Part shown: in pieces, positions 1-64,000 of the stretch
Layout: every line of letters starts with the position of its first letter
How positions within the stretch are numbered: position 1 is the stretch's first letter
Notes under the pieces: generated by a model
The model's input: the letters and a program-made list of their open reading frames with translations, nothing else
Database searches by the model: none
Told to the model about the DNA's origin: nothing
DNA from: Ruminococcus sp.
GTDB lineage: Bacteria; Bacillota; Clostridia; Oscillospirales; Ruminococcaceae
Assembly (NCBI GenBank): GCA_020861185.1
Contig: JAJBSV010000007.1
Coordinates: forward strand, 52,093 to 116,092
Direction: 5' to 3'
DNA length: 64,000 nt
Position numbers and translations under genes: made by a program

Positions 1-1163
1 CCGAGGGCGCACTTTATAAGACCTATTCCCGCTTTCCCGTCGTGTTCGATCGGGGCGATGGCGTAAGGCTATACGACGACAAGGGTACAGAATACCTCGA
101 TTTCGGAGCCGGAATCGCCGTTATGGGTCTCGGGTATCACTATCCCGGGGTCGACGAGGCGGCGAAAGCACAGATTGACAAGCTCGTCCACACTTCGAAC
201 CTTTTTTATAACATCCCCGCAACCGAAGCGGCTGAAAAGCTGTTGAAAGCAGCAGATATGGACAGGGTATTCTTCACAAACAGCGGCACCGAAGCAATCG
301 AAGGCGCCTTAAAGATTGCGAAGCGCCACACTTATAATCGTGGACTGCCGAATGACTACGAAATTATCGCCATGGAGCACTCCTTCCACGGAAGAAGCCT
401 CGGTGCGCTTTCCGTCACCGGCAATGCCCACTATCGCGAGCCGTTCAACCCGCTGATTCCGAATATCAAATTTGCGGAATATAACAACCTCGACAGCGTC
501 AAAGCCCTTTGGAGTGACAAGACCGCCGCCGTCATCATGGAAACAATTCAGGGCGAGGGAGGAATCTATCCGGCAACCGAGGAGTTCCTCAGTGGCGTAA
601 GAGCCCTCTGCGACGAGACCGGTGCGCTTCTCATCCTTGATGAAATCCAGTGCGGCATGGCAAGAAGCGGCAACATGTTCGCATGGCAGGCTTATGGTGT
701 CAAGCCGGACGTCATGACGGTTGCAAAGGCTCTCGGAAACGGCTTCCCGATTGGTGCTTTCCTCGCTCAGGGAGAAGCCGCAAACGCGATGACCGTGGGA
801 GATCACGGCTCGACCTGCGGCGGCAATCCGCTCGTCTGCGCCGTCGCCTCGAAGGTCTTAGACATCTACAAAGAAAAAGACATCCCCGGACACGTCAAGT
901 CGGTCGGAGGATATCTCTGGAATAAGCTTGAAGAGCTCATGAACTCTTCCGATAAAATTGTCGCCCACCGCGGCAGAGGCTTGATTCAGGGTCTCGAGTT
1001 CAACGTCCCCGTCGCGGACATCGTGAAGTCTGCGCTCTTGGATGAGCACCTCGTTCTCATTTCGGCAGGAAAGAACGTAATCAGATTTGTGCCGCCGCTG
1101 ATTATCACGGAAACGGATGTGGATGAGATGGTGGAGAAATTATCTAAGGTTTTAGGCATATAA
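1..1163 (+). CDS. argD: acetylornithine aminotransferase (class III PLP aminotransferase); 5' end outside window
   Basis: The reading frame is open from base 3 (..YKTYSRFPVVFDRGDG..), so the listed GTG at 42 is internal. ArgD-like motifs: LDFGAGIAV, FTNSGTEAIEGALK, LILDEIQCGMARSG. Confidence 0.85.
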   Translation, partial: EGALYKTYSRFPVVFDRGDGVRLYDDKGTEYLDFGAGIAVMGLGYHYPGVDEAAKAQIDKLVHTSNLFYNIPATEAAEKLLKAADMDRVFFTNSGTEAIEGALKIAKRHTYNRGLPNDYEIIAMEHSFHGRSLGALSVTGNAHYREPFNPLIPNIKFAEYNNLDSVKALWSDKTAAVIMETIQGEGGIYPATEEFLSGVRALCDETGALLILDEIQCGMARSGNMFAWQAYGVKPDVMTVAKALGNGFPIGAFLAQGEAANAMTVGDHGSTCGGNPLVCAVASKVLDIYKEKDIPGHVKSVGGYLWNKLEELMNSSDKIVAHRGRGLIQGLEFNVPVADIVKSALLDEHLVLISAGKNVIRFVPPLIITETDVDEMVEKLSKVLGI

Positions 1164-1164
1164 A

Positions 1165-1236
1165 TGTAGGGGCGGATATCATCCGCCCGAACAATAGCAT
1201 ATACGAAAAAGTGGGCGGATAATATCCGCCCCTACA
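1165..1236. repeat. REP1 palindromic element, copy A (25-bp terminal inverted repeats, MITE-like)
   Basis: TGTAGGGGCGGATATCATCCGCCCG - 23 nt - GGGCGGATAATATCCGCCCCTACA. Near-identical copies lie at 41190..41260 and 62294..62366. Confidence 0.85.
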
Positions 1237-1238
1237 AG

Positions 1239-1268
1239 AAAAGCTGTCCTTACCGGACAGCTTTTTTA
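1239..1268. terminator. bidirectional intrinsic terminator between argD and the DMT gene
   Basis: Hairpin AGCTGTCC-ttacc-GGACAGCT, flanked by an A-run and a T-run. Confidence 0.7.
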
Positions 1269-1275
1269 TTACGAA

Positions 1276-2199
1276 TTATTCCGCCAGCCCCTCAGCAACC
1301 CCCATAACGAGTATACCCGCCATGACAATCGCGATGGCGATGTACTGCTTCGGGGTGAGCTTTTCTTTCAGGAAGATTCTTGAAAGGACTATCGAAACAA
1401 TGCTGTATGCCGAGATGAGAGGCGCCGCGACGATGGCGTTGCCGCTCATGGCGTAGACGTAGAAGTACTGTCCGGCGGTCTCGAAGATTGCGGCGGCAAC
1501 CTTGTCTCCCTGCTTCGGAAGGGCTATCTTCTCCTTCTTGATAACAAGAACATAGAACAGCAGAATCAGCGCGACAATCAGGAACGTCAGCATATAGGAG
1601 ATGTTCGCAACGTCCTCGATGTTCTCTTCCGTAACGTCGACGAGCGGTGTGAGCTCGATGTCGAGATAGAACGCGTCGAAGAAGGTTCCGAGTGCGTCTA
1701 AGACCGCATAGACAAGCGGGAAGATGAGCGCAACGAAGCCGCTTATGTACTTCTTGTCGGTGTCTTTGACGTCCCCGACTTCCTGCCTCTCGAGGATTCC
1801 GATGTAGACAACGCCGATTGTGACGAGTATTACCGATACTGCCGACATGAGATCCAAGCTCTGCCCGAGGAAAATGATGCAGAGAATCGTTACGACCGCT
1901 CCGGAGGAATTTTCAACCGGCGAGCAGATGGAAAGCTCGAGATAACGAAGCCCCGCATAGCCGACGACCATCGAGATTATGTACATGAGCGAGGTTGGCA
2001 GGTAGTAAATCAGGTTCAGCGGGTTATAGTCAAACCCGTTTGCCACGAGCATGATTATCGCCTGAATGCCCATGATGAGACCGACTGCGATGGCGGTCAG
2101 ATAGTGACTGTATTTTTCGGTTTCGTCCGCACCCTTCTTATAGAACAGGTCGGCGGCACCCCAGAGAAATGTCGTCAACAGCGTGAATAAAAACCACAT
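1276..2199 (-). CDS. EamA/DMT-family membrane transporter
   Basis: 307 aa and polytopic hydrophobic. The two-half architecture is typical of drug/metabolite transporters. Confidence 0.6.
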   Translation of the reverse strand: MWFLFTLLTTFLWGAADLFYKKGADETEKYSHYLTAIAVGLIMGIQAIIMLVANGFDYNPLNLIYYLPTSLMYIISMVVGYAGLRYLELSICSPVENSSGAVVTILCIIFLGQSLDLMSAVSVILVTIGVVYIGILERQEVGDVKDTDKKYISGFVALIFPLVYAVLDALGTFFDAFYLDIELTPLVDVTEENIEDVANISYMLTFLIVALILLFYVLVIKKEKIALPKQGDKVAAAIFETAGQYFYVYAMSGNAIVAAPLISAYSIVSIVLSRIFLKEKLTPKQYIAIAIVMAGILVMGVAEGLAE

Positions 2200-2282
2200 A
2201 ATGTTAATCTCCCAACTAATAATAGCTTATTCAAAGTGCAAGTTTGCACGATTTGAAAGTATATCATAGTTGGGGGAGGTTG

Positions 2283-4397
2283 TCAAGAGCCGATTTTTCT
2301 TTTTATTTTCGCCCACAGCCCGCTCTTGTGCTTTATCTCCTCCGCAAGCTGGGTCTCTTCCTGCTGAAAGATTTCCTGACAGCTTCGAGGGCTCGAATTG
2401 TCCTTGATTCGGTGATAGGTTTCGTCGGGAGCCATCACACGGGCTTTCACGTTGTCGAGCCGGAGCTCGTCTATGATGTGCAAAAGGCGTTTGCGGGTTT
2501 CCTTGTCGGTAACGGGGCAGGCGACTTCGACTCGCCTTTCCGTATTCCTCGTCATAAAGTCCGCCGAGGCGATATAGAGCTTCGCGTCGTTGCCTCTGCC
2601 GAAGCAGTAGATTCTTGAGTGCTCGAGGTATCTTCCGACAATCGAGAAGACTTTGATATTGTCCGTCAAGCCTTCAATGCCCGGGAGGAGGCAACAGATG
2701 CCCCGGATATTCATGACAACCTCGACTCCCGACTGAGATGCCTCGGCGAGCTTGTCGATAATCTCCCGGTCGGTGAGGGAGTTGAGCTTCAGGAAGATAT
2801 AGCCGTCCGACTTCTTTTTAATCTCTTCGTCGATAAGCTCGATAACCCGCTCCTTAAGGCTGAAAGGCGATACAAGAAGATGCTGATACTTTCCATCTAA
2901 ATTGGCGGTCGCCATGTTCTGGAAGAGCAAAGCCGCATCCTCGCCGATTTCCTGATTGGCGGTCATGAGACTGAGGTCGGTATACTGCTTCGCGGTCTTC
3001 TCGTTATAGTTTCCGGTGCCAATCTGGGTGATGTATCTGACGTTCCCGCCGCCACGGCGGCTATGCTCCCTCTTCGTGATGAGGCATATCTTCGAATGAA
3101 CCTTGATGCCCTCGAAGCCGTAGAGGATGGTGCATCCTGCCTCCTTGAGACGCTCCGCCCAATAGATGTTGTTCTGCTCGTCAAAGCGGGCTCTCAGCTC
3201 CATCAGAACGACGACGTGCTTGCCGTTTTCCGCGGCGGCACAGAGATATTCGACGAGCCTTGCCCCTGCGGTGAGGCGGTAGATGGTAATCTTGATTGAA
3301 AGCACGCTCGGGTCGACCGAAGCCTCCGCAATCATCCTAAGAAACGGCTCCATCGACTCGTAGGGATAGAACATCAGGACGTCCTGCTTTTCGATTTGCG
3401 GGATAATCTTCTCGCTTTTGTTGAGATAGGGCGTGAAGTGTGGCTTGTAGACGGGGTCGCAAAGGGTCGCAACGCTTTCTTTCGGCAACAAGTCGCTGAG
3501 TGAGAATAAATAATCAAGATGAATCGGGCACTTTGTCGTGAAGACCTGCTCACGGCTGAGTGAAAGCGTCCTGCAAAGCGTCGTGATGAGCTTTTCGCTG
3601 AGAGTCCCCTCGATTTCGAGACGGACGGGCGCCAGACGGCGACGCTTTTTCACTATCTTCTGCATAAGCCGCCTGAAATCGGTCTCGACGTCGTATGCCT
3701 CGTCTTCGGGCGAGATGTCGGCATTACGGGTCACGGAAATGATTGCTTTCTCGGTGATTTCATACTCTGGGAAGACAAGGCTTGCGAACTCGCAGAGAAT
3801 GTCCTCCGTCAGAATGAAGTGCACGCCTCTTTCGTCAAGCCTTACGAACTTCGGAAGCTCATTCGGCACCGGAAGTATCCCGATGAGCTCCTGACCGTCC
3901 CGCTTGAGGGACAGGATTATATTGAGCCCCTTGTTCGGCAGATGCGGGAAGGGGTTGTGCATGTCGACAATCTGCGGCGAAAGAATCGGTCGGGCTTCGT
4001 CCTCGAACCATAGCGTAACCTGCTTTTTCGCCTTCTCGCTAAGGTCTCCGTAGGAAAATCTGCATATGTTGCACGCCCGGCAGAGGGATTCGAGCTCCGC
4101 CATTACTTTATCTCTTTTTTTGTATAGTGGTATCAGCGCCTTGAATATCGCCGAGAGCTGTTCCGAGGGCGTTTTGCCGGTCTTGTTGTCGATGTGCTCT
4201 TCTTTTAGTAAGCTCATATCGTGAAGTGACCCGACGCGAACCATGAAGAATTCATCCAGGTTGGAAGTGAAAATCGCCGCGAACTTGAGCCGCTCCATCA
4301 GCGGCACGCTCTCGTCCTTCGCCTCCTCGAGAACTCTTTCATTGAACCGAAGCCAGCTTAATTCTCTATCTTGAGTATACCTCAAATCCTTATCCAT
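2283..4397 (-). CDS. ppk: polyphosphate kinase 1
   Basis: DRELSWLRFNERVLEEA, FTSNLDEFFMVRV, and two PLD-like C-domains (KVHSKICLI, LEHSRIYCF). The ATG at 4397 has a GGGGAAGGG RBS; the listed start at 4415 is a TTG. Confidence 0.9.
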   Translation of the reverse strand: MDKDLRYTQDRELSWLRFNERVLEEAKDESVPLMERLKFAAIFTSNLDEFFMVRVGSLHDMSLLKEEHIDNKTGKTPSEQLSAIFKALIPLYKKRDKVMAELESLCRACNICRFSYGDLSEKAKKQVTLWFEDEARPILSPQIVDMHNPFPHLPNKGLNIILSLKRDGQELIGILPVPNELPKFVRLDERGVHFILTEDILCEFASLVFPEYEITEKAIISVTRNADISPEDEAYDVETDFRRLMQKIVKKRRRLAPVRLEIEGTLSEKLITTLCRTLSLSREQVFTTKCPIHLDYLFSLSDLLPKESVATLCDPVYKPHFTPYLNKSEKIIPQIEKQDVLMFYPYESMEPFLRMIAEASVDPSVLSIKITIYRLTAGARLVEYLCAAAENGKHVVVLMELRARFDEQNNIYWAERLKEAGCTILYGFEGIKVHSKICLITKREHSRRGGGNVRYITQIGTGNYNEKTAKQYTDLSLMTANQEIGEDAALLFQNMATANLDGKYQHLLVSPFSLKERVIELIDEEIKKKSDGYIFLKLNSLTDREIIDKLAEASQSGVEVVMNIRGICCLLPGIEGLTDNIKVFSIVGRYLEHSRIYCFGRGNDAKLYIASADFMTRNTERRVEVACPVTDKETRKRLLHIIDELRLDNVKARVMAPDETYHRIKDNSSPRSCQEIFQQEETQLAEEIKHKSGLWAKIKRKIGS

Positions 4398-4398
4398 T

Positions 4399-5301
4399 TC
4401 AATACCCTTCCCCAATTACGTTTTTAATCAAGTAGCCCTCGCGAACTCCGCACATGCTCACGGTTATCTCCTCGGCGTTCAGTGCCTTCGAGACAGTCTC
4501 AAGGACGATGAGCCCGGGGATGATGGTGTGGATTCTGTCGGGGACGATTTTTAAAAGCTCGTGGACATTGTCGCTGTCCTGCTTCCTGATACGCTTCAGG
4601 AGCATTTTGAGCTCTTCAACCGAGATTATGTTGTAGTCGTCCGAGCGGCAGAAGAAGTGGTTTGCAACCTGTGAAGCCGCCCGAACCGTCCCGCCGACCC
4701 CGCAGATGTGGGCGGCAGGGCTGAGGTCGACGCCGTTTTTCTCGAGTTGCTCCTCCACCTCTTTGCGAATCTTCTTTCGCTCATCCTCCGTCGGATAGAA
4801 GCCCTTGACATAGCAGTTGAAGAGGTTCAGGCTTCCGATAGGCAGACTGTAGGTCGAGAGAATTTTTCCGTCCTCGTAACGTAAAATTTCGGTCGAGCCG
4901 CCGCCGAGGTCAATCATGACGCCCTTTTTGTGCGTAATCCCGAGGGTAGCTCCCGTAAAACTGAGAACCGCCTCTTCCTCTCCCGAAATAACATTGACCG
5001 GAATCCCCGTCTCTTCAAGTATACCTGCGACGACCTCCTCGGTATTCGAGATGTTCCGAAGCGGAGCCGTTGCGAAAACGTGCATGTCCCTGATGTCAAG
5101 GTTGTCAAGAAGCCTCTTGTACTCGGTCAGAGTCTTGCAGATAATCCTGATGCCCTCCGAAGGAAGCCTCCCCGACTTGATATAGCTCGCAATTCCCGCC
5201 ATAGTCTTTCTGTGCATGAGAAGCCGGTTCTCGCCGCCCTCACACTTATAAACCGACAGCCGTATGGTGTTCGACCCGATGTCAACAATTCCGCAAATCA
5301 T
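4399..5301 (-). CDS. ppx: Ppx/GppA-family exopolyphosphatase
   Basis: N-terminal DIGSNTIRL and DLGGGSTE ASKHA phosphatase motifs. Adjacent to ppk. Confidence 0.8.
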   Translation of the reverse strand: MICGIVDIGSNTIRLSVYKCEGGENRLLMHRKTMAGIASYIKSGRLPSEGIRIICKTLTEYKRLLDNLDIRDMHVFATAPLRNISNTEEVVAGILEETGIPVNVISGEEEAVLSFTGATLGITHKKGVMIDLGGGSTEILRYEDGKILSTYSLPIGSLNLFNCYVKGFYPTEDERKKIRKEVEEQLEKNGVDLSPAAHICGVGGTVRAASQVANHFFCRSDDYNIISVEELKMLLKRIRKQDSDNVHELLKIVPDRIHTIIPGLIVLETVSKALNAEEITVSMCGVREGYLIKNVIGEGY

Positions 5302-5462
5302 TGCCGCATTCCCCCATCTTTATATTTTAATCATATTCGGGATTATTATAAGCAATGATGTGTAAAGTTTGATAGCACGGAAGGGTTAAATTTGCGTAAA
5401 GGGAATCCCTTTCGGCGGGGAATATTACCCTCGGTATACCCTCATTCACCCAAATAAAGAAT

Positions 5463-5635
5463 GTTGAAAACTCTGTGAGTTTGTTGAAAAGAAAAGCCCG
5501 AAATCAAGGGGTTCTCAACATTTTCAACCGAGTTTTCAACAAAAATTCAAAGAATACCGATTGTAAATGAAAAAATATGGCACCAAACCTCGAAAAAGCT
5601 CGAATAATTTTCGGAGAAGATTATAGGTTTTCAAC
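5463..5635. repeat. cluster of five GTTGAAAA / TTTTCAAC octamers in a 400-bp non-coding gap
   Basis: GTTGAAAA at 5463 and 5483. The reverse complement TTTTCAAC at 5521, 5533 and 5628. Confidence 0.6.
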
Positions 5636-5659
5636 CCGGGATTTTTTGCGGTTTTGACG

Positions 5660-5698
5660 AAAAAGAATGCCCCGGGTTCTGTTTGTCTGAACTCGGGG
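5660..5698 (-). terminator. intrinsic terminator after the AAA ATPase gene
   Basis: Minus strand: CCCCGAGTTC-loop-GAACCCGGGG followed by cattcttttt. Confidence 0.65.
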
Positions 5699-5704
5699 CT
5701 GTGA

Positions 5705-7057
5705 TTATTTGATTATCAGATTCTCCGTGCCTGCTCCTGTGCCCAGAAACATCACAAAGTAAATCGGAAGGTAAGTTATCTTGCCTTTTGCTGTGATTTT
5801 CCGTTCGTTCGACAGGACATATGCCTTTTTGATGTGATAATCTTCGTTCGATACGAAGGTGCTCAGGGCACTGTGGACAGTGTAATCCTTGCCCGATTTG
5901 ACCCCGATGGGAACAGCAGACAGACTTTCATAATCGTCGATGAGATAGTCAACCTCGCCCTTGTCCCTGTTATCGTAATAGTAAAGCGTGTGCCCATGTG
6001 CCAGAAGCTCACTTGCAACGACGGTTTCGTAAACGGAACCAAGATTAACGGAACACTCTTCGTCCATAATGGCACGCATATTGTTGCCGTAGAGGATTCC
6101 CGACAGAATACCGACATCATTGAGATAAAGCTTGAGAAGGTTCTTCCCCTGAGACTGCGAAAGCGGGAACTGCGGATTTGAGATAGCCTGAACATTCAGA
6201 GCAATTCCGGCACCGATAAGGTATTCAAATTCATCCCGGTAATCAATGAAGGTCTTGCCTTTTTTGCCTTCGATATTCTTTGCCACAACCCGTTTCTTCT
6301 TGTTCTCCATATTCGAGGGAATCATGTCGTAGACTCTGCGGATTTTGAGCTTGTTTTCAGAATCATACTTCGAGGCGTCTGCGGCGTAATAATCGTGAAT
6401 CTCCGCCTGGATCTCCCTGACCCGCTGAATATTCCTCGTCTCCAGGAACACATTCACAGCATCAGGAAGTCCTCCGACGAGAAGATATTTTCGGAATAAG
6501 TCCATCATCCTGTCGTGCATTGTCTCGTCAAGAGCTTCGCTTTTCAGAAATCTGCTTTGGAGTGCGGAAATCGCCGCCTCATTCATCCCATTGGCATAGA
6601 GGAACTCTTCAAAATCGAGTGGATACATCCGCACTTTTCTGATGCTCCCCATCGGAATCGAGGTTGTCTGTGACAATGTCACTCCCAAGAGCGAACCGCT
6701 TGCGATAAAGGTGTATTTTCCGTCCTGCGATAAAAACTTGAGCAATGTCAAAAGCTGCGGATAAACCTGAATCTCGTCGATAAAGATAAGGGTATTCTCT
6801 CTTTCGTGCATCTTATCTCCTGCGGACATACTGAGCCGAAGATAAAAATCCTCAACCGTCTTCGTCCCGGCAAACAGTCGCTCGCCGAGGGAATCCTCGA
6901 CCATATTGATTTCAATAAAGTTTTCAAACAACCTTTGCCCGACATGCCGGATAATATAGGTCTTCCCGACCTGACGCGCACCGTCGATGAGAAGAATCTT
7001 CCCGGAATCTCCAAGCAAATGCTCCTCAATCAAGCTTTCAATTTTACGATAGAGCAT
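5705..7057 (-). CDS. AAA-family ATPase (AAA_14 + DUF4143 architecture)
   Basis: Walker A GARQVGKT, Walker B LIFIDEIQ. The ATG at 7057 has a GGGAGG RBS. Confidence 0.75.
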   Translation of the reverse strand: MLYRKIESLIEEHLLGDSGKILLIDGARQVGKTYIIRHVGQRLFENFIEINMVEDSLGERLFAGTKTVEDFYLRLSMSAGDKMHERENTLIFIDEIQVYPQLLTLLKFLSQDGKYTFIASGSLLGVTLSQTTSIPMGSIRKVRMYPLDFEEFLYANGMNEAAISALQSRFLKSEALDETMHDRMMDLFRKYLLVGGLPDAVNVFLETRNIQRVREIQAEIHDYYAADASKYDSENKLKIRRVYDMIPSNMENKKKRVVAKNIEGKKGKTFIDYRDEFEYLIGAGIALNVQAISNPQFPLSQSQGKNLLKLYLNDVGILSGILYGNNMRAIMDEECSVNLGSVYETVVASELLAHGHTLYYYDNRDKGEVDYLIDDYESLSAVPIGVKSGKDYTVHSALSTFVSNEDYHIKKAYVLSNERKITAKGKITYLPIYFVMFLGTGAGTENLIIK

Positions 7058-7082
7058 AAATCCGCCTCCCAAAGTTCAAAAA

Positions 7083-7193
7083 TGACTTTTCAATAGTATT
7101 ATACCCCATTTTTTCTGACTTTTCAATACTTTCAGAGGCTATTTTTTCTGACTTTTCAATATATTTTCGTCTCGAAAATCATGACTTTTCAAA
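7083..7193. repeat. four copies of TGACTTTTCAA(T/A) at exact 33-bp spacing (iteron/operator-like)
   Basis: Copies start at 7083, 7116, 7149 and 7182. The intervening 21 nt are not conserved. The array lies directly upstream of the AAA ATPase start. Confidence 0.85.
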
Positions 7194-7257
7194 TTTGCCT
7201 GTTTTGTATTGTTTTTACATACAAAAATCCCCGCTCAACACGGGGATTTCGTTTTTA

Positions 7258-7530
7258 TTATCTCGTCGCCAACCAATCATGCGCCAGATCAATCGCCTCG
7301 AAGAGGCTCTTTTTCTCAGTCGTCTTGGTTATGCGCTCCATGACGGGGACGTTCTCGTCGGTCAGCATTCTGTAAACCCTGACCTTCGTCGCGACGTCGA
7401 CGTCGCCCTGCTTCTCGGAAGCGGCTATCTGCATATAGACAACTTCCTTGTCTCCCATGCTCCCGTAGTAGAGCTCGTTGCCCTTGCGGACAAGAGGCAT
7501 GCCCTTATATTCAAAAAACTGTTCTGCCAT
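7258..7530 (-). CDS. hypothetical small protein (90 aa)
   Basis: Clean ORF with coding-like composition. I recognise no family. Confidence 0.5.
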   Translation of the reverse strand: MAEQFFEYKGMPLVRKGNELYYGSMGDKEVVYMQIAASEKQGDVDVATKVRVYRMLTDENVPVMERITKTTEKKSLFEAIDLAHDWLATR

Positions 7531-7571
7531 AACATTCCGTTCCTTTCTTCAAAATGTAGTGCAAGGCACTC

Positions 7572-7627
7572 AAAGCCTCCCCTGAAAGGGGAGGGGGACC
7601 GCCGGCGAAGTCGGTGGTGGAGGGGTT
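7572..7627 (-). repeat. REP2 double-hairpin element (sub-type a, inverted)
   Basis: AAAGCCTCCCCTGAAAGGGGAGGGGGACCGCCGGCGAAGTCGGTGGTGGAGGGGTT. It overlaps the stop codon of the DUF4340 gene. Confidence 0.8.
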
Positions 7628-9113
7628 ACCACGCCATCAGTATATCATCACTGGTTCCGCCGTTTATAAACGTCTCCAAGTTCGTCTTAAGCGTCTGGAT
7701 ATAGCTTATCGGCTGACTGAATGAGGTGGTGCCGTTCATTTTTATCGTGACGCGGTTGTTGCCGTCGTCGTAGAACTCGAGGACATCTCCGCCCGTCTCG
7801 GTGATAATCTCCATCTTGCAGACAAGTTCAGAATCTTCGTCGGGGTCCTCAAGACAGAGGTCGTCAATCGGACACTTCAAGATAAACTGATAGAGCACTT
7901 TAAAAGTATCAATATCGACAAACTCGTTGTTATAGGTCGCAACGAGATAGTCTTCATCCTCGTCGGCGGTCACGTCGAAGTAGTAATCGGTGGTCTCGCC
8001 GTCCTCGTAGAATTCGATGTTGATATAGTCGACTCTGTAGATGTAGTTCGAGGTCATCAGGCTCGACATAATGTCAACCGGCATGAAGGTCGTCCACGGG
8101 AGGTCGTCAACCGCGAAGGTATAGACGCAGTCGATTCCCTCATAGTAGCCGTAGTAGTAAGCCGGCTCACTGGTGTCGTTGCCCGAGTCATCGGTTGCAT
8201 ATGACGCCACGTTTCCGATTATCAGTGAATAGGTCTGGAGCTCCGCCTCGATATAGACGGTGCAGAACGGGTCGTCAAGCCCGTAATACTCCCAGTCCTC
8301 CTCGGTCGGGAAGGGGCAGACAGCGTCCGAAGCAGTCAGTCCCCAGAGTCCATAGATAACGTCGTTTGAGTTCGTTATATCAAGATATGCGTAAACCGGC
8401 GAGGTCATGACCTGCGAGGAAGCCATCGAGACTTCGTCCGTCGCATAGTTCTTGGTGTCGTCCTCGAAGGTGATGTCATAGTCGAGGTCCTTCCTCGTGA
8501 CTATCATATAGTCGATGGTCGGCGAGGTGCTAGTCGAGGTGAGCTCACTGAGGATTATAAGGCTGATGAAGTCCTCTTTTGCATAGTAGAAGTATCTCGA
8601 GGAGTTCGAGAGAACGGTGTAGACGTCATTCGAGTCGCCCATTCTTACATAGACGGTCGAGCTGGTCGAGTCGGCAGAGTCGATTCCGTAATAAACAGTG
8701 TACTCTGTGCCGTCGTTTAGGGTTACAACTACCTTTGCGGTCGGGTCGTCCTCGGAAAGCCCGTATTTCGCAAGGTCTTCGGCGTTCTCTTCAACCAAGG
8801 ACTGAGCCGTTATCGAGGAGATGCAGTTTCCCGCCGCCGCAAGGGTGGTGGAGTTCTGATTGAGTCCTTCAAGCTCGTCTATTGTGAAGGTTCCGTCGTC
8901 CTGGGTGACGGTGTATTCTCCGTATTCGTTCGAGATGACCATCGTCGCGATGTCGTCGCGGCTTCCGCTGTAGACATAAGTCGTCGTGTCCTCGGTTGTA
9001 TCGTCGGTCGAAATGCTGACGTCAACCTGAGTGAGGAGAAGTATTCCCAGAACAACAAGCAGGCAGAGTACGAAAACAGCAACGACTATAAGGCTTCTTT
9101 TCTTTGAGGTCAT
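7626..9113 (-). CDS. DUF4340-like membrane-anchored protein
   Basis: N-terminal TM segment and an acidic T/Y-rich ectodomain. The ATG overlaps the GldG stop (TAATG). The position after a GldG-like gene is the typical context. Confidence 0.55.
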   Translation of the reverse strand: MTSKKRSLIVVAVFVLCLLVVLGILLLTQVDVSISTDDTTEDTTTYVYSGSRDDIATMVISNEYGEYTVTQDDGTFTIDELEGLNQNSTTLAAAGNCISSITAQSLVEENAEDLAKYGLSEDDPTAKVVVTLNDGTEYTVYYGIDSADSTSSTVYVRMGDSNDVYTVLSNSSRYFYYAKEDFISLIILSELTSTSTSPTIDYMIVTRKDLDYDITFEDDTKNYATDEVSMASSQVMTSPVYAYLDITNSNDVIYGLWGLTASDAVCPFPTEEDWEYYGLDDPFCTVYIEAELQTYSLIIGNVASYATDDSGNDTSEPAYYYGYYEGIDCVYTFAVDDLPWTTFMPVDIMSSLMTSNYIYRVDYINIEFYEDGETTDYYFDVTADEDEDYLVATYNNEFVDIDTFKVLYQFILKCPIDDLCLEDPDEDSELVCKMEIITETGGDVLEFYDDGNNRVTIKMNGTTSFSQPISYIQTLKTNLETFINGGTSDDILMAW

Positions 9114-10717
9114 TATCTGTGTCTCCTCCTCATCCATACAACGATGCCGATTACGATTGTGATTACGGGGATAACTCCGGCGAAGGCAACGTTAAGTCCG
9201 TTCTGGACGGATTCCGAAACCACGACTCCGCTCGAAGAAATCGTCTTCGAGGTGATTGTGATGCCCTCGGTCTTCTCGGTTATCTCGTTAATAAGGCTTA
9301 TGAAGAAGTCGCCGTTATTGAACTGCGAGCTCGACATGAGCGTCGAAAGAAGCATCTGGTCGGAGCCAACGGCTATAACATGCGTATAGCCCGAAATATG
9401 GGTGTCCTGATTGAGGACCTTATAGGTTCCCATTGCGACGGAATAGAAGCTTCCACGCTCGGTGGCGTCGTCGGTCGACCAGTCGTCGGAGGTGTCATAC
9501 ATGTCCTTGAGGACAGCATTTTCCGAAGTCTGAACGAGTATCTGGCAGGTGTAATAGCCGTCGCCGTCGTCGAATCTCGTGGAAACAGCTCTCGAATTCG
9601 GAACATAGAGCGAAAGATAGGGGTTGGCGATGTCGTCCGAATAATCCTCCGAAACTATGGTCTGGAAGGTGTAGTTCTGATAGTTTGCGTAATAGCTCGT
9701 GCTGGTCTCGTAGATTACCTTATACTCAACCGTCAGACCGTACTTATAGAGCAAGGCGTCAAGGTTCGGGGTTTCCGCCTGCTCGACAGAAGCGACATAA
9801 ATTAAATCCTTCTCGAGCTCGCCATTGTTATAAAGCCAGGTCTCAATCTTCGAAATCTCGTCTGTAGTATAGTCAATCTTCGGAGCCGGAATGATGACGA
9901 GATCGACGTCCTCGGGGATGTCCTCGGTCTGGATGTTAATCTCAGTCAGGATATAGCCGTTCTTGTCAAGAAGGTCCGTTAAGCCCGATACATCCGACTC
10001 GTTTGCGCCCGGGAATGTGAGCGTTGCGACGGTCACGGGGTTCGCATCGGTAACGGTCATGATAGCGCTCGTTATCGCCTGCTCGGCGCAGGAGCCGGTT
10101 ATAAGACCGTAGGCATCAAACATCTCGTGGGTATAAAGCGCGCCATAGGAGGAAGCATAGGGGCTCAGATAGCTCTCATAGTCCTCGGAAACCTCGATGA
10201 TATCGCAGAGGGAGACAATCTTGACTCTTGTGTGGTCGCCGTCGCCGAGCTCGATGATGATGTCGCCGGTCTCGAGAGACTGCGAATAGTTCGCGACAAA
10301 GTCGGGGTTCGAGTTGAGGTCCTTATAGCTTACGACTATAAGCGGGTTATACTGGGTGTATTTGTCAAGAAGCTCCGAGCACTGGACGGTATAGTCGCTT
10401 ATCGAGCGGTATTCGTCCTCGGTGCACATAACGGTCACCTGAACCGCAACGTCGATTCCCTCGATATAGTCGACAGTCTCATCGGAAACCGAGTAGATGC
10501 TGTCGGATGTTAAGTCGATTGTAATCGGGAAGCGGTCGAAAAGCATCGTCATGACTATGTTGACTAAAACTACTGCGGCAACAAACAGGACTGTCATCGC
10601 CGTCGCGAACGAGCCGTGCATGAGCTTGCGCTTATTAAGCGGCTTTCTCTCGCGCTTCGGCTTTACGGCCGTTCCGGCGTTCTCGTTTGCTTCTTTTTTC
10701 TTCAATTCTAACTTCAT
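9113..10717 (-). CDS. GldG-family ABC-transporter accessory protein
   Basis: N- and C-terminal TM anchors and a large extracytoplasmic domain. It follows an ABC-2 permease. The ATG at 10717 has an AAGGAGG RBS. Confidence 0.6.
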   Translation of the reverse strand: MKLELKKKEANENAGTAVKPKRERKPLNKRKLMHGSFATAMTVLFVAAVVLVNIVMTMLFDRFPITIDLTSDSIYSVSDETVDYIEGIDVAVQVTVMCTEDEYRSISDYTVQCSELLDKYTQYNPLIVVSYKDLNSNPDFVANYSQSLETGDIIIELGDGDHTRVKIVSLCDIIEVSEDYESYLSPYASSYGALYTHEMFDAYGLITGSCAEQAITSAIMTVTDANPVTVATLTFPGANESDVSGLTDLLDKNGYILTEINIQTEDIPEDVDLVIIPAPKIDYTTDEISKIETWLYNNGELEKDLIYVASVEQAETPNLDALLYKYGLTVEYKVIYETSTSYYANYQNYTFQTIVSEDYSDDIANPYLSLYVPNSRAVSTRFDDGDGYYTCQILVQTSENAVLKDMYDTSDDWSTDDATERGSFYSVAMGTYKVLNQDTHISGYTHVIAVGSDQMLLSTLMSSSQFNNGDFFISLINEITEKTEGITITSKTISSSGVVVSESVQNGLNVAFAGVIPVITIVIGIVVWMRRRHR

Positions 10718-10731
10718 TTTCTTCGCCCTCC

Positions 10732-11460
10732 TTAGCTCCAACGGCGTCTTTCAATAACACGGACGGTCAGGAACAGGAAGACGACCACCATGCTTACAAA
10801 GAAGAGGACGTTTGAAAAATCGAAAATTCCATAGGTGAAATAGGTGTATCTCGTGACGACGGACAGCTCATACAGGATGTTCGAAATCCAGTTTACGTTG
10901 ATAAGAGACGCAATCGACGAGATGAGATACATGCAAAGTATCGCGGCAAATCCGCCGACAGCGGCGATTACCTGATTCTCCGTCAGGGACGAGACGAACA
11001 TGCAGATTGCTATGAACGCCGCACCGATGAGGAGAAGCCCGACGATATTTCCCATGACCTCGAGCCACTGAACCTCGACGAAGAAGTTAAGTACGATAGC
11101 ATAGACAAATGTTGCCGCAACGCCCATCGCATAAACCACAAGCGCCGCCAGATATTTTCCGATTACCAGAGAAGTAAGGCTTATAGGAGCCGTAAGAAGG
11201 CACTGGTCGGTCTTGTTCTTCATGTCCTCGGAAATCGTTCTCATCGTGAGTATTGGGATAAGAACCATCAGGACATAGAAAAGTAGGGTGAACATCGTCG
11301 ACATATCGCTCGTCATATAGAGAAGTCCGTCAAGCGAGCTTGTCGAGACGGCTGTGATTCCGAACAGGACGCCCGAAGCGGCATAGAAAGCCGTCAGGAA
11401 GATGTAGCCGATAAGCGAGGTGAAGTATGAATTCAGCTCTCTTTTGAATATTGCCTTCAT
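10732..11460 (-). CDS. ABC-2 family transporter permease
   Basis: 242 aa, six-TM-like profile. Overlaps the ATPase gene stop. Confidence 0.7.
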   Translation of the reverse strand: MKAIFKRELNSYFTSLIGYIFLTAFYAASGVLFGITAVSTSSLDGLLYMTSDMSTMFTLLFYVLMVLIPILTMRTISEDMKNKTDQCLLTAPISLTSLVIGKYLAALVVYAMGVAATFVYAIVLNFFVEVQWLEVMGNIVGLLLIGAAFIAICMFVSSLTENQVIAAVGGFAAILCMYLISSIASLINVNWISNILYELSVVTRYTYFTYGIFDFSNVLFFVSMVVVFLFLTVRVIERRRWS

Positions 11461-12455
11461 GCCTTTTTCGCCTCCCCGTGGTTGTCTAATGATTCCGCTT
11501 TCTGGTTTATAAACTCGTCGACGCTTTCGCCCATCGTAAGTCTTAAGAATATGTCTTCAAGAGTGAGCTCCGAAGGTCTTAAGCCCATGATGTACCAGTT
11601 TCGGGCTGAAAGACGCTTGTTGAGCTCGCGCCGGATGTCCGTTCCCTCGACGGCCTCGATATTGTACTCCCAGACGCCCTTTTCACGCTGCATATCCGCA
11701 AGGACGGAAACAACTCCGGGAATCGAGCTTATTACCTTCACTACTTCCTCTCTCGGTCCGTCGATTCTTGCAATCAGCTTGTGGTCGGCGGTTAAGGTGT
11801 TCGAGAGGTTGTCGGCGGTGTCGTCGGCGATAATCTTGCCGTTGTTTATGATGACGATACGGTCGCAGACCGCCTGAACTTCGCTTAAGATATGCGACGA
11901 AAGGATAACCGTGTGGTTCTTTCCGAGCTTCTTTATAAGCGTTCTTATCTCGATAATCTGCTTCGGGTCAAGACCGACGGTCGGTTCGTCAAGGATAAGG
12001 ACGTTCGGGTTGCCGACAAGCGCCTGAGCCAAGCCGACACGCTGTTTATAACCCTTTGAAAGGTTTTTGATGAGGCGGTTATAGACCTCCTCAATCTTGA
12101 CAAGCTCGCATATCTCCTGCAAGTGAGTGTTTTTTGGAATCTTGCACCCCTTCAGCTCATACATGAAGTTTAAGTACTCCTTTACGGTCATGTCGAGATA
12201 GAGCGGCGGGAACTCGGGAAGATATCCTATTTCCTTCTTCGCAAGAAGCGGCTCCTCAAGGATTTCCTTGCCGTTTATATACGCTTCTCCGCTTGTGGAG
12301 GAGAGATAGCCCGTCAGGATGTTCATTGTAGTGGATTTTCCTGCGCCGTTCGGTCCGAGGAAGCCGAGGATTTCACCGTTGTGAGCTTCGAAGCTTATGT
12401 TGTCGACCGCCAGTTTATCGCCGTAGGATTTACAAAGGTTTTTTACCTCAATCAT
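11457..12455 (-). CDS. ABC transporter ATP-binding protein
   Basis: Walker A GPNGAGKST, signature LSKGYKQRVGLA, Walker B LILDEPT. Confidence 0.9.
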   Translation of the reverse strand: MIEVKNLCKSYGDKLAVDNISFEAHNGEILGFLGPNGAGKSTTMNILTGYLSSTSGEAYINGKEILEEPLLAKKEIGYLPEFPPLYLDMTVKEYLNFMYELKGCKIPKNTHLQEICELVKIEEVYNRLIKNLSKGYKQRVGLAQALVGNPNVLILDEPTVGLDPKQIIEIRTLIKKLGKNHTVILSSHILSEVQAVCDRIVIINNGKIIADDTADNLSNTLTADHKLIARIDGPREEVVKVISSIPGVVSVLADMQREKGVWEYNIEAVEGTDIRRELNKRLSARNWYIMGLRPSELTLEDIFLRLTMGESVDEFINQKAESLDNHGEAKKA

Positions 12456-12547
12456 CGGGTATTACGTCCTTTCCGGTAAATTCCGATATATACTTCACAC
12501 ATTATACACCGTTTTTGTGTACACATTGTGTCAACTCATTGAAACTG

Positions 12548-14002
12548 CTATTTCGTAAGCATCTCCAGCGAGCGGTTGATTCTTGCGATTGTCTCGTCTT
12601 TACCGATAATTTCGGCAATCTCGAAGGCTCCGCCGGGGGTGAACTGCTTGCCGCTTATGGCAACTCTCAAGGACCACAATACATAGCCGTTCTTGACTCC
12701 CATCTCCGAAATAAGCTCGAAAAGCTTGTCGTGGATGTTCTGGAAGTTCCATTCATTCTCGGGGATAGCTTCGAGAACAGGCAAAGCACGGGTCAACGCA
12801 TCAATAGCCGTCTCGCGATTGGTCTTCATCTTCTTGTTCTCATAAAGACTGAGGTCATAGTCGGGCATCTCGTCGATAAAGTCAACCTGCTCGGGAATCT
12901 CGGAGAATACCTCGGTTCTGTTCTGTAAGAGCGCCGCAATCTTAGCGATGTCAACATCTTTCTTAACTACGCTTCTGATATAGGGTTCTGCATACTCGGC
13001 AAACTTCTCGGGAGTCAAGGCTCTTATATATTCGCCGTTGATTGCTCTCAGCTTCAGGGGGTCAAAGATAGCCGGCGACTTCGAAAGCCCGTCAATTTCG
13101 AACTCTTCGATAAGCTCGGGGAGAGTGTAGATTTCTCTTTCGCCCTTCGGCGCCCAACCGAGGAGCGCAATGTAATTTATGATGGCCTCGCTCAGGTATC
13201 CCTTTGCAACCAAGTCTTCAAATGATGCGTCGCCGTTTCTCTTCGAAAGCTTGTTGTGCTTGTCCTTCATAATCGGTGCGACGTGGATATACTTCGGGAC
13301 GTCCCAACCGAAAGCCTCATAGAGGAGGTTATACTTCGGAGCGGAGGCGAGATATTCGTTGCCTCTTACGACGTGGGTGATGCCCATCAGGTGGTCGTCA
13401 ACGACGTTCGCAAAGTTATATGTCGGCATACCGTCCGCCTTCAGAAGAATCTGGTCGTCAAGTGTCGAATTCTCAACGGTGATGTCACCGAAGAGCTCGT
13501 CGTGGAATGTAGTTGTCCCCTCGAGCGGAATCTTCTGGCGGATGACGTAGGGTGTGCCGGCGTCAAGCTTCGCCTGAATCTCTTCTTTTGAAAGATTACG
13601 GCAGTGGCGGTCGTACATCGGGCTGATTCCTGCGGCTTCCTGAACGGCTTTAAGCTCGGTCAGTCTGTCCTTGTCGCAGAAGCAATAGTATGCTCCGCCC
13701 TTTTCGACAAGCTCAAGAGCATATTTCTTGAAAATGCCCATTCTTTCAGACTGGATATACGGTCCGTAATCGCCGCCGACGTCGGGTCCTTCGTCCCAGT
13801 TAAGTCCGACTGCCTTGAGCGTGCGATAAATCGTGTCGACAGCGCCCTCGACATATCTTTCCTGGTCGGTATCTTCGATTCGGAGTATAAACTTTCCCCC
13901 GTACTTCTTGGCTATGATATAGGTATAAAGTGCCGTTCTCAGGTTGCCTATGTGCATATAGCCGGTTGGTGACGGCGCAAACCTCGTTCTTACTTCACTC
14001 AT
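12548..14002 (-). CDS. gltX: glutamate--tRNA ligase
   Basis: [14 protein letters not shown] (HIGH motif) and KLSKR (KMSKS motif). Confidence 0.95.
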
Positions 14003-14026
14003 TTTCTTCGGTGACTGATTTAAAAA

Positions 14027-14914
14027 TCAGTCGTCCTCCCTTCTTTTGTCTATGTCCTTATTGATAGTGGCGGTGAGCTCTTCTATTCCCGAGAATCTCT
14101 TCTCGTCCCGATAGAATCGCCGTAGCTCCACTTTTATATCCATGCCGTACAGGTCGCCGACGTCGCCCAAGATATGCGTCTCGAGCCCGATTTCACCCGA
14201 GTCGCTGACGGTCGGCTTGACTCCCACGTTCGAAATGCCCTTGAACTTCTCGTTGGTGCTAAGCACCGTAACGTCGCTCGAATAGACCCCGAATCGGGGG
14301 ACTATTTTCTTCGGCGTCAGGGGGATATTGACAGTTCTTATTCCCATCTCGCGCCCCATGCTCATGCCGTGGGTGACATTGCCGCTGAAAAAGTACTTAT
14401 ACCCAAGGAACTCGCTTGCTTCAAGCATATTTCCGCTTTCGATAAGGGCTCTTATTCTCGTTGTCGAAACCGTCTCGCTGCCATAGCTCAGGAGTTCGAC
14501 AATTTTCGACATCATTCCGTAGTTCTCGCAAAGCTTTTTCAGTAGCTCCGCATCTCCGGCGGCGTTCTTCCCGAAGCGGAAATTCTCGCCCGAGAGAACC
14601 ATGTCAGCCTTGAGCTCTTCCTTAAGAATCCTACCCACGAAGTCCTCGGGGCTTGTGTCCCGAACTTCGGGGAAGCTCGCGAATATAACCCTGTCGGCTC
14701 CGTATTCAAGTAGCTTCTGCTCTTTCTCTTGGTCGGTCAGGACAAAGCTTCTGTGCCCCTTGGTGTCGACCTCCGAAGACCTGAAAGTATAGACGATTTT
14801 ATCGTCAGCCTTCGTATCGCAAAGAGCCTTAAGTGCCGCCTGGTGCCCGATGTGGACCCCGTCGAAGAGCCCCAGGAGCACCGCCCTTTTTACTGTATTA
14901 TTTATGTCAATCAC
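14027..14914 (-). CDS. ribF: bifunctional riboflavin kinase / FAD synthetase
   Basis: GLFDGVHIGHQ motif and a C-terminal riboflavin kinase domain. The likely GTG start overlaps the truB TGA (GTGA). The listed ATG at 14959 would overlap truB by 49 nt. Confidence 0.85.
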   Translation of the reverse strand: MIDINNTVKRAVLLGLFDGVHIGHQAALKALCDTKADDKIVYTFRSSEVDTKGHRSFVLTDQEKEQKLLEYGADRVIFASFPEVRDTSPEDFVGRILKEELKADMVLSGENFRFGKNAAGDAELLKKLCENYGMMSKIVELLSYGSETVSTTRIRALIESGNMLEASEFLGYKYFFSGNVTHGMSMGREMGIRTVNIPLTPKKIVPRFGVYSSDVTVLSTNEKFKGISNVGVKPTVSDSGEIGLETHILGDVGDLYGMDIKVELRRFYRDEKRFSGIEELTATINKDIDKRREDD

Positions 14915-15804
14915 CAGAAATTCTTTACTATTCTGATTTCGCCGTTCGTGACCCGGCATAGCCCTAAGAATCCGCAGTCGCCGTAAATCCTGAAGGTTTC
15001 GCCTTCCTGAGCACCACGAACCCTCTTTGCGTCAAGCTTCACGCCGTTTTTGTACATTCGGGTCTGCGCTTCGGAAAGCCCGAGCTCCCCATAGCACCCG
15101 AAAAGCTTGTCCGTCGGGATGATTCTTTCGGTCGCGATTTCAAGGGCGTTTTCGCTAGCTCTGAGCTCTTCAAAGGGAATGCAATCATCAATCCCGAATC
15201 CATGCGCCGAAATACGTCTTAAAGCCGTCATGCAACCGCCGACCCCGAGTGAATCGCCCAAATCGTTTATAAGCGTGCGGATATATGTGCCCTTCGAGCA
15301 GGAGACAAGAAGCGTTCCCGTCCTGTCGGCTTCGTTATAGGCTTCGAGCGTAAGATTATATATAGTAATCTCTCTCGGAGTCCTCTCGACGCTCACGCCT
15401 TGGCGGGCGAGCTCATAAAGCCGCTTGCCGCCTACCGAAACAGCCGAATACATCGGCGGGAGTTGGGAGATAGTTCCCCGGAACTCGGGGAGCTTCCCCA
15501 AGATTTCGGCTTCCGAAACCGGTTTATCCGATTCCAACAAAGCCGTTCCCGTTATGTCCTGAGTGTCGGTGCTTTTACCGAGCACAAAATCAGCTCTGTA
15601 GGTCTTCTCGTCAATCGGGAGGATATCGCTTGCCCCGGTCGCCTTGCCGATTAAGACCGGCAGGACACCCGTCGCCATTGGATCGAGGGTTCCCGTGTGC
15701 CCGAGCCTCTTTTCGTGCAGAAGCCCACGCAAAACGGCGATAACGTCAAAAGACGTATACCCCGAAGGCTTGTCAATCAGCAGGATTCCGTTCGGGATTA
15801 TCAC
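14911..15804 (-). CDS. truB: tRNA pseudouridine(55) synthase
   Basis: GHTGTLDPMATGVLPV catalytic motif. Confidence 0.9.
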   Translation of the reverse strand: MIIPNGILLIDKPSGYTSFDVIAVLRGLLHEKRLGHTGTLDPMATGVLPVLIGKATGASDILPIDEKTYRADFVLGKSTDTQDITGTALLESDKPVSEAEILGKLPEFRGTISQLPPMYSAVSVGGKRLYELARQGVSVERTPREITIYNLTLEAYNEADRTGTLLVSCSKGTYIRTLINDLGDSLGVGGCMTALRRISAHGFGIDDCIPFEELRASENALEIATERIIPTDKLFGCYGELGLSEAQTRMYKNGVKLDAKRVRGAQEGETFRIYGDCGFLGLCRVTNGEIRIVKNFW

Positions 15805-16760
15805 AGATACTTCCTTGTGACTTCAAGAAGCTTCATCATGACTTCTCTTGCCTTGCCCTCGACGGTGCAACCGGATGCACGGAGGTGCCCTCCGCCGCCG
15901 AACTCGCCGCAGATTGCCGCGGCATCGGCATCGGTAGTCCTGAGAGATACCTTGAACATCTCGGGGTTGTCCTCCTGCTGCTTGAGGGTATAGCCGAACC
16001 GGACGCCCTCGATAGTAAGAGGAATCTGCGCGAATGCGTCGAGCTCCGAGCGGTCAATCTGGAAGTCGGCGATGTCCTTGTTCGTAGCGGTCAGGATTCC
16101 TATCTGTCCGTCCTCGAAGAAGCGCATCTCACTGATGAGCTTCTGCTCGCACATGACTCTGCCTCTTGACTTGATGTCAAACATCTTTCTATTTATATGC
16201 TCAAAGTCAACGCCCATTTCAAACATCTTCGCCGCCGCGATGTGAGCGGAAGGCGTCGTGTTCTGGAACTTGAAGCAACCCGTATCGGTCGCAAGACCTG
16301 TATAGAGGTTCGTCGCAATCGGAAGGGTGATGTCGGCGCCCATATGCTCAAGGAGCTCGAAGATTATGAGGCAAGCCGCCGAAGCCTGTGCGTCGACATA
16401 GGACTTCTTTGCGAAGAACCTGTTTGAGCCATGGTGGTCGATGCAGAGGTCAATCCTGTCGGCATATTTCTCGAGCTCGTCGCCCAAAAGCGTTGTGTCG
16501 GAGATGTCGACCGAGATGACGAACTGCTCCTCAAAGACCTCGGGCTGATAGTCCCCAATCATGAAATCGAATCTGTCGGGGAAGCCGTCGGAATTAAGGA
16601 CGTTTGCCTTCTTTCCTAAAGATCTCAGATAGAGGCAAAGCCCCATTCCCGCACCGATGCAGTCGCCGTCGGGGCTCTTGTGCGTGAGAATGCTCACGTT
16701 GTCACAGCCCCGAAGGATTTCGGCAACCTCTTCGTAGCTTGTAAGTCTCGTATTTTCCAT
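15801..16760 (-). CDS. nrnA: DHH-family phosphoesterase (NrnA-like oligoribonuclease / pAp phosphatase)
   Basis: DGDCIG, DHH and GGGH motifs. Conserved position between rbfA and truB. Confidence 0.8.
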   Translation of the reverse strand: MENTRLTSYEEVAEILRGCDNVSILTHKSPDGDCIGAGMGLCLYLRSLGKKANVLNSDGFPDRFDFMIGDYQPEVFEEQFVISVDISDTTLLGDELEKYADRIDLCIDHHGSNRFFAKKSYVDAQASAACLIIFELLEHMGADITLPIATNLYTGLATDTGCFKFQNTTPSAHIAAAKMFEMGVDFEHINRKMFDIKSRGRVMCEQKLISEMRFFEDGQIGILTATNKDIADFQIDRSELDAFAQIPLTIEGVRFGYTLKQQEDNPEMFKVSLRTTDADAAAICGEFGGGGHLRASGCTVEGKAREVMMKLLEVTRKYL

Positions 16761-16761
16761 C

Positions 16762-17121
16762 TTAGTCCTCGTCCTCCCTGATGTCCATTTCCCTCAGTAG
16801 CTTGGAAATGTGTGCGGAGTATTCGCTCGAATCATCCGCTATAAACTTGAGCTCGGGAGCCTTTCTTATGTGAAGGCTGTCGGAGATTCTTCTTTTAATC
16901 ATCCCCGACGCGCTTTCAAGCCCCTTCACGGCTTCCTTCGCCTCTTCAATACCGTTTAAACTTGAAACGTAAACTCTTGCGCTCGAACGGTCTCTCGTAA
17001 CCTCGCACCTGACAATCGTGAGCATCCTGTCCTTGATTCGGGGATCTTTCAGCTCCCCGAGCATGGTGCTCAGAATCCTCTGCAAGTCCGACGAGAACCG
17101 CTCCGCCTTATGATCAGCCAT
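16762..17121 (-). CDS. rbfA: ribosome-binding factor A
   Basis: 119 aa, RbfA-like sequence immediately after infB. Confidence 0.9.
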   Translation of the reverse strand: MADHKAERFSSDLQRILSTMLGELKDPRIKDRMLTIVRCEVTRDRSSARVYVSSLNGIEEAKEAVKGLESASGMIKRRISDSLHIRKAPELKFIADDSSEYSAHISKLLREMDIREDED

Positions 17122-17131
17122 TTAATATCCC

Positions 17132-19573
17132 TCACACTTCGGTTTCATTAAGCTGATAAGCCTCGAACACGTCGCCTTCCTTGAAGTCGGTGAACTTCTC
17201 GAGCGTGATACCGCACTCATAGCCCTGTGCAACATCCTTGACGTTGTCCTTGAAGCGCTTTAAGCTCGACATCTTGTCTTCCGCAATGACGATACCGTCA
17301 CGGACGACACGAACGAGGTCGTTTCTTGAAATCTTGCCGGAGGTGACATAGCATCCCGCAACCTGACCGACGCCGGTAATCTTGTAGACCTGTCGAACCT
17401 CGACACGGGCTGTGTCGACCTCGGTATACTTCGGCGCAAGCATGCCCTTCATAGCCGCCTCAATCTCTTCGATGGCTTCGTAAATAACTCTGTAGGTCTT
17501 GAGCTCAACTCCGTCGCGCTCGGCGTTTTCTTTTGCTACGGGGTCTGGACGGACGTTAAATCCGACTATAATCGCTCCGGATGCGCCTGCAAGCATGACA
17601 TCCGATTCGGAAATCGCTCCCACGCCGCCGTGGATGACCTTGACCTTGACCTCGTCGTTCGAAATCTTCTCGAGCGACTGCTTGACAGCTTCGACCGAGC
17701 CCTGAACGTCCGCCTTGACGACGATGGGAAGCTCTTTGATTTCGCCTTCGTTAATCTGGTCGAAGAGGTTGTCAAGACTTACCTTCTGAGCCTGCTTGAA
17801 GACTTCTTCCTTCGCTTCCTGCTTTCTCTTTTCAACGAGTTCTCTTGCAAGCTTTTCGTCGGCAACGGCGTTGAATGTATCTCCCGCCGCCGGAACCTCC
17901 GCAAGACCTGTAATCTCAGCGGGGACGGAAGGTCCCGCAGTCTCGACTGTTCTGCCCTTGTCGTCGGTCATCGTTCTGACACGTCCGACAGCTGTTCCCG
18001 CGATGATAACGTCGCCCGAATGAAGAGTGCCGTTCTGAACAAGAACTGTCGCAACAGGTCCACGACCCTTGTCAAGTCTTGCCTCGATAACTGATCCCTT
18101 CGCCGCACGGTTCGGGTTAGCCTTGAGTTCCTTTACATCAGCTACAAGAATTATGTCCTCGAGGAGCTCATCTATACCCATGCCGGTCTTCGCCGAAACG
18201 GGGACGCACATGACGTCGCCGCCCCAAGCCTCGACAACAAGGTTGTGCTCGGTGAGCTGTTGCATGATTCTGTCGGGGTTTGCGCCCTCTTTATCCATCT
18301 TGTTGATTGCGACGATGATTGAAACTCCCGCCGCCTTTGCGTGGTTGATAGCTTCAACCGTTTGCGGCATGATTCCGTCGTCCGCCGCAACAACGAGTAT
18401 TGCGATATCCGTGACCATTGCGCCTCTGAGTCTCATAGCCGTGAAGGCTTCGTGACCGGGGGTGTCAAGGAATGTGATGTCTCTGCCGTCGATGGAAACT
18501 CTGTAAGCACCGATGTGCTGGGTGATGCCGCCCGCCTCGGTTGCTGTGACGTTTGCATGACGAATCTTGTCAAGAAGCGAGGTCTTGCCGTGGTCGACGT
18601 GACCCATAACAACGACAACGGGGTCTCTCGGCTGAAGGTTCTCGGCGGTGTCCTCTTCGTCGACGATAAGTCTTTCCTCGATAGTGACGACGACTTCTTT
18701 TTCTACTTTAGCGCCCATCTCTTCCGCAACGAGCGCCGCGGTGTCAAAGTCGATGACCTCGTTCTGGGATGCCATAACGCCGAGACCAATAAGCTTCTTT
18801 ATAACGTCGGAAACCGTAGCCTTGAGTCTCGTTGCGAGCTCGGAAACGGTGATTTCGTCGGGAATCTGAACACGAACTTTGAGCTTTCTTGCACGCTCAA
18901 GCTCCATGCGCTTCATTCTCTGGGCTTCGGTCTCGTGCTTTGTCGAGAGCTTTTCCTTCTTCTGCTGACGGGACTTCTGGGTGAGCTTCTGCTTCTTCTG
19001 ATAGTTGTCGCCGCCGCGGTTCTTCGAATCCGCAAGGTTATCGTAGTGCTCGTTATACTTGTCGATATTTACATAGCTTCCCCTTGTGTCGACAACGTGT
19101 GTCTTCTCACGCTGGGCATAGGTGGTGCTCTCCGACTTTCCGGTGACGAGCTGGATTCTTTCGCCGCGCTCCTTCTTCTTGGCGGGCTTTTTGTCCTCTT
19201 TGCGGTGCTCTTTTTTCTCTTCAGCTTTGGCTGTTGCTTCCTGAACGGGAGCGGCTTCCGCCTTGACCTCAGGCTTCTCAACAGCCTTCTGCTCTTCGAC
19301 CTTCTCCGCCGGCTTAGGCTCAGCCTTTGGCTCTTCCTTCTTTTCCGGCTTCGGAGGCTTCGGCTTTCTTACGGGACGATAGGAGAAGTAGTCATCGAAG
19401 TTCTCCACCTGATTTTTATGGGTGAAGACCTCAAAGACATAGTTAATCTCTTCCGTCACGAGAATTGTCGAGCCTTTCTTTGCGCCATAGACGGGCGCAA
19501 GGCAGTCGATGATGTCGTTCACCGGCACGCCCAGGTCTTTGGCAAGGTTTGATAATTTATATTTTGTAATCAT
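17132..19573 (-). CDS. infB: translation initiation factor IF-2
   Basis: [24 protein letters not shown]. The ATG at 19573 has an AAGGAG RBS. Confidence 0.97.
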
Positions 19574-19585
19574 AGGCAAATCTCC

Positions 19586-19897
19586 TTATTTTGGACTGGT
19601 GCTTGTCAACCGCTTCTTGGCGGCTTTCGCGAATCCCGCATCGGTCACGGACATGATTCCATAGACCTTTCCGAGTGCATTTCCGACATCGTACATGCTC
19701 TCGGGAATCTCGTAAAGAGGCGTTTCATACTCTTCGCAAATGCGGGTAATCTCGTTTTTCGAACGCTCTGCCAGGTCTTTGGTGACAAGGACGATATATG
19801 CTTTTCCGGAGCGGACCGTGCCCTTGACTTCGTCCATTCCGAGAGTGAGCTTTCCTGCCCTTCGGCAGATGCTCAGTAAATTCATTATATCAGCCAT
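19586..19897 (-). CDS. ylxQ: L7Ae/L30e-family RNA-binding protein (YlxQ-like)
   Basis: 103 aa in the conserved position between ylxR and infB. Confidence 0.75.
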   Translation of the reverse strand: MADIMNLLSICRRAGKLTLGMDEVKGTVRSGKAYIVLVTKDLAERSKNEITRICEEYETPLYEIPESMYDVGNALGKVYGIMSVTDAGFAKAAKKRLTSTSPK

Positions 19898-20186
19898 CTT
19901 CGCCGCCTTCCAGGGTCTCGACCTCCGCTATGTCGTGCGACAATCTTTCGTAAATCTCTGCGGGGATTTCGCACTCAAGGCTTCTCTCAAGGCATCTTTT
20001 CTTTCTTGCCTTTTCGAGACATTCCTTCTTCGGGCAGATATATGCTCCTCTTCCCGACTTCTTTCCGGTCGGGTCGACGAGGATTTCGCCCTCGGGGGTT
20101 CTCACAATCCTTACAAGCGACCTCTTCTCCTTGGGCTCACCGCACCCGAGGCAGGTTCTTATAGGCTTTTTCTTCTGCTTAACCAT
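19890..20186 (-). CDS. ylxR: YlxR/RnpM (DUF448) RNA-binding protein
   Basis: PIRTCLGC ... GRGAYIC motif. Follows nusA. Confidence 0.8.
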   Translation of the reverse strand: MVKQKKKPIRTCLGCGEPKEKRSLVRIVRTPEGEILVDPTGKKSGRGAYICPKKECLEKARKKRCLERSLECEIPAEIYERLSHDIAEVETLEGGEDG

Positions 20187-20187
20187 A

Positions 20188-21312
20188 TTATTCCTCAGCC
20201 GGGGCTTCTTCCTCAGCTACGCCGGCAGCTGCTAGCTTCTCGGGAGAAACGATGTCAATCTTGTAGCCGGTAAGTCTCGCCGCAAGCTTGGCGTTCTGTC
20301 CACGGTTGCCGATTGCGAGCGAAAGCTGAGACTCGGGAACGACAACTCTTGCCGACTTTATCTCGTCGCTTTCGATGGTGACGCTCATGACCTCGGCAGG
20401 TGACAAAGCCTGCTTGATGAATTCGGCGTCGTCCTCGGAATACTTGATAAGGTCAATCTTCTCGCCGCCAAGCTCCGATACAATCGCACCGATTCTTGAG
20501 CGGTGATTTCCGATGCAGGCGCCGATGGCGTCAACGTTCTCGTCGTTCGAGGAGACAGCAATCTTGCTTCTTGAGCCGGGCTCACGGGCTATGGATTTTA
20601 TCTCGACGATTCCGTCGTAAATCTCGGGAACCTCGAGTTCAAACAGCCTTCTTACAAAGTCGCGGTGAGTTCTTGAGACCTTGACCGAGGGCTTTCTGTC
20701 GGGATTAAGTATGCCAACGACATAAACCTTGATGATGTCGCCCGGCTTGAGCTCCTCCCCGGGGATCTGCTCTCCCTTCGGGAAGTAAATCTCGTCCTTG
20801 TCGATGGTGAGGATGGCGTTGCCGGTTGCCGGCTCGACCTTCTGGACGGTTGCGGAGACGATTTCGTGCTCCTTGTCTTTATACTGCGAAACAAGTCTGT
20901 CGCGCTCGAACTGCTTGAGGTCGGAGCGTATCGACTGCTTTGCCGAGGAAGCCGCAACTCTTCCGAATGCCGACGGGGAAACGGGAATCTCGATCGTTCC
21001 GTCAACATAGGCGTTTGCATCGTATGTCCTTGCCTGCTCGAGGGAAATTTCGTTAGCCGGGTCCTCCGGCTCGCCCTCGACGACAGTCTTCATGATGTGG
21101 ATTTCAAATTTCTTGGTTTCGGGGTCAAGGTCAACCCTGACGTTCTCGTTTCCGGGATAGTCTCTCTTTACAGCCTTGAGGATGCCCTGCTTTATCTTCT
21201 CTAACAGTTCGTCAAGCTGAATGCCGCTCTCTTCCTGCAAGCCGTCGATAGCACCGAACAGCTCATCCAAATTAAGCTCATGGCTCTGAGCCGCCTTAGT
21301 TTTTCTCTTCAT
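20188..21312 (-). CDS. nusA: transcription termination/antitermination factor NusA
   Basis: S1 plus two KH domains (IGACIGNHRSRI, AIGNRGQNAKLAARLTG). Confidence 0.95.
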   Translation of the reverse strand: MKRKTKAAQSHELNLDELFGAIDGLQEESGIQLDELLEKIKQGILKAVKRDYPGNENVRVDLDPETKKFEIHIMKTVVEGEPEDPANEISLEQARTYDANAYVDGTIEIPVSPSAFGRVAASSAKQSIRSDLKQFERDRLVSQYKDKEHEIVSATVQKVEPATGNAILTIDKDEIYFPKGEQIPGEELKPGDIIKVYVVGILNPDRKPSVKVSRTHRDFVRRLFELEVPEIYDGIVEIKSIAREPGSRSKIAVSSNDENVDAIGACIGNHRSRIGAIVSELGGEKIDLIKYSEDDAEFIKQALSPAEVMSVTIESDEIKSARVVVPESQLSLAIGNRGQNAKLAARLTGYKIDIVSPEKLAAAGVAEEEAPAEE

Positions 21313-21343
21313 ATTGTTTTAACCAGTCCTTTCTTGGTAGTAA

Positions 21344-21835
21344 TCAATCTAATTCCAAATCGTCGTCATCGAAGAGCGTAATCTTTGCGCACTCTTCAAA
21401 GCTGATTTTTTCTTCCTGTTCGTTTTCATCCAAAACCATGATTCCGTCCTTGTCGTAGCCGGTGAGGACTCTTAGTATCTCCTTCTCACCATCACGAGGT
21501 CTTATGAATCTGATCCGAATCGGGTCACCGATGCAGACCTCAAAGTGGTCGAGCCGCCGAAGCTCTCTGCCGAGTCCCGGGCTTGACACCTCGAAGATAT
21601 AAGACTGCTTTATCGGGTCGAGTTCGTCAAGCTTATCGCTAAGCGGGCGGTGCAACGCCTCGCAGTCATTCATGTCAACCCCGCCGTCCTTGTCGATTAT
21701 AATCCTAAGGTACCACGAAGCTCCCTCTTTTTCATATCTGACGTCCCAAAGATAGAGCCCAAGCTCCTCGCACATCGGCTCGGCAATCTCGCGAACCTTC
21801 GCGACTGTCGGGCTGTCGGATTTGATTACAGACAT
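21344..21835 (-). CDS. rimP: ribosome maturation factor RimP
   Basis: RimP-like sequence upstream of nusA. The ATG at 21835 has a GAAAGGGG RBS. Confidence 0.85.
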   Translation of the reverse strand: MSVIKSDSPTVAKVREIAEPMCEELGLYLWDVRYEKEGASWYLRIIIDKDGGVDMNDCEALHRPLSDKLDELDPIKQSYIFEVSSPGLGRELRRLDHFEVCIGDPIRIRFIRPRDGEKEILRVLTGYDKDGIMVLDENEQEEKISFEECAKITLFDDDDLELD

Positions 21836-21992
21836 ACTTTCACCCCTTTCAAGGCTATCCAAAACAAAAGACCGGAACGAAATTCCAGCCTTTCATAAGA
21901 GTTATTAAATATAGTATACCACAGATTTTCAAAATTGCAAGAGGAAAACGCAAAAAATACGGAATTAATTTTCGAAACTGCGAATCGGTTTG

Positions 21993-22022
21993 TTGACAAA
22001 TATCAGGAACATATGATATAAT
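21993..22022 (+). promoter_or_regulatory. sense promoter of cassette 1
   Basis: TTGACA (21993) - 18 nt - TGaTATAAT (extended -10; TATAAT at 22017). Confidence 0.65.
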
Positions 22023-22081
22023 ATCAGTAGCAAGCGAGTTGAAGCGGTTTGACCTTCGATAAAACTGAGGAGGTGGCTGCT

Positions 22082-22186
22082 ATGACGATTTTCGAAGTTA
22101 TTACGACGGTTTTATCTATCGTTAATCTGATGGCGGACATAGTACTTGGCATTCTTGGTCTTCGGACTGGGAATAAAAAGAAATAA
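22082..22186 (+). CDS. 34-aa hydrophobic Lys-tailed peptide (type I toxin-like; possibly holin-like-toxin family)
   Basis: MTIFEVITTVLSIVNLMADIVLGILGLRTGNKKK. SD GAGGAGGTGG lies 6 nt upstream. Not in the ORF track because it is too short. Confidence 0.65.
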   Translation: MTIFEVITTVLSIVNLMADIVLGILGLRTGNKKK

Positions 22187-22294
22187 CCGCCCGGCTTAAC
22201 TCATAAAGGGACGGTCGATTTCCAAACATAGTGCTACCGTGAGTAGCACATTTTAGGTCGAGCCGCACTGAGTGACGTTCAGTCCAACTCTCTT
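22170..22294 (-). ncRNA. predicted antisense RNA of cassette 1 (ends approximate)
   Basis: Starts about 7 nt after the minus-strand TATAAT. A possible stop is at the U-rich tract UUAUUUCUUUUUAUU, antisense to the KKK-stop codons. Confidence 0.35.
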
Positions 22295-22300
22295 GCTATT

Positions 22301-22329
22301 ATTATACCCTATCGCTGCCCGATTGTCAA
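22301..22329 (-). promoter_or_regulatory. antisense promoter of cassette 1
   Basis: Minus strand: TTGACA (22329..22324) - 17 nt - TATAAT (22306..22301). Confidence 0.65.
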
Positions 22330-22337
22330 CAGCTTTT

Positions 22338-23237
22338 TTATTTTCCGAGGAGCTCTTCAAACTCTTCCTTCGTGCAGAACGTCGTCCCTTCATGCGAGAT
22401 TGCTCCCGCCGCTGTGGTGACGGCGTACTTGAGGACGTCTTCGAGAGGCAAGTTCTTGGTCAGGGCAAGGATTGCCCCGGCAAGCATGTTGTCGCCCGCT
22501 CCCGAGGTGCTCTTGACAGGCACCTTCATAGCCGGAGCCTTGTGGCACTCGGCTTCGGAGACGATAATCGCCCCTTCTGCACCTCTTGAGACCAAGACAA
22601 CCTGCACGCCGTAATCCGAAATTATCTTTCTCGCCGCCGAGATTATCTCACTTTCGGTGGAAATCTTCCCGACGAGCGTTTCAAGTTCAAAAATGTTCGG
22701 CTTTATCATGAAGGGATGCGCCTTCAAGCCTTCTCTCAGGAGTTCGCCTTGTGCGTCCAGAATCACTTTTGCATTCGAGAGTTCACCAAGTTCACGATAA
22801 ATATCACTTCCGACGCCCTTCGGGACGCTCCCCGCAAGGACGATAAACTCGCTGTCCCCCGAGGATTCGGCAACCGAAGCCTTCAGCGCCTCGATGCTCT
22901 TTTGTGTAACTTCGGGGTTCGACTCGTTGATTTCAGCAGTCCTGCCGAGCTCGGTCTCCATAATCTTAAGATTCGTTCTGAGCGAACCCGGGCACTGGGT
23001 AAACTTGCACTCGGTACCCTCACTCCCGAGGGTTTCGGGGATAGCTTCCCCGCCGTCGAAATTGAAGCCGAGAGCACGGCTCGGGACTCCCAATCTCGAA
23101 AGAGCTCTGCTCACATTGATTCCCTTGCCGCCGATGTCGAGGCTCACAGGCTCGACCCGGTTCATGGCATCGAGGTCGAGCTTCCCGGTCTTGACCGTCT
23201 TGTCAAGACACGGGCTGAGAGTTACCGTAGTAATCAT
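22338..23237 (-). CDS. PfkB-family sugar kinase (1-phosphofructokinase / tagatose-6-P kinase type)
   Basis: DIGGKGINVSRAL and a C-terminal GAGDNMLAG motif. Confidence 0.8.
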   Translation of the reverse strand: MITTVTLSPCLDKTVKTGKLDLDAMNRVEPVSLDIGGKGINVSRALSRLGVPSRALGFNFDGGEAIPETLGSEGTECKFTQCPGSLRTNLKIMETELGRTAEINESNPEVTQKSIEALKASVAESSGDSEFIVLAGSVPKGVGSDIYRELGELSNAKVILDAQGELLREGLKAHPFMIKPNIFELETLVGKISTESEIISAARKIISDYGVQVVLVSRGAEGAIIVSEAECHKAPAMKVPVKSTSGAGDNMLAGAILALTKNLPLEDVLKYAVTTAAGAISHEGTTFCTKEEFEELLGK

Positions 23238-24502
23238 GCTTTAGCCGCTTTCTTCGCCGGTTTATCCGCATCAGGGTCAATCTCCCCTGCTCTCTTGAGA
23301 GCAATCTTTGTGAGCGTCGGTCCGACGAGCTCATAGACCATTACCGAGAAGAGAACCACGTTTCTTATAAGCGCGCCGTCCTGCAGGTTTGCCGCAGTGG
23401 TCGCCATTCCAAACGCAACGCCCGCCTGTGGGAGAAGCGTGATGCCCAAGTATTTCTGAATCTCCGGACTGCAGCCGGTCATCTTGGTGGAGCTGAACGC
23501 GCCGAAAATCTTGCCCGCAGAACGGAAGACTATATAAGTGATACCGACCAGGAGTACGAGCGGCTGTGTTAAGATGCTCAGATCAAGCTCCGCACCGGAA
23601 ATTACGAAGAAGAGGACGTTAAGAGCGGATGTCCACCGGTCGTCGTTCTCCATAACCGTACCCGAAAGCTCGCTTGTGTTGCAGAAGATTGCGCCCGTAA
23701 TCATGCAGGTAAGGAGTAGCGAGAAGCCGATTTTGACTCCGCCTATCTCCATTTCGGTCATCGAAAGAGCCGCGGCGAGAACCACGATGCCGATTGAAAT
23801 TGACATTCTGTTGGCTCTTGACTTGAAGAACTTCTCGAACCATCTGAGAAGGAGTCCCATAAGAATGCCGAGGACAACAGACAGAACTATCTCGATAACC
23901 GGCTCAAGGACGATATTGACAACCGAAACTCTGCCCTGCTCGAGTGCGTCCGCGATTCCATAGGAAACGGAGAAGAGCACCAAGCCGACTGCGTCGTCGA
24001 TTGCTACTACCATAAGCAAAAGCTTAGTGAGCGGTCCATGCGCCTTGTACTGATTTACTACCATGAGCGTTGCCGCCGGAGCAGTTGCCGAGGCGATTGC
24101 ACCAAGGGTGATAGCCGCCGGAAGGGAGATAGCATCCGGGAAGATGAAGTGCAAAGCAATAAGCCCGATATCGACGACAACAGTAGTCACAACAGCCTGC
24201 AAGATGCCGACCGTTATCGCCTGCTTGCCCATCGACTTGAGTTCCGAAACCTTGAACTCGTTACCGATTAAAAACGCTATAAATGCCAGTGCTACCTGTG
24301 AAATAATCGAAAAGCTGTCGACCTCTTCGAGCGAAGTAAAGCCCAAACCCTCAATTCCGAGAGCACCGAGGCAGAACGGACCCAAAAGTATACCCGTGAC
24401 CAGATACGCCGTGACGGCGGGAAGGTGCACGAGCTTTGCCAGTCTTGTCATCAAAAGTCCGCAAATCATTGCGAGTGCTAAACATATCAGAATTTCCTCC
24501 AT
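23234..24502 (-). CDS. cation:proton antiporter (CPA2 / Na+/H+ exchanger family)
   Basis: 422 aa, polytopic. N-terminal LPAVTAYLVTGILLGP motif. Confidence 0.75.
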   Translation of the reverse strand: MEEILICLALAMICGLLMTRLAKLVHLPAVTAYLVTGILLGPFCLGALGIEGLGFTSLEEVDSFSIISQVALAFIAFLIGNEFKVSELKSMGKQAITVGILQAVVTTVVVDIGLIALHFIFPDAISLPAAITLGAIASATAPAATLMVVNQYKAHGPLTKLLLMVVAIDDAVGLVLFSVSYGIADALEQGRVSVVNIVLEPVIEIVLSVVLGILMGLLLRWFEKFFKSRANRMSISIGIVVLAAALSMTEMEIGGVKIGFSLLLTCMITGAIFCNTSELSGTVMENDDRWTSALNVLFFVISGAELDLSILTQPLVLLVGITYIVFRSAGKIFGAFSSTKMTGCSPEIQKYLGITLLPQAGVAFGMATTAANLQDGALIRNVVLFSVMVYELVGPTLTKIALKRAGEIDPDADKPAKKAAKA

Positions 24503-24647
24503 TTTTGACCCACTTCTTTCCTGAAAATATACAGAGTTTTCTGATTAGTTATTAAGTATAGCACAATATGACGCCTAAATCAAAGTATTTTTTGCACAAT
24601 CTTCTTTAGCGTAATAAGCCGCAAATTGGCGATATAAGCAATTATTT

Positions 24648-24676
24648 TGTTGACATCAAGCGAAGCGTATGATATA
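24648..24676 (+). promoter_or_regulatory. sense promoter of cassette 2
   Basis: TTGACA (24648) - 17 nt - TGaTATAAT (TATAAT at 24671). Confidence 0.7.
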
Positions 24677-24738
24677 ATAACCTCGGTAAGAGAGCGAAAA
24701 ACGGCTTGACCTTTGATAAAACTAAGGAGGTGGTCGTT

Positions 24739-24831
24739 ATGACGATTTTAGAAGTGCTCGCACTACTTAATCTGATTACGAACATAGTACTTGGCATTCT
24801 CGGCTTAACCTCCGGGAATAAAAAGAAATAG
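24739..24831 (+). CDS. 30-aa hydrophobic Lys-tailed peptide (type I toxin-like)
   Basis: MTILEVLALLNLITNIVLGILGLTSGNKKK, with SD AAGGAGGTGG upstream. Confidence 0.65.
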   Translation: MTILEVLALLNLITNIVLGILGLTSGNKKK

Positions 24832-24935
24832 CCGAGAGCTAGAGTAAAAGTCCCGACCAATTCCGATTTTAGTGCATCCCTCACAGGAGCACATATTAGT
24901 TGAGCCGGAGCTGTTACCGGCAGCTCCGCTCTCTT
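24815..24935 (-). ncRNA. predicted antisense RNA of cassette 2 (ends approximate)
   Basis: The 5' AGAGAGC can close onto GCUCUCGG just before UAUUUCUUUUUAUU. Two internal hairpins: GGAGCUG/CAGCUCC and GUGC/GCAC. Confidence 0.35.
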
Positions 24936-24941
24936 ACTGTT

Positions 24942-24970
24942 ATTATACCCCATCGCTGTTGCTTTGTCAA
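24942..24970 (-). promoter_or_regulatory. antisense promoter of cassette 2
   Basis: Minus strand: TTGACA (24970..24965) - 17 nt - TATAAT (24947..24942). Confidence 0.7.
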
Positions 24971-25001
24971 CAGCTTTTTTATTGGGTTTAAAAGGTATTT
25001 T

Positions 25002-26607
25002 TTAAACATCCACCGCCCGTCTCGATTCTATCTTCTGCTCGCCGACGATGGCGTAGAGCTCCTCTTTCGTTGCTGAATTATCATATGTCATATAGCGGAC
25101 GTGGAGGATGTCGCCTTCCTGAAGGGTGTTGTCGCCGTGGCTGTCGACCTCGGCGCCGGCGGTTTCGCCGTGCTTGACCGAAAGAACAAAGAGGTTCTGC
25201 GGCCAGAAGATGTCCCGAATCTGCTTGCCGACGGCGAAAGTATTCCTGCCGACGATTACGAATGTATCTATTACCTTCAGGACCTTGCCGTAGTTGATTT
25301 CACGGATTCTTCCCGCAACGACCTCTTCGTTGATGGATTCGGCACCGCAGGCTTCGGTGACTATGTAGGAAAGTGCCGCCGCTAAGATTACCGGGAGAAT
25401 ATTTTCCGAGCAACCGAGGGCTTCAATCGAGAAGACCATCGCCGTAAGCGGGCACTTCATCATGCCGGAGATTCCAGCGGTGATGCCCAAGACCACAATA
25501 GTGCTGTAGTAATCCGCACTGATAAGCCCCGCGCCAATCGTAACCTTCGCGACGAGCGAGGCAACAAGCGCACTCAGCGCGATTATCGGGACGAACATAC
25601 CGCCGTTGATGCCGGTGTTGTTCGCCGCCAGGAGCATCGTAGCCCTATAGAGAAGAATCGCAAGGATAATATACCACAAGACATTTCCTTCGAGCAAGCT
25701 GTCGACGAGGTCGTGACCGGTCGAGATGAAGTCATAGGAAATAAGCCCGAACGCAAAAGTGAGCATGAAGACGATGAAAATCTTCAAGCGGAGGCTCATC
25801 GCCGAGAGCTTCTCCCCCGATGAACTTTCTCATCACCATGAAGTAGCGAAGGAAGATGACCGACATAAGACCCACGACTACAGCACAAATGGCGATAACG
25901 CCGAGCTGGGAGAGCCCGAGTTCCCGGACGTGCTCCGAAATTCCGGGGAACATGTCGGCATCCATCCCGAGAAGCGGGCACATCCACCGGACTGTGATTG
26001 ACGAGAACATGACCGACGAGAACGCCGTCATTATTATCATCGGGCTGATTCTCTGGTGAGCCTCTTCGATTGCAAACATGATTCCGGCAATCGGCGCATT
26101 CGTCGCCGCGGTGAAGCCGGCGCAGGCACCGCCGGTCATGACGTATCTGTCCCAAGCCTGATTCTTGCCCGCCATGGTCTTTACGGTTCCGCGACCGATT
26201 GCGGTACCGATCTGGACGCTCGGTCCTTCACTGCCTAATGGTACACCGACAAAGAACGTCGAGAGCGACGCCAACGTTACTCCGATAAGGTTCTTGAGCC
26301 AGTTGAAGCGGATGCCGCCTCTGAGGATTCCGATAGCCGTCGGGATGCCGCCGCCCTTGAGGTTCGGCGTCTGCTTATATACGAATGCGAGAATCGCCGC
26401 CATCGCCCCGAGGACCAAAACTGCGGGGATAACGAGCACCGGTCTTTCCCTCACGGTGGAATAGACCGTTTCCGAAAGGTTTATGACCTTGTTCGCCGCA
26501 AACCGGTACAGAACGATAAAAGCCCCCGTAAGCGTTCCCGCTATGAAGCTGAATATGAGCGCCGGCAGAGCGATATTTTTGACATAATTCAGATTGCGTT
26601 TGAACAT
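25002..26607 (-). pseudogene. ClC-family chloride channel with C-terminal TrkA-C/RCK domain, split by a frameshift
   Basis: ORFs 25732..26607 (GGGIP, GSEGP motifs) and 25002..25799 (GGMFVP motif plus RCK_C) overlap in different frames. Removing one C from the C5 run at 25814..25818 fuses them (..RKFIGEKLSAMSLRLK..). Confidence 0.7.
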
Positions 26608-26623
26608 TTCTGACCCCTAAACC

Positions 26624-27478
26624 CTATTTTTTGAAGAAGAGCACACCCAAGCAATTCGGTCCGCAGTGACATGACACCGTGCAACCGGCGTAGGTCTCTA
26701 AGATATTTTCGTCCTCGAACGGCTGTAGCTCCTTGACGAGCGCCCGAACCTTCGCGACGATATCGTCCGGCACATGCGAGTGGGTGATGAATATGCGGCT
26801 TGTGTCGATATCCGTTCTGCCCTCGAGACGTCCACGGACATAGTCAAGAATCGACTTCTCCATCGCGCCGCGATACTTCTTGCCGACAATCATGGTGTCC
26901 TCGGAAACGACAATTTCGGGGCGGATTTTGAGAAGATTCGCGCCGAACGCAGTAACTCCACTGCATCTGCCGCCCTTCTGGAGATAATCGAGCGTCTGCA
27001 AAACGAAGCTGACATCTAACTTCTCTTTCATTTCGTTCAGCCTATCTGCGATTTCCAAAGCCGAAAGCCCTTCGTTCGCGAGCTCCCTCGCCCTGATTGC
27101 AAGGTGCCCCGAACCGGTCGAGAGGTTTCTTGAGTCAATCGGGTAGACATGCCCGAGCTCCTCGGCGGCAATGCAGGCGTTCTGATAGCAGGAGGAAAAC
27201 TCGCTCGATATGTTGATGTGGACAATCTCGGCGCCCTCGTCGACATAAGGCTTGAAAACGTCCGTATATTCGGAGACCGACACGGCGGAGGTCTTCGGAA
27301 GGACTCCTGTCTCCCCGACGTAGTCGAAAATCTCAAGCGGCGTAACGTCCACTCCGTCCCGCCTCATCTCCTCACCCAGGATAGTCCCAAGCGGCACAGG
27401 CTTGATTTCATACTTCTCATAAAGCTCCGGACTCAAATCACAAGTCGAGTCGCAGGTTATGATTATTTTGGTCATCAA
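26624..27478 (-). CDS. DegV-family fatty-acid-binding protein
   Basis: N-terminal IITCDSTCDL and DegV-like length (284 aa). Confidence 0.85.
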   Translation of the reverse strand: MMTKIIITCDSTCDLSPELYEKYEIKPVPLGTILGEEMRRDGVDVTPLEIFDYVGETGVLPKTSAVSVSEYTDVFKPYVDEGAEIVHINISSEFSSCYQNACIAAEELGHVYPIDSRNLSTGSGHLAIRARELANEGLSALEIADRLNEMKEKLDVSFVLQTLDYLQKGGRCSGVTAFGANLLKIRPEIVVSEDTMIVGKKYRGAMEKSILDYVRGRLEGRTDIDTSRIFITHSHVPDDIVAKVRALVKELQPFEDENILETYAGCTVSCHCGPNCLGVLFFKK

Positions 27479-27490
27479 TATCGCCTCAAA

Positions 27491-27895
27491 TTACATCAAT
27501 TCCAAAAATTCACCTACACCGATAATTCTCGGGTCGGTTATATTCGATTCCAAAAAATCCTTGTCTCCCGTTAAAAACAAATCCGCATGGGCATCAAGTG
27601 CCGCTCTGAGAATCGGGCGGTCTTTAGGGTCGCGGATTTCTTTTTCAACATCGGTTTCTTCCTCCGGTGTCTTGACAAGACGGATATATGAAAGCGCATT
27701 GTACAAAAACGCTTCCATCTCGGTTATGCGCTCGGGGAACTTTTCTCTGAATTTTCTATGCAATTCATCCACAACATAATCACAGACAATCGGCTGAAAC
27801 GGCGGGTTTACCGCTTTATAGAAAGCGGAAGCAACCTTGCCGTTCGGGAAAAGAGCCGCAGAAATGATTATGTTAGTATCGAGCATAACTCTCAT
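27491..27895 (-). CDS. PIN-domain toxin (type II TA, VapC-like)
   Basis: MLDTNIIISA N-terminus and conserved acidic residues (LTGDKDF). Overlaps the upstream antitoxin gene by 4 nt. Confidence 0.75.
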   Translation of the reverse strand: MRVMLDTNIIISAALFPNGKVASAFYKAVNPPFQPIVCDYVVDELHRKFREKFPERITEMEAFLYNALSYIRLVKTPEEETDVEKEIRDPKDRPILRAALDAHADLFLTGDKDFLESNITDPRIIGVGEFLELM

Positions 27896-28164
27896 TCTTC
27901 GTTTTCCTCACGTCTTGAAGCAGTAATCCACTCCGCAACATCATCCTCAGAGTTGAAGCCGGCTTTTTTGGCTTCACCCTTCATCTGCTCCTGAAATTTC
28001 TGCATAGCATAAACAGCCGAATTGACGACCTTTACCGTTCCGTTTTCGAATATGAACGTCACACGGTCTCCCGTTGAAATACCGAGAGCCGCCCGAATAT
28101 TCTTCGGAATTGTGACCTGTCCCTTGGACATCACTCTTGCATCGTTTACCAATACATCAGGCAT
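27892..28164 (-). CDS. AbrB/SpoVT/MazE-family antitoxin
   Basis: SKGQVTIPKNIRAALGISTGDRV swapped-hairpin motif. Confidence 0.75.
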   Translation of the reverse strand: MPDVLVNDARVMSKGQVTIPKNIRAALGISTGDRVTFIFENGTVKVVNSAVYAMQKFQEQMKGEAKKAGFNSEDDVAEWITASRREENEE

Positions 28165-28188
28165 ATAAAGACCTCCAGTCTTAAAAAA

Positions 28189-28244
28189 GTAGGAAAGTAG
28201 GAATTTCCTACTTTTATTATATCCTATCTTCGGCTTATTGTCAA
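28189..28244 (-). promoter_or_regulatory. promoter and palindromic operator of the AbrB-PIN operon
   Basis: Minus strand: TTGACA (28244..28239) - 17 nt - TATAAT (28221..28216). The perfect palindrome GTAGGAAtTTCCTAC (28197..28211) sits at the predicted start site, next to an AGTAGGAA direct repeat. Confidence 0.6.
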
Positions 28245-28306
28245 TCGTTTTCTATTCCGAGAGTTTGCTTCGCAAACTCTCTAAGTTCGACGCAGTCGAA
28301 CTTGTC

Positions 28307-30784
28307 TTACCACCACCGGCTTGGCAATTCCGCCTCGATAATCCTTGTCTTCGGATAGGGCGTGAACTGGACATAATTGCCCGTCAGTTCGTCATACTTG
28401 AGTGCCGAGTTCTTGGCGGCGTCGTGGAGATACACCTCCGAAATCACTTCGCCGCTTGCATCCGTCAGGGTGACTGTTTCGAGCTCGCTCAGGTTAAAGC
28501 TGAGCTGAACCAGCCCCACGGCGTCGTCACGAAGGTAATTCTCGCAGACGAGCTTGAGCTCCTCGCCGGAAGCGAGGGTGCCGGAGGTGATGGTATAGGC
28601 ATAGATGCCGTCGGAAACGGTGAGACCTGAAAGGCTGACAGTCTCCTCGCCGTAATTCTTGATAGTTATGTAGTCCTGATAACTGCCCTTATAGCAGACC
28701 TCGGAGATTTTCAAGCCTGCGGTGTCACAGCTCGTAACGAGACTGATTTTTATATTGTTTCCGTAAAGCTCGCCCGAAATCTCGACCGTCTCGTCATAGA
28801 CCTTCTCGCCGTTGATTTCCCAGTATTCGAACTTATAGCCGTCGACAACTTCGCAACTGAGCGTCTGTGACGTTCCGTCGAAGTAGTAGCCGCTGAAGGT
28901 GTACTCATCGCCCACGTCTATCCGAGCTGTATTATAAGTGATTTCGGCATAATCAGAAGTCGTGATTCGGACGTAATAGGTTGATTTACTGTCGTATTCC
29001 GGGAAGATTGCGGCAATCTGCGTCTTGGCAGAGTAGGGTCTGCCCTCAATCCACTCTTTCGCATTCGCAAGCTCGCTCGAAATGCTCCATGTCGAGGTCG
29101 TCCCCGCCTCGCCCGCTTCAACAATCTCGTGAAGCCGCTCGGTGTTGAGTTCGTCCAGCTTGTCGGAAACCTTGTCCGCACTGCAATACCAGTTCATGAT
29201 GTCGCAAAGGATGTTGACGAATTTCTCTTTGATATCGTCTCTCTTACAAAGTGATATGAGAAGGTCGCTTCGGGTATATTTCTCGCCTTCGTCGTGGACG
29301 TCGTCATACCAGTCCTCGGGTATCAATCCGAAATACTCCTCGTCGAACAGGTCTTTTATGTTGTACTCAAAGAAGCTCGAGCCGTAGAGCCCAAGGGCAA
29401 AATCGCTGTCATAGATGAGGAACCGCCATCTGCCGTCGAAGACGTCTTCTTCGCTTGAAAGCGAAGTGTCCCCCGAGACAAATCTGTATACCTTGTAGTT
29501 ATTATTTGGCCAGTCGCCGTTGCCGACATAGGCGCACAGGGCGTAGTAGGTCAGCATGTTGTCAATATCCAGCAGTTCCTCGAGCTCGGCGAAAGTCTCG
29601 TCGTCGGTGAGGTCCTTATAGGCGTAAGCCTGAACCGTTTCCCAGTCGCTTTTCGCTTTTTCAAAGCGGTCGTCGTTGTTGCCGCTTGTCATCATATACT
29701 CACAGCCCTCAAGGATGTCCCATGTCCCCTGCTCGACTGCATACTGGTGGTCAAGCCAGTCCTCGGAATAGGTGTCCTGAACCCACGCAAAGCCGTAATA
29801 TTCGCCGTTTAAGAAGACCGCCGCCGCACGGCAGTTCTTGGCGTCAAGTCCGGCATCGTCGGCAAGCGAGGATATAACCTCGTCGCGCTCGAAGAGATAG
29901 CCGTTGTCGTTGCCGCCGGCACGGAGGGAAATCTTGTTATAAGACTTTATCTTGTCTCCGTTGACGTCCGTCTCGTCGGTGAAGAATTCATATCTGAACC
30001 GGTCGTTTTCGGAATCATATTCCTCCCGGGCATATAATCTTATATTTTTCTGACTGTTCGAACGGCTCCAGCCGCCGTAGATTCTCAGTCCGCAAGCCTG
30101 CGAGATGACGCAGGTGCCGTCGTATTCATACACCTCGACATAGGTGGGGCGTTCGCCCTCCATTCCGCTCTGGTTCCAGTTGGCGGGGTCGGTCGGCTCG
30201 ATGTCGCCCTCGGGGTCGGTGGCGAGGTAGTCGTCGCGCATCTTTCCGGCGATGAAAATTCCGTCCTCATAATTATAGAGGTAATCGGGGTCGATTGAAA
30301 TCGAGAAAACGAGGCAGTCAAACCGTTCGTCGATGTTCGCGCCGAGGAAATAGCTCCGGGTGACGGTGTCCGAACAGCTCCCGTCCGAATAGACGGCACA
30401 GGCTCGGACTGTATAAAGAATGCACTCCTCGCTGTCCTTGACCGAAAGTGTGATGCCGCCCGAATAGCTCTCGCCCGAGGTCTGCGGCTCACTTCCGTCA
30501 GTAGTATACAAAATATCTGTGACCTCGAGGTCTCCTGAAGCCGAAGAGCTTAAGTAAAGCCTCTGAGTGCTTGAATAGAATCCGCAGTCAATCGAAAACC
30601 GCACCGGCTCTTGGTCTGTAGATCCGACCGAATCGGAAACGAGCGACGACACGGTAATCTCCGAAGCATGGAAGCTCACCCAGTCCTGCGCCAAGCATGT
30701 CACAAAAATGAGCACGGCAAGCAAGACCGCCACGACAGCAGTCAACAGCAATTTATATTTAATTTTGCCTTTTTGTTCGTTCAT
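28307..30784 (-). CDS. CotH-kinase-family protein with N-terminal TM anchor and C-terminal lamin-tail-like domain
   Basis: CotH-like segments (NIRLYAREEY..FRYEFF, GNGDWPNNNYKVYR) and a C-terminal LKISEV..ITIKNYGEETVSLSGLTVSD. The ATG at 30784 has a GGGAG RBS. Confidence 0.6.
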   Translation of the reverse strand: MNEQKGKIKYKLLLTAVVAVLLAVLIFVTCLAQDWVSFHASEITVSSLVSDSVGSTDQEPVRFSIDCGFYSSTQRLYLSSSASGDLEVTDILYTTDGSEPQTSGESYSGGITLSVKDSEECILYTVRACAVYSDGSCSDTVTRSYFLGANIDERFDCLVFSISIDPDYLYNYEDGIFIAGKMRDDYLATDPEGDIEPTDPANWNQSGMEGERPTYVEVYEYDGTCVISQACGLRIYGGWSRSNSQKNIRLYAREEYDSENDRFRYEFFTDETDVNGDKIKSYNKISLRAGGNDNGYLFERDEVISSLADDAGLDAKNCRAAAVFLNGEYYGFAWVQDTYSEDWLDHQYAVEQGTWDILEGCEYMMTSGNNDDRFEKAKSDWETVQAYAYKDLTDDETFAELEELLDIDNMLTYYALCAYVGNGDWPNNNYKVYRFVSGDTSLSSEEDVFDGRWRFLIYDSDFALGLYGSSFFEYNIKDLFDEEYFGLIPEDWYDDVHDEGEKYTRSDLLISLCKRDDIKEKFVNILCDIMNWYCSADKVSDKLDELNTERLHEIVEAGEAGTTSTWSISSELANAKEWIEGRPYSAKTQIAAIFPEYDSKSTYYVRITTSDYAEITYNTARIDVGDEYTFSGYYFDGTSQTLSCEVVDGYKFEYWEINGEKVYDETVEISGELYGNNIKISLVTSCDTAGLKISEVCYKGSYQDYITIKNYGEETVSLSGLTVSDGIYAYTITSGTLASGEELKLVCENYLRDDAVGLVQLSFNLSELETVTLTDASGEVISEVYLHDAAKNSALKYDELTGNYVQFTPYPKTRIIEAELPSRWW

Positions 30785-30874
30785 GTTAAGCTCCCGACAA
30801 AATCGCATTAAATCAAAAATCCGCTATCTTATATGATAGCAGATTTTGTGTGAAAAGTAAAGTATGAGTTTCCC

Positions 30875-30904
30875 TTGACACACTGGGGAAACATATGATA
30901 TAAT
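30875..30904 (+). promoter_or_regulatory. sense promoter of cassette 3
   Basis: TTGACA (30875) - 18 nt - TGaTATAAT (TATAAT at 30899). Confidence 0.6.
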
Positions 30905-30967
30905 GCTCGTAGCAAATGCGGGGACACGCGGGCGCACTCCAGTCTGAAAGGAAGGGAGTGATAGCAT

Positions 30968-31090
30968 ATGAGTATTACGGAAGTTCTTTTGCTTCTTGAC
31001 ATACTTCTGTCGGCTGTTTCCCACAGATGCGTAGCATCTATGTTATCAACTCGGTTCCCACCGAAAGAAATAACCGCATCTTGTAGTTAG
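30968..31090 (+). CDS. 40-aa divergent small ORF of cassette 3 (possibly a frame-shifted toxin remnant)
   Basis: MSITEVLLLLDILLSAVSHRCVASMLSTRFPPKEITASCS. The family-type C-terminus (..LGSHRKK-stop) is present only in the +1 frame. Confidence 0.4.
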   Translation: MSITEVLLLLDILLSAVSHRCVASMLSTRFPPKEITASCS

Positions 31091-31181
31091 CAAAGATAGC
31101 GGCTCTTCTCACATACTTAGTTATCACGGAGACGCTTGTTTATCTGAACTGACACTTCGGATGAAACTGTCCCCGTTTGCT
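31055..31181 (-). ncRNA. predicted antisense RNA of cassette 3 (ends approximate)
   Basis: Lies downstream of the minus-strand consensus promoter. Extent inferred by analogy with copies 1, 2 and 4. Confidence 0.25.
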
Positions 31182-31187
31182 ACCAAT

Positions 31188-31216
31188 ATTATAACTCCTC
31201 GCTGTTGATTTGTCAA
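31188..31216 (-). promoter_or_regulatory. antisense promoter of cassette 3
   Basis: Minus strand: TTGACA (31216..31211) - 17 nt - TATAAT (31193..31188). Confidence 0.65.
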
Positions 31217-31224
31217 CAGCTTTT

Positions 31225-32475
31225 TTATTTGACGCTGAACGTCTCCGATACATCAGACAGCACAATATCATCATCTGTGCAAACAATCGTGAATCCGTCG
31301 TAATAGACCGAATAGATTCCGTCTGCGGCGAGGGCTTCAAGCTTTGATTCGTCGAGGGTGTCGGCGATATAGGTGTCTGTCAGCCCGAGCAGCAGGTCGG
31401 CGCAGGTCGCTGAATCGGAATAGAGCACCAGGTCCTCGGTTGCGGCTTTGCAGAGACCGTCGGTGGGATCGATATAGGGGTTTCTCGTTTCGCCGTCCTC
31501 ATAGGTATAGTAGCGCAAAGCGTCGTCCGAGGTGATTGCATAGTCATGTGCGTAAACAAAGCTCATCGCACCTTCATAAATCATATCGGCGACCGAATAA
31601 ACGGTGTCGCCCTCCCTCGAATAGAGAGTATAGGAAAACAGCTCGTCGCAACCGCCAAGGTTTCTGGTGAAGCCGTCGGCAGAGCCGATTATTCCGGCGG
31701 TATAGCCGTTTTCAATCATCACATCCGAAATATAGTCGACAACAAACGCGTTCGTCATCCACGAAAAGTCGATGAAGCTGTCGATTCCCATCTCTTCGGC
31801 ATACTTAAGATACTCGTCCGAAACGTTCAATATAACCGTGTTGTCCTCAAGAAACTCCAAAGCTACATGCTCGTCCGTGCCGACGAACCCGAGAACCTCG
31901 GCGAAATACTCCGCCTCGACGTCGTTATAAAGCGGGTCGAATTCCTTCGCCTGCCAGTCTTCATCCGAGAAGAAAAGGCTCTCGTATTCCGAATAAATCG
32001 GTCCGAGATAAATCTCACGTCCGCCACTCTCAACCATCGTCTCAAGTGCCGAATAGAGCACCTCGTCGACCACTATTTCCTCATTCGGGTGGTTGTTTAT
32101 ATACCAGACGTTAAAGACATATTCATATTCCGTGTCGGGCGTGAAGAGCTGATAAGCCGTTTCGCAGGCATCCGAATAGATGACGACTATCGCCTTGCGC
32201 TCGGTAGTCGCAGATTCACTTCCAGCGCCGATGTCGTACATAAACGTGAGCTCCGTCGCGACGCTCAGGTCGTCGACGTCCGCCTCTATCTCCTGCCAGC
32301 CGTCCGTGCCGGAAAAAAGCTCGTTGATGGCATAGCCAAACGCCGTTGCCGCAATCAGCACCAGGAGTACAACCGCGACAATCCGAAGACCGATATGCGA
32401 GGTCGAAATCTCGACGTTCTCGACCGGCTTAGGGCTCAAGTTACTTGTATGAATTCGTGACCTTGTAGATTTCAT
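31225..32475 (-). CDS. hypothetical membrane-anchored protein (416 aa)
   Basis: N-terminal TM segment (LRIVAVVLLVLIAATAF) and an acidic ectodomain. I recognise no family. Confidence 0.5.
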   Translation of the reverse strand: MKSTRSRIHTSNLSPKPVENVEISTSHIGLRIVAVVLLVLIAATAFGYAINELFSGTDGWQEIEADVDDLSVATELTFMYDIGAGSESATTERKAIVVIYSDACETAYQLFTPDTEYEYVFNVWYINNHPNEEIVVDEVLYSALETMVESGGREIYLGPIYSEYESLFFSDEDWQAKEFDPLYNDVEAEYFAEVLGFVGTDEHVALEFLEDNTVILNVSDEYLKYAEEMGIDSFIDFSWMTNAFVVDYISDVMIENGYTAGIIGSADGFTRNLGGCDELFSYTLYSREGDTVYSVADMIYEGAMSFVYAHDYAITSDDALRYYTYEDGETRNPYIDPTDGLCKAATEDLVLYSDSATCADLLLGLTDTYIADTLDESKLEALAADGIYSVYYDGFTIVCTDDDIVLSDVSETFSVK

Positions 32476-32568
32476 ATTATCTCACCAAAAACAATCCAAC
32501 CCGTCCGAATATTCCGGACGGGTCGGACTTACTACTAAGCGTTATTTGCGGTTCTGTCTTAAAAGTTA

Positions 32569-33879
32569 TCAGATTACGGCTAACAGAAGCATCAGCAGGA
32601 ACAGAACAATGATAATTCCGATTACCACAAATCCTGCAATGGCTCCCTTGCAGCACATCTTCCAGTTGCGGAAGTGCCTGTTCGCCTTGAATATCTGTCC
32701 GAGGATTATACCCAAGATAGGAAGCAGGAAGGAAAGAACTGCATACCACTTTGAGCCAGTGTCGTGGATAGGAGCGTTGAGGAACTGCTCCTCGGCAGCC
32801 TTCTCGGTTGCGTCAATCTCTTCGACTGTGGGCTCATAGGTCTCGCCCTCTTCAAGGATGGTGACCGACTTGATAATCTCGTTCTTCTCACGAAGTGCCT
32901 TGTACTCCTCGATTTCCTTCTTGTTGCCATAGACAAAGTGATTGTGACCGATGTCTGTGAGTACCGGCTTGTCCTCGCTGTAGTCATGGATAGACGGGTC
33001 GTAGGTATAGAGCACCTTGTTCTTCTCAAGCTTCGGGTCGGGAATCGGGATAGCCGAAATGAGCGAGTGAGTGTAGGGATGAAGTGGGAAGCTAAAGAGC
33101 TCCTCGGCGTCCGCAATCTCAACGATGTCGCCCTTATAGATAACACCGATTCTGTCGGAAATGAATCTTACGATTGAAAGGTCGTGGGCGATGAAGAGGT
33201 ATGTAACACCGTCTTCCGCCTGGAACTTCTTCATGAGGTTCAGAACCTGCGCTCTGATGGAGACGTCGAGAGCCGAGATAGGCTCGTCGGCAACAACCAG
33301 CTCAGGCTTCATAACCATCGCTCTTGCAAGACCGATTCTCTGTCTCTGACCGCCGGAGAACTCGTGCGGATATCTTGTCAGATGCTCCGGCAGAAGTCCT
33401 ACTTCCTTGATGATGTCCTCGACCTTCTTGACTCTGTCCGCCTCGTTTTCATAGAGGTGGAAGTTGTAAAGTCCTTCGGATACGATATAGTCAACCGTTG
33501 CTCTCTCGTTAAGAGATGCCGCCGGATCCTGGAATACCATCTGGATGTTTCTTATGACCTCACGGTCGAGGGAATGCGGAATCTTTCCGGAAATTCTTAC
33601 GCCCTTATAGAGGATTTCGCCTGCCGCGCAGGGATTTACTCTGATAACAGCACGACCGATTGTTGTTTTACCTGAGCCCGACTCACCAACGAGCGAGAAG
33701 GTCTCGCCCTTATAGATGTCGAAGCTTGCGTTCTTGACAGCTTTTACGGCGTTGTCGCCCTTGCCGAAGGTAATATCGACGTTCTTGAGCGAGAGAAGCA
33801 CTTCTTTTCCGTTTTCGTCAATCGGACCATGCTCCGGGAAATGCGACTGCGTTGCAGTCTTTTTGTTTTCTTTTGCCAC
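32569..33879 (-). CDS. oppF: oligopeptide-type ABC ATP-binding protein (OppF-like) with C-terminal two-TM extension
   Basis: [34 protein letters not shown]. An extra ~100 aa tail ends in two hydrophobic helices. Confidence 0.85.
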
Positions 33880-33891
33880 GTCAAAACCCCC

Positions 33892-35646
33892 TTATATGTT
33901 GAACGCTCTGATGAGCTTGCCGTGAATATCGTCGATAGCTTCAGGCTTTTCAACCTTCGGCGCATCGGGATCCAAGAGCCACGTCTTTGCATAATGAGTG
34001 TCGCTGACCTTGAACATCGGCGGCTCCTCAAGGGTGTCTATCTTAAGGCAATAGGGATTTCTCGGCGCAAACGCATCTCCGACAACCTCGTTATAAAGCG
34101 ACGGAGGCGTACCGGTGATTGAATAGAGCTTTGTATTTCTCTGTGTGAGCTGAGGGAGACTCGAAAGAAGTGCCCATGTGTAGGGATGCTTCGGGTCGTA
34201 GAATACTTCCTCAACCTTGCCGAGCTCTATAATCTGTCCGGCATAGAGTACTGCGACTCTGTCGGCTATGTTCGCAACAACTCCGAGGTCATGGGTGATG
34301 AATACGATTGTATAGTGGAACTCTTTCTGGAGATCCTTAAGAAGCTTCAGAATCTGAGCCTGAATCGTAACGTCAAGAGCGGTAGTAGGCTCGTCGCAGA
34401 TAAGAATCTTCGGCTGGCAGGAGAGGGCAATCGCGATAACGATTCTCTGTCTCATACCTCCGGAATACTGGAAGGGGTAGTCGTCGAATCTCTTCTCGGG
34501 GTTCGGAATACCGACCTTATGCATAAGCTCAAGGGCTTTTCTTCTTGCGTCAACCTCACTGCATCCCTGATGCTTGATGATGATTGATGTAATCTGCTTG
34601 CCGATGGTTATAATCGGGTTAAGAGAGGTCATCGGGTCCTGGAAGACGGTCGCGATTCTCTTACCACGAATCTGTGCCCAGTCCTGACTGAACTTGACGT
34701 TTGCAAGGTTCAGAACGCAGGTGCCGTGCAAAGCTTCCTCGGTCTCGTCGAGATACTGAACTCTGAACGCAACCGTATCGAAAACAGAGTTTCTCTGCTT
34801 GTCGTCGTTAAGGTCAACGCCGAGCTGCATAGCCTTCTTAAGGGCTTTGAGGAGCTTATTCAGGAGCGAATAGCGGTCCTTCATGCCGTATCTGCCGATT
34901 GAAAGGCAGATTTCCTTTGCAAGAACGGTGTTGCGCTCTCTTGTTTCGTCGGAGATTTCGCCGGAGATTTCCTGCTGATACTTCGACTTGAGAGCCGCCA
35001 TCTTCTCGTTATAGGTTGCGAGATAAGCAGTGTCGGCTTTGAGAGCCTTCTTGTGCTCAGCCTCGATAGACTTTGCATTCGCTCTCAAGGATTTGAGCTC
35101 TGCGTCGTATTCGTCAATCTTTGCGGAAAGCTCCTTGATCTGAGCCTTGTCCTTCTTCGAGTCGAGCGTGAGCTTGAGGTTATAGGCGTCGGTTCTGTCG
35201 GCAATAAGGTCAGCCTCTTTTGCCTTCTCCTTTTCGAGCTCATCCGAGCTCAAGCCCTCGCGCCCCTTCTTCTCGGATTCGAGATTAAGGATTTCCTTAT
35301 AGGTTTCAGCTCCCAATTCGAGCTTTGAATATTCGTCGAGCTTCTTCTTTGCGCTTGCTTCGATTCTCTTGATGTTCTTCGAAAGAGCAACGTGGGTGTC
35401 TGAAAGCTCGGGGTCGTTATAAATGATTTCGCCGCCGCTGATGTAGCCGTTCTGGTCGTTCATACCGGTGAAGCACTTTGTGAAAACAGACTTACCGGAG
35501 CCGGACTCACCGACTATCGCTATTGATTCCTCTTCGTAGATATCGAGGGAAATTCCTCTGATAGCAGTGAGGATACGTCCTCTTACCTTGAACTGGAGAT
35601 GCACATCCTTTGCGGAGAGCAACACTTTCTTCTCATTGTTTTCCAT
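33892..35646 (-). CDS. oppD: oligopeptide-type ABC ATP-binding protein (OppD-like) with ~240-aa coiled-coil insertion
   Basis: Walker A GESGSGKS near residue 47, but the Q-loop VFQDPMTSLNP is near residue 335. YSGGMRQRIVIA, LICDEPTTALD. Confidence 0.85.
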   Translation of the reverse strand: MENNEKKVLLSAKDVHLQFKVRGRILTAIRGISLDIYEEESIAIVGESGSGKSVFTKCFTGMNDQNGYISGGEIIYNDPELSDTHVALSKNIKRIEASAKKKLDEYSKLELGAETYKEILNLESEKKGREGLSSDELEKEKAKEADLIADRTDAYNLKLTLDSKKDKAQIKELSAKIDEYDAELKSLRANAKSIEAEHKKALKADTAYLATYNEKMAALKSKYQQEISGEISDETRERNTVLAKEICLSIGRYGMKDRYSLLNKLLKALKKAMQLGVDLNDDKQRNSVFDTVAFRVQYLDETEEALHGTCVLNLANVKFSQDWAQIRGKRIATVFQDPMTSLNPIITIGKQITSIIIKHQGCSEVDARRKALELMHKVGIPNPEKRFDDYPFQYSGGMRQRIVIAIALSCQPKILICDEPTTALDVTIQAQILKLLKDLQKEFHYTIVFITHDLGVVANIADRVAVLYAGQIIELGKVEEVFYDPKHPYTWALLSSLPQLTQRNTKLYSITGTPPSLYNEVVGDAFAPRNPYCLKIDTLEEPPMFKVSDTHYAKTWLLDPDAPKVEKPEAIDDIHGKLIRAFNI

Positions 35647-35661
35647 GTAGCTACACCCCCA

Positions 35662-36642
35662 TTACATATGTGTTCTCGGGTCGGTAGCGTCACCTAAGTT
35701 CTGACCGACAACGTAAAGAACGATTGTGATGATGGAGACTACGGCAACCGGGCACCAGAACTCGAACTGCCAGCCGGGAGTTACCATTGCGGACTCGGCG
35801 TCGTAAATCATACGACCGAGTGACATGTCCGAAAGACCCATTCCGATGTACGCTAAGAATACTTCGTAGCCGATGTAGGAAGGAATTTCGGTAGCCGCCT
35901 GTGTAACGATGACGGAGGTCATGAACGGCAGGATGTTCTTTATAGCTATCTTGAAGGTGGACGTTCCAAGACACTTGGATGCTAAGTTATACTCACGGTC
36001 TCTTATGATTACAACCTGCGTTCGTATGAAGTAGGCGATTCCGATCCAGCCCGTTATCGTGAGGGCGAATACCATCGTCCAGAACGAAGCCGTGAAAATC
36101 ATTACGAGAACGGAAATGAGCAAAACATAAGGGATGTTACCGATGATGTTGTAGATTGGGATCATGATGGAGTCGAATCTCTTCGAGAAGCCCCAGACAG
36201 CGCCGAGTACAACACCGATGACCATGTTGATTGCGGCGCAGATAAACGCCAGGGAGATGGAGATTCTCGCACCATACCAGATAGCGTCAAAGGTCGACTG
36301 ACCTGAAGCACCGGCACCGAATATCCAGTGGATATTGTAGCCGAACTTCTCCATTGCCGCAGCAGGAGTCAGGTGCTTGGCGGATGCGTCCATGATGTTT
36401 GCGAACTTGTCATAAGTGGTGACTGCCGGATAGACATATGTGAATATGACTATGAAGGCGAGCAGTGCAAGGATTACGATATTTATCTTCTTGCGGAAGA
36501 ACACGCGGAAGACCGAGTGCCAGTAGGAATAACGCGGTGCGGTTATTCTTTCTGCCTCTTCTGCATCGTTCTCAACGTGAGCGAAGAGCTCTTCCTTTGA
36601 AAGACCGTATTTTTCAGATATTTCAGCTGTTGTCATATTCAA
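35662..36642 (-). CDS. oppC: oligopeptide ABC permease (OppC-like)
   Basis: 326 aa, BPD-transporter-like inner membrane component. Confidence 0.85.
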   Translation of the reverse strand: MNMTTAEISEKYGLSKEELFAHVENDAEEAERITAPRYSYWHSVFRVFFRKKINIVILALLAFIVIFTYVYPAVTTYDKFANIMDASAKHLTPAAAMEKFGYNIHWIFGAGASGQSTFDAIWYGARISISLAFICAAINMVIGVVLGAVWGFSKRFDSIMIPIYNIIGNIPYVLLISVLVMIFTASFWTMVFALTITGWIGIAYFIRTQVVIIRDREYNLASKCLGTSTFKIAIKNILPFMTSVIVTQAATEIPSYIGYEVFLAYIGMGLSDMSLGRMIYDAESAMVTPGWQFEFWCPVAVVSIITIVLYVVGQNLGDATDPRTHM

Positions 36643-38223
36643 TCACCGCGCTTTCGAAGTAAAGTTGATTCTCGGGTCGACAGCGCTCATAAGGAGGTCG
36701 CCGGCGATGAGCGAGACAACGGACAGCACTGCATAGAAGAGCGTTACACCGACGATAACCGAGTTATCGTAAGCGTTGATAGCTCTCGTGAGCAAGTTAC
36801 CGGTACCGGGAACCGAGTATACACGCTCGGTGATGATGGCGCCCGTAAGAGCTCCCAGAATGCTTCCGGGAATACCGTGTACAATCGGGATAACCGCATT
36901 CTTAAGGATGTGGTTTCTGAAGATTTCGCCTTCCGAAAGACCGCCTGCGCGTGCAAACTTGACGTAGTCGGAATTCATCTGGTCGATCATATATCTACGC
37001 AACCACTTCATCAGGCTTGCAACCGAAGGCAAAGCCAGTGAAACGATAGGCAGTATATACATCGCCGGGACTTCCGTGTCGATAATAAACGTCGTCGGGA
37101 AGCCGAGGTTTCCGCCTATTGCCTTGAACAGGAAGATATATGCAAGCGAAGGAACCGCAATCATGAAGATTATGTAAAGAGTTCCGAGCTTGTCAAGGAA
37201 TCCGTCCTTGTGCTGTGCCATGAGGATTCCGAGAGGAATACCCAGAACATAAGCCATAATTGTCGAAAGGATACCGATAATGAACGAATAGCCGATTCTC
37301 GAACGTCCTGTCTTGTAGGTGGTCGTGTTGGTGTAGTTGTCGGTGTATCTCTCAGAGTAGACGATGTTACTCTCAAGGCTTCCCGAAACGTACTTCGCCG
37401 TATGAAGGTTATCGGCGCTCTGTTCCGTCAAGCCTGTCGGGTATGTAACCTCTCTCTTCGAGTAGCTACCTTGCTTGTCTGACATGGTATTGGTGATATC
37501 AATACCCTGATTAACTGTGTATGAAACTCCCAGGTTTATCGTCACAAAGTTCTGATGGATAAACGGGAACTGATCGTCAAAGTATAATAGGTACTTATGG
37601 GTTGTGCCGTTGCCGATGATTGCTGGCGAGAAGGTGTCTCCGCCGTAAACAGGGTCATACCATGTGAACGTAAGACCTCTTTCTCCGACGTCGTCGGTAA
37701 CTGCGTTGATGTTGTCGAATGTTAAGATGCTTGTAAGATACGTCCAGAGTCGTGAGATGACGGGTATATTCTTATAAGCAAAGAGCTGTTGGTTACCACC
37801 GGTCGCAACCTTGGTGTTGGTCATCATAACAGCGTCCAACCTTATAACAGTATAGCCCTGACTCTGATAGTATTCAGTGAACTTCTGAACATATTCCGCG
37901 ACTTCTTCCGAGTCGTTTTCCGATTTTCTGGCGATCGAAGTGACTGTCGACTTGGTGTCCTCGTCAATCTCGCCGTTTGCTACCAATTCGTTCAGATAGT
38001 CGTTGTAGGTTACATAGTCAAGGTAACCATACTCCTCCCACTTCTGATACTGGTAGATGGTTTTGTTATTGTTGCTCTGTTTCGAGTAAACAGTATCCTG
38101 TGCGAATATCAACGTCCTGTCCATGAGAGAATATATCAGGATCATGACGATTGCTATAACTGCAACGATAGAGAGCAAACCTGTCAATATTCTTTCTATT
38201 AGATATTTTGCCACTTTGTCCAC
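36643..38223 (-). CDS. oppB: oligopeptide ABC permease (OppB-like) with enlarged extracytoplasmic loop
   Basis: 526 aa. A ~250-aa hydrophilic insertion follows TM1. The start codon is uncertain (two GTG candidates). Confidence 0.8.
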   Translation of the reverse strand: MDKVAKYLIERILTGLLSIVAVIAIVMILIYSLMDRTLIFAQDTVYSKQSNNNKTIYQYQKWEEYGYLDYVTYNDYLNELVANGEIDEDTKSTVTSIARKSENDSEEVAEYVQKFTEYYQSQGYTVIRLDAVMMTNTKVATGGNQQLFAYKNIPVISRLWTYLTSILTFDNINAVTDDVGERGLTFTWYDPVYGGDTFSPAIIGNGTTHKYLLYFDDQFPFIHQNFVTINLGVSYTVNQGIDITNTMSDKQGSYSKREVTYPTGLTEQSADNLHTAKYVSGSLESNIVYSERYTDNYTNTTTYKTGRSRIGYSFIIGILSTIMAYVLGIPLGILMAQHKDGFLDKLGTLYIIFMIAVPSLAYIFLFKAIGGNLGFPTTFIIDTEVPAMYILPIVSLALPSVASLMKWLRRYMIDQMNSDYVKFARAGGLSEGEIFRNHILKNAVIPIVHGIPGSILGALTGAIITERVYSVPGTGNLLTRAINAYDNSVIVGVTLFYAVLSVVSLIAGDLLMSAVDPRINFTSKAR

Positions 38224-38469
38224 CGTTCCTTACGCGGGGAAACAACCGCCGCCATTCCCCATTGTTGTTTTAGTCGTTAGGTTCTCCTGCGGAAAATCCG
38301 ACACTTAAGTCGTCGGATTCCCCAAAAATGTTGATTCCTCTTTAAAGCCTTGAAGCAATCTTTAACAGAGAGCCCCCAAAAGCCTTGACTCTTGGGGGCA
38401 GATACTCTGATTAAGATTTAAAGCTTTGCTATTCAGATTAAATTGATCTGATTCGGAGCAGGTTCTAAA

Positions 38470-40731
38470 TTAATAGATACCGATGCTCTTGACCATGTAG
38501 CCGGAGTAGCTATCGAGGAAGGTTCCGAGATAAGTGGAAGGATCGCCGTAGTCAGGACCCCAACCGGACAAGGTGTTGATGGTGAAGTTAGCTTCGTAAC
38601 CATAGCTGAAGTAGTAGCAAGCATAGTACCAATCTGAGGTAGCGTCAGCAGCCTGGATGTCGATGACAACCTTTCCGCCGAGTGCAGACTCAACAGACTG
38701 CTTCCAAGCGTTAGCGCCGTTTACATAAGTCTCAACAGCACCGGTGGTAACGAATTCGATGTGGATAGGATTATCCTCGTCGATAACTACACCCTGAGCA
38801 GCGAGCTCTTCGATGGCGATTTCGAGTTCAGCAACAGCGTTCTCAACGTTGTAGTATCCATCGTAACCAGCGGAAGAAAGGGTCTCAGAGTTCCAGGACT
38901 GGATTGCTACGCCGTCAGCATCGAGCTGAGCCTGACGGATTTCGCCGTAGTAGGTGCCAGCCGGGAAGGTGGTAGCAGTGCCGTTGATGTCAACAGTAAC
39001 TTCTTCCTCGAGGACAACGAAGTCACCGGGAACGTAAGAGTTGGAAACACGTACTGCAGCGATGTCATCTCCATAGAACTGAGCATTGTAGGAGATTCTG
39101 TCTACAGCATAAGTGATAGCTCTTCTGAAGTGAACATTGAGCATTGCGACGTTGGTTCTTGTAGCCTCTTCTTCAGAGAGGGAGGAAACCAAGACTGTGC
39201 TGTCGTTGAAGTTAGCAAATGCAGTTCTGTAGATGTTGTAGAATGCGAGGTAGGAAGTAGTACCGAGGTCAGCACGGTAGATGTAGTTGTCGGTGGAGTA
39301 TCCATCAGCAGCTGCGATAGCAGCGATAGAAGTGGAGATACTTACAGAGTCAACCAAGCCGGAGATGAAGTCGTTGTACTGCTTGGTAACGTCGGAACCA
39401 TCGTTGTAGAGCCAAGTGATGGAGTGGATCTGAACATTGTCAGGATTCCAGTAGGTCTCGTTGTACTCCCACTTGATGGTGTTCTCGTTGGTGTACTGAG
39501 TGATGATGAACGGACCGCAGTAAGCGATGTTCTCGAAAGTAGTTCCGTAGTAGTAGTCGGAAGCGGAAGGATCATACTCGTCGCCGAACTTACCGCCCTG
39601 AGAAGTGTAGTAGCTTCTGCTCATAGGAAGGAAGATGGAGTAGCCGAGCATGGTCTCGAAGTAAGAGCAAGGCTCTTCAAGAGTGTAAACGAGGGTGTAG
39701 TCGTCAACAGCAGTAACGCCAACCTCAGAGAAGTCGGTGATTTCGCCGGTGAGGTACTCGTAAGTGCCAGCGATAGCCATACCAACTTCGCCGTCAACGA
39801 GGTACTCAAGTCCGCCAGCTGCATTGAGCATGTGCTGCATAGCTGCAACCCAGTCGTCAGCAGTAACGTCTGCTACATATCTGCCCTGAGAGTCAACCCA
39901 TGTAACACCTTCACGGATGTGGAAGGTCCAGGTAAGACCGTCGTCAGAAACTTCCCAGCTCTCAGCGAGTGCCGGCTGAAGAGTGCCTTCGGAATCGTAC
40001 TCAACGAGTCCGTCAACGCACTGGATAACCTTCTCGGAGTCGGTAGCCTGTGAAGTAGCGAGGATGTCGAAGGTTTCAGCATCGCCTGAGTAGCTGTTTA
40101 CATACTCATCGTCGAAGGTGTAGCCCTGCTCGGTGAGATAAGCCTTAGCTTCCTCAAGGTAAGTGCCGGTGCCTCTGAGCTCTTCCCAGAGAGACTTGAG
40201 GTAGGTTCTGTCAGCAACAGAGATGATCTCGTTGGTAACAACGTAGTTGTGCATTCTGTCGCTATCAGATCCCCAAAGAGCATAGTCGCCGGAACGAACC
40301 ATAACGCGGCTCATTGCCTGTCCGCCACCGTCGTAAGTAGTGGAAACGAATACGCACTCTTCAAGGAGCTTAGCCTCAGCGATAGCATAGAGAGCGTACT
40401 TTTCGGAAACGTTCTCAGCCTCGGAAGCTGCCTGATAGTAATCGTAGTAATCGCCAAGAACGTCAGAGTAGACAGCTGCAGAAAGAGCAGTGTACTGCTC
40501 GAAGTCGATGGAAACGGTTCCATCTTCGTTCTCGACCCAGATCTCATAGTCAGCATAGGGATCTACCGGCTCGGTAGGATTCTCTACAGCTGTGTCGTCT
40601 GTAGCAGCGGTATCGCCGGTGCTGTCAGCCGCATTGGTGGTGGAACTGTCACTAGTAGCAGTGTCGCCGCAAGCGGAGAAGCAGGAAAGAACCATTGCAA
40701 CAGCTAAGATCATAGCAAGTAGTCTTTTCAT
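38470..40731 (-). CDS. ABC substrate-binding lipoprotein (family 5, peptide/nickel type), 753 aa
   Basis: The ATG at 40731 has a GGAGG RBS and a lipoprotein signal peptide (MKRLLAMILAVAMVLSCFSAC). The listed 800-aa ORF has a spurious N-terminal extension. Confidence 0.8.
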   Translation of the reverse strand: MKRLLAMILAVAMVLSCFSACGDTATSDSSTTNAADSTGDTAATDDTAVENPTEPVDPYADYEIWVENEDGTVSIDFEQYTALSAAVYSDVLGDYYDYYQAASEAENVSEKYALYAIAEAKLLEECVFVSTTYDGGGQAMSRVMVRSGDYALWGSDSDRMHNYVVTNEIISVADRTYLKSLWEELRGTGTYLEEAKAYLTEQGYTFDDEYVNSYSGDAETFDILATSQATDSEKVIQCVDGLVEYDSEGTLQPALAESWEVSDDGLTWTFHIREGVTWVDSQGRYVADVTADDWVAAMQHMLNAAGGLEYLVDGEVGMAIAGTYEYLTGEITDFSEVGVTAVDDYTLVYTLEEPCSYFETMLGYSIFLPMSRSYYTSQGGKFGDEYDPSASDYYYGTTFENIAYCGPFIITQYTNENTIKWEYNETYWNPDNVQIHSITWLYNDGSDVTKQYNDFISGLVDSVSISTSIAAIAAADGYSTDNYIYRADLGTTSYLAFYNIYRTAFANFNDSTVLVSSLSEEEATRTNVAMLNVHFRRAITYAVDRISYNAQFYGDDIAAVRVSNSYVPGDFVVLEEEVTVDINGTATTFPAGTYYGEIRQAQLDADGVAIQSWNSETLSSAGYDGYYNVENAVAELEIAIEELAAQGVVIDEDNPIHIEFVTTGAVETYVNGANAWKQSVESALGGKVVIDIQAADATSDWYYACYYFSYGYEANFTINTLSGWGPDYGDPSTYLGTFLDSYSGYMVKSIGIY

Positions 40732-40922
40732 GTTAGATTTACCTCCAATAAATTTCGCGCAGGCGTTTTTAGTACAATGCCCGATGCGTGCTTTGGAAAT
40801 TCGCACTTTCATGCGAATGGTTTCCCGTGTGAGGCGGGTTTCAGCCTTTTCAATCACTGAAATCAAGCACAAATTGTGTTGACTCCGTGAGAGGAGGGTG
40901 CCCCTACCTTCACGATTGTTTC

Positions 40923-40951
40923 ATTATACGCCTTTTCTCTTCACTTGTCAA
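40923..40951 (-). promoter_or_regulatory. candidate promoter of the opp-like operon
   Basis: Minus strand: TTGACA (40951..40946) - 17 nt - TATAAT (40928..40923). This implies a ~185-nt leader. Confidence 0.55.
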
Positions 40952-41189
40952 TAGACCTCGCAAATTTAGGCGATAATGCAAAAAACGTCGCCGATTTTTC
41001 ACGGCATTTTGGACAATTTGAAGGTTGCAAAATCCGAAAAGTAAGCGAAACTGGAAGCCTTTGTAAAGGAAACATAAAATCCGCCATGACGGTTCGTGTA
41101 CGAAAAAATTCATATTCGGCAATTTTTCGGGCGGAAGGGTGAGGATTTTGCAAGTTTGAGATTTCAATAATTCATGGCAGGGGAATAAA

Positions 41190-41260
41190 TGTAGGGGCGG
41201 ATATCATCCGCCCGTTTGTTGGTTGACTGCTGGTTCGGGCGGATAATATCCGCCCCTACA
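41190..41260. repeat. REP1 palindromic element, copy B
   Basis: TGTAGGGGCGGATATCATCCGCCCG - 21 nt - CGGGCGGATAATATCCGCCCCTACA. Confidence 0.85.
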
Positions 41261-41289
41261 AACAAAAACACAATGTTGCATAAAATGAA

Positions 41290-41342
41290 AAAGGCTCCCC
41301 TACGCTTAGGGGAGCTGGCTTGCAAAGCAAGACTGAGAGGTT
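41290..41342 (+). repeat. REP2 double-hairpin element (sub-type b variant)
   Basis: GGCTCCCCTacgcttAGGGGAGCTGGCTTGCaaaGCAAGaCTGAGAGGTT. It overlaps the metA stop codon. Confidence 0.7.
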
Positions 41343-42258
41343 ACCCAATCTCCTCCACATCGTAAGGCGTGGTCTGATATACGAAGTAATTCAGCCAATT
41401 CGAGAACAAGAGGTTCGCGTGGGCTCGCCACCGGACGATTGGCGGCTGTGAGGGGTCGTCGTTCGGGAAGTAGTTTTTGGGGACCTGGGGGTTCAAGCCC
41501 TTTTCTTTGTCCCTGAAGTACTCCCGAGCTAAGGTGTCGGGGTCGTATTCCGAGTGCCCCGTCACGAAAATCTGCTTGCCCTCGGCGGTCATGCAGGCAT
41601 AGAGCCCCGCCTCGTCGCTCGAGGCTAATATTTTGAGCTCGGGGATTTTCTCAACATCGGCGGTGTCAATCGTCGAATTCCGCGAATGTGGGGCATAGAA
41701 AACGTCGTCAAAGCCACGGAAGAGAATCGGGTTTTTATAGCTCACCCTGTGCGGGAAGACTCCGAAAAGCTTCTCCGGGAGCTGTTTTTTCTCGACTCCG
41801 AAGTGATAGTAGAGCCCCGCCTGTGCCGCCCAGCAGATGTGGAAGGTCGAGTGGACATGGGTTTTACTCCACTCGAAAATCTCGCAGAGCTCGCTCCAGT
41901 ACTCGACGTCCTCATAGTTCATATGCTCAACCGGTGCGCCTGTTATGACCATTCCGTCATAGCGGGAGTTTTTAATCTCGTCGAAGGTCTTGTAGAAGGA
42001 CAGAAGGTGTTCCTGCGAAATGTTCTTCGACTGGTGCGAAACGGTGTGCATCAGCTCGATTTCGACCTGCAAGGGAGTGTTCCCGAGGAGTCGCGCGAAC
42101 TGGGTTTCCGTCTCGATTTTCGTCGGCATGAGGTTAAGAAGGAGAATCCGAAGCGGACGGATGTCCTGCGTAGAAGCCCGGGTCTCCGGCATTATAAAGA
42201 TGTTCTCGTCTTGGAGTGTTTTCGCCGCCGGAAGCGAGTTCGGGATTCTTATTGGCAT
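41341..42258 (-). CDS. metA: homoserine O-acyltransferase (MetA family)
   Basis: MPIRIP...[16 protein letters not shown] and HICWAAQAG motifs. Confidence 0.9.
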
Positions 42259-42278
42259 GGGTTCTCCTTTCTCAGAAA

Positions 42279-43568
42279 TTAAATATTATCCAACGCCTGC
42301 TTAATATCCGCAATCAAGTCTTCAGAGCTCTCAAGTCCGCATGAGAAGCGGACGAGATCACTCGGCACTCCTGCCGCGATGAGCTCTTCCTCGTTCATCT
42401 GGCGGTGGGTTGTGCTGGCGGGGTGCAGACAGCAGGTTCTTGCGTCGGCGACGTGGGTCTCTATGGCGGCGAGCCTGAGATTGCGCATAAAGCTCTCGGC
42501 GGCAGTTCTTCCGCCCTTTACGCCGAAGCTGATGACTCCGCAGGAGCCGTTCGGGAGATACTTCTTGCAAAGCTCGTAATCCGCATTGCCCTCAAGGTCG
42601 GGATAGATTATCCACGAGATTCTGTCGTCGCTCTGGAGATACTTCGCGACTGCCATGGCGTTCTCGCAGTGGCGCTTCATTCTGACGTGGAGGCTCTCAA
42701 GCCCCAAATTCAGAAGGTATGCACTCTGCGGCGCCGGAGTCGAGCCAAAGTCTCTCATGAGCTGAGAAGTAGCCTTGGTGATAAATGCGCCCTCTTTGCC
42801 AAATCTTTCGGCATAGGTGATGCCGTGGTAGCTCTCGTCGGGGGTTGTGAGCCCGGGGAACTTGTCCGCATGAGCCATCCAGTCGAAGTTGCCCGAGTCG
42901 ACGATGCAACCGCCGACAGCCGAGCCGTGACCGTCCATATATTTCGTGGTCGAGTGTGTAACGATGTCCGCTCCCCACTCGAAAGGTCTGCAATTAACGG
43001 GCGTCGCAAAGGTGTTGTCGACGATGAGCGGAACGCCGTGAGCGTGCGCCGCATCCGCAAATCTCTCGATGTCGAGAACCCTGAGAGCCGGATTGGCGAT
43101 GGTCTCGCCGAAAACAGCCTTGGTGTTCGGCTTGAACGCCGCCTCGAGCTCTTCATCAGAGCAGTCGGGAGCGACAAAAGTGAAGTCGATGCCCATTCTC
43201 TTCATCGTAACGGAGAAGAGGTTGAAGGTTCCGCCATAGATGGAGGATTCCGCAACGACGTGGTCGCCCTGTGAGGCGATGTTGAAGACGGAGAAGAAGC
43301 TTGCCGCCTGACTGGAAGAGGTCAGCATGGCGGCGGTTCCGCCCTCGAGCTCGCATATCTTCGCCGCAACGCTGTCGCAGGTCGGGTTCTGAAGGCGGGA
43401 GTAGAAGTAGCCGTTCGCCTCAAGGTCGAAGAGCTTGCCCATATCCTCGCCGGTGTTATATTTAAATGTAGTGGACTGTATGATAGGAATCTGTCTCGGC
43501 TCCCCGTTCCCCGGCGTATACCCGCCCTGAACGCAAGAGGTTTCGATTCCACGGGTTCTTTTTGTCAT
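42279..43568 (-). CDS. metY: O-acetylhomoserine aminocarboxypropyltransferase / sulfhydrylase
   Basis: Cys/Met-metabolism PLP enzyme ([11 protein letters not shown] lysine motif), 429 aa. Confidence 0.85.
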
Positions 43569-44632
43569 ACCCTCTGTCTCCAGCCTCTCGTATCTTCGAG
43601 CTTGCCGCTCTGGATGCCGGTGATTTCGTCGTAGAGACGCTGGGTGAGCTCGCCGATTTTGCCTCCGCCGATTTCGAAGACCTCATCAACATATCTCAAT
43701 TTTCCGACAGGGGAAATTACCGCTGCAGTGCCGGTGCCGAAGACCTCTTCGAGTGCGCCTGTGTGAGCCGCTTCGATGAGCTCGTCAACGGAAACCTTTC
43801 TCTCCTCAACCTCATAGCCCCAGTCCTTGCAAAGGGTGAGAACCGAGTTACGGGTGATGCCGGGGAGAATCGAGCCGTTGAGCATAGGAGTGACTACCTT
43901 GCCATTAATCTTAAAGAAGATGTTCATCGAGCCGACTTCTTCGATATACTTTCTCTCAACGCCGTCAAGCCAGAGAACCTGAGCATAGCCGTCGTCGTGA
44001 GCCTTGACCTGTGCCGCAAGTGAAGCCGCATAGTTGCCGCCGGTCTTGGCGAATCCCATACCGCCTCTGACTGCTCTTACATACTCGTCCTCAATCCAGA
44101 TGCCGACGGGAGCAAGTCCGCTCTCATAGTAGGCGCCCGACGGGGAAAGAATTACCATGAAGAGATAGTTTGTCGAGGGTGAAACGCCGAGCTGAGGCTC
44201 GGTTGCGATTACAAACGGTCTGATATAAAGGGATGTGCCCTCGTCCTCGGGAATCCAAGCTCTGTCGACGTCGACAACAGCCTTGATAGCCTGAACAAAG
44301 TCCTCCTCGGGAATCTCAGGGATGCAAAGACGGTCGTTCGAAGTGTTTGCTCTCTTTGCGTTCATGTCAGGACGGAAGAGATAAACCTCGCCGTCTGCGC
44401 CCTTATAAGCCTTCAAGCCCTCGAACATGGTCTGACCGTAATGGAAGACCATAGCGGACGGAGCAAGAGATATGTCCTGATAAGGGACGACTCTTGCGTC
44501 GTGCCAGCCCTGACCCTCGTCATAGTTCATGATGAACATGTGGTCGGTGAAGATGTGACCGAACCCGAGAGGCTCACCCTTCCCAGGGATTCTCTTCGGC
44601 GATGTGGTTTTTTCGATTTTTATGTTTAGCAT
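43565..44632 (-). CDS. ilvE: branched-chain amino acid aminotransferase
   Basis: Class IV aminotransferase motifs ([23 protein letters not shown]). The ATG at 44632 has an AAGGAG RBS. Confidence 0.9.
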
Positions 44633-44670
44633 CAGTATCCACTCCTTATTATAGTGTGCTATTTGATTAA

Positions 44671-44699
44671 ATTGTATCACAGTGAAAGTGAGTTGTCAA
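44671..44699 (-). promoter_or_regulatory. candidate promoter of ilvE-metY-metA
   Basis: Minus strand: TTGACA (44699..44694) - 17 nt - TACAAT (44676..44671). Confidence 0.5.
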
Positions 44700-44702
44700 C
44701 AG

Positions 44703-45821
44703 TTATCTCTCTACAAAAGCGATATTTAAATCAACGCTTCCGTTTATTCCGTCGACCGTTCCGCTCGAGGAATATTGCCACATCTGCAAATCATAATAGA
44801 GCGTCGGGGTGTCGGAATAGCCCGCGAACCACATCATATAGTCGTCGACCCGGCTCAGGTCGTACTTCCAGACGACCGTTTTCTTGTTTGCATAGATTCC
44901 GGCGGTGTAGCCGTCAATCTCGACTCTTGCGGCAAACGTGAGGAAGTTGTCGGTGAGCTGCTGAGGGTCTATGTAAGCGGTTCTTGCGGTGTCGCCGTCG
45001 GCGTCGATGACGACCTCCCAGTCGAAGAAGATGGGATAATCAAGGTCATAGCCTTCGACCAGATCGAGGCAGAACTCCGCTTCCTCAAGGGCTTCCTCGG
45101 TCGTAAGAGCCTGCGAGAAGAAGTAAACCCCGACCTTTATGCCGGCATCCGTCGCGCCCTTGATGTTCGCCCTGAAATTCGAGTCTTCATTCACGGTTCC
45201 GGTGACATAGCCTCTGTAGCCGCATCTGATAATTGCAAACTCGACCCCCGCCGCTTTCACGGCATCCCAGTCGATGTCGCCCTGATAGACGGAAACGTCA
45301 ATGCCCATGATGGAGTAGGTCTCGCCGTCGTCGTATGTGATGTACCCGGTCTCCTCGTCAACGGTGAAGCACTCCTCATCGTATTCATTCTTCCCGACGT
45401 TCTGCAAAGCATACATAAGAATCGTGCCATAGTTCGAGTCGCTGAGGGTAAATGTGTCCTCGCTCAGCTCGTGGTCATATTCGCTCGTCGGATCAACAGC
45501 TATGTACTCAGTGACAACCGTCGGAATCTCGACAGTCTGAATTTCGGTGACAACTGTCCCCTGCTCGGTAATCCATCCGACCGAAACGACAACCACCGCC
45601 ACCGCCAGCAAAGCGACCACGGCGCACAGCACACCCAGGATAGTCTTGTAGGTCTTGACCTCGGAAGCGTTCTTGCGTTCGCTCGAACTCCGATACATCT
45701 CAAGCATTTCGTTCGGGGTCTGTTCGTCGGCAAACTCCGTTTTCTCGGCAGTTGTAACCCCGCCGGTAATCTCCTGAAGAGCCTTTTCCCTCTCCTCAGC
45801 CGTCATAGTTCTTTCGTCCAT
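44703..45821 (-). CDS. GH25-family lysozyme (muramidase) with N-terminal TM anchor
   Basis: GIDVSVYQGDIDWDAVKAAGVEFAIIRCGYRG. The ATG at 45821 has an AGGAGG RBS. Confidence 0.8.
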   Translation of the reverse strand: MDERTMTAEEREKALQEITGGVTTAEKTEFADEQTPNEMLEMYRSSSERKNASEVKTYKTILGVLCAVVALLAVAVVVVSVGWITEQGTVVTEIQTVEIPTVVTEYIAVDPTSEYDHELSEDTFTLSDSNYGTILMYALQNVGKNEYDEECFTVDEETGYITYDDGETYSIMGIDVSVYQGDIDWDAVKAAGVEFAIIRCGYRGYVTGTVNEDSNFRANIKGATDAGIKVGVYFFSQALTTEEALEEAEFCLDLVEGYDLDYPIFFDWEVVIDADGDTARTAYIDPQQLTDNFLTFAARVEIDGYTAGIYANKKTVVWKYDLSRVDDYMMWFAGYSDTPTLYYDLQMWQYSSSGTVDGINGSVDLNIAFVER

Positions 45822-45984
45822 GTTTCCTCCTTTAATTGATTCCAATCCGGTTTTCGACAAAAATCGACAAAGTCGATAAGTATCAGTTTATCATACTTTC
45901 AACCGTTTGTAAAGGTGGGAATTATTAAGATTTGGGCATGAGAAAAGCTCCCCGGGGGGGAGCTGTGCACTTTGGATTATTTTG

Positions 45985-46014
45985 TTGACAACGTGTTCGA
46001 ACATATGCTATAAT
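45985..46014 (+). promoter_or_regulatory. sense promoter of cassette 4
   Basis: TTGACA (45985) - 18 nt - TGcTATAAT (TATAAT at 46009). Confidence 0.65.
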
Positions 46015-46071
46015 GCTTGTAGCAAGAGAGCACGGCTTGACCTTTTACATTTGTAAAGGGAGGTGGCTTGT

Positions 46072-46164
46072 ATGACATTTGCAGAAGTTATTCTTTTGTT
46101 GAATTTCATCTCGTCCATCGTCTTTGGAATTCTCGGTTTAACGACCGGGAACAAAAAGAAATAG
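46072..46164 (+). CDS. 30-aa hydrophobic Lys-tailed peptide (type I toxin-like)
   Basis: MTFAEVILLLNFISSIVFGILGLTTGNKKK, with SD AGGGAGGTGG upstream. Confidence 0.65.
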   Translation: MTFAEVILLLNFISSIVFGILGLTTGNKKK

Positions 46165-46270
46165 CCGAGAGCTAAAGTAACAAAGTCCCCGACCAATTCC
46201 ACTTTTAGTGCAGCCTTGAGTTGCACATTTAAGGTTGAGTCGAGGCTGTTCGCAGCAACCCCGCTCTCTT
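46150..46270 (-). ncRNA. predicted antisense RNA of cassette 4 (ends approximate)
   Basis: Lies downstream of the minus-strand consensus promoter. It is complementary to the sense 3' UTR and the stop-codon region. Confidence 0.35.
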
Positions 46271-46276
46271 GCTTTT

Positions 46277-46305
46277 ATTATAACCCATCAAGGCTATTTT
46301 GTCAA
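46277..46305 (-). promoter_or_regulatory. antisense promoter of cassette 4
   Basis: Minus strand: TTGACA (46305..46300) - 17 nt - TATAAT (46282..46277). Confidence 0.7.
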
Positions 46306-46333
46306 TAGCCTTTTTTATTTGCTCAATAGGGGC

Positions 46334-47350
46334 TCACACCGTCGTATCGTTCCCATTCAGAACATCGTGCAGTTCTTCGATGTTCTCAAGGAGCTTGCCG
46401 GCGCCGTCGACTACGCAGTCGAGCGGTCTCTCGGCAATGTAAACGGGGATGCCGGTCTCTTCGTTGATGAGGCGGTCAAGACCTCTGAGCAAAGCTCCAC
46501 CGCCGGCGAGGGTGATACCAGAGTCGATGATGTCCGCCGAAAGCTCCGGAGGAGTTCTCTCGAGGGTTGTCTTGACGGCATCGATGATGCTTGCAAGCGG
46601 GTCGGAAAGTGCTTCGCGGATTTCCTCCGAATTGATTGTGATGTTTTCGGGGAGTCCCGTCAGCAGGTTGCGCCCCTTGATTTCGAGCTCGATTTCTTCC
46701 TCCAAGGGATAAGCGGAACCAATCGAAATCTTGATATGCTCGGCGGTTCTGTCACCGATGAGGAGGTTATATTTCTTCTTGATGAAATTGATGATCGAGA
46801 GGTCGAACTCGTCGCCCGCAACTCTTACCGAGCGGCTTGTGACGATTCCGCAGAGGGAGATGACAGCTACTTCGCTGGTGCCGCCGCCGATGTCGACAAT
46901 CATCGAGCCGGTCGGCTCCTCAACGGGAAGTCCCGCACCGATTGCCGCTGCCATGGGCTCCTCGACGATGGAAACTCTCTTGGCGCCTGCGCCCTCGGCG
47001 GCTTCCTTAACGGCTCTTCTTTCAACAGCCGTGACGCCCGAAGGAATGCAGATGACGACCCGAGCCTTGACGAACGGGTTCGAGCCGATAGCTTTTCTTA
47101 TGAACTCCTGAAGCATGACGGTGCACATGTCGAAGTCGGCGATGACTCCGTCCTTGAGGGGACGGACAGCTCTGATCGAGCCGGGGGTACGACCGATGAT
47201 GTTCTTGGCGTCCTGTCCGACATACTTGACGGCGTCGGTCTTGGTGTCGACCGCGACGACCGACGGCTCACGGATGATAATGCCCTTGCCCTTGACGCAG
47301 ACGAGGGTATTAGCCGTTCCGAGGTCTATTCCTATATCTTTTTTAAACAT
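46334..47350 (-). CDS. mreB: rod-shape-determining actin homologue MreB/Mbl
   Basis: [17 protein letters not shown]..., [11 protein letters not shown]. The true ATG is at 47350; the listed ORF is extended at the N-terminus. Confidence 0.92.
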
Positions 47351-47516
47351 AATAATTCTGCCTTTCTCAGATAAAATATCTTCATTTCTCGCTTTTCCGA
47401 GAATAATCACATAAAGTATAACACAGTTTTTTCTCATGTACAAGAGATTTTTTCAGGAATTTTCGGAAAGGCGAAAATTTATTGCGATTATTTCGACTTT
47501 ATTCTCAAAATACTCG

Positions 47517-47545
47517 TTGCAACTTTAAAATCTATGTGGTATAAT
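47517..47545 (+). promoter_or_regulatory. candidate promoter of the plus-strand small-protein / YegP / sirtuin unit
   Basis: TTGCAA (47517) - 17 nt - TGgTATAAT (TATAAT at 47540). Confidence 0.55.
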
Positions 47546-47611
47546 TACATTAACCAAGAAAATTCCGTGAGGAATTGTGGTGAATAATGCTAAAGATAGG
47601 AGCAAAAAATC

Positions 47612-47830
47612 ATGGACATCAAGGCAAAAGTAGAAGAATGTGTCAAGAAGATTACTTCCGACGAGGAGCTTCTTGCGAAGTTCAAGAAGGACCCCACCGG
47701 CACTGTAAAGGATCTTGTCGGAGTTGAGATTCCTTCCGACCAGCTCAAGACACTGACCGACGGCATTCAGGCAAAGGTCAATCTTGATAGCATCAGCGGC
47801 GGCATCGGCAAGCTCTTCGGCAAGAAGTAA
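47612..47830 (+). CDS. hypothetical small protein (72 aa)
   Basis: GGAG RBS. Helical, charged sequence. I recognise no family. Confidence 0.55.
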   Translation: MDIKAKVEECVKKITSDEELLAKFKKDPTGTVKDLVGVEIPSDQLKTLTDGIQAKVNLDSISGGIGKLFGKK

Positions 47831-47867
47831 TAAAACAACCGACATCAACTTTTTTGGAGGTATTGTA

Positions 47868-48230
47868 ATGGGAAAGTTCACCGTAAAAGAAACCAACACA
47901 GGCTATGTTTTCAGCCTCAAGGCTGACAACGGACAGGTTATCGCAGTAAGTCAGGTTTATTCGAGCGAGGACGCCTGCAAGAACGGCATCGAGAGCGTCA
48001 GAAAGAACGCAGTCGACGCAAAGCTTGAAGACCAGACCCTCGAGAACTATGAGACCGCAACAAACCCGAAGTTCGAGGTCTATGTCGACAAGGCAGGCGA
48101 ATACAGATTCCGTCTTAAGGCTCGCAACGGCGAAATCATCGCCACCGGCGAGGGCTACAAGGCAAAGGCTTCCTGCCTGAACGGCATCGACAGCATCCGC
48201 AGAAACGCTCCCGAGGCGACAGTCGAATAA
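47868..48230 (+). CDS. YegP-family (DUF1508/UPF0339) tandem-domain protein
   Basis: Two repeats of the F.L.A.NG..I..S..Y.S...C..GI.S.. pattern. The ATG at 47868 has a GGAGG RBS. Confidence 0.75.
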   Translation: MGKFTVKETNTGYVFSLKADNGQVIAVSQVYSSEDACKNGIESVRKNAVDAKLEDQTLENYETATNPKFEVYVDKAGEYRFRLKARNGEIIATGEGYKAKASCLNGIDSIRRNAPEATVE

Positions 48231-48273
48231 CATGAATCCGATTTTGCCGGAAGAGTAGGGCGTCTTCGAAGAG

Positions 48274-48978
48274 GTGAAGCGGATTGTCGGAGAGTCGGAC
48301 AACATCGTCTTCTTCGGCGGCGCCGGAATGTCGACCGAGAGCGGCGTGCCCGATTTCCGCTCAGTGGACGGGCTGTATAACCAGAAATACGACTATCCGC
48401 CCGAGACGATACTCAGCCACTCCTTCTTCGAGGCGCACCCCGACGTCTTCTACGAGTTTTATCGCGACAAGACAATCGGACCGATGGTCGACGCCGAGCC
48501 GAACAAGGGGCACCTGAAGCTCGCCGAATGGGAGCGTGAGGGGAAGCTCAGGGCTGTCATCACCCAAAACATCGACGGGCTTCACCAGAAGGCAGGCTCA
48601 AAAGAAGTCTTGGAGCTCCACGGCTCCGCCGACAGGAACTACTGCCCGAAGTGCGGCAGGATTTTCTCGATGCGGGACATCCTTGAGGGAACAGGAATCT
48701 TCCGTTGCCCCGACTGCGGGAAAATCGTCCGCTCAGGAGCCGTCCTCTATGAGGAGCCGCTCGACGACAGCGTCGTAACCAAGACTCTTCACTACATCCG
48801 CAATGCCGACGTGCTGATAGTTGCCGGCACCTCGCTCGCCGTCTATCCGGCGGCAGGTTTCATAAACTACTACCCCGGCAACAAGCTCGTCTTCATTGAG
48901 AAGAATCCGAGTGTCACCAACCGCCGCGCCGACTATACCCTCCATGGCAAGGCGGGGGAGATATTGGATAGGCTATAA
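48274..48978 (+). CDS. cobB: NAD-dependent protein deacylase (Sir2 family)
   Basis: GAGMSTESGVPDFRS, TQNIDGLH and a Zn ribbon (CPKC...CPDC). GTG start. See the finding on the in-frame upstream ATG...TAG. Confidence 0.85.
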   Translation: MKRIVGESDNIVFFGGAGMSTESGVPDFRSVDGLYNQKYDYPPETILSHSFFEAHPDVFYEFYRDKTIGPMVDAEPNKGHLKLAEWEREGKLRAVITQNIDGLHQKAGSKEVLELHGSADRNYCPKCGRIFSMRDILEGTGIFRCPDCGKIVRSGAVLYEEPLDDSVVTKTLHYIRNADVLIVAGTSLAVYPAAGFINYYPGNKLVFIEKNPSVTNRRADYTLHGKAGEILDRL

Positions 48979-48980
48979 CC

Positions 48981-49015
48981 AAAAAAATAAGTACCCTACG
49001 GGTACTTATTTTTTT
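48981..49015. terminator. bidirectional intrinsic terminator
   Basis: A7-TAAGTACCC-tac-GGGTACTTA-T7. Confidence 0.75.
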
Positions 49016-49028
49016 GGTGGGAGAGGAT
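49015..49028 (-). other. 14-nt duplicate of the tRNA-Tyr 3' end (acceptor/CCA remnant)
   Basis: TGGTGGGAGAGGAT is identical to 49203..49216. Confidence 0.7.
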
Positions 49029-49172
49029 ACGCATTCTGCTCCGCAGAATGCGGTGAAAATCGGTTCTTCTTTATCGGATTGAGCCTGAACGCACTTCTGC
49101 ATTCCTTAAGCATTCGGAATGCACGACGCCGATTTTCATCCGAGCTCTTCATACATCCCCATCAAACCAAAC

Positions 49173-49198
49173 AAAAAACACCCATAAAGGGTGTTTTT
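49173..49198. terminator. bidirectional intrinsic terminator after the tRNA pair
   Basis: A6-CACCC-ataaa-GGGTG-T5. Confidence 0.7.
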
Positions 49199-49202
49199 CA
49201 TT

Positions 49203-49288
49203 TGGTGGGAGAGGATGGATTCGGACCATCGAAGCTGAAAAGCAACAGATTTACAGTCTGCCCCCTTTGGCCACTCGGGAACTCTCCC
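49203..49288 (-). tRNA. tRNA-Tyr (GUA), class II with long variable arm, CCA encoded
   Basis: Reverse complement: GGGAGAG..CCCGAGTGGCCAAAGGGG..GACTGTAAATC..long variable arm..GATGGTCCGAATCCATC CTCTCCC ACCA. Confidence 0.9.
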
Positions 49289-49323
49289 ATATTTGATTTA
49301 CAGAAAGCCATCAGGCTTACTTG

Positions 49324-49399
49324 TGGAGCTGGTGGACGGACTTGAACCCCCGACCTGCTGATTACAAATCAGCTGCTCTACCAACTGAGCTACACCAGC
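49324..49399 (-). tRNA. tRNA-Thr (UGU), CCA encoded
   Basis: Reverse complement: GCTGGTG TA GCTCAGTTGGTAGAGC A GCTGA TTTGTAA TCAGC ... CACCAGC T CCA. One G-G mismatch in the T stem. Confidence 0.88.
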
Positions 49400-49420
49400 A
49401 AGCACTCAACAACGTATGAT

Positions 49421-49449
49421 ATGATAACATATCGGAGCTCAAATGTCAA
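49421..49449 (-). promoter_or_regulatory. candidate promoter of the tRNA-Thr/Tyr unit
   Basis: Minus strand: TTGACA (49449..49444) - 17 nt - TGtTATCAT (49426..49421). Confidence 0.55.
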
Positions 49450-49533
49450 GCGTTTTTTGAAATATTTTTTTAGAAAGCTCAACGCAGGGCACTTGCTAAC
49501 CCTGCGTTGAAAATTTATCAGAGAAAAATGAAT

Positions 49534-51732
49534 TTACCAGGTGGTGTGCCCCGAATAGCTCGACTCGATCAAATCCGCCGAGCCGATTATCGAGACGGAG
49601 CTCGAGCCGACCGAGAGCGCATAAACTCTTCCGTCGCTCATGACATAGAGGATTCCGTTCGAGAGCTCAGCTCTTCCAAACTCGAATGCGCTGTCGACCT
49701 CGTGGGTCTCGACCGTTCCGACAAGGGTGAAGCCCGCGTCGCCGAGCTTATAGATTGCATAGGTGCAGCAATAATCGAAGCCGTCGAAGTATTTATACGG
49801 AACACCGACAAGACCGTTTGCCGCGTCCAGATAGAGAATTCTGTTGTCGCTGAGAGCCGGACTGTCGCAGTCCTCGGAGGAAATCATCGTCTCCGCAGAA
49901 ACCGCCAACTCGCCGACGTTATCCGTCTCAAGATACGCGAGCATCAGCATTCCGCTGTCGTCCTCGGTGAGGGTGACATATCCGTCGCCGAAGGATTGAA
50001 GCCCGAGTGTGAGGTCGACGCTGTCGTTACTCTCGATAATAGCCGGATTCGACGGGTCGGAGAAGTCCGCCACCTTGGTGTCATCCCCATTTCCGATAAT
50101 CACCTTCATGCCGTCGAAGGTCACCGTCTGGTAAGCCGACGGGAAGTCAGCCTCCGAAAGGAGATTCAGGTTTTCATCGAAAGCATAGACGGCTGTTATA
50201 TATCCGTTCTCGCCGCTTCTTAATGTCGCAACGAGAAGAACGTCATCACTCAAGCTTATTCCGCCGGTAAGGGCAACGCCCTCGATGGTTGCGGAATAGC
50301 TGAAGGTCGCCGCTCCGCCCGAAAGAGTGAGCTTTTCAACGGAGGTTTCCTCCGTTCCGGTGTAGCCGAAGACATAGACCGCATCCTCCGAAACGACCAC
50401 CTTGCCCTCAGAGCCGAGAACCGCCTGAACGGAAACGGGGCACGACGGGAGCGCCGCCGCAATTCCTCCGACGACGGTGTAATCAAGCGTCGAGAAGGAT
50501 TCGGGGATAAGGATGTTTGTCGCTTCTATATAGAGCTTTTCGCCGTTTACGTTGTAGCTCGGGACATAGCTGTCAAGATTGTCGCCCGTGAGAAGCGTAT
50601 TATGGTATTCGTCGTAGCTTGTGACGACATAGACATAGCCATCATCAAATACGGACTCAAGGTAGCTTCCGCTGAACGAGACCACAGAAGCGGTTGTGAT
50701 GCTTCCGTCAGTCGAGATGTCATAGACAACGACCTCGGCTGAATAGCTCGTGACGGTGTTTCCACCGTCCGAGTAGACGGAGGAAAGGATGCCCTCAACA
50801 AGCGATTCTTCGGTCGTCGCATTCGCCTGGATGGAAACCGGCTCCTCGGTCGTTACCGAGTAGACCGCGATGAGTCTTGAATCGACGGCATAGATATCCT
50901 CGAGCACTCTCGTCTCGAAAAGACCGTTCTCGGGGACGGTATCGCCGATATACTCAAGCGTGCCGGTGTCGGAAAGGATGACCTTGACGGTGCTTCCGTC
51001 CTTGATGTATATAATGTCGTTGCAGATAAGATAATTATCGTCGAGTTCGCCATCGGCGATTGTCGGGAGCCTTACTCCCTCGCTCAGGGTTACGTCCGGC
51101 TCGGTGTCGGTTGTTTCGACACTCTCGGAGGCTTCCTCCTCGGTCGGGCTTGTAGCCTCCGGCTCGGTAGCCGTGGTTACGGAAGCGTCGGTCTCGGCGT
51201 CTGTATCAACGGTGCTGTCCGAGTCGCTTGTGCTCTCGGAGCCGTTTTCGTTGTAAGAATTTTCAATCTCGGCGATTGCGGAATCAAGGGTTACTCTGTC
51301 CTCGTCGTCGGCATAATATTTCTTGAATGTCTTGTGGATTTCGTCATAGTCGGAAGCATAGGTTGAGCCCTTCGAGTCGGTCTCGACCGTCTCGACTTCC
51401 CCGAGATCAAAGTATCTCACGCACCCAAGGACGAGTGCCGCACATGCCGCAAGCGATGCAACTGTGCGATAGATTCTCGTGCGCTTTGTGTTGGAGCTGA
51501 CAGTAATCTGCTTCTTTTCAGGCTTCTTATTCGCCTTTTCGGTTGTATCGATAGAGTCGACAGAGGTCGGGACTTCGTTTGCAGTAACGGTTATCTCGGA
51601 CCTAAGCTCAGAACTCTTAGCTGATTCCAACTGATGAGCTTCCAGAAACGCGACGATATTGTCCGGCTCAAGTCTTTCCGGCACGGAAATATTCTGCATC
51701 ATTTCCCAGTAAACACTGTTCTTATTAGCCAT
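49534..51732 (-). CDS. membrane-anchored beta-propeller-domain protein, putative anti-sigma partner
   Basis: Short cytoplasmic N-terminus, one TM segment (VASLAACAALVLGCV), an acidic T/S linker, then a long beta-rich domain. It lies directly after the sigma gene. The ATG at 51732 has an AAAGGAG RBS. Confidence 0.5.
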   Translation of the reverse strand: MANKNSVYWEMMQNISVPERLEPDNIVAFLEAHQLESAKSSELRSEITVTANEVPTSVDSIDTTEKANKKPEKKQITVSSNTKRTRIYRTVASLAACAALVLGCVRYFDLGEVETVETDSKGSTYASDYDEIHKTFKKYYADDEDRVTLDSAIAEIENSYNENGSESTSDSDSTVDTDAETDASVTTATEPEATSPTEEEASESVETTDTEPDVTLSEGVRLPTIADGELDDNYLICNDIIYIKDGSTVKVILSDTGTLEYIGDTVPENGLFETRVLEDIYAVDSRLIAVYSVTTEEPVSIQANATTEESLVEGILSSVYSDGGNTVTSYSAEVVVYDISTDGSITTASVVSFSGSYLESVFDDGYVYVVTSYDEYHNTLLTGDNLDSYVPSYNVNGEKLYIEATNILIPESFSTLDYTVVGGIAAALPSCPVSVQAVLGSEGKVVVSEDAVYVFGYTGTEETSVEKLTLSGGAATFSYSATIEGVALTGGISLSDDVLLVATLRSGENGYITAVYAFDENLNLLSEADFPSAYQTVTFDGMKVIIGNGDDTKVADFSDPSNPAIIESNDSVDLTLGLQSFGDGYVTLTEDDSGMLMLAYLETDNVGELAVSAETMISSEDCDSPALSDNRILYLDAANGLVGVPYKYFDGFDYCCTYAIYKLGDAGFTLVGTVETHEVDSAFEFGRAELSNGILYVMSDGRVYALSVGSSSVSIIGSADLIESSYSGHTTW

Positions 51733-51794
51733 CCCGACACTCCTTTCTATTGAAATTAATTTATTTGTTTGGGCAGACAGGTTGCGAAGCAACC

Positions 51795-51813
51795 TACAAT
51801 ATCCGCCCCTACA
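51795..51813. repeat. REP1 half-copy (right arm only)
   Basis: ACAATATCCGCCCCTACA matches the REP1 right terminus. Confidence 0.6.
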
Positions 51814-52359
51814 CTAATCAGATAGCGCTTTTCGTAGCTTCTGCTTTGCTCGTGCTATATACGTTCGCACGGTGGCGTTGTTGATTTCGGTGATTTTGCT
51901 CACCTCGTCGCTCGTGTAGCCGTAGATGGCGTTAAGCGTGAAGCAAATCTTTTCGTTGTGACTCAGCCCCTCGATGTGCTCGAGTAGCTCGATTCCCTCA
52001 TACTTCGCTTCGTTGACGGGGATGTCGTTCATCTCGCCTTCCTCGGCGTCCTCATAGTCCGAGGTGGTGGAGCTGATATACTCTCGCTGACTGATATATT
52101 CCGCCTGTTTTCGCTTTATCTTGGCGGTCAGGATTTTGACCATCCAACCCTGGAAAGCCTCTTCGTTCTTGAGATTCTTAATCCCCGTGAAAGCATCCAA
52201 AACCGCGTCGCTCACGGCATCCGCCGCATCGTCCGCATTGTTAAGGTTACACAGTGCGTAGTAATAAAGGTCTTTATAAATGGCGGAATAAAGCTCGCCG
52301 AACGCAGAAGCATCGCCCCGCCTTGCACGGGTCACAAGCTCCTTGAAGTCGGATTTCAT
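51814..52359 (-). CDS. ECF/sigma-70-family RNA polymerase sigma factor
   Basis: Region 2 (FGELYSAIYKDLYYYA..) and a region 4 HTH (YGYTSDEVSKITEINNATVRTYIARAKQKLR). Confidence 0.85.
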   Translation of the reverse strand: MKSDFKELVTRARRGDASAFGELYSAIYKDLYYYALCNLNNADDAADAVSDAVLDAFTGIKNLKNEEAFQGWMVKILTAKIKRKQAEYISQREYISSTTSDYEDAEEGEMNDIPVNEAKYEGIELLEHIEGLSHNEKICFTLNAIYGYTSDEVSKITEINNATVRTYIARAKQKLRKALSD

Positions 52360-52646
52360 ATATCAGTCTCACCTCGATTCGCTGTAAGATATTATATTAC
52401 CACTATCCACACAGCCTCTTCATCGAAGTGCTTCTGTATAAATAGTGTCCGAAAAACCCGATTTTGTTTCAACCGAAATTAAAAAATTTTTTGTGGTGCT
52501 GATGTAGGATGGAAGTTTGCCGAAGGCAAATCTTCCGCAGGAATGAGCAACGCTCATTCCTGTTATTATACACGAATTCATCCCCGATTACAAGACACTC
52601 TGACAAAAAACATCATTTTATACAACTGTTTTTACATAGCGTGCCA

Positions 52647-52671
52647 AGAGAAAAGCCGGCACGAAGCCGGC
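52647..52671 (-). terminator. intrinsic terminator after the Fn3-repeat gene
   Basis: Minus strand: GCCGGC-ttcgt-GCCGGC followed by TTTTCTCTT. Confidence 0.7.
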
Positions 52672-52704
52672 TCTCCCCTATTTTAATCGATTGCGCGTAA
52701 CTTT

Positions 52705-55143
52705 TTACTTGACGGTAACAGACATGTAGCTGCACGCCTTGAGGTCGGTTGAAAGGTCAGTCTGATAAGGAACTGCAACAACTCTTACCTTGTAGGTTGT
52801 GCCGGATGTGAGACCGGTGATTGTGGTCGAGGTGCCGCTTGTTACGGTAGCCTTGCACTTGTAGGTGGAGCTTGAACCCTCGGCAACATAGACCTTATAG
52901 CTGGTTGCGCCGGAAACGGCAGTCCAGGAAACGGTTATCGAGCCGCTCGAAGAGCTTGTTACTGATGTCAGGCTCGAAAGAGTTGCCGTGCTTGCTACGG
53001 GATCGGTAGCGGTGACGGTCGAGGTCTTTGTCGAGCAGGTGATGGTAACGGTGCCGGAGCTGTAGCCGGTGTCAGCTACTACATAGAAGTCATAGCTTGT
53101 GCCGTCGTTGAGACCCTTGATGGTAACAGCGGTCTTCGTGACGGTTCCTGCCTTCTTCCATGTGGAGTTAGAGGATCTCTTCCAGTAAACGGTGTAGGAA
53201 GTAGCATCGTCAGCCGCAGTCCAGGAAAGGGTAATCTTTCCGCTGTTGCCCGAAGTAGCCTTGAAGGAAGTCGGGTAGACGGAAGCGTCACTGTCGGAAG
53301 ATGAGCTGGAATCAGACCCGGTGCCGGTACCTGAGATATAGGTAATTTTGCCTACAGTTTTCAAGCCGCCGGAAGAAGTAATCGCATAGACATAAGCTAT
53401 GAAGGAAGCATTCTTTCCATAAGGAATGGTGGCGCTATTAGTAGTAACAGTCTGCGAAGAAGATCCGGTCGAGTTTACACCACCATACATAACGTAGTAA
53501 GCGGTTGCTCCACTGACCTTATCCCATGTAAGAGTGGTGCCAAGTGTAGTCTGAGAAGAAATGTAGACACCGTCGGTTTCAGTAGAAGTAGCAGTCGTGG
53601 TGTTGGTTGTGCTCGAGGACGAGCTAGAAGTGGTTGTTGCCGCGACAGTAGCAGACGCCCAAGCACCGGTTACGAGCGCAGAGCCCGTCGAATCCATAGG
53701 TATAACGTAGATTGTGACAGCGTAGGTATTAGCTACGGGAATGGTAGCGCTTGTAGCAGATGTTGTAAGTGTAGTGCCGGTTGTGTTTGAGCCAACTACA
53801 TAGTAAACAAGGTATGTGTCTGCGCCCGAGTAAGCGGTCCAAGAAATCGTCTTGTAGCTTGCATACGAATAAACGGTGCATCTGGTACCGGAAGTCGTAG
53901 TGTAAGTGGTTGTGCTCGTGCTCGAGCCGGTGACTCCTCCTATAATTGTTGTATTGCCAACAGTAGCGAGGCTGTTTCCGTTCGCATCATAAGCATAGAC
54001 ATAGATAGAGTAGCTTGTAGAAGGATAGAAGAACTCATAAGTGAATTTAGTTGCAGTGCCGTAGTAAAGTCTGGTAGAACCTGCGTATACAGCGTAGTAG
54101 GTAGCCCCGGAATAAGCACTCCAGGACAAAGTATAACTGTAAGTGGCGTTAGAAGTAATACCGTTGCTCACAACGCTTATACCACTGGTATCACTCGAGC
54201 CAGACAAGCCGTTAATAGTTCCTGTTGTTCCGGAAACGATATACGCATAGCCTATTGTAGCTGAAGTGTTGCTTGAGGTTATACCATATACATACACGGT
54301 ATACGAATGACCGGTGATAAGGCTCAGCGACTTAGAGGTACTGCTTGTTGTTGTATATCCACTGCCGCTTGAACTTGTGGAATCAACGTATCTGATGTAG
54401 TAGGAAGAATAGCTGCTCGAGCCGTTCCAGGACAAGGTATAAGTAGTTGCCCCAGTAGAAGAGCTCGAAGAACCTGCTACTACATACAAACCGGAAGCAT
54501 AGCCAGTAGTAGAACCTGAGCTGGAGCTACCTATTTTGCATGTGTCAACAGTAGTGGAAGCTCCCTCATTACCCGATTTACTCCATCCTATAAGAGATAC
54601 GGAGTAAAGAGAAGAATAAGCTACACTGATAGTAGTACCACTTGTTGCATTCTTTACCTCTGTGCCGGAATCACTGCTTGATGTCTTGTAGAGGAGAGAA
54701 TAGCTTGAATAGCTATCATCAGTCCAAGTTACCTTAACGGCGCTGTCACCCGATTGAGTAACGACAAGACCACCTGAAGTATTGCTTGATGCAGTGTAAG
54801 TTACACTCTCAGTATCCGGCAAGGTAGTTGCATAGGTTCCATCAACATATACATCAACATTGAGAAGCAAAGAGCCAGAAGCAGTGATTTCTATTTCATC
54901 TACACTGGTTGTGTCTGACTTCGTGGATGATGATGCAAGTGTCTTGGAGTTTGTCTTATCGGTGAGCGTGTAAGTGTAAGTAATCGCTGTTGCACTGGAA
55001 TCAGTGTAAGACCATTCGATTTTTACAGTGTTATCGCCGTTATCAGTGATAGACGCTGAACCTGTCGCCGCAAACACCGAGAGATTGAGCATGGAGACTG
55101 CCAGAATGAGGGCGGTTGCCAATGCTAAAAGTCTTTTAGTCAT
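52705..55143 (-). CDS. secreted Ser/Thr-rich protein with ~9 fibronectin-type-III-like repeats
   Basis: Signal peptide MTKRLLALATALILAVSMLNLSVFA. Recurring ..Y.L.W.A.SGAT.Y.VY.. modules. Extreme S/T/Y/G composition. Confidence 0.7.
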   Translation of the reverse strand: MTKRLLALATALILAVSMLNLSVFAATGSASITDNGDNTVKIEWSYTDSSATAITYTYTLTDKTNSKTLASSSTKSDTTSVDEIEITASGSLLLNVDVYVDGTYATTLPDTESVTYTASSNTSGGLVVTQSGDSAVKVTWTDDSYSSYSLLYKTSSSDSGTEVKNATSGTTISVAYSSLYSVSLIGWSKSGNEGASTTVDTCKIGSSSSGSTTGYASGLYVVAGSSSSSTGATTYTLSWNGSSSYSSYYIRYVDSTSSSGSGYTTTSSTSKSLSLITGHSYTVYVYGITSSNTSATIGYAYIVSGTTGTINGLSGSSDTSGISVVSNGITSNATYSYTLSWSAYSGATYYAVYAGSTRLYYGTATKFTYEFFYPSTSYSIYVYAYDANGNSLATVGNTTIIGGVTGSSTSTTTYTTTSGTRCTVYSYASYKTISWTAYSGADTYLVYYVVGSNTTGTTLTTSATSATIPVANTYAVTIYVIPMDSTGSALVTGAWASATVAATTTSSSSSSTTNTTTATSTETDGVYISSQTTLGTTLTWDKVSGATAYYVMYGGVNSTGSSSQTVTTNSATIPYGKNASFIAYVYAITSSGGLKTVGKITYISGTGTGSDSSSSSDSDASVYPTSFKATSGNSGKITLSWTAADDATSYTVYWKRSSNSTWKKAGTVTKTAVTIKGLNDGTSYDFYVVADTGYSSGTVTITCSTKTSTVTATDPVASTATLSSLTSVTSSSSGSITVSWTAVSGATSYKVYVAEGSSSTYKCKATVTSGTSTTITGLTSGTTYKVRVVAVPYQTDLSTDLKACSYMSVTVK

Positions 55144-55420
55144 TTTTTATGACACTCCTTTTTTCAAAAATTTTTTAGATTCCCCCTTAGGAGTTACCTC
55201 CTGCAGGTTACCGAGTACATTATAACATCTTTTGCCCTGTTGTAAACCCCGAATTATTAATTTTCACAGGGAGAAAATTAATTTTTCGACTCAGAATCAC
55301 ATTTCCGAGGTTGCAATTCGTCTGAAAAGGTGTTACACTTATAATACAAATTGAGTGGCGCAATTATTGCACCCGAGAAAAATATTTTTCAAAAAATTTT
55401 TTGAAAGGACATGAAAACAA

Positions 55421-56464
55421 ATGACAACTGTAACAAGAAGAGATTTCGGATGCCTCTCGACCGGCGAACCCATCTCGCTCTATGAGCTCAAGAACTCAAT
55501 CGGCGCGTATGTCGAAATCATCACCTACGGCGGAGCTATCCGCTCGATAAACGTCCCCGACAAGAACGGCTATATCGCCGACGTAGCTCTCGGATATGAC
55601 GACATTTCCGGCTATGAGAATCAGGACAAGTACATCGGCGCGCTCATCGGTCGCCACGGCAACAGAATCGAGGACGCAAAGTTCAAGCTCGGCAGAAAGA
55701 CCTATACCCTCGGCAAGAACGACGGCAGAAACAATCTCCACGGCGGCTTTGAGGGCTTCAACAAGAAGATTTGGGACGCATCCGTTGACGGCGAAAAGCT
55801 CGTCCTCAACTACACCTCTCCCGACGGCGAAGAGGGCTTCCCGGGAACGCTTCACGTCACCGTCAAGTACTCCTTCGACGACGACTGCGCACTCAAGATA
55901 GACTATAATGCGGTAGCCGAGAGCGACACCATTTGCAACCTCACCAACCACTGCTACTTCAACCTCGACGGTCAGGGCACAGGCTCGATCGAGAAGCATT
56001 CTCTCAAGATTAACGCCACCCACTTCACGGTCGGCAATTCCGAGTGCCTCCCCACCGGCTATGTTGCAAAGGTTGAGGGCACACCGCTCGACTTCACCGA
56101 CTTCCACGTCATCGGCGAGAGAATCAACCAGAAGCACGAGCAGCTCGTCTTTGCCGGCGGCTACGATCACAACTGGTGTCCCGACGGCGAGGGCTTCAGG
56201 CACATGGCAACTCTCAAGGCGGCTAACGCCGGACGCACGATGGAAGTATGGTCGGACACCCCCGGCATGCAGTTCTATTCCGGCAACTTCCTCAACGGCA
56301 CAGCCCCCTACGGCAAGAACGGCAAGCCGGTCGAGAAGCGCGACGGACTCTGCCTCGAAACCCAGTTCTATCCGAACGCCATGAAGTTCGACAACTTCGA
56401 GAAGCCGATACTCAAGGCTGGAGAGAAGTATCATCACGTTACGGTGTATAAGTTCAGCGTTTGA
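55421..56464 (+). CDS. galM: aldose 1-epimerase (galactose mutarotase)
   Basis: GRHGNRI, NNLHGG, LTNHCYFNL, ETQFYPNA motifs. Confidence 0.9.
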   Translation: MTTVTRRDFGCLSTGEPISLYELKNSIGAYVEIITYGGAIRSINVPDKNGYIADVALGYDDISGYENQDKYIGALIGRHGNRIEDAKFKLGRKTYTLGKNDGRNNLHGGFEGFNKKIWDASVDGEKLVLNYTSPDGEEGFPGTLHVTVKYSFDDDCALKIDYNAVAESDTICNLTNHCYFNLDGQGTGSIEKHSLKINATHFTVGNSECLPTGYVAKVEGTPLDFTDFHVIGERINQKHEQLVFAGGYDHNWCPDGEGFRHMATLKAANAGRTMEVWSDTPGMQFYSGNFLNGTAPYGKNGKPVEKRDGLCLETQFYPNAMKFDNFEKPILKAGEKYHHVTVYKFSV

Positions 56465-56466
56465 TA

Positions 56467-56521
56467 AACCCCTCCACCGGCTTCGCCGGTCCCCCTCCCC
56501 TTTCAGGGGAGGCTTTTTTTT
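56467..56521 (+). repeat. REP2 element (sub-type a), acts as the galM terminator
   Basis: AAACCCCTCCACCGGCTTCGCCGGTCCCCCTCCCCTTTCAGGGGAGGC followed by T8. Confidence 0.8.
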
Positions 56522-56549
56522 GCTCTCGCAAAAGTTTGTGCAGAATACA

Positions 56550-56601
56550 AAAAGGCTCCCCTGAAAGGGGAGCTGGCGCCCGAAGGGCGACTGAGGGGTT
56601 T
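56550..56601 (+). repeat. REP2 element (sub-type b), inverted partner of 56467..56521
   Basis: AAAAGGCTCCCCTGAAAGGGGAGCTGGCGCCCGAAGGGCGACTGAGGGGTTT. Confidence 0.8.
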
Positions 56602-56659
56602 GCATGAAGCACTTTCCTCCCGCATATGCTTTAACAGCATGTACGAGAGGATGTTTTTT

Positions 56660-56878
56660 ATGACCCGTTCGCAGAATAAGCTCCGAAAACAAAAGCTCCT
56701 TGCTATCGAAGCCGATATCAAGGAGATTTCTGATGCTATTGAAGTTGCCGAGAGCTGTTTTAACGAGACGACCGACAGCGACCTGATGGACGCGCTTATC
56801 TACGATCGTGCGGCTCTTGAGTCCCGTTATAACTATCTGATAAGAGAGCTCAAGACTTTGGAAGAAGTCACTCAATAA
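56660..56878 (+). CDS. DUF2508 (YaaL-like) small protein
   Basis: 72 aa from the ATG at 56660 (GAGAGG RBS). The ..DSDLMDALIYDRAALESRYNYLIRELK pattern is typical of YaaL-like proteins. Confidence 0.55.
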   Translation: MTRSQNKLRKQKLLAIEADIKEISDAIEVAESCFNETTDSDLMDALIYDRAALESRYNYLIRELKTLEEVTQ

Positions 56879-57509
56879 ACCTGCCGATGCGCTTGCGGAC
56901 GGCTTCCGCCATGGGTCCGATTGTAAGAGCCATCAGAACCGTCACGATTCCGACCGTGCCGCCGATGAGATATCCGAGAACGGCATAGCCGCCGTCCCAG
57001 AGGATACGGACAACCCGGAACGGGAGCTTTTTCTGCGCCTTGAAGATGATTTCGGGAATCGAATCATAGGGCGATGCGCCGAGCCCAACCGAGGTGTAGA
57101 CCGCAACCGAGAAGACGAATATGCAGAGTATCACAACGCAGGCGACAATCTTCTCGGGCATTGTCGTGAATGAAAAATCGGGCAAGATTAGCGTCCGAAG
57201 CCATGTCATGAAGTCGCAGGCATAGCCGACGATGAACATGTTGCAAACTGTTCCGATGCCGATGTTCTCCCTCCCCTTCCAGAAAACGAAGACGAAGAGA
57301 ACGCAGTTGATGAGCGCCTGCCAGCTCCCGAAGCTTATGCCGAGGATTTCCGCCATGGCGAGATTAACGACCGAGCAGGGGTCGGTGCCCCAAGCCAGAA
57401 GGTTCAGCCACGACACGCAAAAGCCCATCATCGTGACCGCCACGACGCAAAAGATAACACGCCGAGCCATATGCGGCTTGCGGAAGATTGATATAAGAAA
57501 GTCTTTCAT
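56868..57509 (-). CDS. YczE/YitT-like membrane protein
   Basis: 213 aa and polytopic. The G.DP..V pattern in the first loop resembles YczE-type proteins. Confidence 0.55.
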   Translation of the reverse strand: MKDFLISIFRKPHMARRVIFCVVAVTMMGFCVSWLNLLAWGTDPCSVVNLAMAEILGISFGSWQALINCVLFVFVFWKGRENIGIGTVCNMFIVGYACDFMTWLRTLILPDFSFTTMPEKIVACVVILCIFVFSVAVYTSVGLGASPYDSIPEIIFKAQKKLPFRVVRILWDGGYAVLGYLIGGTVGIVTVLMALTIGPMAEAVRKRIGRFIE

Positions 57510-57525
57510 ATTTGCAGCCCCAATA

Positions 57526-57999
57526 CTATACCGTCGTTAATTCTTTTGACTCCTGGAATTCCTTCAGCCGTTCCAAGAGCAAATCAATATCCGTGCAATA
57601 ATTCGGACGTAGCCCGCTTTCGTATGCAGTCAGATAGGATTGACACTCAGAAACTATTCTGCTTTCGTTGTTGTCAATCAGATTTATGACTGCCGTCTGA
57701 TATTTACCGCTACCCATATTGAATTTATAAGTGTATTTTTCATCAATCGGAAACATCTTTATGTAGTGAATGCCGTGACGATGTCCAAGCTTGGTTGTTT
57801 TTCGGGGAGGCAAGGCAAAAAATTGTGACTTTGGGACAAATGAAGGAATATTTGAACGCAACGGAACAGCGAAAGTATGATATTCACCTTTATACTTCAA
57901 TCTGACAATCAAAACGCAGGGACGGGTGTGCTTGCGGAGCACCTGCTCATCTTCGTAATACACGTCTAAGAGCTCTTCGCTTATTGTCACTATCCTCAT
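57526..57999 (-). CDS. ToxN/AbiQ-like endoribonuclease toxin (type III TA)
   Basis: 157 aa from the ATG at 57999 (GAAGGAAAG RBS). RPCVLIVRLKYKGEYHTFAVPLRSN resembles the ToxN/AbiQ RP..G.V......Y.APL(T/S)S core. C-terminal CTDIDLLLERL resembles CNF.LLEEK. Context is tandem RNA repeats plus a terminator upstream. Confidence 0.65.
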   Translation of the reverse strand: MRIVTISEELLDVYYEDEQVLRKHTRPCVLIVRLKYKGEYHTFAVPLRSNIPSFVPKSQFFALPPRKTTKLGHRHGIHYIKMFPIDEKYTYKFNMGSGKYQTAVINLIDNNESRIVSECQSYLTAYESGLRPNYCTDIDLLLERLKEFQESKELTTV

Positions 58000-58014
58000 T
58001 TTAACACTTTCCTT

Positions 58015-58046
58015 CTCAAAATCAAAGCCCACCAAAAAGGTAGGCT
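58015..58046 (-). terminator. intrinsic terminator between the RNA repeats and the toxin ORF
   Basis: Minus strand: AGCCTACC-ttttt-GGTGGGCT followed by TTGATTTTGAG. Confidence 0.7.
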
Positions 58047-58049
58047 CGA

Positions 58050-58430
58050 TTCACATACAAATGAGTGATATTCTACGCGATTTTGCTCGCACCCCGTCAC
58101 CCCGGAGGCATTAGCAGTAGTAACTGCTTCACACAAGTGGGTAATATTCTACGCTTTCTGAAATCAGATTGCATCCCGTTACCCGCGGAGATATTATCAG
58201 TTACGGAGTAACTGATTCACACAAGTGAGTGATATTCTACACAGCCCGACAAAGCGGACCGGCTTGCAAGCAAACCGTTCCCCGTCACTCACGGAGGCTA
58301 AACATGACTACACCCAAAAGGGGAGCCGTACAAGGATGATATTTTGCGTGGTTTGAAGCAACCACACCCCGTCACCTACGGAGGCTAAACATATTCGCAA
58401 GCGAATTGTTCACTGCGTGATGTCTCCATC
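58050..58430 (-). ncRNA. tandem composite RNA repeats (4 units of 78-110 nt plus a partial unit), putative type III antitoxin
   Basis: Unit boundaries on plus coordinates: 58050, 58128, 58216, ~58326 and 58409. Conserved cores (minus strand): GTAGAATATCACTCACTTGTGTGAA and CCTCCG-N7-CGGGG. Confidence 0.7.
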
Positions 58431-58440
58431 CCGCACTATT

Positions 58441-58469
58441 ATTATACACTATGCGTCTGAAAAATGCAA
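58441..58469 (-). promoter_or_regulatory. promoter of the repeat array / toxin unit
   Basis: Minus strand: TTGCAT (58469..58464) - 17 nt - TATAAT (58446..58441). Confidence 0.6.
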
Positions 58470-58493
58470 TACCTTAATCAAAAAATATTGCAA

Positions 58494-59483
58494 TCACACT
58501 TTTGCCAAGGTTGCCGCCATAACCGCCTTGATAGTGTGCATACGGTTTTCAGCCTCCTGGAAGACAGCGGACTTCGGGCTTTCGAAGACCTCGTCGGTGA
58601 CCTCCATGCAGTCGATGCCGAACTTCTCGTTTATCAGCTTGCCGGTGGTGGTCTTCAAATCGTGGAAGGACGGCAGGCAGTGCATGAATACAGCGTTGTC
58701 GGTGGCGTCCATGAGCTTACTGTTCACCTGATAGGGCGACAGATCGGCGATTCTCTCCGCCCAGACCTCGTCCGGCTCGCCCATCGAAACCCACACGTCG
58801 GTATAGACGACGTTCTGGTTTTTAGCCGCCTCGGCAGGGTCTTCCGCCAGAGTGATGCTTCCGCCGCTCTCTTTTGCGAGCTCTTCGCAGGTTTTAACGA
58901 GCTCAGCATTAGGGAAGTATTTTGCGGGAGCACAGGCGGTGAAGTTCAGACCCATCTTGGCGCAACCGACCATAAGCGAGTTGCCCATGTTATACCTTGC
59001 GTCGCCCATATAGAGGAAATTGATGCCCTTCAGGTGCCCGTAAATCTCCTTGATAGTCAGGAAGTCGGCAAGAATCTGCGTCGGGTGGAACTCGTTTGTC
59101 AAGCCGTTCCAGACGGGGACATCGGAATACTTTGCGAGCTCCTCGACAATCTCCTGCCCGTAGCCGCGGTATTCGATTCCGTCAAACATCGAGCTAAGCA
59201 CTCTTGCCGTGTCGGCGATGCTTTCTTTCTTGCCTATCTGCGAGCCCGACGGGTCGAGATATGTGCAACCCATGCCCAAATCATGCGCCGCTACTTCAAA
59301 AGAGCAACGGGTGCGGGTGCTCGTCTTCTCAAAGATGAGGGCGACGTTCTTGCCCTCGCAGAGCTTGTGCGCAACGCCGGCTTTTTTCTTCGCCTTGAGG
59401 GTCGCCGCAAGCTCGATAAGCCCTTCTATTTCATCGGGAGTGAAGTCAAGAAGCTTCAGAAAATCCCGTCCGTAAAGATTCAT
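58494..59483 (-). CDS. argF: ornithine carbamoyltransferase
   Basis: [23 protein letters not shown] motifs. Confidence 0.92.
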
Positions 59484-60880
59484 TTCTGTTCAATTCCCTT
59501 CTTAAGATTACTTATTCTTTCTTTTGCATCGGCAATCTGCTTCTCGACGGAGCTTATCGAGGTTCCGCCCTCGCTGATTCTCTTGTCGACGCAGGTCTTG
59601 AGGTCGATTTCAGCGTATAAATCGCTGTCAAACAGCTCGCTGAACTCTTTGTATTCCGAGAGCTCCATCGTTTCAAGTACTTTTCCGGTCTCGATGCACT
59701 TAGCGACGATTCTGCCGCTGATTTTATAGGCACTTCTGAACGGCAAGCCCTTTCTGACGAGGTAGTCCGCCAGGTCTGTGGCATTTATGAAGCCCTTCTG
59801 CGCCGCAGTCATCATGTTTTCGCGGTTCGCCTTCATGGTCTCAATCATTCCGGTGAAGACGTCGAGGCACATCTTGACGGTGTCAATGCCGTCGAAGAGG
59901 CATTCTTTATCTTCTTGCATATCTTTGTTGTATGCCAACGGCAAGCCCTTGAGAACGGTCAGGATAGTAATCAAATCGCCATAGACCCTTCCGGTCTTGC
60001 CACGAACCAGCTCCGCCATGTCGGGGTTTTTCTTTTGCGGCATGATCGACGAGCCGGTCGTGAAGCTGTCCGAGAGCTCAATGAATTTGAACTCCCAGCT
60101 CGACCAGAGAACTATTTCCTCGGAAAATCTCGAGAGGTGCATCATGATGATGGACAAATCCGAGAGGGTCTCGCAGACGAAATCCCTGTCCGAAACGCCG
60201 TCAATGCTGTTTCTGCAAACCGAGTCAAAGCCTAATTTTCTTGCCTCATATCCCCTGTCGGTCTGATATGTAGTACCCGCCAAGGCACAGCTTCCGATAG
60301 GAGAAACGTTGACCCGGGCTTTTGCGTCCTCAAGCCTCGAAATATCTCGCCCGAGCATCTCGACATAGCACATCAGCTGATGCCCGAAGGTAATGGGTTG
60401 CGCTCTCTGGAGATGCGTATAGCCGGGCATGACGTAGTCTTTGTATTCTTCGGCTTTCGCGACAACTGCTTCACACAGCGAAATAAGCTTCTCCTGAATA
60501 GAGCCGATTTCGGTTCGTGTGTACATCCTCGTGTCGAGCGCCACCTGATCGTTGCGGCTACGGGCGGTATGAAGCTTCTTTCCGACGTCGCCCAAGCGAG
60601 AGGTGAGCACCTCCTCGACGAACATGTGGATATCCTCGCAGTCGGGGTTGATTTTGAGCTTCCCCGAGTCAAGGTCGGATAAAATTTCCGAGAGCCCGTC
60701 GATAAGCTGATTGGCTTCATCCTCCGAGATAATCCCCGTCGCCCCGAGCATCGAAGCATGCGCCATACTGCCGGTGATATCCTCGCGATACATCCGGCTG
60801 TCGAAGTGAATAGACGAGTTGAAGTCGTCGGCGAGGGTGCTTGTGTCGCCGCTAGTTCGACCTGCCCACATTTTTGCCAT
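59480..60880 (-). CDS. argH: argininosuccinate lyase
   Basis: MWAGR.., [12 protein letters not shown] signature. The ATG at 60880 has an AGGAGG RBS. Confidence 0.93.
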
Positions 60881-60895
60881 AGTTATACCTCCTGG

Positions 60896-60952
60896 AAACC
60901 CCTCCACCACCGCCTTCGGCGGCGGTCCCCCTCCCCTTTCAGGGGAGGCTTT
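60896..60952 (+). repeat. REP2 element (sub-type a) between argG and argH
   Basis: AAACCCCTCCACCACCGCCTTCGGCGGCGGTCCCCCTCCCCTTTCAGGGGAGGCTTT. It abuts the argH RBS. Confidence 0.8.
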
Positions 60953-60990
60953 GACTACCTACTACAAAAAGTTGTGATAGAAGGAAAATA

Positions 60991-61036
60991 GGCTCCCCTG
61001 AAAGGGGAGCTGTCAGCGAAGCTGACTGAGGGGTTT
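60991..61036 (+). repeat. REP2 element (sub-type b), inverted partner; overlaps the argG stop
   Basis: GGCTCCCCTGAAAGGGGAGCTGTCAGCGAAGCTGACTGAGGGGTTT. Confidence 0.8.
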
Positions 61037-62270
61037 ACCTCAACCCATTCTTCGCCTTCATCTTCGCGTAAACCTTGGTCGGGAGACCGTAGAGGTTGAT
61101 GAAGCCGCCGGCGTCCTTCTGGTCGTAGACCTCGTCCTCGTCGAATGTAGCGATTTCGGGGTCGTAAAGGGAGTAAGGAGAGGTTACGCCTGCGTTGATG
61201 ATGTTGCCCTTATAGAGCTTGAGGGTTACGTCGCCGGTGACGGTCTTCTGGGTCGACTTTACGAACGCAAGAATTGCCTCGGTAAGAGGACTGAACCACT
61301 GGGCGTTATATACGAGCTCCGCAAGCTTCTGAGCTACGAGAGACTTATAGTGAGCGGTTTCTTTGTCAAGGGTGATGGTCTCGAGGGTTTCGTGAGCGTG
61401 ATAGAGGATTGCGCCGCCGGGGGTCTCATAAACGCCCCTGCTCTTCATGCCGACAAGGCGGTTCTCGACGATGTCAAGAAGCCCGATGCCGTTCGCACCG
61501 CCGAGCTTGTTAAGCTCTGTAACGAGCTCGGTTGCGTTCATCTCTACGCCATTAACGGAAGTGGGAACGCCCTGCTCGAAGTGGAGCTTCACATAAGTGG
61601 GCTCATCGGGAGCCATTTCGGGCGAAACGCCCATCTCAAGGAATCCGGGCTTGTTGTACTGCGGCTCGTTTGCCGGGTCTTCGAGGTCGAGACCCTCGTG
61701 AGAAAGATGCCAGAGGTTCTTGTCTTTGGAGTAATTGGTCTCACGGTTAATCTTGAGGGGAACGTTGTGAGCCTCGGCGTAGTCGATTTCCTCGTCGCGG
61801 GACTTGATATCCCACTCTCTCCAAGGAGCGATAATCGGGATGTCGGGGGCGAAAGCCTTGATTGCGACTTCGAAACGAACCTGGTCGTTGCCCTTGCCGG
61901 TGCAACCGTGGCAGATGGCGTCTGCGCCTTCCTTGATTGCGATTTCGGCAATTCTGCGAGCTATCGGAGGACGTGCAAAAGCGGTTCCGAGGAGGTATTC
62001 CTCATACTTAGCACCTGCCTGAACGCAAGGGAAGACGAAATCGGTGAGGAACTCTTCGGTCAGATCCTCGATATAGAGCTTCGAAGTGCCGGTCTTAAGC
62101 GCCTTCTCCTCAAGCCCGTCAAGCTCAGTTCCCTGTCCGACATTAGCCGAAACAGCGATAATCTCGGGGTTATTATAGTTCTCCTTGAGCCACGGGATGA
62201 TGATAGAAGTGTCAAGTCCGCCCGAGTAGGCAAGGACGATTTTTTTGATGTTTTCTTTCTTTATACTCAT
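61035..62270 (-). CDS. argG: argininosuccinate synthase
   Basis: [22 protein letters not shown] motifs. The ATG at 62270 has a GGAGG RBS. Confidence 0.95.
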
Positions 62271-62293
62271 GTTGATTTCCTCCAATGATTTAT

Positions 62294-62366
62294 TGTAGGG
62301 GCGGATATCATCCGCCCGTTATTTCGTCGCGATGGCAGGTTCGGGCGGATAATATCCGCCCCTACA
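62294..62366. repeat. REP1 palindromic element, copy C
   Basis: TGTAGGGGCGGATATCATCCGCCCG - 23 nt - CGGGCGGATAATATCCGCCCCTACA. Confidence 0.85.
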
Positions 62367-62432
62367 TCTTGAACACCGCCCTATTATAGCACTACTTGCA
62401 TAATTATGCAATACCCTTGAATAAAAATTCAC

Positions 62433-64000
62433 TCAGTTTTTCTTGAAATAGTTCACTGTGGCTTCGAACATGCGGATGTCGTAGTTGCCGGGGACGTTTT
62501 TGTAGAGCCCGGAGCCGGTTCTTTCCGAATGTCCCATCTTGCCGAAGACCCTGCCGTCGGGCGAGGTGATGCCCTCGACCGCAAAGAGCGAACCGTTCGG
62601 GTTGTACCTAACATCCATGCTCGGGTTTCCATCCAAATCGACATACTGCGTGGCAATCTGACCGTTTGCGGCGAGCTTGCGAATCAGCTCCTCGCTTGCA
62701 AGGAATCTTCCTTCGCCGTGGGAGATGGGAACGTTCACGATGTCGCCGACATTCATGAGCGAGAGCCATGGCGACTTGTTCGAAGCGATGCGGGTTCTGA
62801 CAATCTTCGACTGGTGGCGGTTGATGACGTTGAAGGTAAGCGTCGGGCAGTTCTCATCGGTGTCGATAATCTTGCCGTACGGCAGAAGTCCGAGCTTGAT
62901 GAGTGCCTGGAAGCCGTTGCAGATTCCCGCCATGAGTCCGCCTCTGTTGTCCAAGAGGTCGTGAACGCCGTCTTTAATCTCAGCGTTGCGGAAGAATGCC
63001 GTTATGAACTTGCCGCTTCCCTCCGGCTCGTCGCCACCCGAGAAGCCTCCGGGGATGAAGATCATCTGCGCCGTCTTCAATTTTTCGGCAAACGTTTCAA
63101 CACTGCGGCTGATGCCCTCTGCCGAAAGATTGTTGATAACTAAGATTTCGGGTTCAGCACCAGCATCGGCGAAGGCTTTCGCCGAGTCGCATTCGCAGTT
63201 GGTTCCCGGGAAGGCGGGGATCAAAACCTTCGGTTTTGATGAGTTTGAAGTGTGAAGAGTGGAGAGTGGAGTTGAGTTGTAAGTGAAGAGTTCAGCAGTG
63301 CCAGAGGTACCGATGTTGCAACTATACACGGATTCCAGTTTGTTCTCATACGGATTTGAGAGCTCCGCAAGAGTAATGCTCTCATCACCATAGGTGATAG
63401 CCTCTTCAGCAGTAGTCTCACCTAATAGCTCGGCATCCAGATTTTCAGTAGCTTCGAGGATAAATGCGCCGTAGTTATAGCCGAAGATATCGGGAGTCGA
63501 AGCGAACTTAAAGCCGATGGAGTTTCCGATGCCCATCTTGAAGATTGCTTCGGCGATGCCGCCCGATGACGGGGTGTATGCCGCCGCTATCTTGCAGGCT
63601 CTCATCCATTCGGTGACTTTCGCGTAGACTTTGAGGAGCGAGCTTGTAATTGGCAGATTATTCTCGTCATATTCAGGCTTGATGAAGTATACTTTATGTC
63701 CGGCGCTCTTGAATTCCGGACTGATTATATTATCGGTGGTCGACGTAGTGACTGCAAACGAGACGAGCGTCGGGGGAACGTCGATGTCCTCGAAGGTTCC
63801 GCTCATCGAGTCCTTGCCGCCGATGGCGCCGATTTTCAGCTCAAGCTGTACCTTGAATGCACCAAGCAGTGCCGCCAACGGCTTGCCCCAACGCTTCGCA
63901 TCTTTATTGGAATGCTCAAAGTACTCCTGGAATGTAAGATATACTTCCTCGTCGTCGAACTTCGCACCCGTCGCAACGAGCTTCGAAACGGATTCGATGA
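62433..64000 (-). CDS. purL: phosphoribosylformylglycinamidine synthase (large single-chain type); C-terminal part, 5' end outside window
   Basis: The frame is open to the window end. C-terminal glutaminase domain: GICNGFQAL, PISHGEGRF, MGHSER. Confidence 0.9.
   Translation of the reverse strand, partial: IESVSKLVATGAKFDDEEVYLTFQEYFEHSNKDAKRWGKPLAALLGAFKVQLELKIGAIGGKDSMSGTFEDIDVPPTLVSFAVTTSTTDNIISPEFKSAGHKVYFIKPEYDENNLPITSSLLKVYAKVTEWMRACKIAAAYTPSSGGIAEAIFKMGIGNSIGFKFASTPDIFGYNYGAFILEATENLDAELLGETTAEEAITYGDESITLAELSNPYENKLESVYSCNIGTSGTAELFTYNSTPLSTLHTSNSSKPKVLIPAFPGTNCECDSAKAFADAGAEPEILVINNLSAEGISRSVETFAEKLKTAQMIFIPGGFSGGDEPEGSGKFITAFFRNAEIKDGVHDLLDNRGGLMAGICNGFQALIKLGLLPYGKIIDTDENCPTLTFNVINRHQSKIVRTRIASNKSPWLSLMNVGDIVNVPISHGEGRFLASEELIRKLAANGQIATQYVDLDGNPSMDVRYNPNGSLFAVEGITSPDGRVFGKMGHSERTGSGLYKNVPGNYDIRMFEATVNYFKKN

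Follow-up and report, generated by a model that had tools for sequence, protein, structure and literature searches.

Since 2012, type III toxin–antitoxin systems have, to our knowledge, been divided among three families, of which TenpIN is the least well understood. ToxIN/AbiQ–antiQ is represented in Pectobacterium atrosepticum (pECA1039), E. coli, B. thuringiensis, and Lactococcus, and its mechanism is established, with processing of the RNA at A-rich sites and the formation of cyclic RNA–protein assemblies. CptIN is represented in Eubacterium rectale and Coprococcus catus (PDB 4rmo), and TenpIN in Photorhabdus luminescens TT01, on S. aureus pVRSA, and elsewhere (Blower 2012; Nadig 2025). Repeats are 31–62 nt long for toxI, 40–48 nt for cptI, and 39–57 nt for tenpI (Blower 2012, Table 2), ranges wider than the 35–45 nt that the initial annotation of the present locus had taken as typical. 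TenpI could not be aligned (Blower 2012); more recently its pseudoknots have been given as predictions and a TenpN signature, D..R.Y..P.R..G.D..K, has been proposed (Nadig 2025).

We describe here a locus that is likely a type III module of a divergent, unannotated TenpIN-like clade. It lies on the minus strand of the window, by which we mean the whole 64-kb stretch of Ruminococcus DNA that was analyzed. The promoter, RNA array, terminator, ribosome-binding site, and ORF that had been read from this strand in the initial annotation all stand where it had placed them, and the features of the locus are as follows:

58464..58469, minus strand: −35-like hexamer TTGCAT, read directly from the sequence
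58441..58446, minus strand: −10 hexamer TATAAT, separated from the −35 by 17 nt, read from the sequence
58414..58435, minus strand: leader hairpin 1 (UGCGGGAUG-GAGA-CAUCACGCA, one mismatch), from sequence and predicted fold
58393..58406, minus strand: leader hairpin 2 (AUUCGC-UU-GCGAAU), from sequence and predicted fold
58326..58392, minus strand: RNA unit 1 (B-type), covariance model 42.9 bits, E 2.5e-7
58306..58325, minus strand: spacer 1, a small hairpin (CCCC-UUUU-GGGU), from sequence, related loci, and predicted fold
58217..58305, minus strand: RNA unit 2 (B-type), covariance model 59.4 bits, E 4e-11
58195..58216, minus strand: spacer 2 hairpin (UCAGUUAC-UCC-GUAACUGA), from sequence and predicted fold
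58129..58194, minus strand: RNA unit 3 (B-type), covariance model 30.5 bits, E 1.7e-4
58112..58128, minus strand: spacer 3 hairpin (GCAG-UUACUA-CUGC), from sequence and predicted fold
58053..58111, minus strand: RNA unit 4 (B-type), covariance model 44.4 bits, E 1.2e-7
58015..58047, minus strand: intrinsic terminator at the boundary between RNA array and toxin gene, from a terminator scan
58010..58014, minus strand: ribosome-binding site AAGGA, 10 nt ahead of the ATG, read from the sequence
57526..57999, minus strand: P0001, a ToxN-fold, TenpN-like putative endoribonuclease toxin of 157 aa, from profile and predicted fold

The promoter, TTGCAT-N17-TATAAT (58469..58441), is invariant across the six loci of the window lineage, five of them in related genomes. 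It was missed by a consensus promoter scan because TTGCAT fits TTGACA at only three of six positions; hexamers of the TTGCAT/TTGCTA type occupy the same place in many other loci of the family, and TATAAT or TATACT is kept family-wide, some 6–8 nt ahead of the leader hairpin. A short hairpin of this kind also opens other family loci, and leader hairpin 2 of the window occupies the site at which other loci have a short A-type pseudoknot unit (see below). The terminator consists of a 9-bp stem with five G–C pairs (58047–58025) followed by a T-run, and a terminator hairpin is found at the same place in essentially all loci of the family, in keeping with the short palindrome that precedes the toxin gene, and serves as a terminator, in the type III scheme of Blower 2012. 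In the window lineage the chromosomal position of the locus is stable: argF lies on one side and a gene for a membrane protein on the other, and no mobile element is recognizable around it.

The ORF (ATG at 57999, stop at 57526) encodes a 157-aa protein that is identical to a "hypothetical protein" of a metagenome-assembled genome and that PGAP likewise labels "hypothetical." The initial annotation had called it ToxN/AbiQ-like. In profile searches, the NCBIfam TenpIN model (NF047358.1) was the only family profile that the sequence matched, significantly (36.7 bits, E 4.5e-9) and below the curated cut-off of 90 bits; S. aureus pVRSA TenpN, an original member of that family, also falls under the cut-off at 63.5 bits. 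There was no match to CptIN, and no Pfam family, any ToxN/AbiQ models included, was matched at E ≤ 10. PADLOC gave no match of note (PDC-M01B, at E 0.018, was far under threshold and was treated as chance), and sequence searches of the PDB, both with the single protein and with a profile, returned nothing relevant.

Of the PDB searches, only that by fold succeeded. The AlphaFold model (pLDDT 89.7, pTM 0.84) was compared with the PDB using Foldseek, and the top five matches were all type III toxins, with TM scores of 0.63–0.69 and a probability of 1.00: three ToxN structures (2xd0, TM 0.69; 7d8o from E. coli; 4ato from B. thuringiensis), AbiQ (4glk), and CptN (4rmo). MazF ranked after these five, at E > 0.1. 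The model thereby places P0001 in the ToxN (Kid/MazF-related) endoribonuclease fold by which Blower 2012 characterizes type III toxins. Residues invariant in the family (D17, R26-P27, P46-x-R48-S49-N50, and G76-x-H78-x-x-K81) are all present in the intact ORF of the window. By motif alignment, A44-x-P46-L47-x-S49 appears to parallel the active-site stretch A49-P50-L51-T52-S53 of ToxN; the catalytic Lys55 of ToxN has no obvious counterpart at equal spacing. Within the window lineage the toxin is evolving faster than its neighbors, with 66–90% identity between genomes as against 94–97% for argF and 84–91% for the membrane protein.

The RNA units of the family are of two kinds, A units without and B units with a second hairpin, P2. 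A B unit comprises a P1 hairpin (CUCCG/CGGGG), the variable P2, an A-rich linker (UAGAAUA), and a pseudoknot of 6–7 bp between the P1 loop and a 3′ strand, the core being 57–61 nt long. An H-type pseudoknot had been proposed for every unit of the window, and compensatory changes among homologous units support it. Among 59 distinct homologous B sequences no cell of the six pseudoknot pairs is unpaired, and five of the six pairs show compensatory changes on both sides; when the partner columns were slid, pairing fell from 93% to 36–51%. The alignment was not fitted to this result, since the model used to build it omits the pseudoknot. For A units, pairing is 100% at each of the six pseudoknot pairs, and every one of the six shows double changes. 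A pseudoknot fold of each RNA unit is also what Blower 2012 describes for type III systems. Between units, most of the family has conserved, single-stranded junctions of the form ...AC-N-UGUA / UGUUUARC.... Rfam searches of the window and three other loci gave only chance-level matches far under the gathering scores (PtaRNA1, STnc370, and others), which we set aside.

To scan the window we used a covariance model built from other loci only, without any sequence of the window lineage. The model, of the kind that had been suggested in the initial annotation, detected exactly four units, between 58392 and 58053 on the minus strand, and had no other match in the 64 kb. Tandem Repeats Finder (TRF) reported no repeats in the window because the units are too diverged, which made the covariance model necessary; a repeat finder did recover the cores that the units have in common. 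The E-values of the model and the covariation controls rule out a chance origin of the units. All four loop/downstream complementarities that had been noted, down to a bulged U in unit 1 and a G–U pair in unit 4, are present. Unit 1 has P1 CUCCG/CGGGG, the loop UAGGUGA, P2 GUGGUU/AACCAC (still paired in the related loci L002 and L004 despite changed bases), a degenerate core (CAAAAUAU), and a bulge in the 3′ strand of its pseudoknot, UCA(U)CCU. In unit 2 the loop UGAGUGA pairs with UCACUCA over 7 bp and P2 is enlarged to about 40 nt. Unit 3 has P1 UCCG/CGGG and a loop, CGGGUAA, that pairs with UUACCC, and unit 4 has a loop of 6 nt, GGGUGA, whose partner strand is UCACUC, with the one G–U pair.

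The array is, in the terms of Blower 2012, a tandem array upstream of a terminator, made here of four imperfect units. Their start-to-start spacings are 87, 111, and 83 nt, in agreement with three of the repeat lengths reported earlier (88, ~110, and ~83 nt); the fourth, 78 nt, is the last unit measured up to the terminator. The window lineage as a whole has three or four B units at 83–111-nt spacing, which is due to inserted hairpins: its junctions are UUGU(G/A)UGAA followed by a spacer hairpin. Spacer 2 in L002 forms the same hairpin from other sequence (UACAAUUGC-UU-GCAAUUGUA), and where the window has spacer 3, L002 has a hairpin that is longer and differs in sequence. Unit 4 is missing from L003, L004, and L177, a whole-unit indel. 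Such gain or loss of units among close relatives, together with the degenerate core and bulged pseudoknot of unit 1 and the weakened P1 and lowest model score (30.5 bits) of unit 3, could mean that the window copy is decaying or partly inactive in a family that is functional as a whole. We hold this to be highly improbable: the ORF is intact with its invariant residues, conservation across six genomes is good for the promoter, the terminator, and both unit 2 and unit 4, and the "defects" of units 1 and 3 are themselves conserved in those six genomes, which argues for constraint.

The family is widespread in gut bacteria: no fewer than 542 species genomes contain it, with 337 clusters at 50% identity, and conjugative plasmids of E. 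faecalis carry it as well. A homologue also occurs in the cultivable Collinsella aerofaciens. Protein and RNA are strictly linked. Of the protein-anchored loci whose upstream sequence was long enough, 156 in all, 155 have at least one B unit that ends 32–101 nt ahead of the start codon (median 55 nt); 155 of the 156 homologous loci likewise retain the order promoter, RNA units, terminator, toxin gene. Most loci have one short A unit and one B unit of 57–61 nt. The "tandem repeat" of Blower 2012 is therefore recognizable only loosely, most loci having two dissimilar units; a classic tandem array does occur in L008 (57 nt × 3.1 copies, 96% identity).

A single complete B unit in most loci, consisting of an H-type pseudoknot always in cis to an intrinsic terminator and a gene, is also what one would see if the RNA were a cis-acting leader, riboswitch-like or a protein-binding attenuator, that controlled read-through of the terminator and had no antitoxin role in trans. 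This seems to us very improbable. Some lineages have three or four copies of the unit, more than a lone sensor should require, and many contigs carry units with no family gene downstream. Moreover, the terminator and the pseudoknot strands do not overlap, so that no alternative pairing is evident, and the downstream protein has the predicted fold of RNases for which binding to RNAs of this type is known.

Complete loci are found on viral contigs and on the conjugative E. faecalis plasmids, as expected for toxin–antitoxin or abortive-infection modules. Contigs of phages and mobile elements often carry single units that lack a toxin gene. The toxin-less units on viral contigs might have had a distant toxin of the family after them, but when every ORF within 900 nt was searched with an HMM, none was found, and a tblastn search of isolated phage genomes gave no match to the toxin. 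The many toxin-less units raise the possibility that the RNA has a role independent of the toxin. They would fit with a protein that is simply the dedicated processing or partner RNase of a small RNA acting elsewhere, for example in competition between elements or in regulation, with no growth-arresting module at all, as would the stable chromosomal site of the window-lineage locus, away from any recognizable mobile element. We nevertheless consider such a role unlikely, to the point of giving it little weight: the solved structural relatives are all toxins of toxin–antitoxin or abortive-infection systems, the operon layout is that of type III, the toxin diverges faster than its neighbors, and the relatives on conjugative plasmids adjoin a methyltransferase and a resolvase.

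The type III reading, as originally proposed, is instead upheld by the fold, the similarity to the TenpIN profile, the layout, and the pseudoknot, and the module might work as follows. Transcription from the single promoter would yield an array of pseudoknot units, and the terminator would pass only part of the transcripts into the gene for the ToxN-fold endoribonuclease, so that RNA would be in excess. As in ToxIN and CptIN, the enzyme would cut the precursor at the conserved single-stranded junctions, and each released unit would be held on the enzyme by its tails, blocking the active site. When transcription stopped or the RNA decayed, as might happen when a phage infects the cell or the element is lost, toxin would be set free and could cleave cellular or phage RNA. 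More speculatively, and with more doubt than belief, we suggest that an antitoxin of A plus B units forms an asymmetric RNA–protein assembly, in contrast to ToxIN and CptIN with their homo-repeat rings, and that phages and integrative elements have repeatedly acquired single B units as antitoxin decoys lacking a toxin.

For a large clade, the aligned RNA and its covariation-supported pseudoknot provide a consensus architecture for the first time, together with junctions at which processing probably occurs and a covariance model that is ready for use. The heterotypic nature of the units causes screens based on repeat finders to overlook loci of this kind. Both protein and RNA are at present invisible to Pfam, PADLOC, and Rfam; to speak of a new or strongly derived family, as the first reading did, is therefore fair. 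If the toxin-less phage units were decoys, RNA-based anti-defense could be tested in gut bacteria, and they would represent, in nature and on a wide scale, what the pseudo-ToxI by which phage PhiTE evolved escape represents in the laboratory (PMC3475682).

How, finally, does the locus compare with the three described families? ToxIN and AbiQ offer the best structural matches (TM 0.63–0.69), and an active-site strand motif, A-x-P-L-x-S, seems to be common to them and P0001; the logic of the operon is shared as well. However, the 157-aa protein has no sequence-profile similarity to them (Pfam, NCBIfam, or PDB chains). ToxI has 2–5.6 copies of a nearly identical unit of 31–62 nt (mean 38; Blower 2012), and the junctions of the present family are U/G-rich (UGUAUGUUUA) rather than AAAU-like as in ToxIN.

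CptIN has the same fold (TM 0.63 between the predicted model and 4rmo), occurs in gut Firmicutes, and has CptI units that are likewise H-type pseudoknots, with A-rich tertiary contacts. Its profile, NF047359.1, is matched weakly by six of 44 family members (best E 1.5e-5) and is not matched by P0001, and CptI repeats are 40–48 nt and nearly identical (Blower 2012). The two RNAs are distinct, since in L087 a toxin-less array of the RNA described here adjoins a CptIN-like locus with different repeats of its own.

TenpIN differs from the present family in several ways. Among the matches listed, none of the scanned family members reaches the 90-bit cut-off, and a profile–profile comparison by hhalign with the TenpN group of S. 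aureus was weak (E 0.004, over only 48 residues), a test weakened in turn because the search from S. aureus TenpN gave only 12 close staphylococcal relatives. A walk from distant members toward bona fide TenpN was also tried, and its ten outliers were all under the TenpIN and CptIN cut-offs. The unit covariance model (R1) fails to detect S. aureus TenpI, the present family has two structural kinds of unit, and the spacer hairpins of the window lineage give a spacing beyond any published range. Yet both have few, long, often non-identical pseudoknot units with an A-rich linker (2–4 copies with a core B unit of 57–61 nt here, about 2–3 copies of 39–57 nt for TenpI), the core unit, and with it the 57-nt unit of L008, standing at the top of the TenpI range, and both have the order promoter, RNA, terminator, toxin. 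All 44 aligned family members match the TenpIN profile (best E 2.6e-14), and the spacing of their conserved residues, D..R.[YC]..P.R..G.x..K, follows the TenpN signature of Nadig 2025.

The elements proposed by the initial annotation (promoter, RNA array, terminator, ribosome-binding site and a 157-aa ORF) were located on the minus strand of the window, in the order listed here.

Elements of the locus in the window; bit scores are those of matches to the covariance model R1.
58469-58464, minus strand, -35 element (TTGCAT)
between the -35 and -10 elements, minus strand, promoter spacer of 17 nt
58446-58441, minus strand, -10 element (TATAAT)
58435-58414, minus strand, leader hairpin 1
58406-58393, minus strand, leader hairpin 2
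58392-58053, minus strand, four RNA units with spacers (short hairpins)
58392-58326, minus strand, RNA unit 1 (42.9 bits)
58305-58217, minus strand, RNA unit 2 (59.4 bits)
58194-58129, minus strand, RNA unit 3 (30.5 bits)
58111-58053, minus strand, RNA unit 4 (44.4 bits)
58047-58015, minus strand, terminator, from a terminator scan
58014-58010, minus strand, ribosome-binding site (AAGGA)
57999-57526, minus strand, putative toxin ORF (ATG start, 157 aa)

The promoter was undetected by a promoter scan (consensus TTGACA) because TTGCAT agrees with the consensus at only three of six positions; it is unchanged across the five closest genomes, and similar hexamers lie ahead of the RNA family-wide. 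Mechanical ORF calling begins the toxin ORF at an upstream TTG, giving 169 aa. The 157-aa form is identical to a deposited "hypothetical protein" of a Ruminococcus sp. MAG, and its start agrees with that of all homologues.

The repeats in the window are real. Since TRF, run on the window, reported no repeats and an exact-seed repeat finder picked up the shared cores only, we built R1 from 26 units of other loci, leaving out all those of the window and its closest relatives. A search of the 64 kb with R1 gave four matches, every one in the array and on the minus strand. Their start-to-start spacings of 87, 111 and 83 nt are near the unit lengths originally read by eye, and the folding of the whole array beats 100 of 100 shuffles (z = -3.99).

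The units are of two structural kinds, a short A unit and a longer B unit that contains an additional variable hairpin, P2. In both, covariation supports a predicted pseudoknot between the loop of the first hairpin (P1; CUCCG/CGGGG in B units) and a downstream strand, which in B units is the one following UAGAAUA. When B-unit matches were aligned to a model lacking the pseudoknot, the 59 distinct sequences had no unpaired cells at six pseudoknot pairs and two-sided changes at five of the six (one pair, for example, is C-G in 31, U-A in 27 and G-C in 1). As a control, shifting the 3' partners by 1-3 columns lowered overall pairing from 93.5% to 36-51%. The seed alignment of B units gave the same picture, all six pairs in the A units are 100% paired and covary, and of the four pairs in P2 three covary. 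P1 is almost invariant and is therefore neutral on structure, neither for nor against. The loop pairings first read in the window proved correct in each unit: AGGUGA with UCA(u)CCU in unit 1, UGAGUGA with UCACUCA in unit 2, GGGUAA with UUACCC in unit 3, and GGGUGA with UCACUC, including one G-U, in unit 4.

The ToxN/AbiQ-like character originally seen in the ORF was borne out by structure prediction. For the 157-aa protein, a Pfam scan gave no match, PADLOC nothing credible, and searches of PDB sequences by single sequence or profile nothing. The only NCBIfam model that it matched meaningfully was that of the TenpIN toxin, with E 4.5e-9 and a score of 36.7 bits where the cut-off is 90. All 44 aligned homologues matched this model (best E 2.6e-14), and six of them also matched the CptIN model weakly. 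The AlphaFold model from the 44-sequence alignment was confident (pLDDT 89.7, pTM 0.84), and its top five PDB neighbors were the five solved type III toxins, namely AbiQ, CptN and the ToxN proteins of three species (TM 0.63-0.69), with MazF toxins trailing at a distance. The family-invariant residues (D17, R26-P27, F43-A44-x-P46-x-R48-S49-N50, H75-G76-x-H78-Y79-x-K81 and D139) are spaced in the same way as D28, R36, Y38, P53, R55, G75, D77 and K80 of the published TenpN signature (Nadig et al. 2025). At the level of motif rather than superposition, the A-x-P-L-x-S strand appears to parallel A49-P50-L51-T52-S53 at the catalytic site of ToxN.

The family comprises 396 clusters at 90% identity (word-indexed search) and 337 at 50% identity (exhaustive search). 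It occurs on 406 metagenome contigs and in at least 542 species genomes, with hosts that include Oscillospiraceae, Lachnospiraceae, Collinsella, Erysipelotrichaceae, Selenomonadaceae, Mogibacterium and a spirochaete. Relatives with 31-35% identity are found on conjugative Enterococcus faecalis plasmids and on Apilactobacillus plasmids, and are "hypothetical" in those records that carry annotation. The common upstream order is promoter, leader hairpin, unit A, unit B, terminator, ribosome-binding site and gene. An example of unit A is CCGG-UCAUCA-CGGC-UAGAAUAU-GAUGA-ACGUGUAUG, and unit B follows the pattern UUUARC-CUCCG-N7-CGGGG-[short hairpin P2]-UAGAAUAU-N6-7-AC-N-UGUA. Among the 156 protein-anchored loci whose upstream sequence is long enough, 155 have a B unit, the end of which lies 32-101 nt (median 55) ahead of the start codon. 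The sole exception, locus L200, has lost the RNA, and its upstream region may have undergone a deletion or insertion. Upstream of the L200 toxin gene (L200:740-1000) is a short element, GUACUUCAUAGGGUCAGACCC, which loci L017 and L028 likewise have ahead of their promoters. One locus (L008) has a classic array of 3.1 copies of 57 nt at 96% identity. On the E. faecalis conjugative plasmid NZ_CP144765.1 (L258:1250-1500; about 34020-34270 of the plasmid), B-A-B units with a 98-nt period and a terminator precede a "hypothetical" homologue of 33% identity, flanked by genes for a DNA methyltransferase and a resolvase; this member is open to genetic work.

The window and five relatives (L001-L004 and L177) have no A unit. 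In its place are two leader hairpins, followed by three or four B units with hairpin spacers between them, and P2 of unit 2 is enlarged to about 40 nt. These inserted hairpins and the expanded P2 account for the spacing of 83-111 nt. Units are gained or lost as whole modules: all four are present in the window and L002, unit 1 is absent from L001, and unit 4 is absent from L003, L004 and L177. Pairing within the spacer hairpins and P2 is preserved although the sequences differ, as in UCAGUUAC...GUAACUGA of the window and its equivalent UACAAUUGC...GCAAUUGUA of L002. In all six genomes (Oscillospiraceae; region compared, window 56868-59483) the locus lies between argF and a gene for a 213-aa membrane protein, with between-genome identities of 94-97% for argF, 84-91% for the membrane protein and 66-90% for the toxin. 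A separate feature of the window, 2.4 kb from the locus and apparently unrelated to it, is a minus-strand gene (52705-55143) for an 812-aa Ser/Thr-rich secreted protein with many similar repeats of roughly 90 aa.

RNA units also occur apart from the toxin gene. When viral contigs were scanned for the pattern P1 plus UAGAAUAU, 96 loci were obtained; a stricter regular expression recovered the unit in 84, of which 75 had at least five pseudoknot pairs. Only 15 of these 75 have a family toxin downstream, and 52, representing about 16 distinct sequences, have space for a toxin gene and none there. Two further sequences, which bring the set listed to 18, belong to loci that lack such space. Toxin-less single B units have an intact pseudoknot, in most cases a UGUA 3' tail, and no family toxin across the fetched stretch.

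RNA units without a toxin gene.
L081:9870-9960, beside a tyrosine integrase gene; identical unit on 37 viral contigs
L106:9681-9745, beside a tyrosine integrase gene
L092:4570-4636, between a tRNA gene and a large terminase gene
L128:2589-2650, ahead of a tail-protein gene
L087:3400-3810 and L171:700-1100, promoter with A and B array, immediately followed by a CptIN-like locus

The CptIN-like locus in L087 and L171 has a second promoter, repeats of about 45 nt of another kind, a terminator and a 167-aa toxin that matches NCBIfam CptIN at 50 bits. The arrangement is therefore one of two different type III RNA arrays in tandem, with a toxin gene for the second only. Toxin-less units could be phage-borne antitoxin decoys, for which the pseudo-ToxI of PhiTE is a precedent (PMC3475682), or attachment (att) sites, or remnants. 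Directly upstream of the L081 unit (L081:8555-9859) are ORFs of 140, 146 (HTH_3) and 155 aa that by eye resemble a HigB-like/HigA-like/SecB-like toxin-antitoxin-chaperone set, of which Pfam confirms the HTH domain only.

Our analysis shows an RNase fold, a pseudoknot RNA, near-obligate linkage of RNA and gene, and the promoter-RNA-terminator-gene layout. By the precedent of ToxIN and CptIN, the toxin would cut the precursor RNA in single-stranded junctions, each unit would remain bound to the enzyme via its tails and so block it, and loss of the RNA supply would free the toxin. Wherever A meets B or one B copy meets the next, the conserved junction is AC-N-UGUA|UGUUUARC; past the last unit only ...UGUA is retained. 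This points to a cut at UGUA or immediately after it. In the window lineage the sequence is instead UUGU(G/A)UGAA, and a spacer hairpin comes next.

The closest known system is TenpIN, whose model gives the only profile match for the window protein and whose residue signature appears to be shared. The RNA resembles TenpI as described by Nadig et al. (2025) in that its pseudoknot units are few, long and not identical to one another and have an A-rich linker, and the core unit of 57-61 nt stands at the top of the published range for tenpI (39-57 nt, compared with 31-62 for toxI and 40-48 for cptI; Blower et al. 2012, Table 2). The window protein falls below the curated TenpIN cut-off (90 bits), and so does an original member, S. 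aureus pVRSA TenpN (63.5 bits); the cut-off is therefore narrow. Profile-profile comparison with the staphylococcal TenpN group was marginal (E 0.004). R1 detected none of the 51-nt S. aureus TenpI repeats, which by eye share the order P1, AGAUAU, A-rich stretch, pseudoknot strand, a lead rather than a test. No Rfam 15 model matched the RNA, and a literature search, outside which lay the supplementary lists of both TenpIN surveys, found no paper on the clade or motif. In our judgement the family is a TenpIN-like clade that has diverged and whose RNA architecture is heterotypic; the window carries an expanded form of it.
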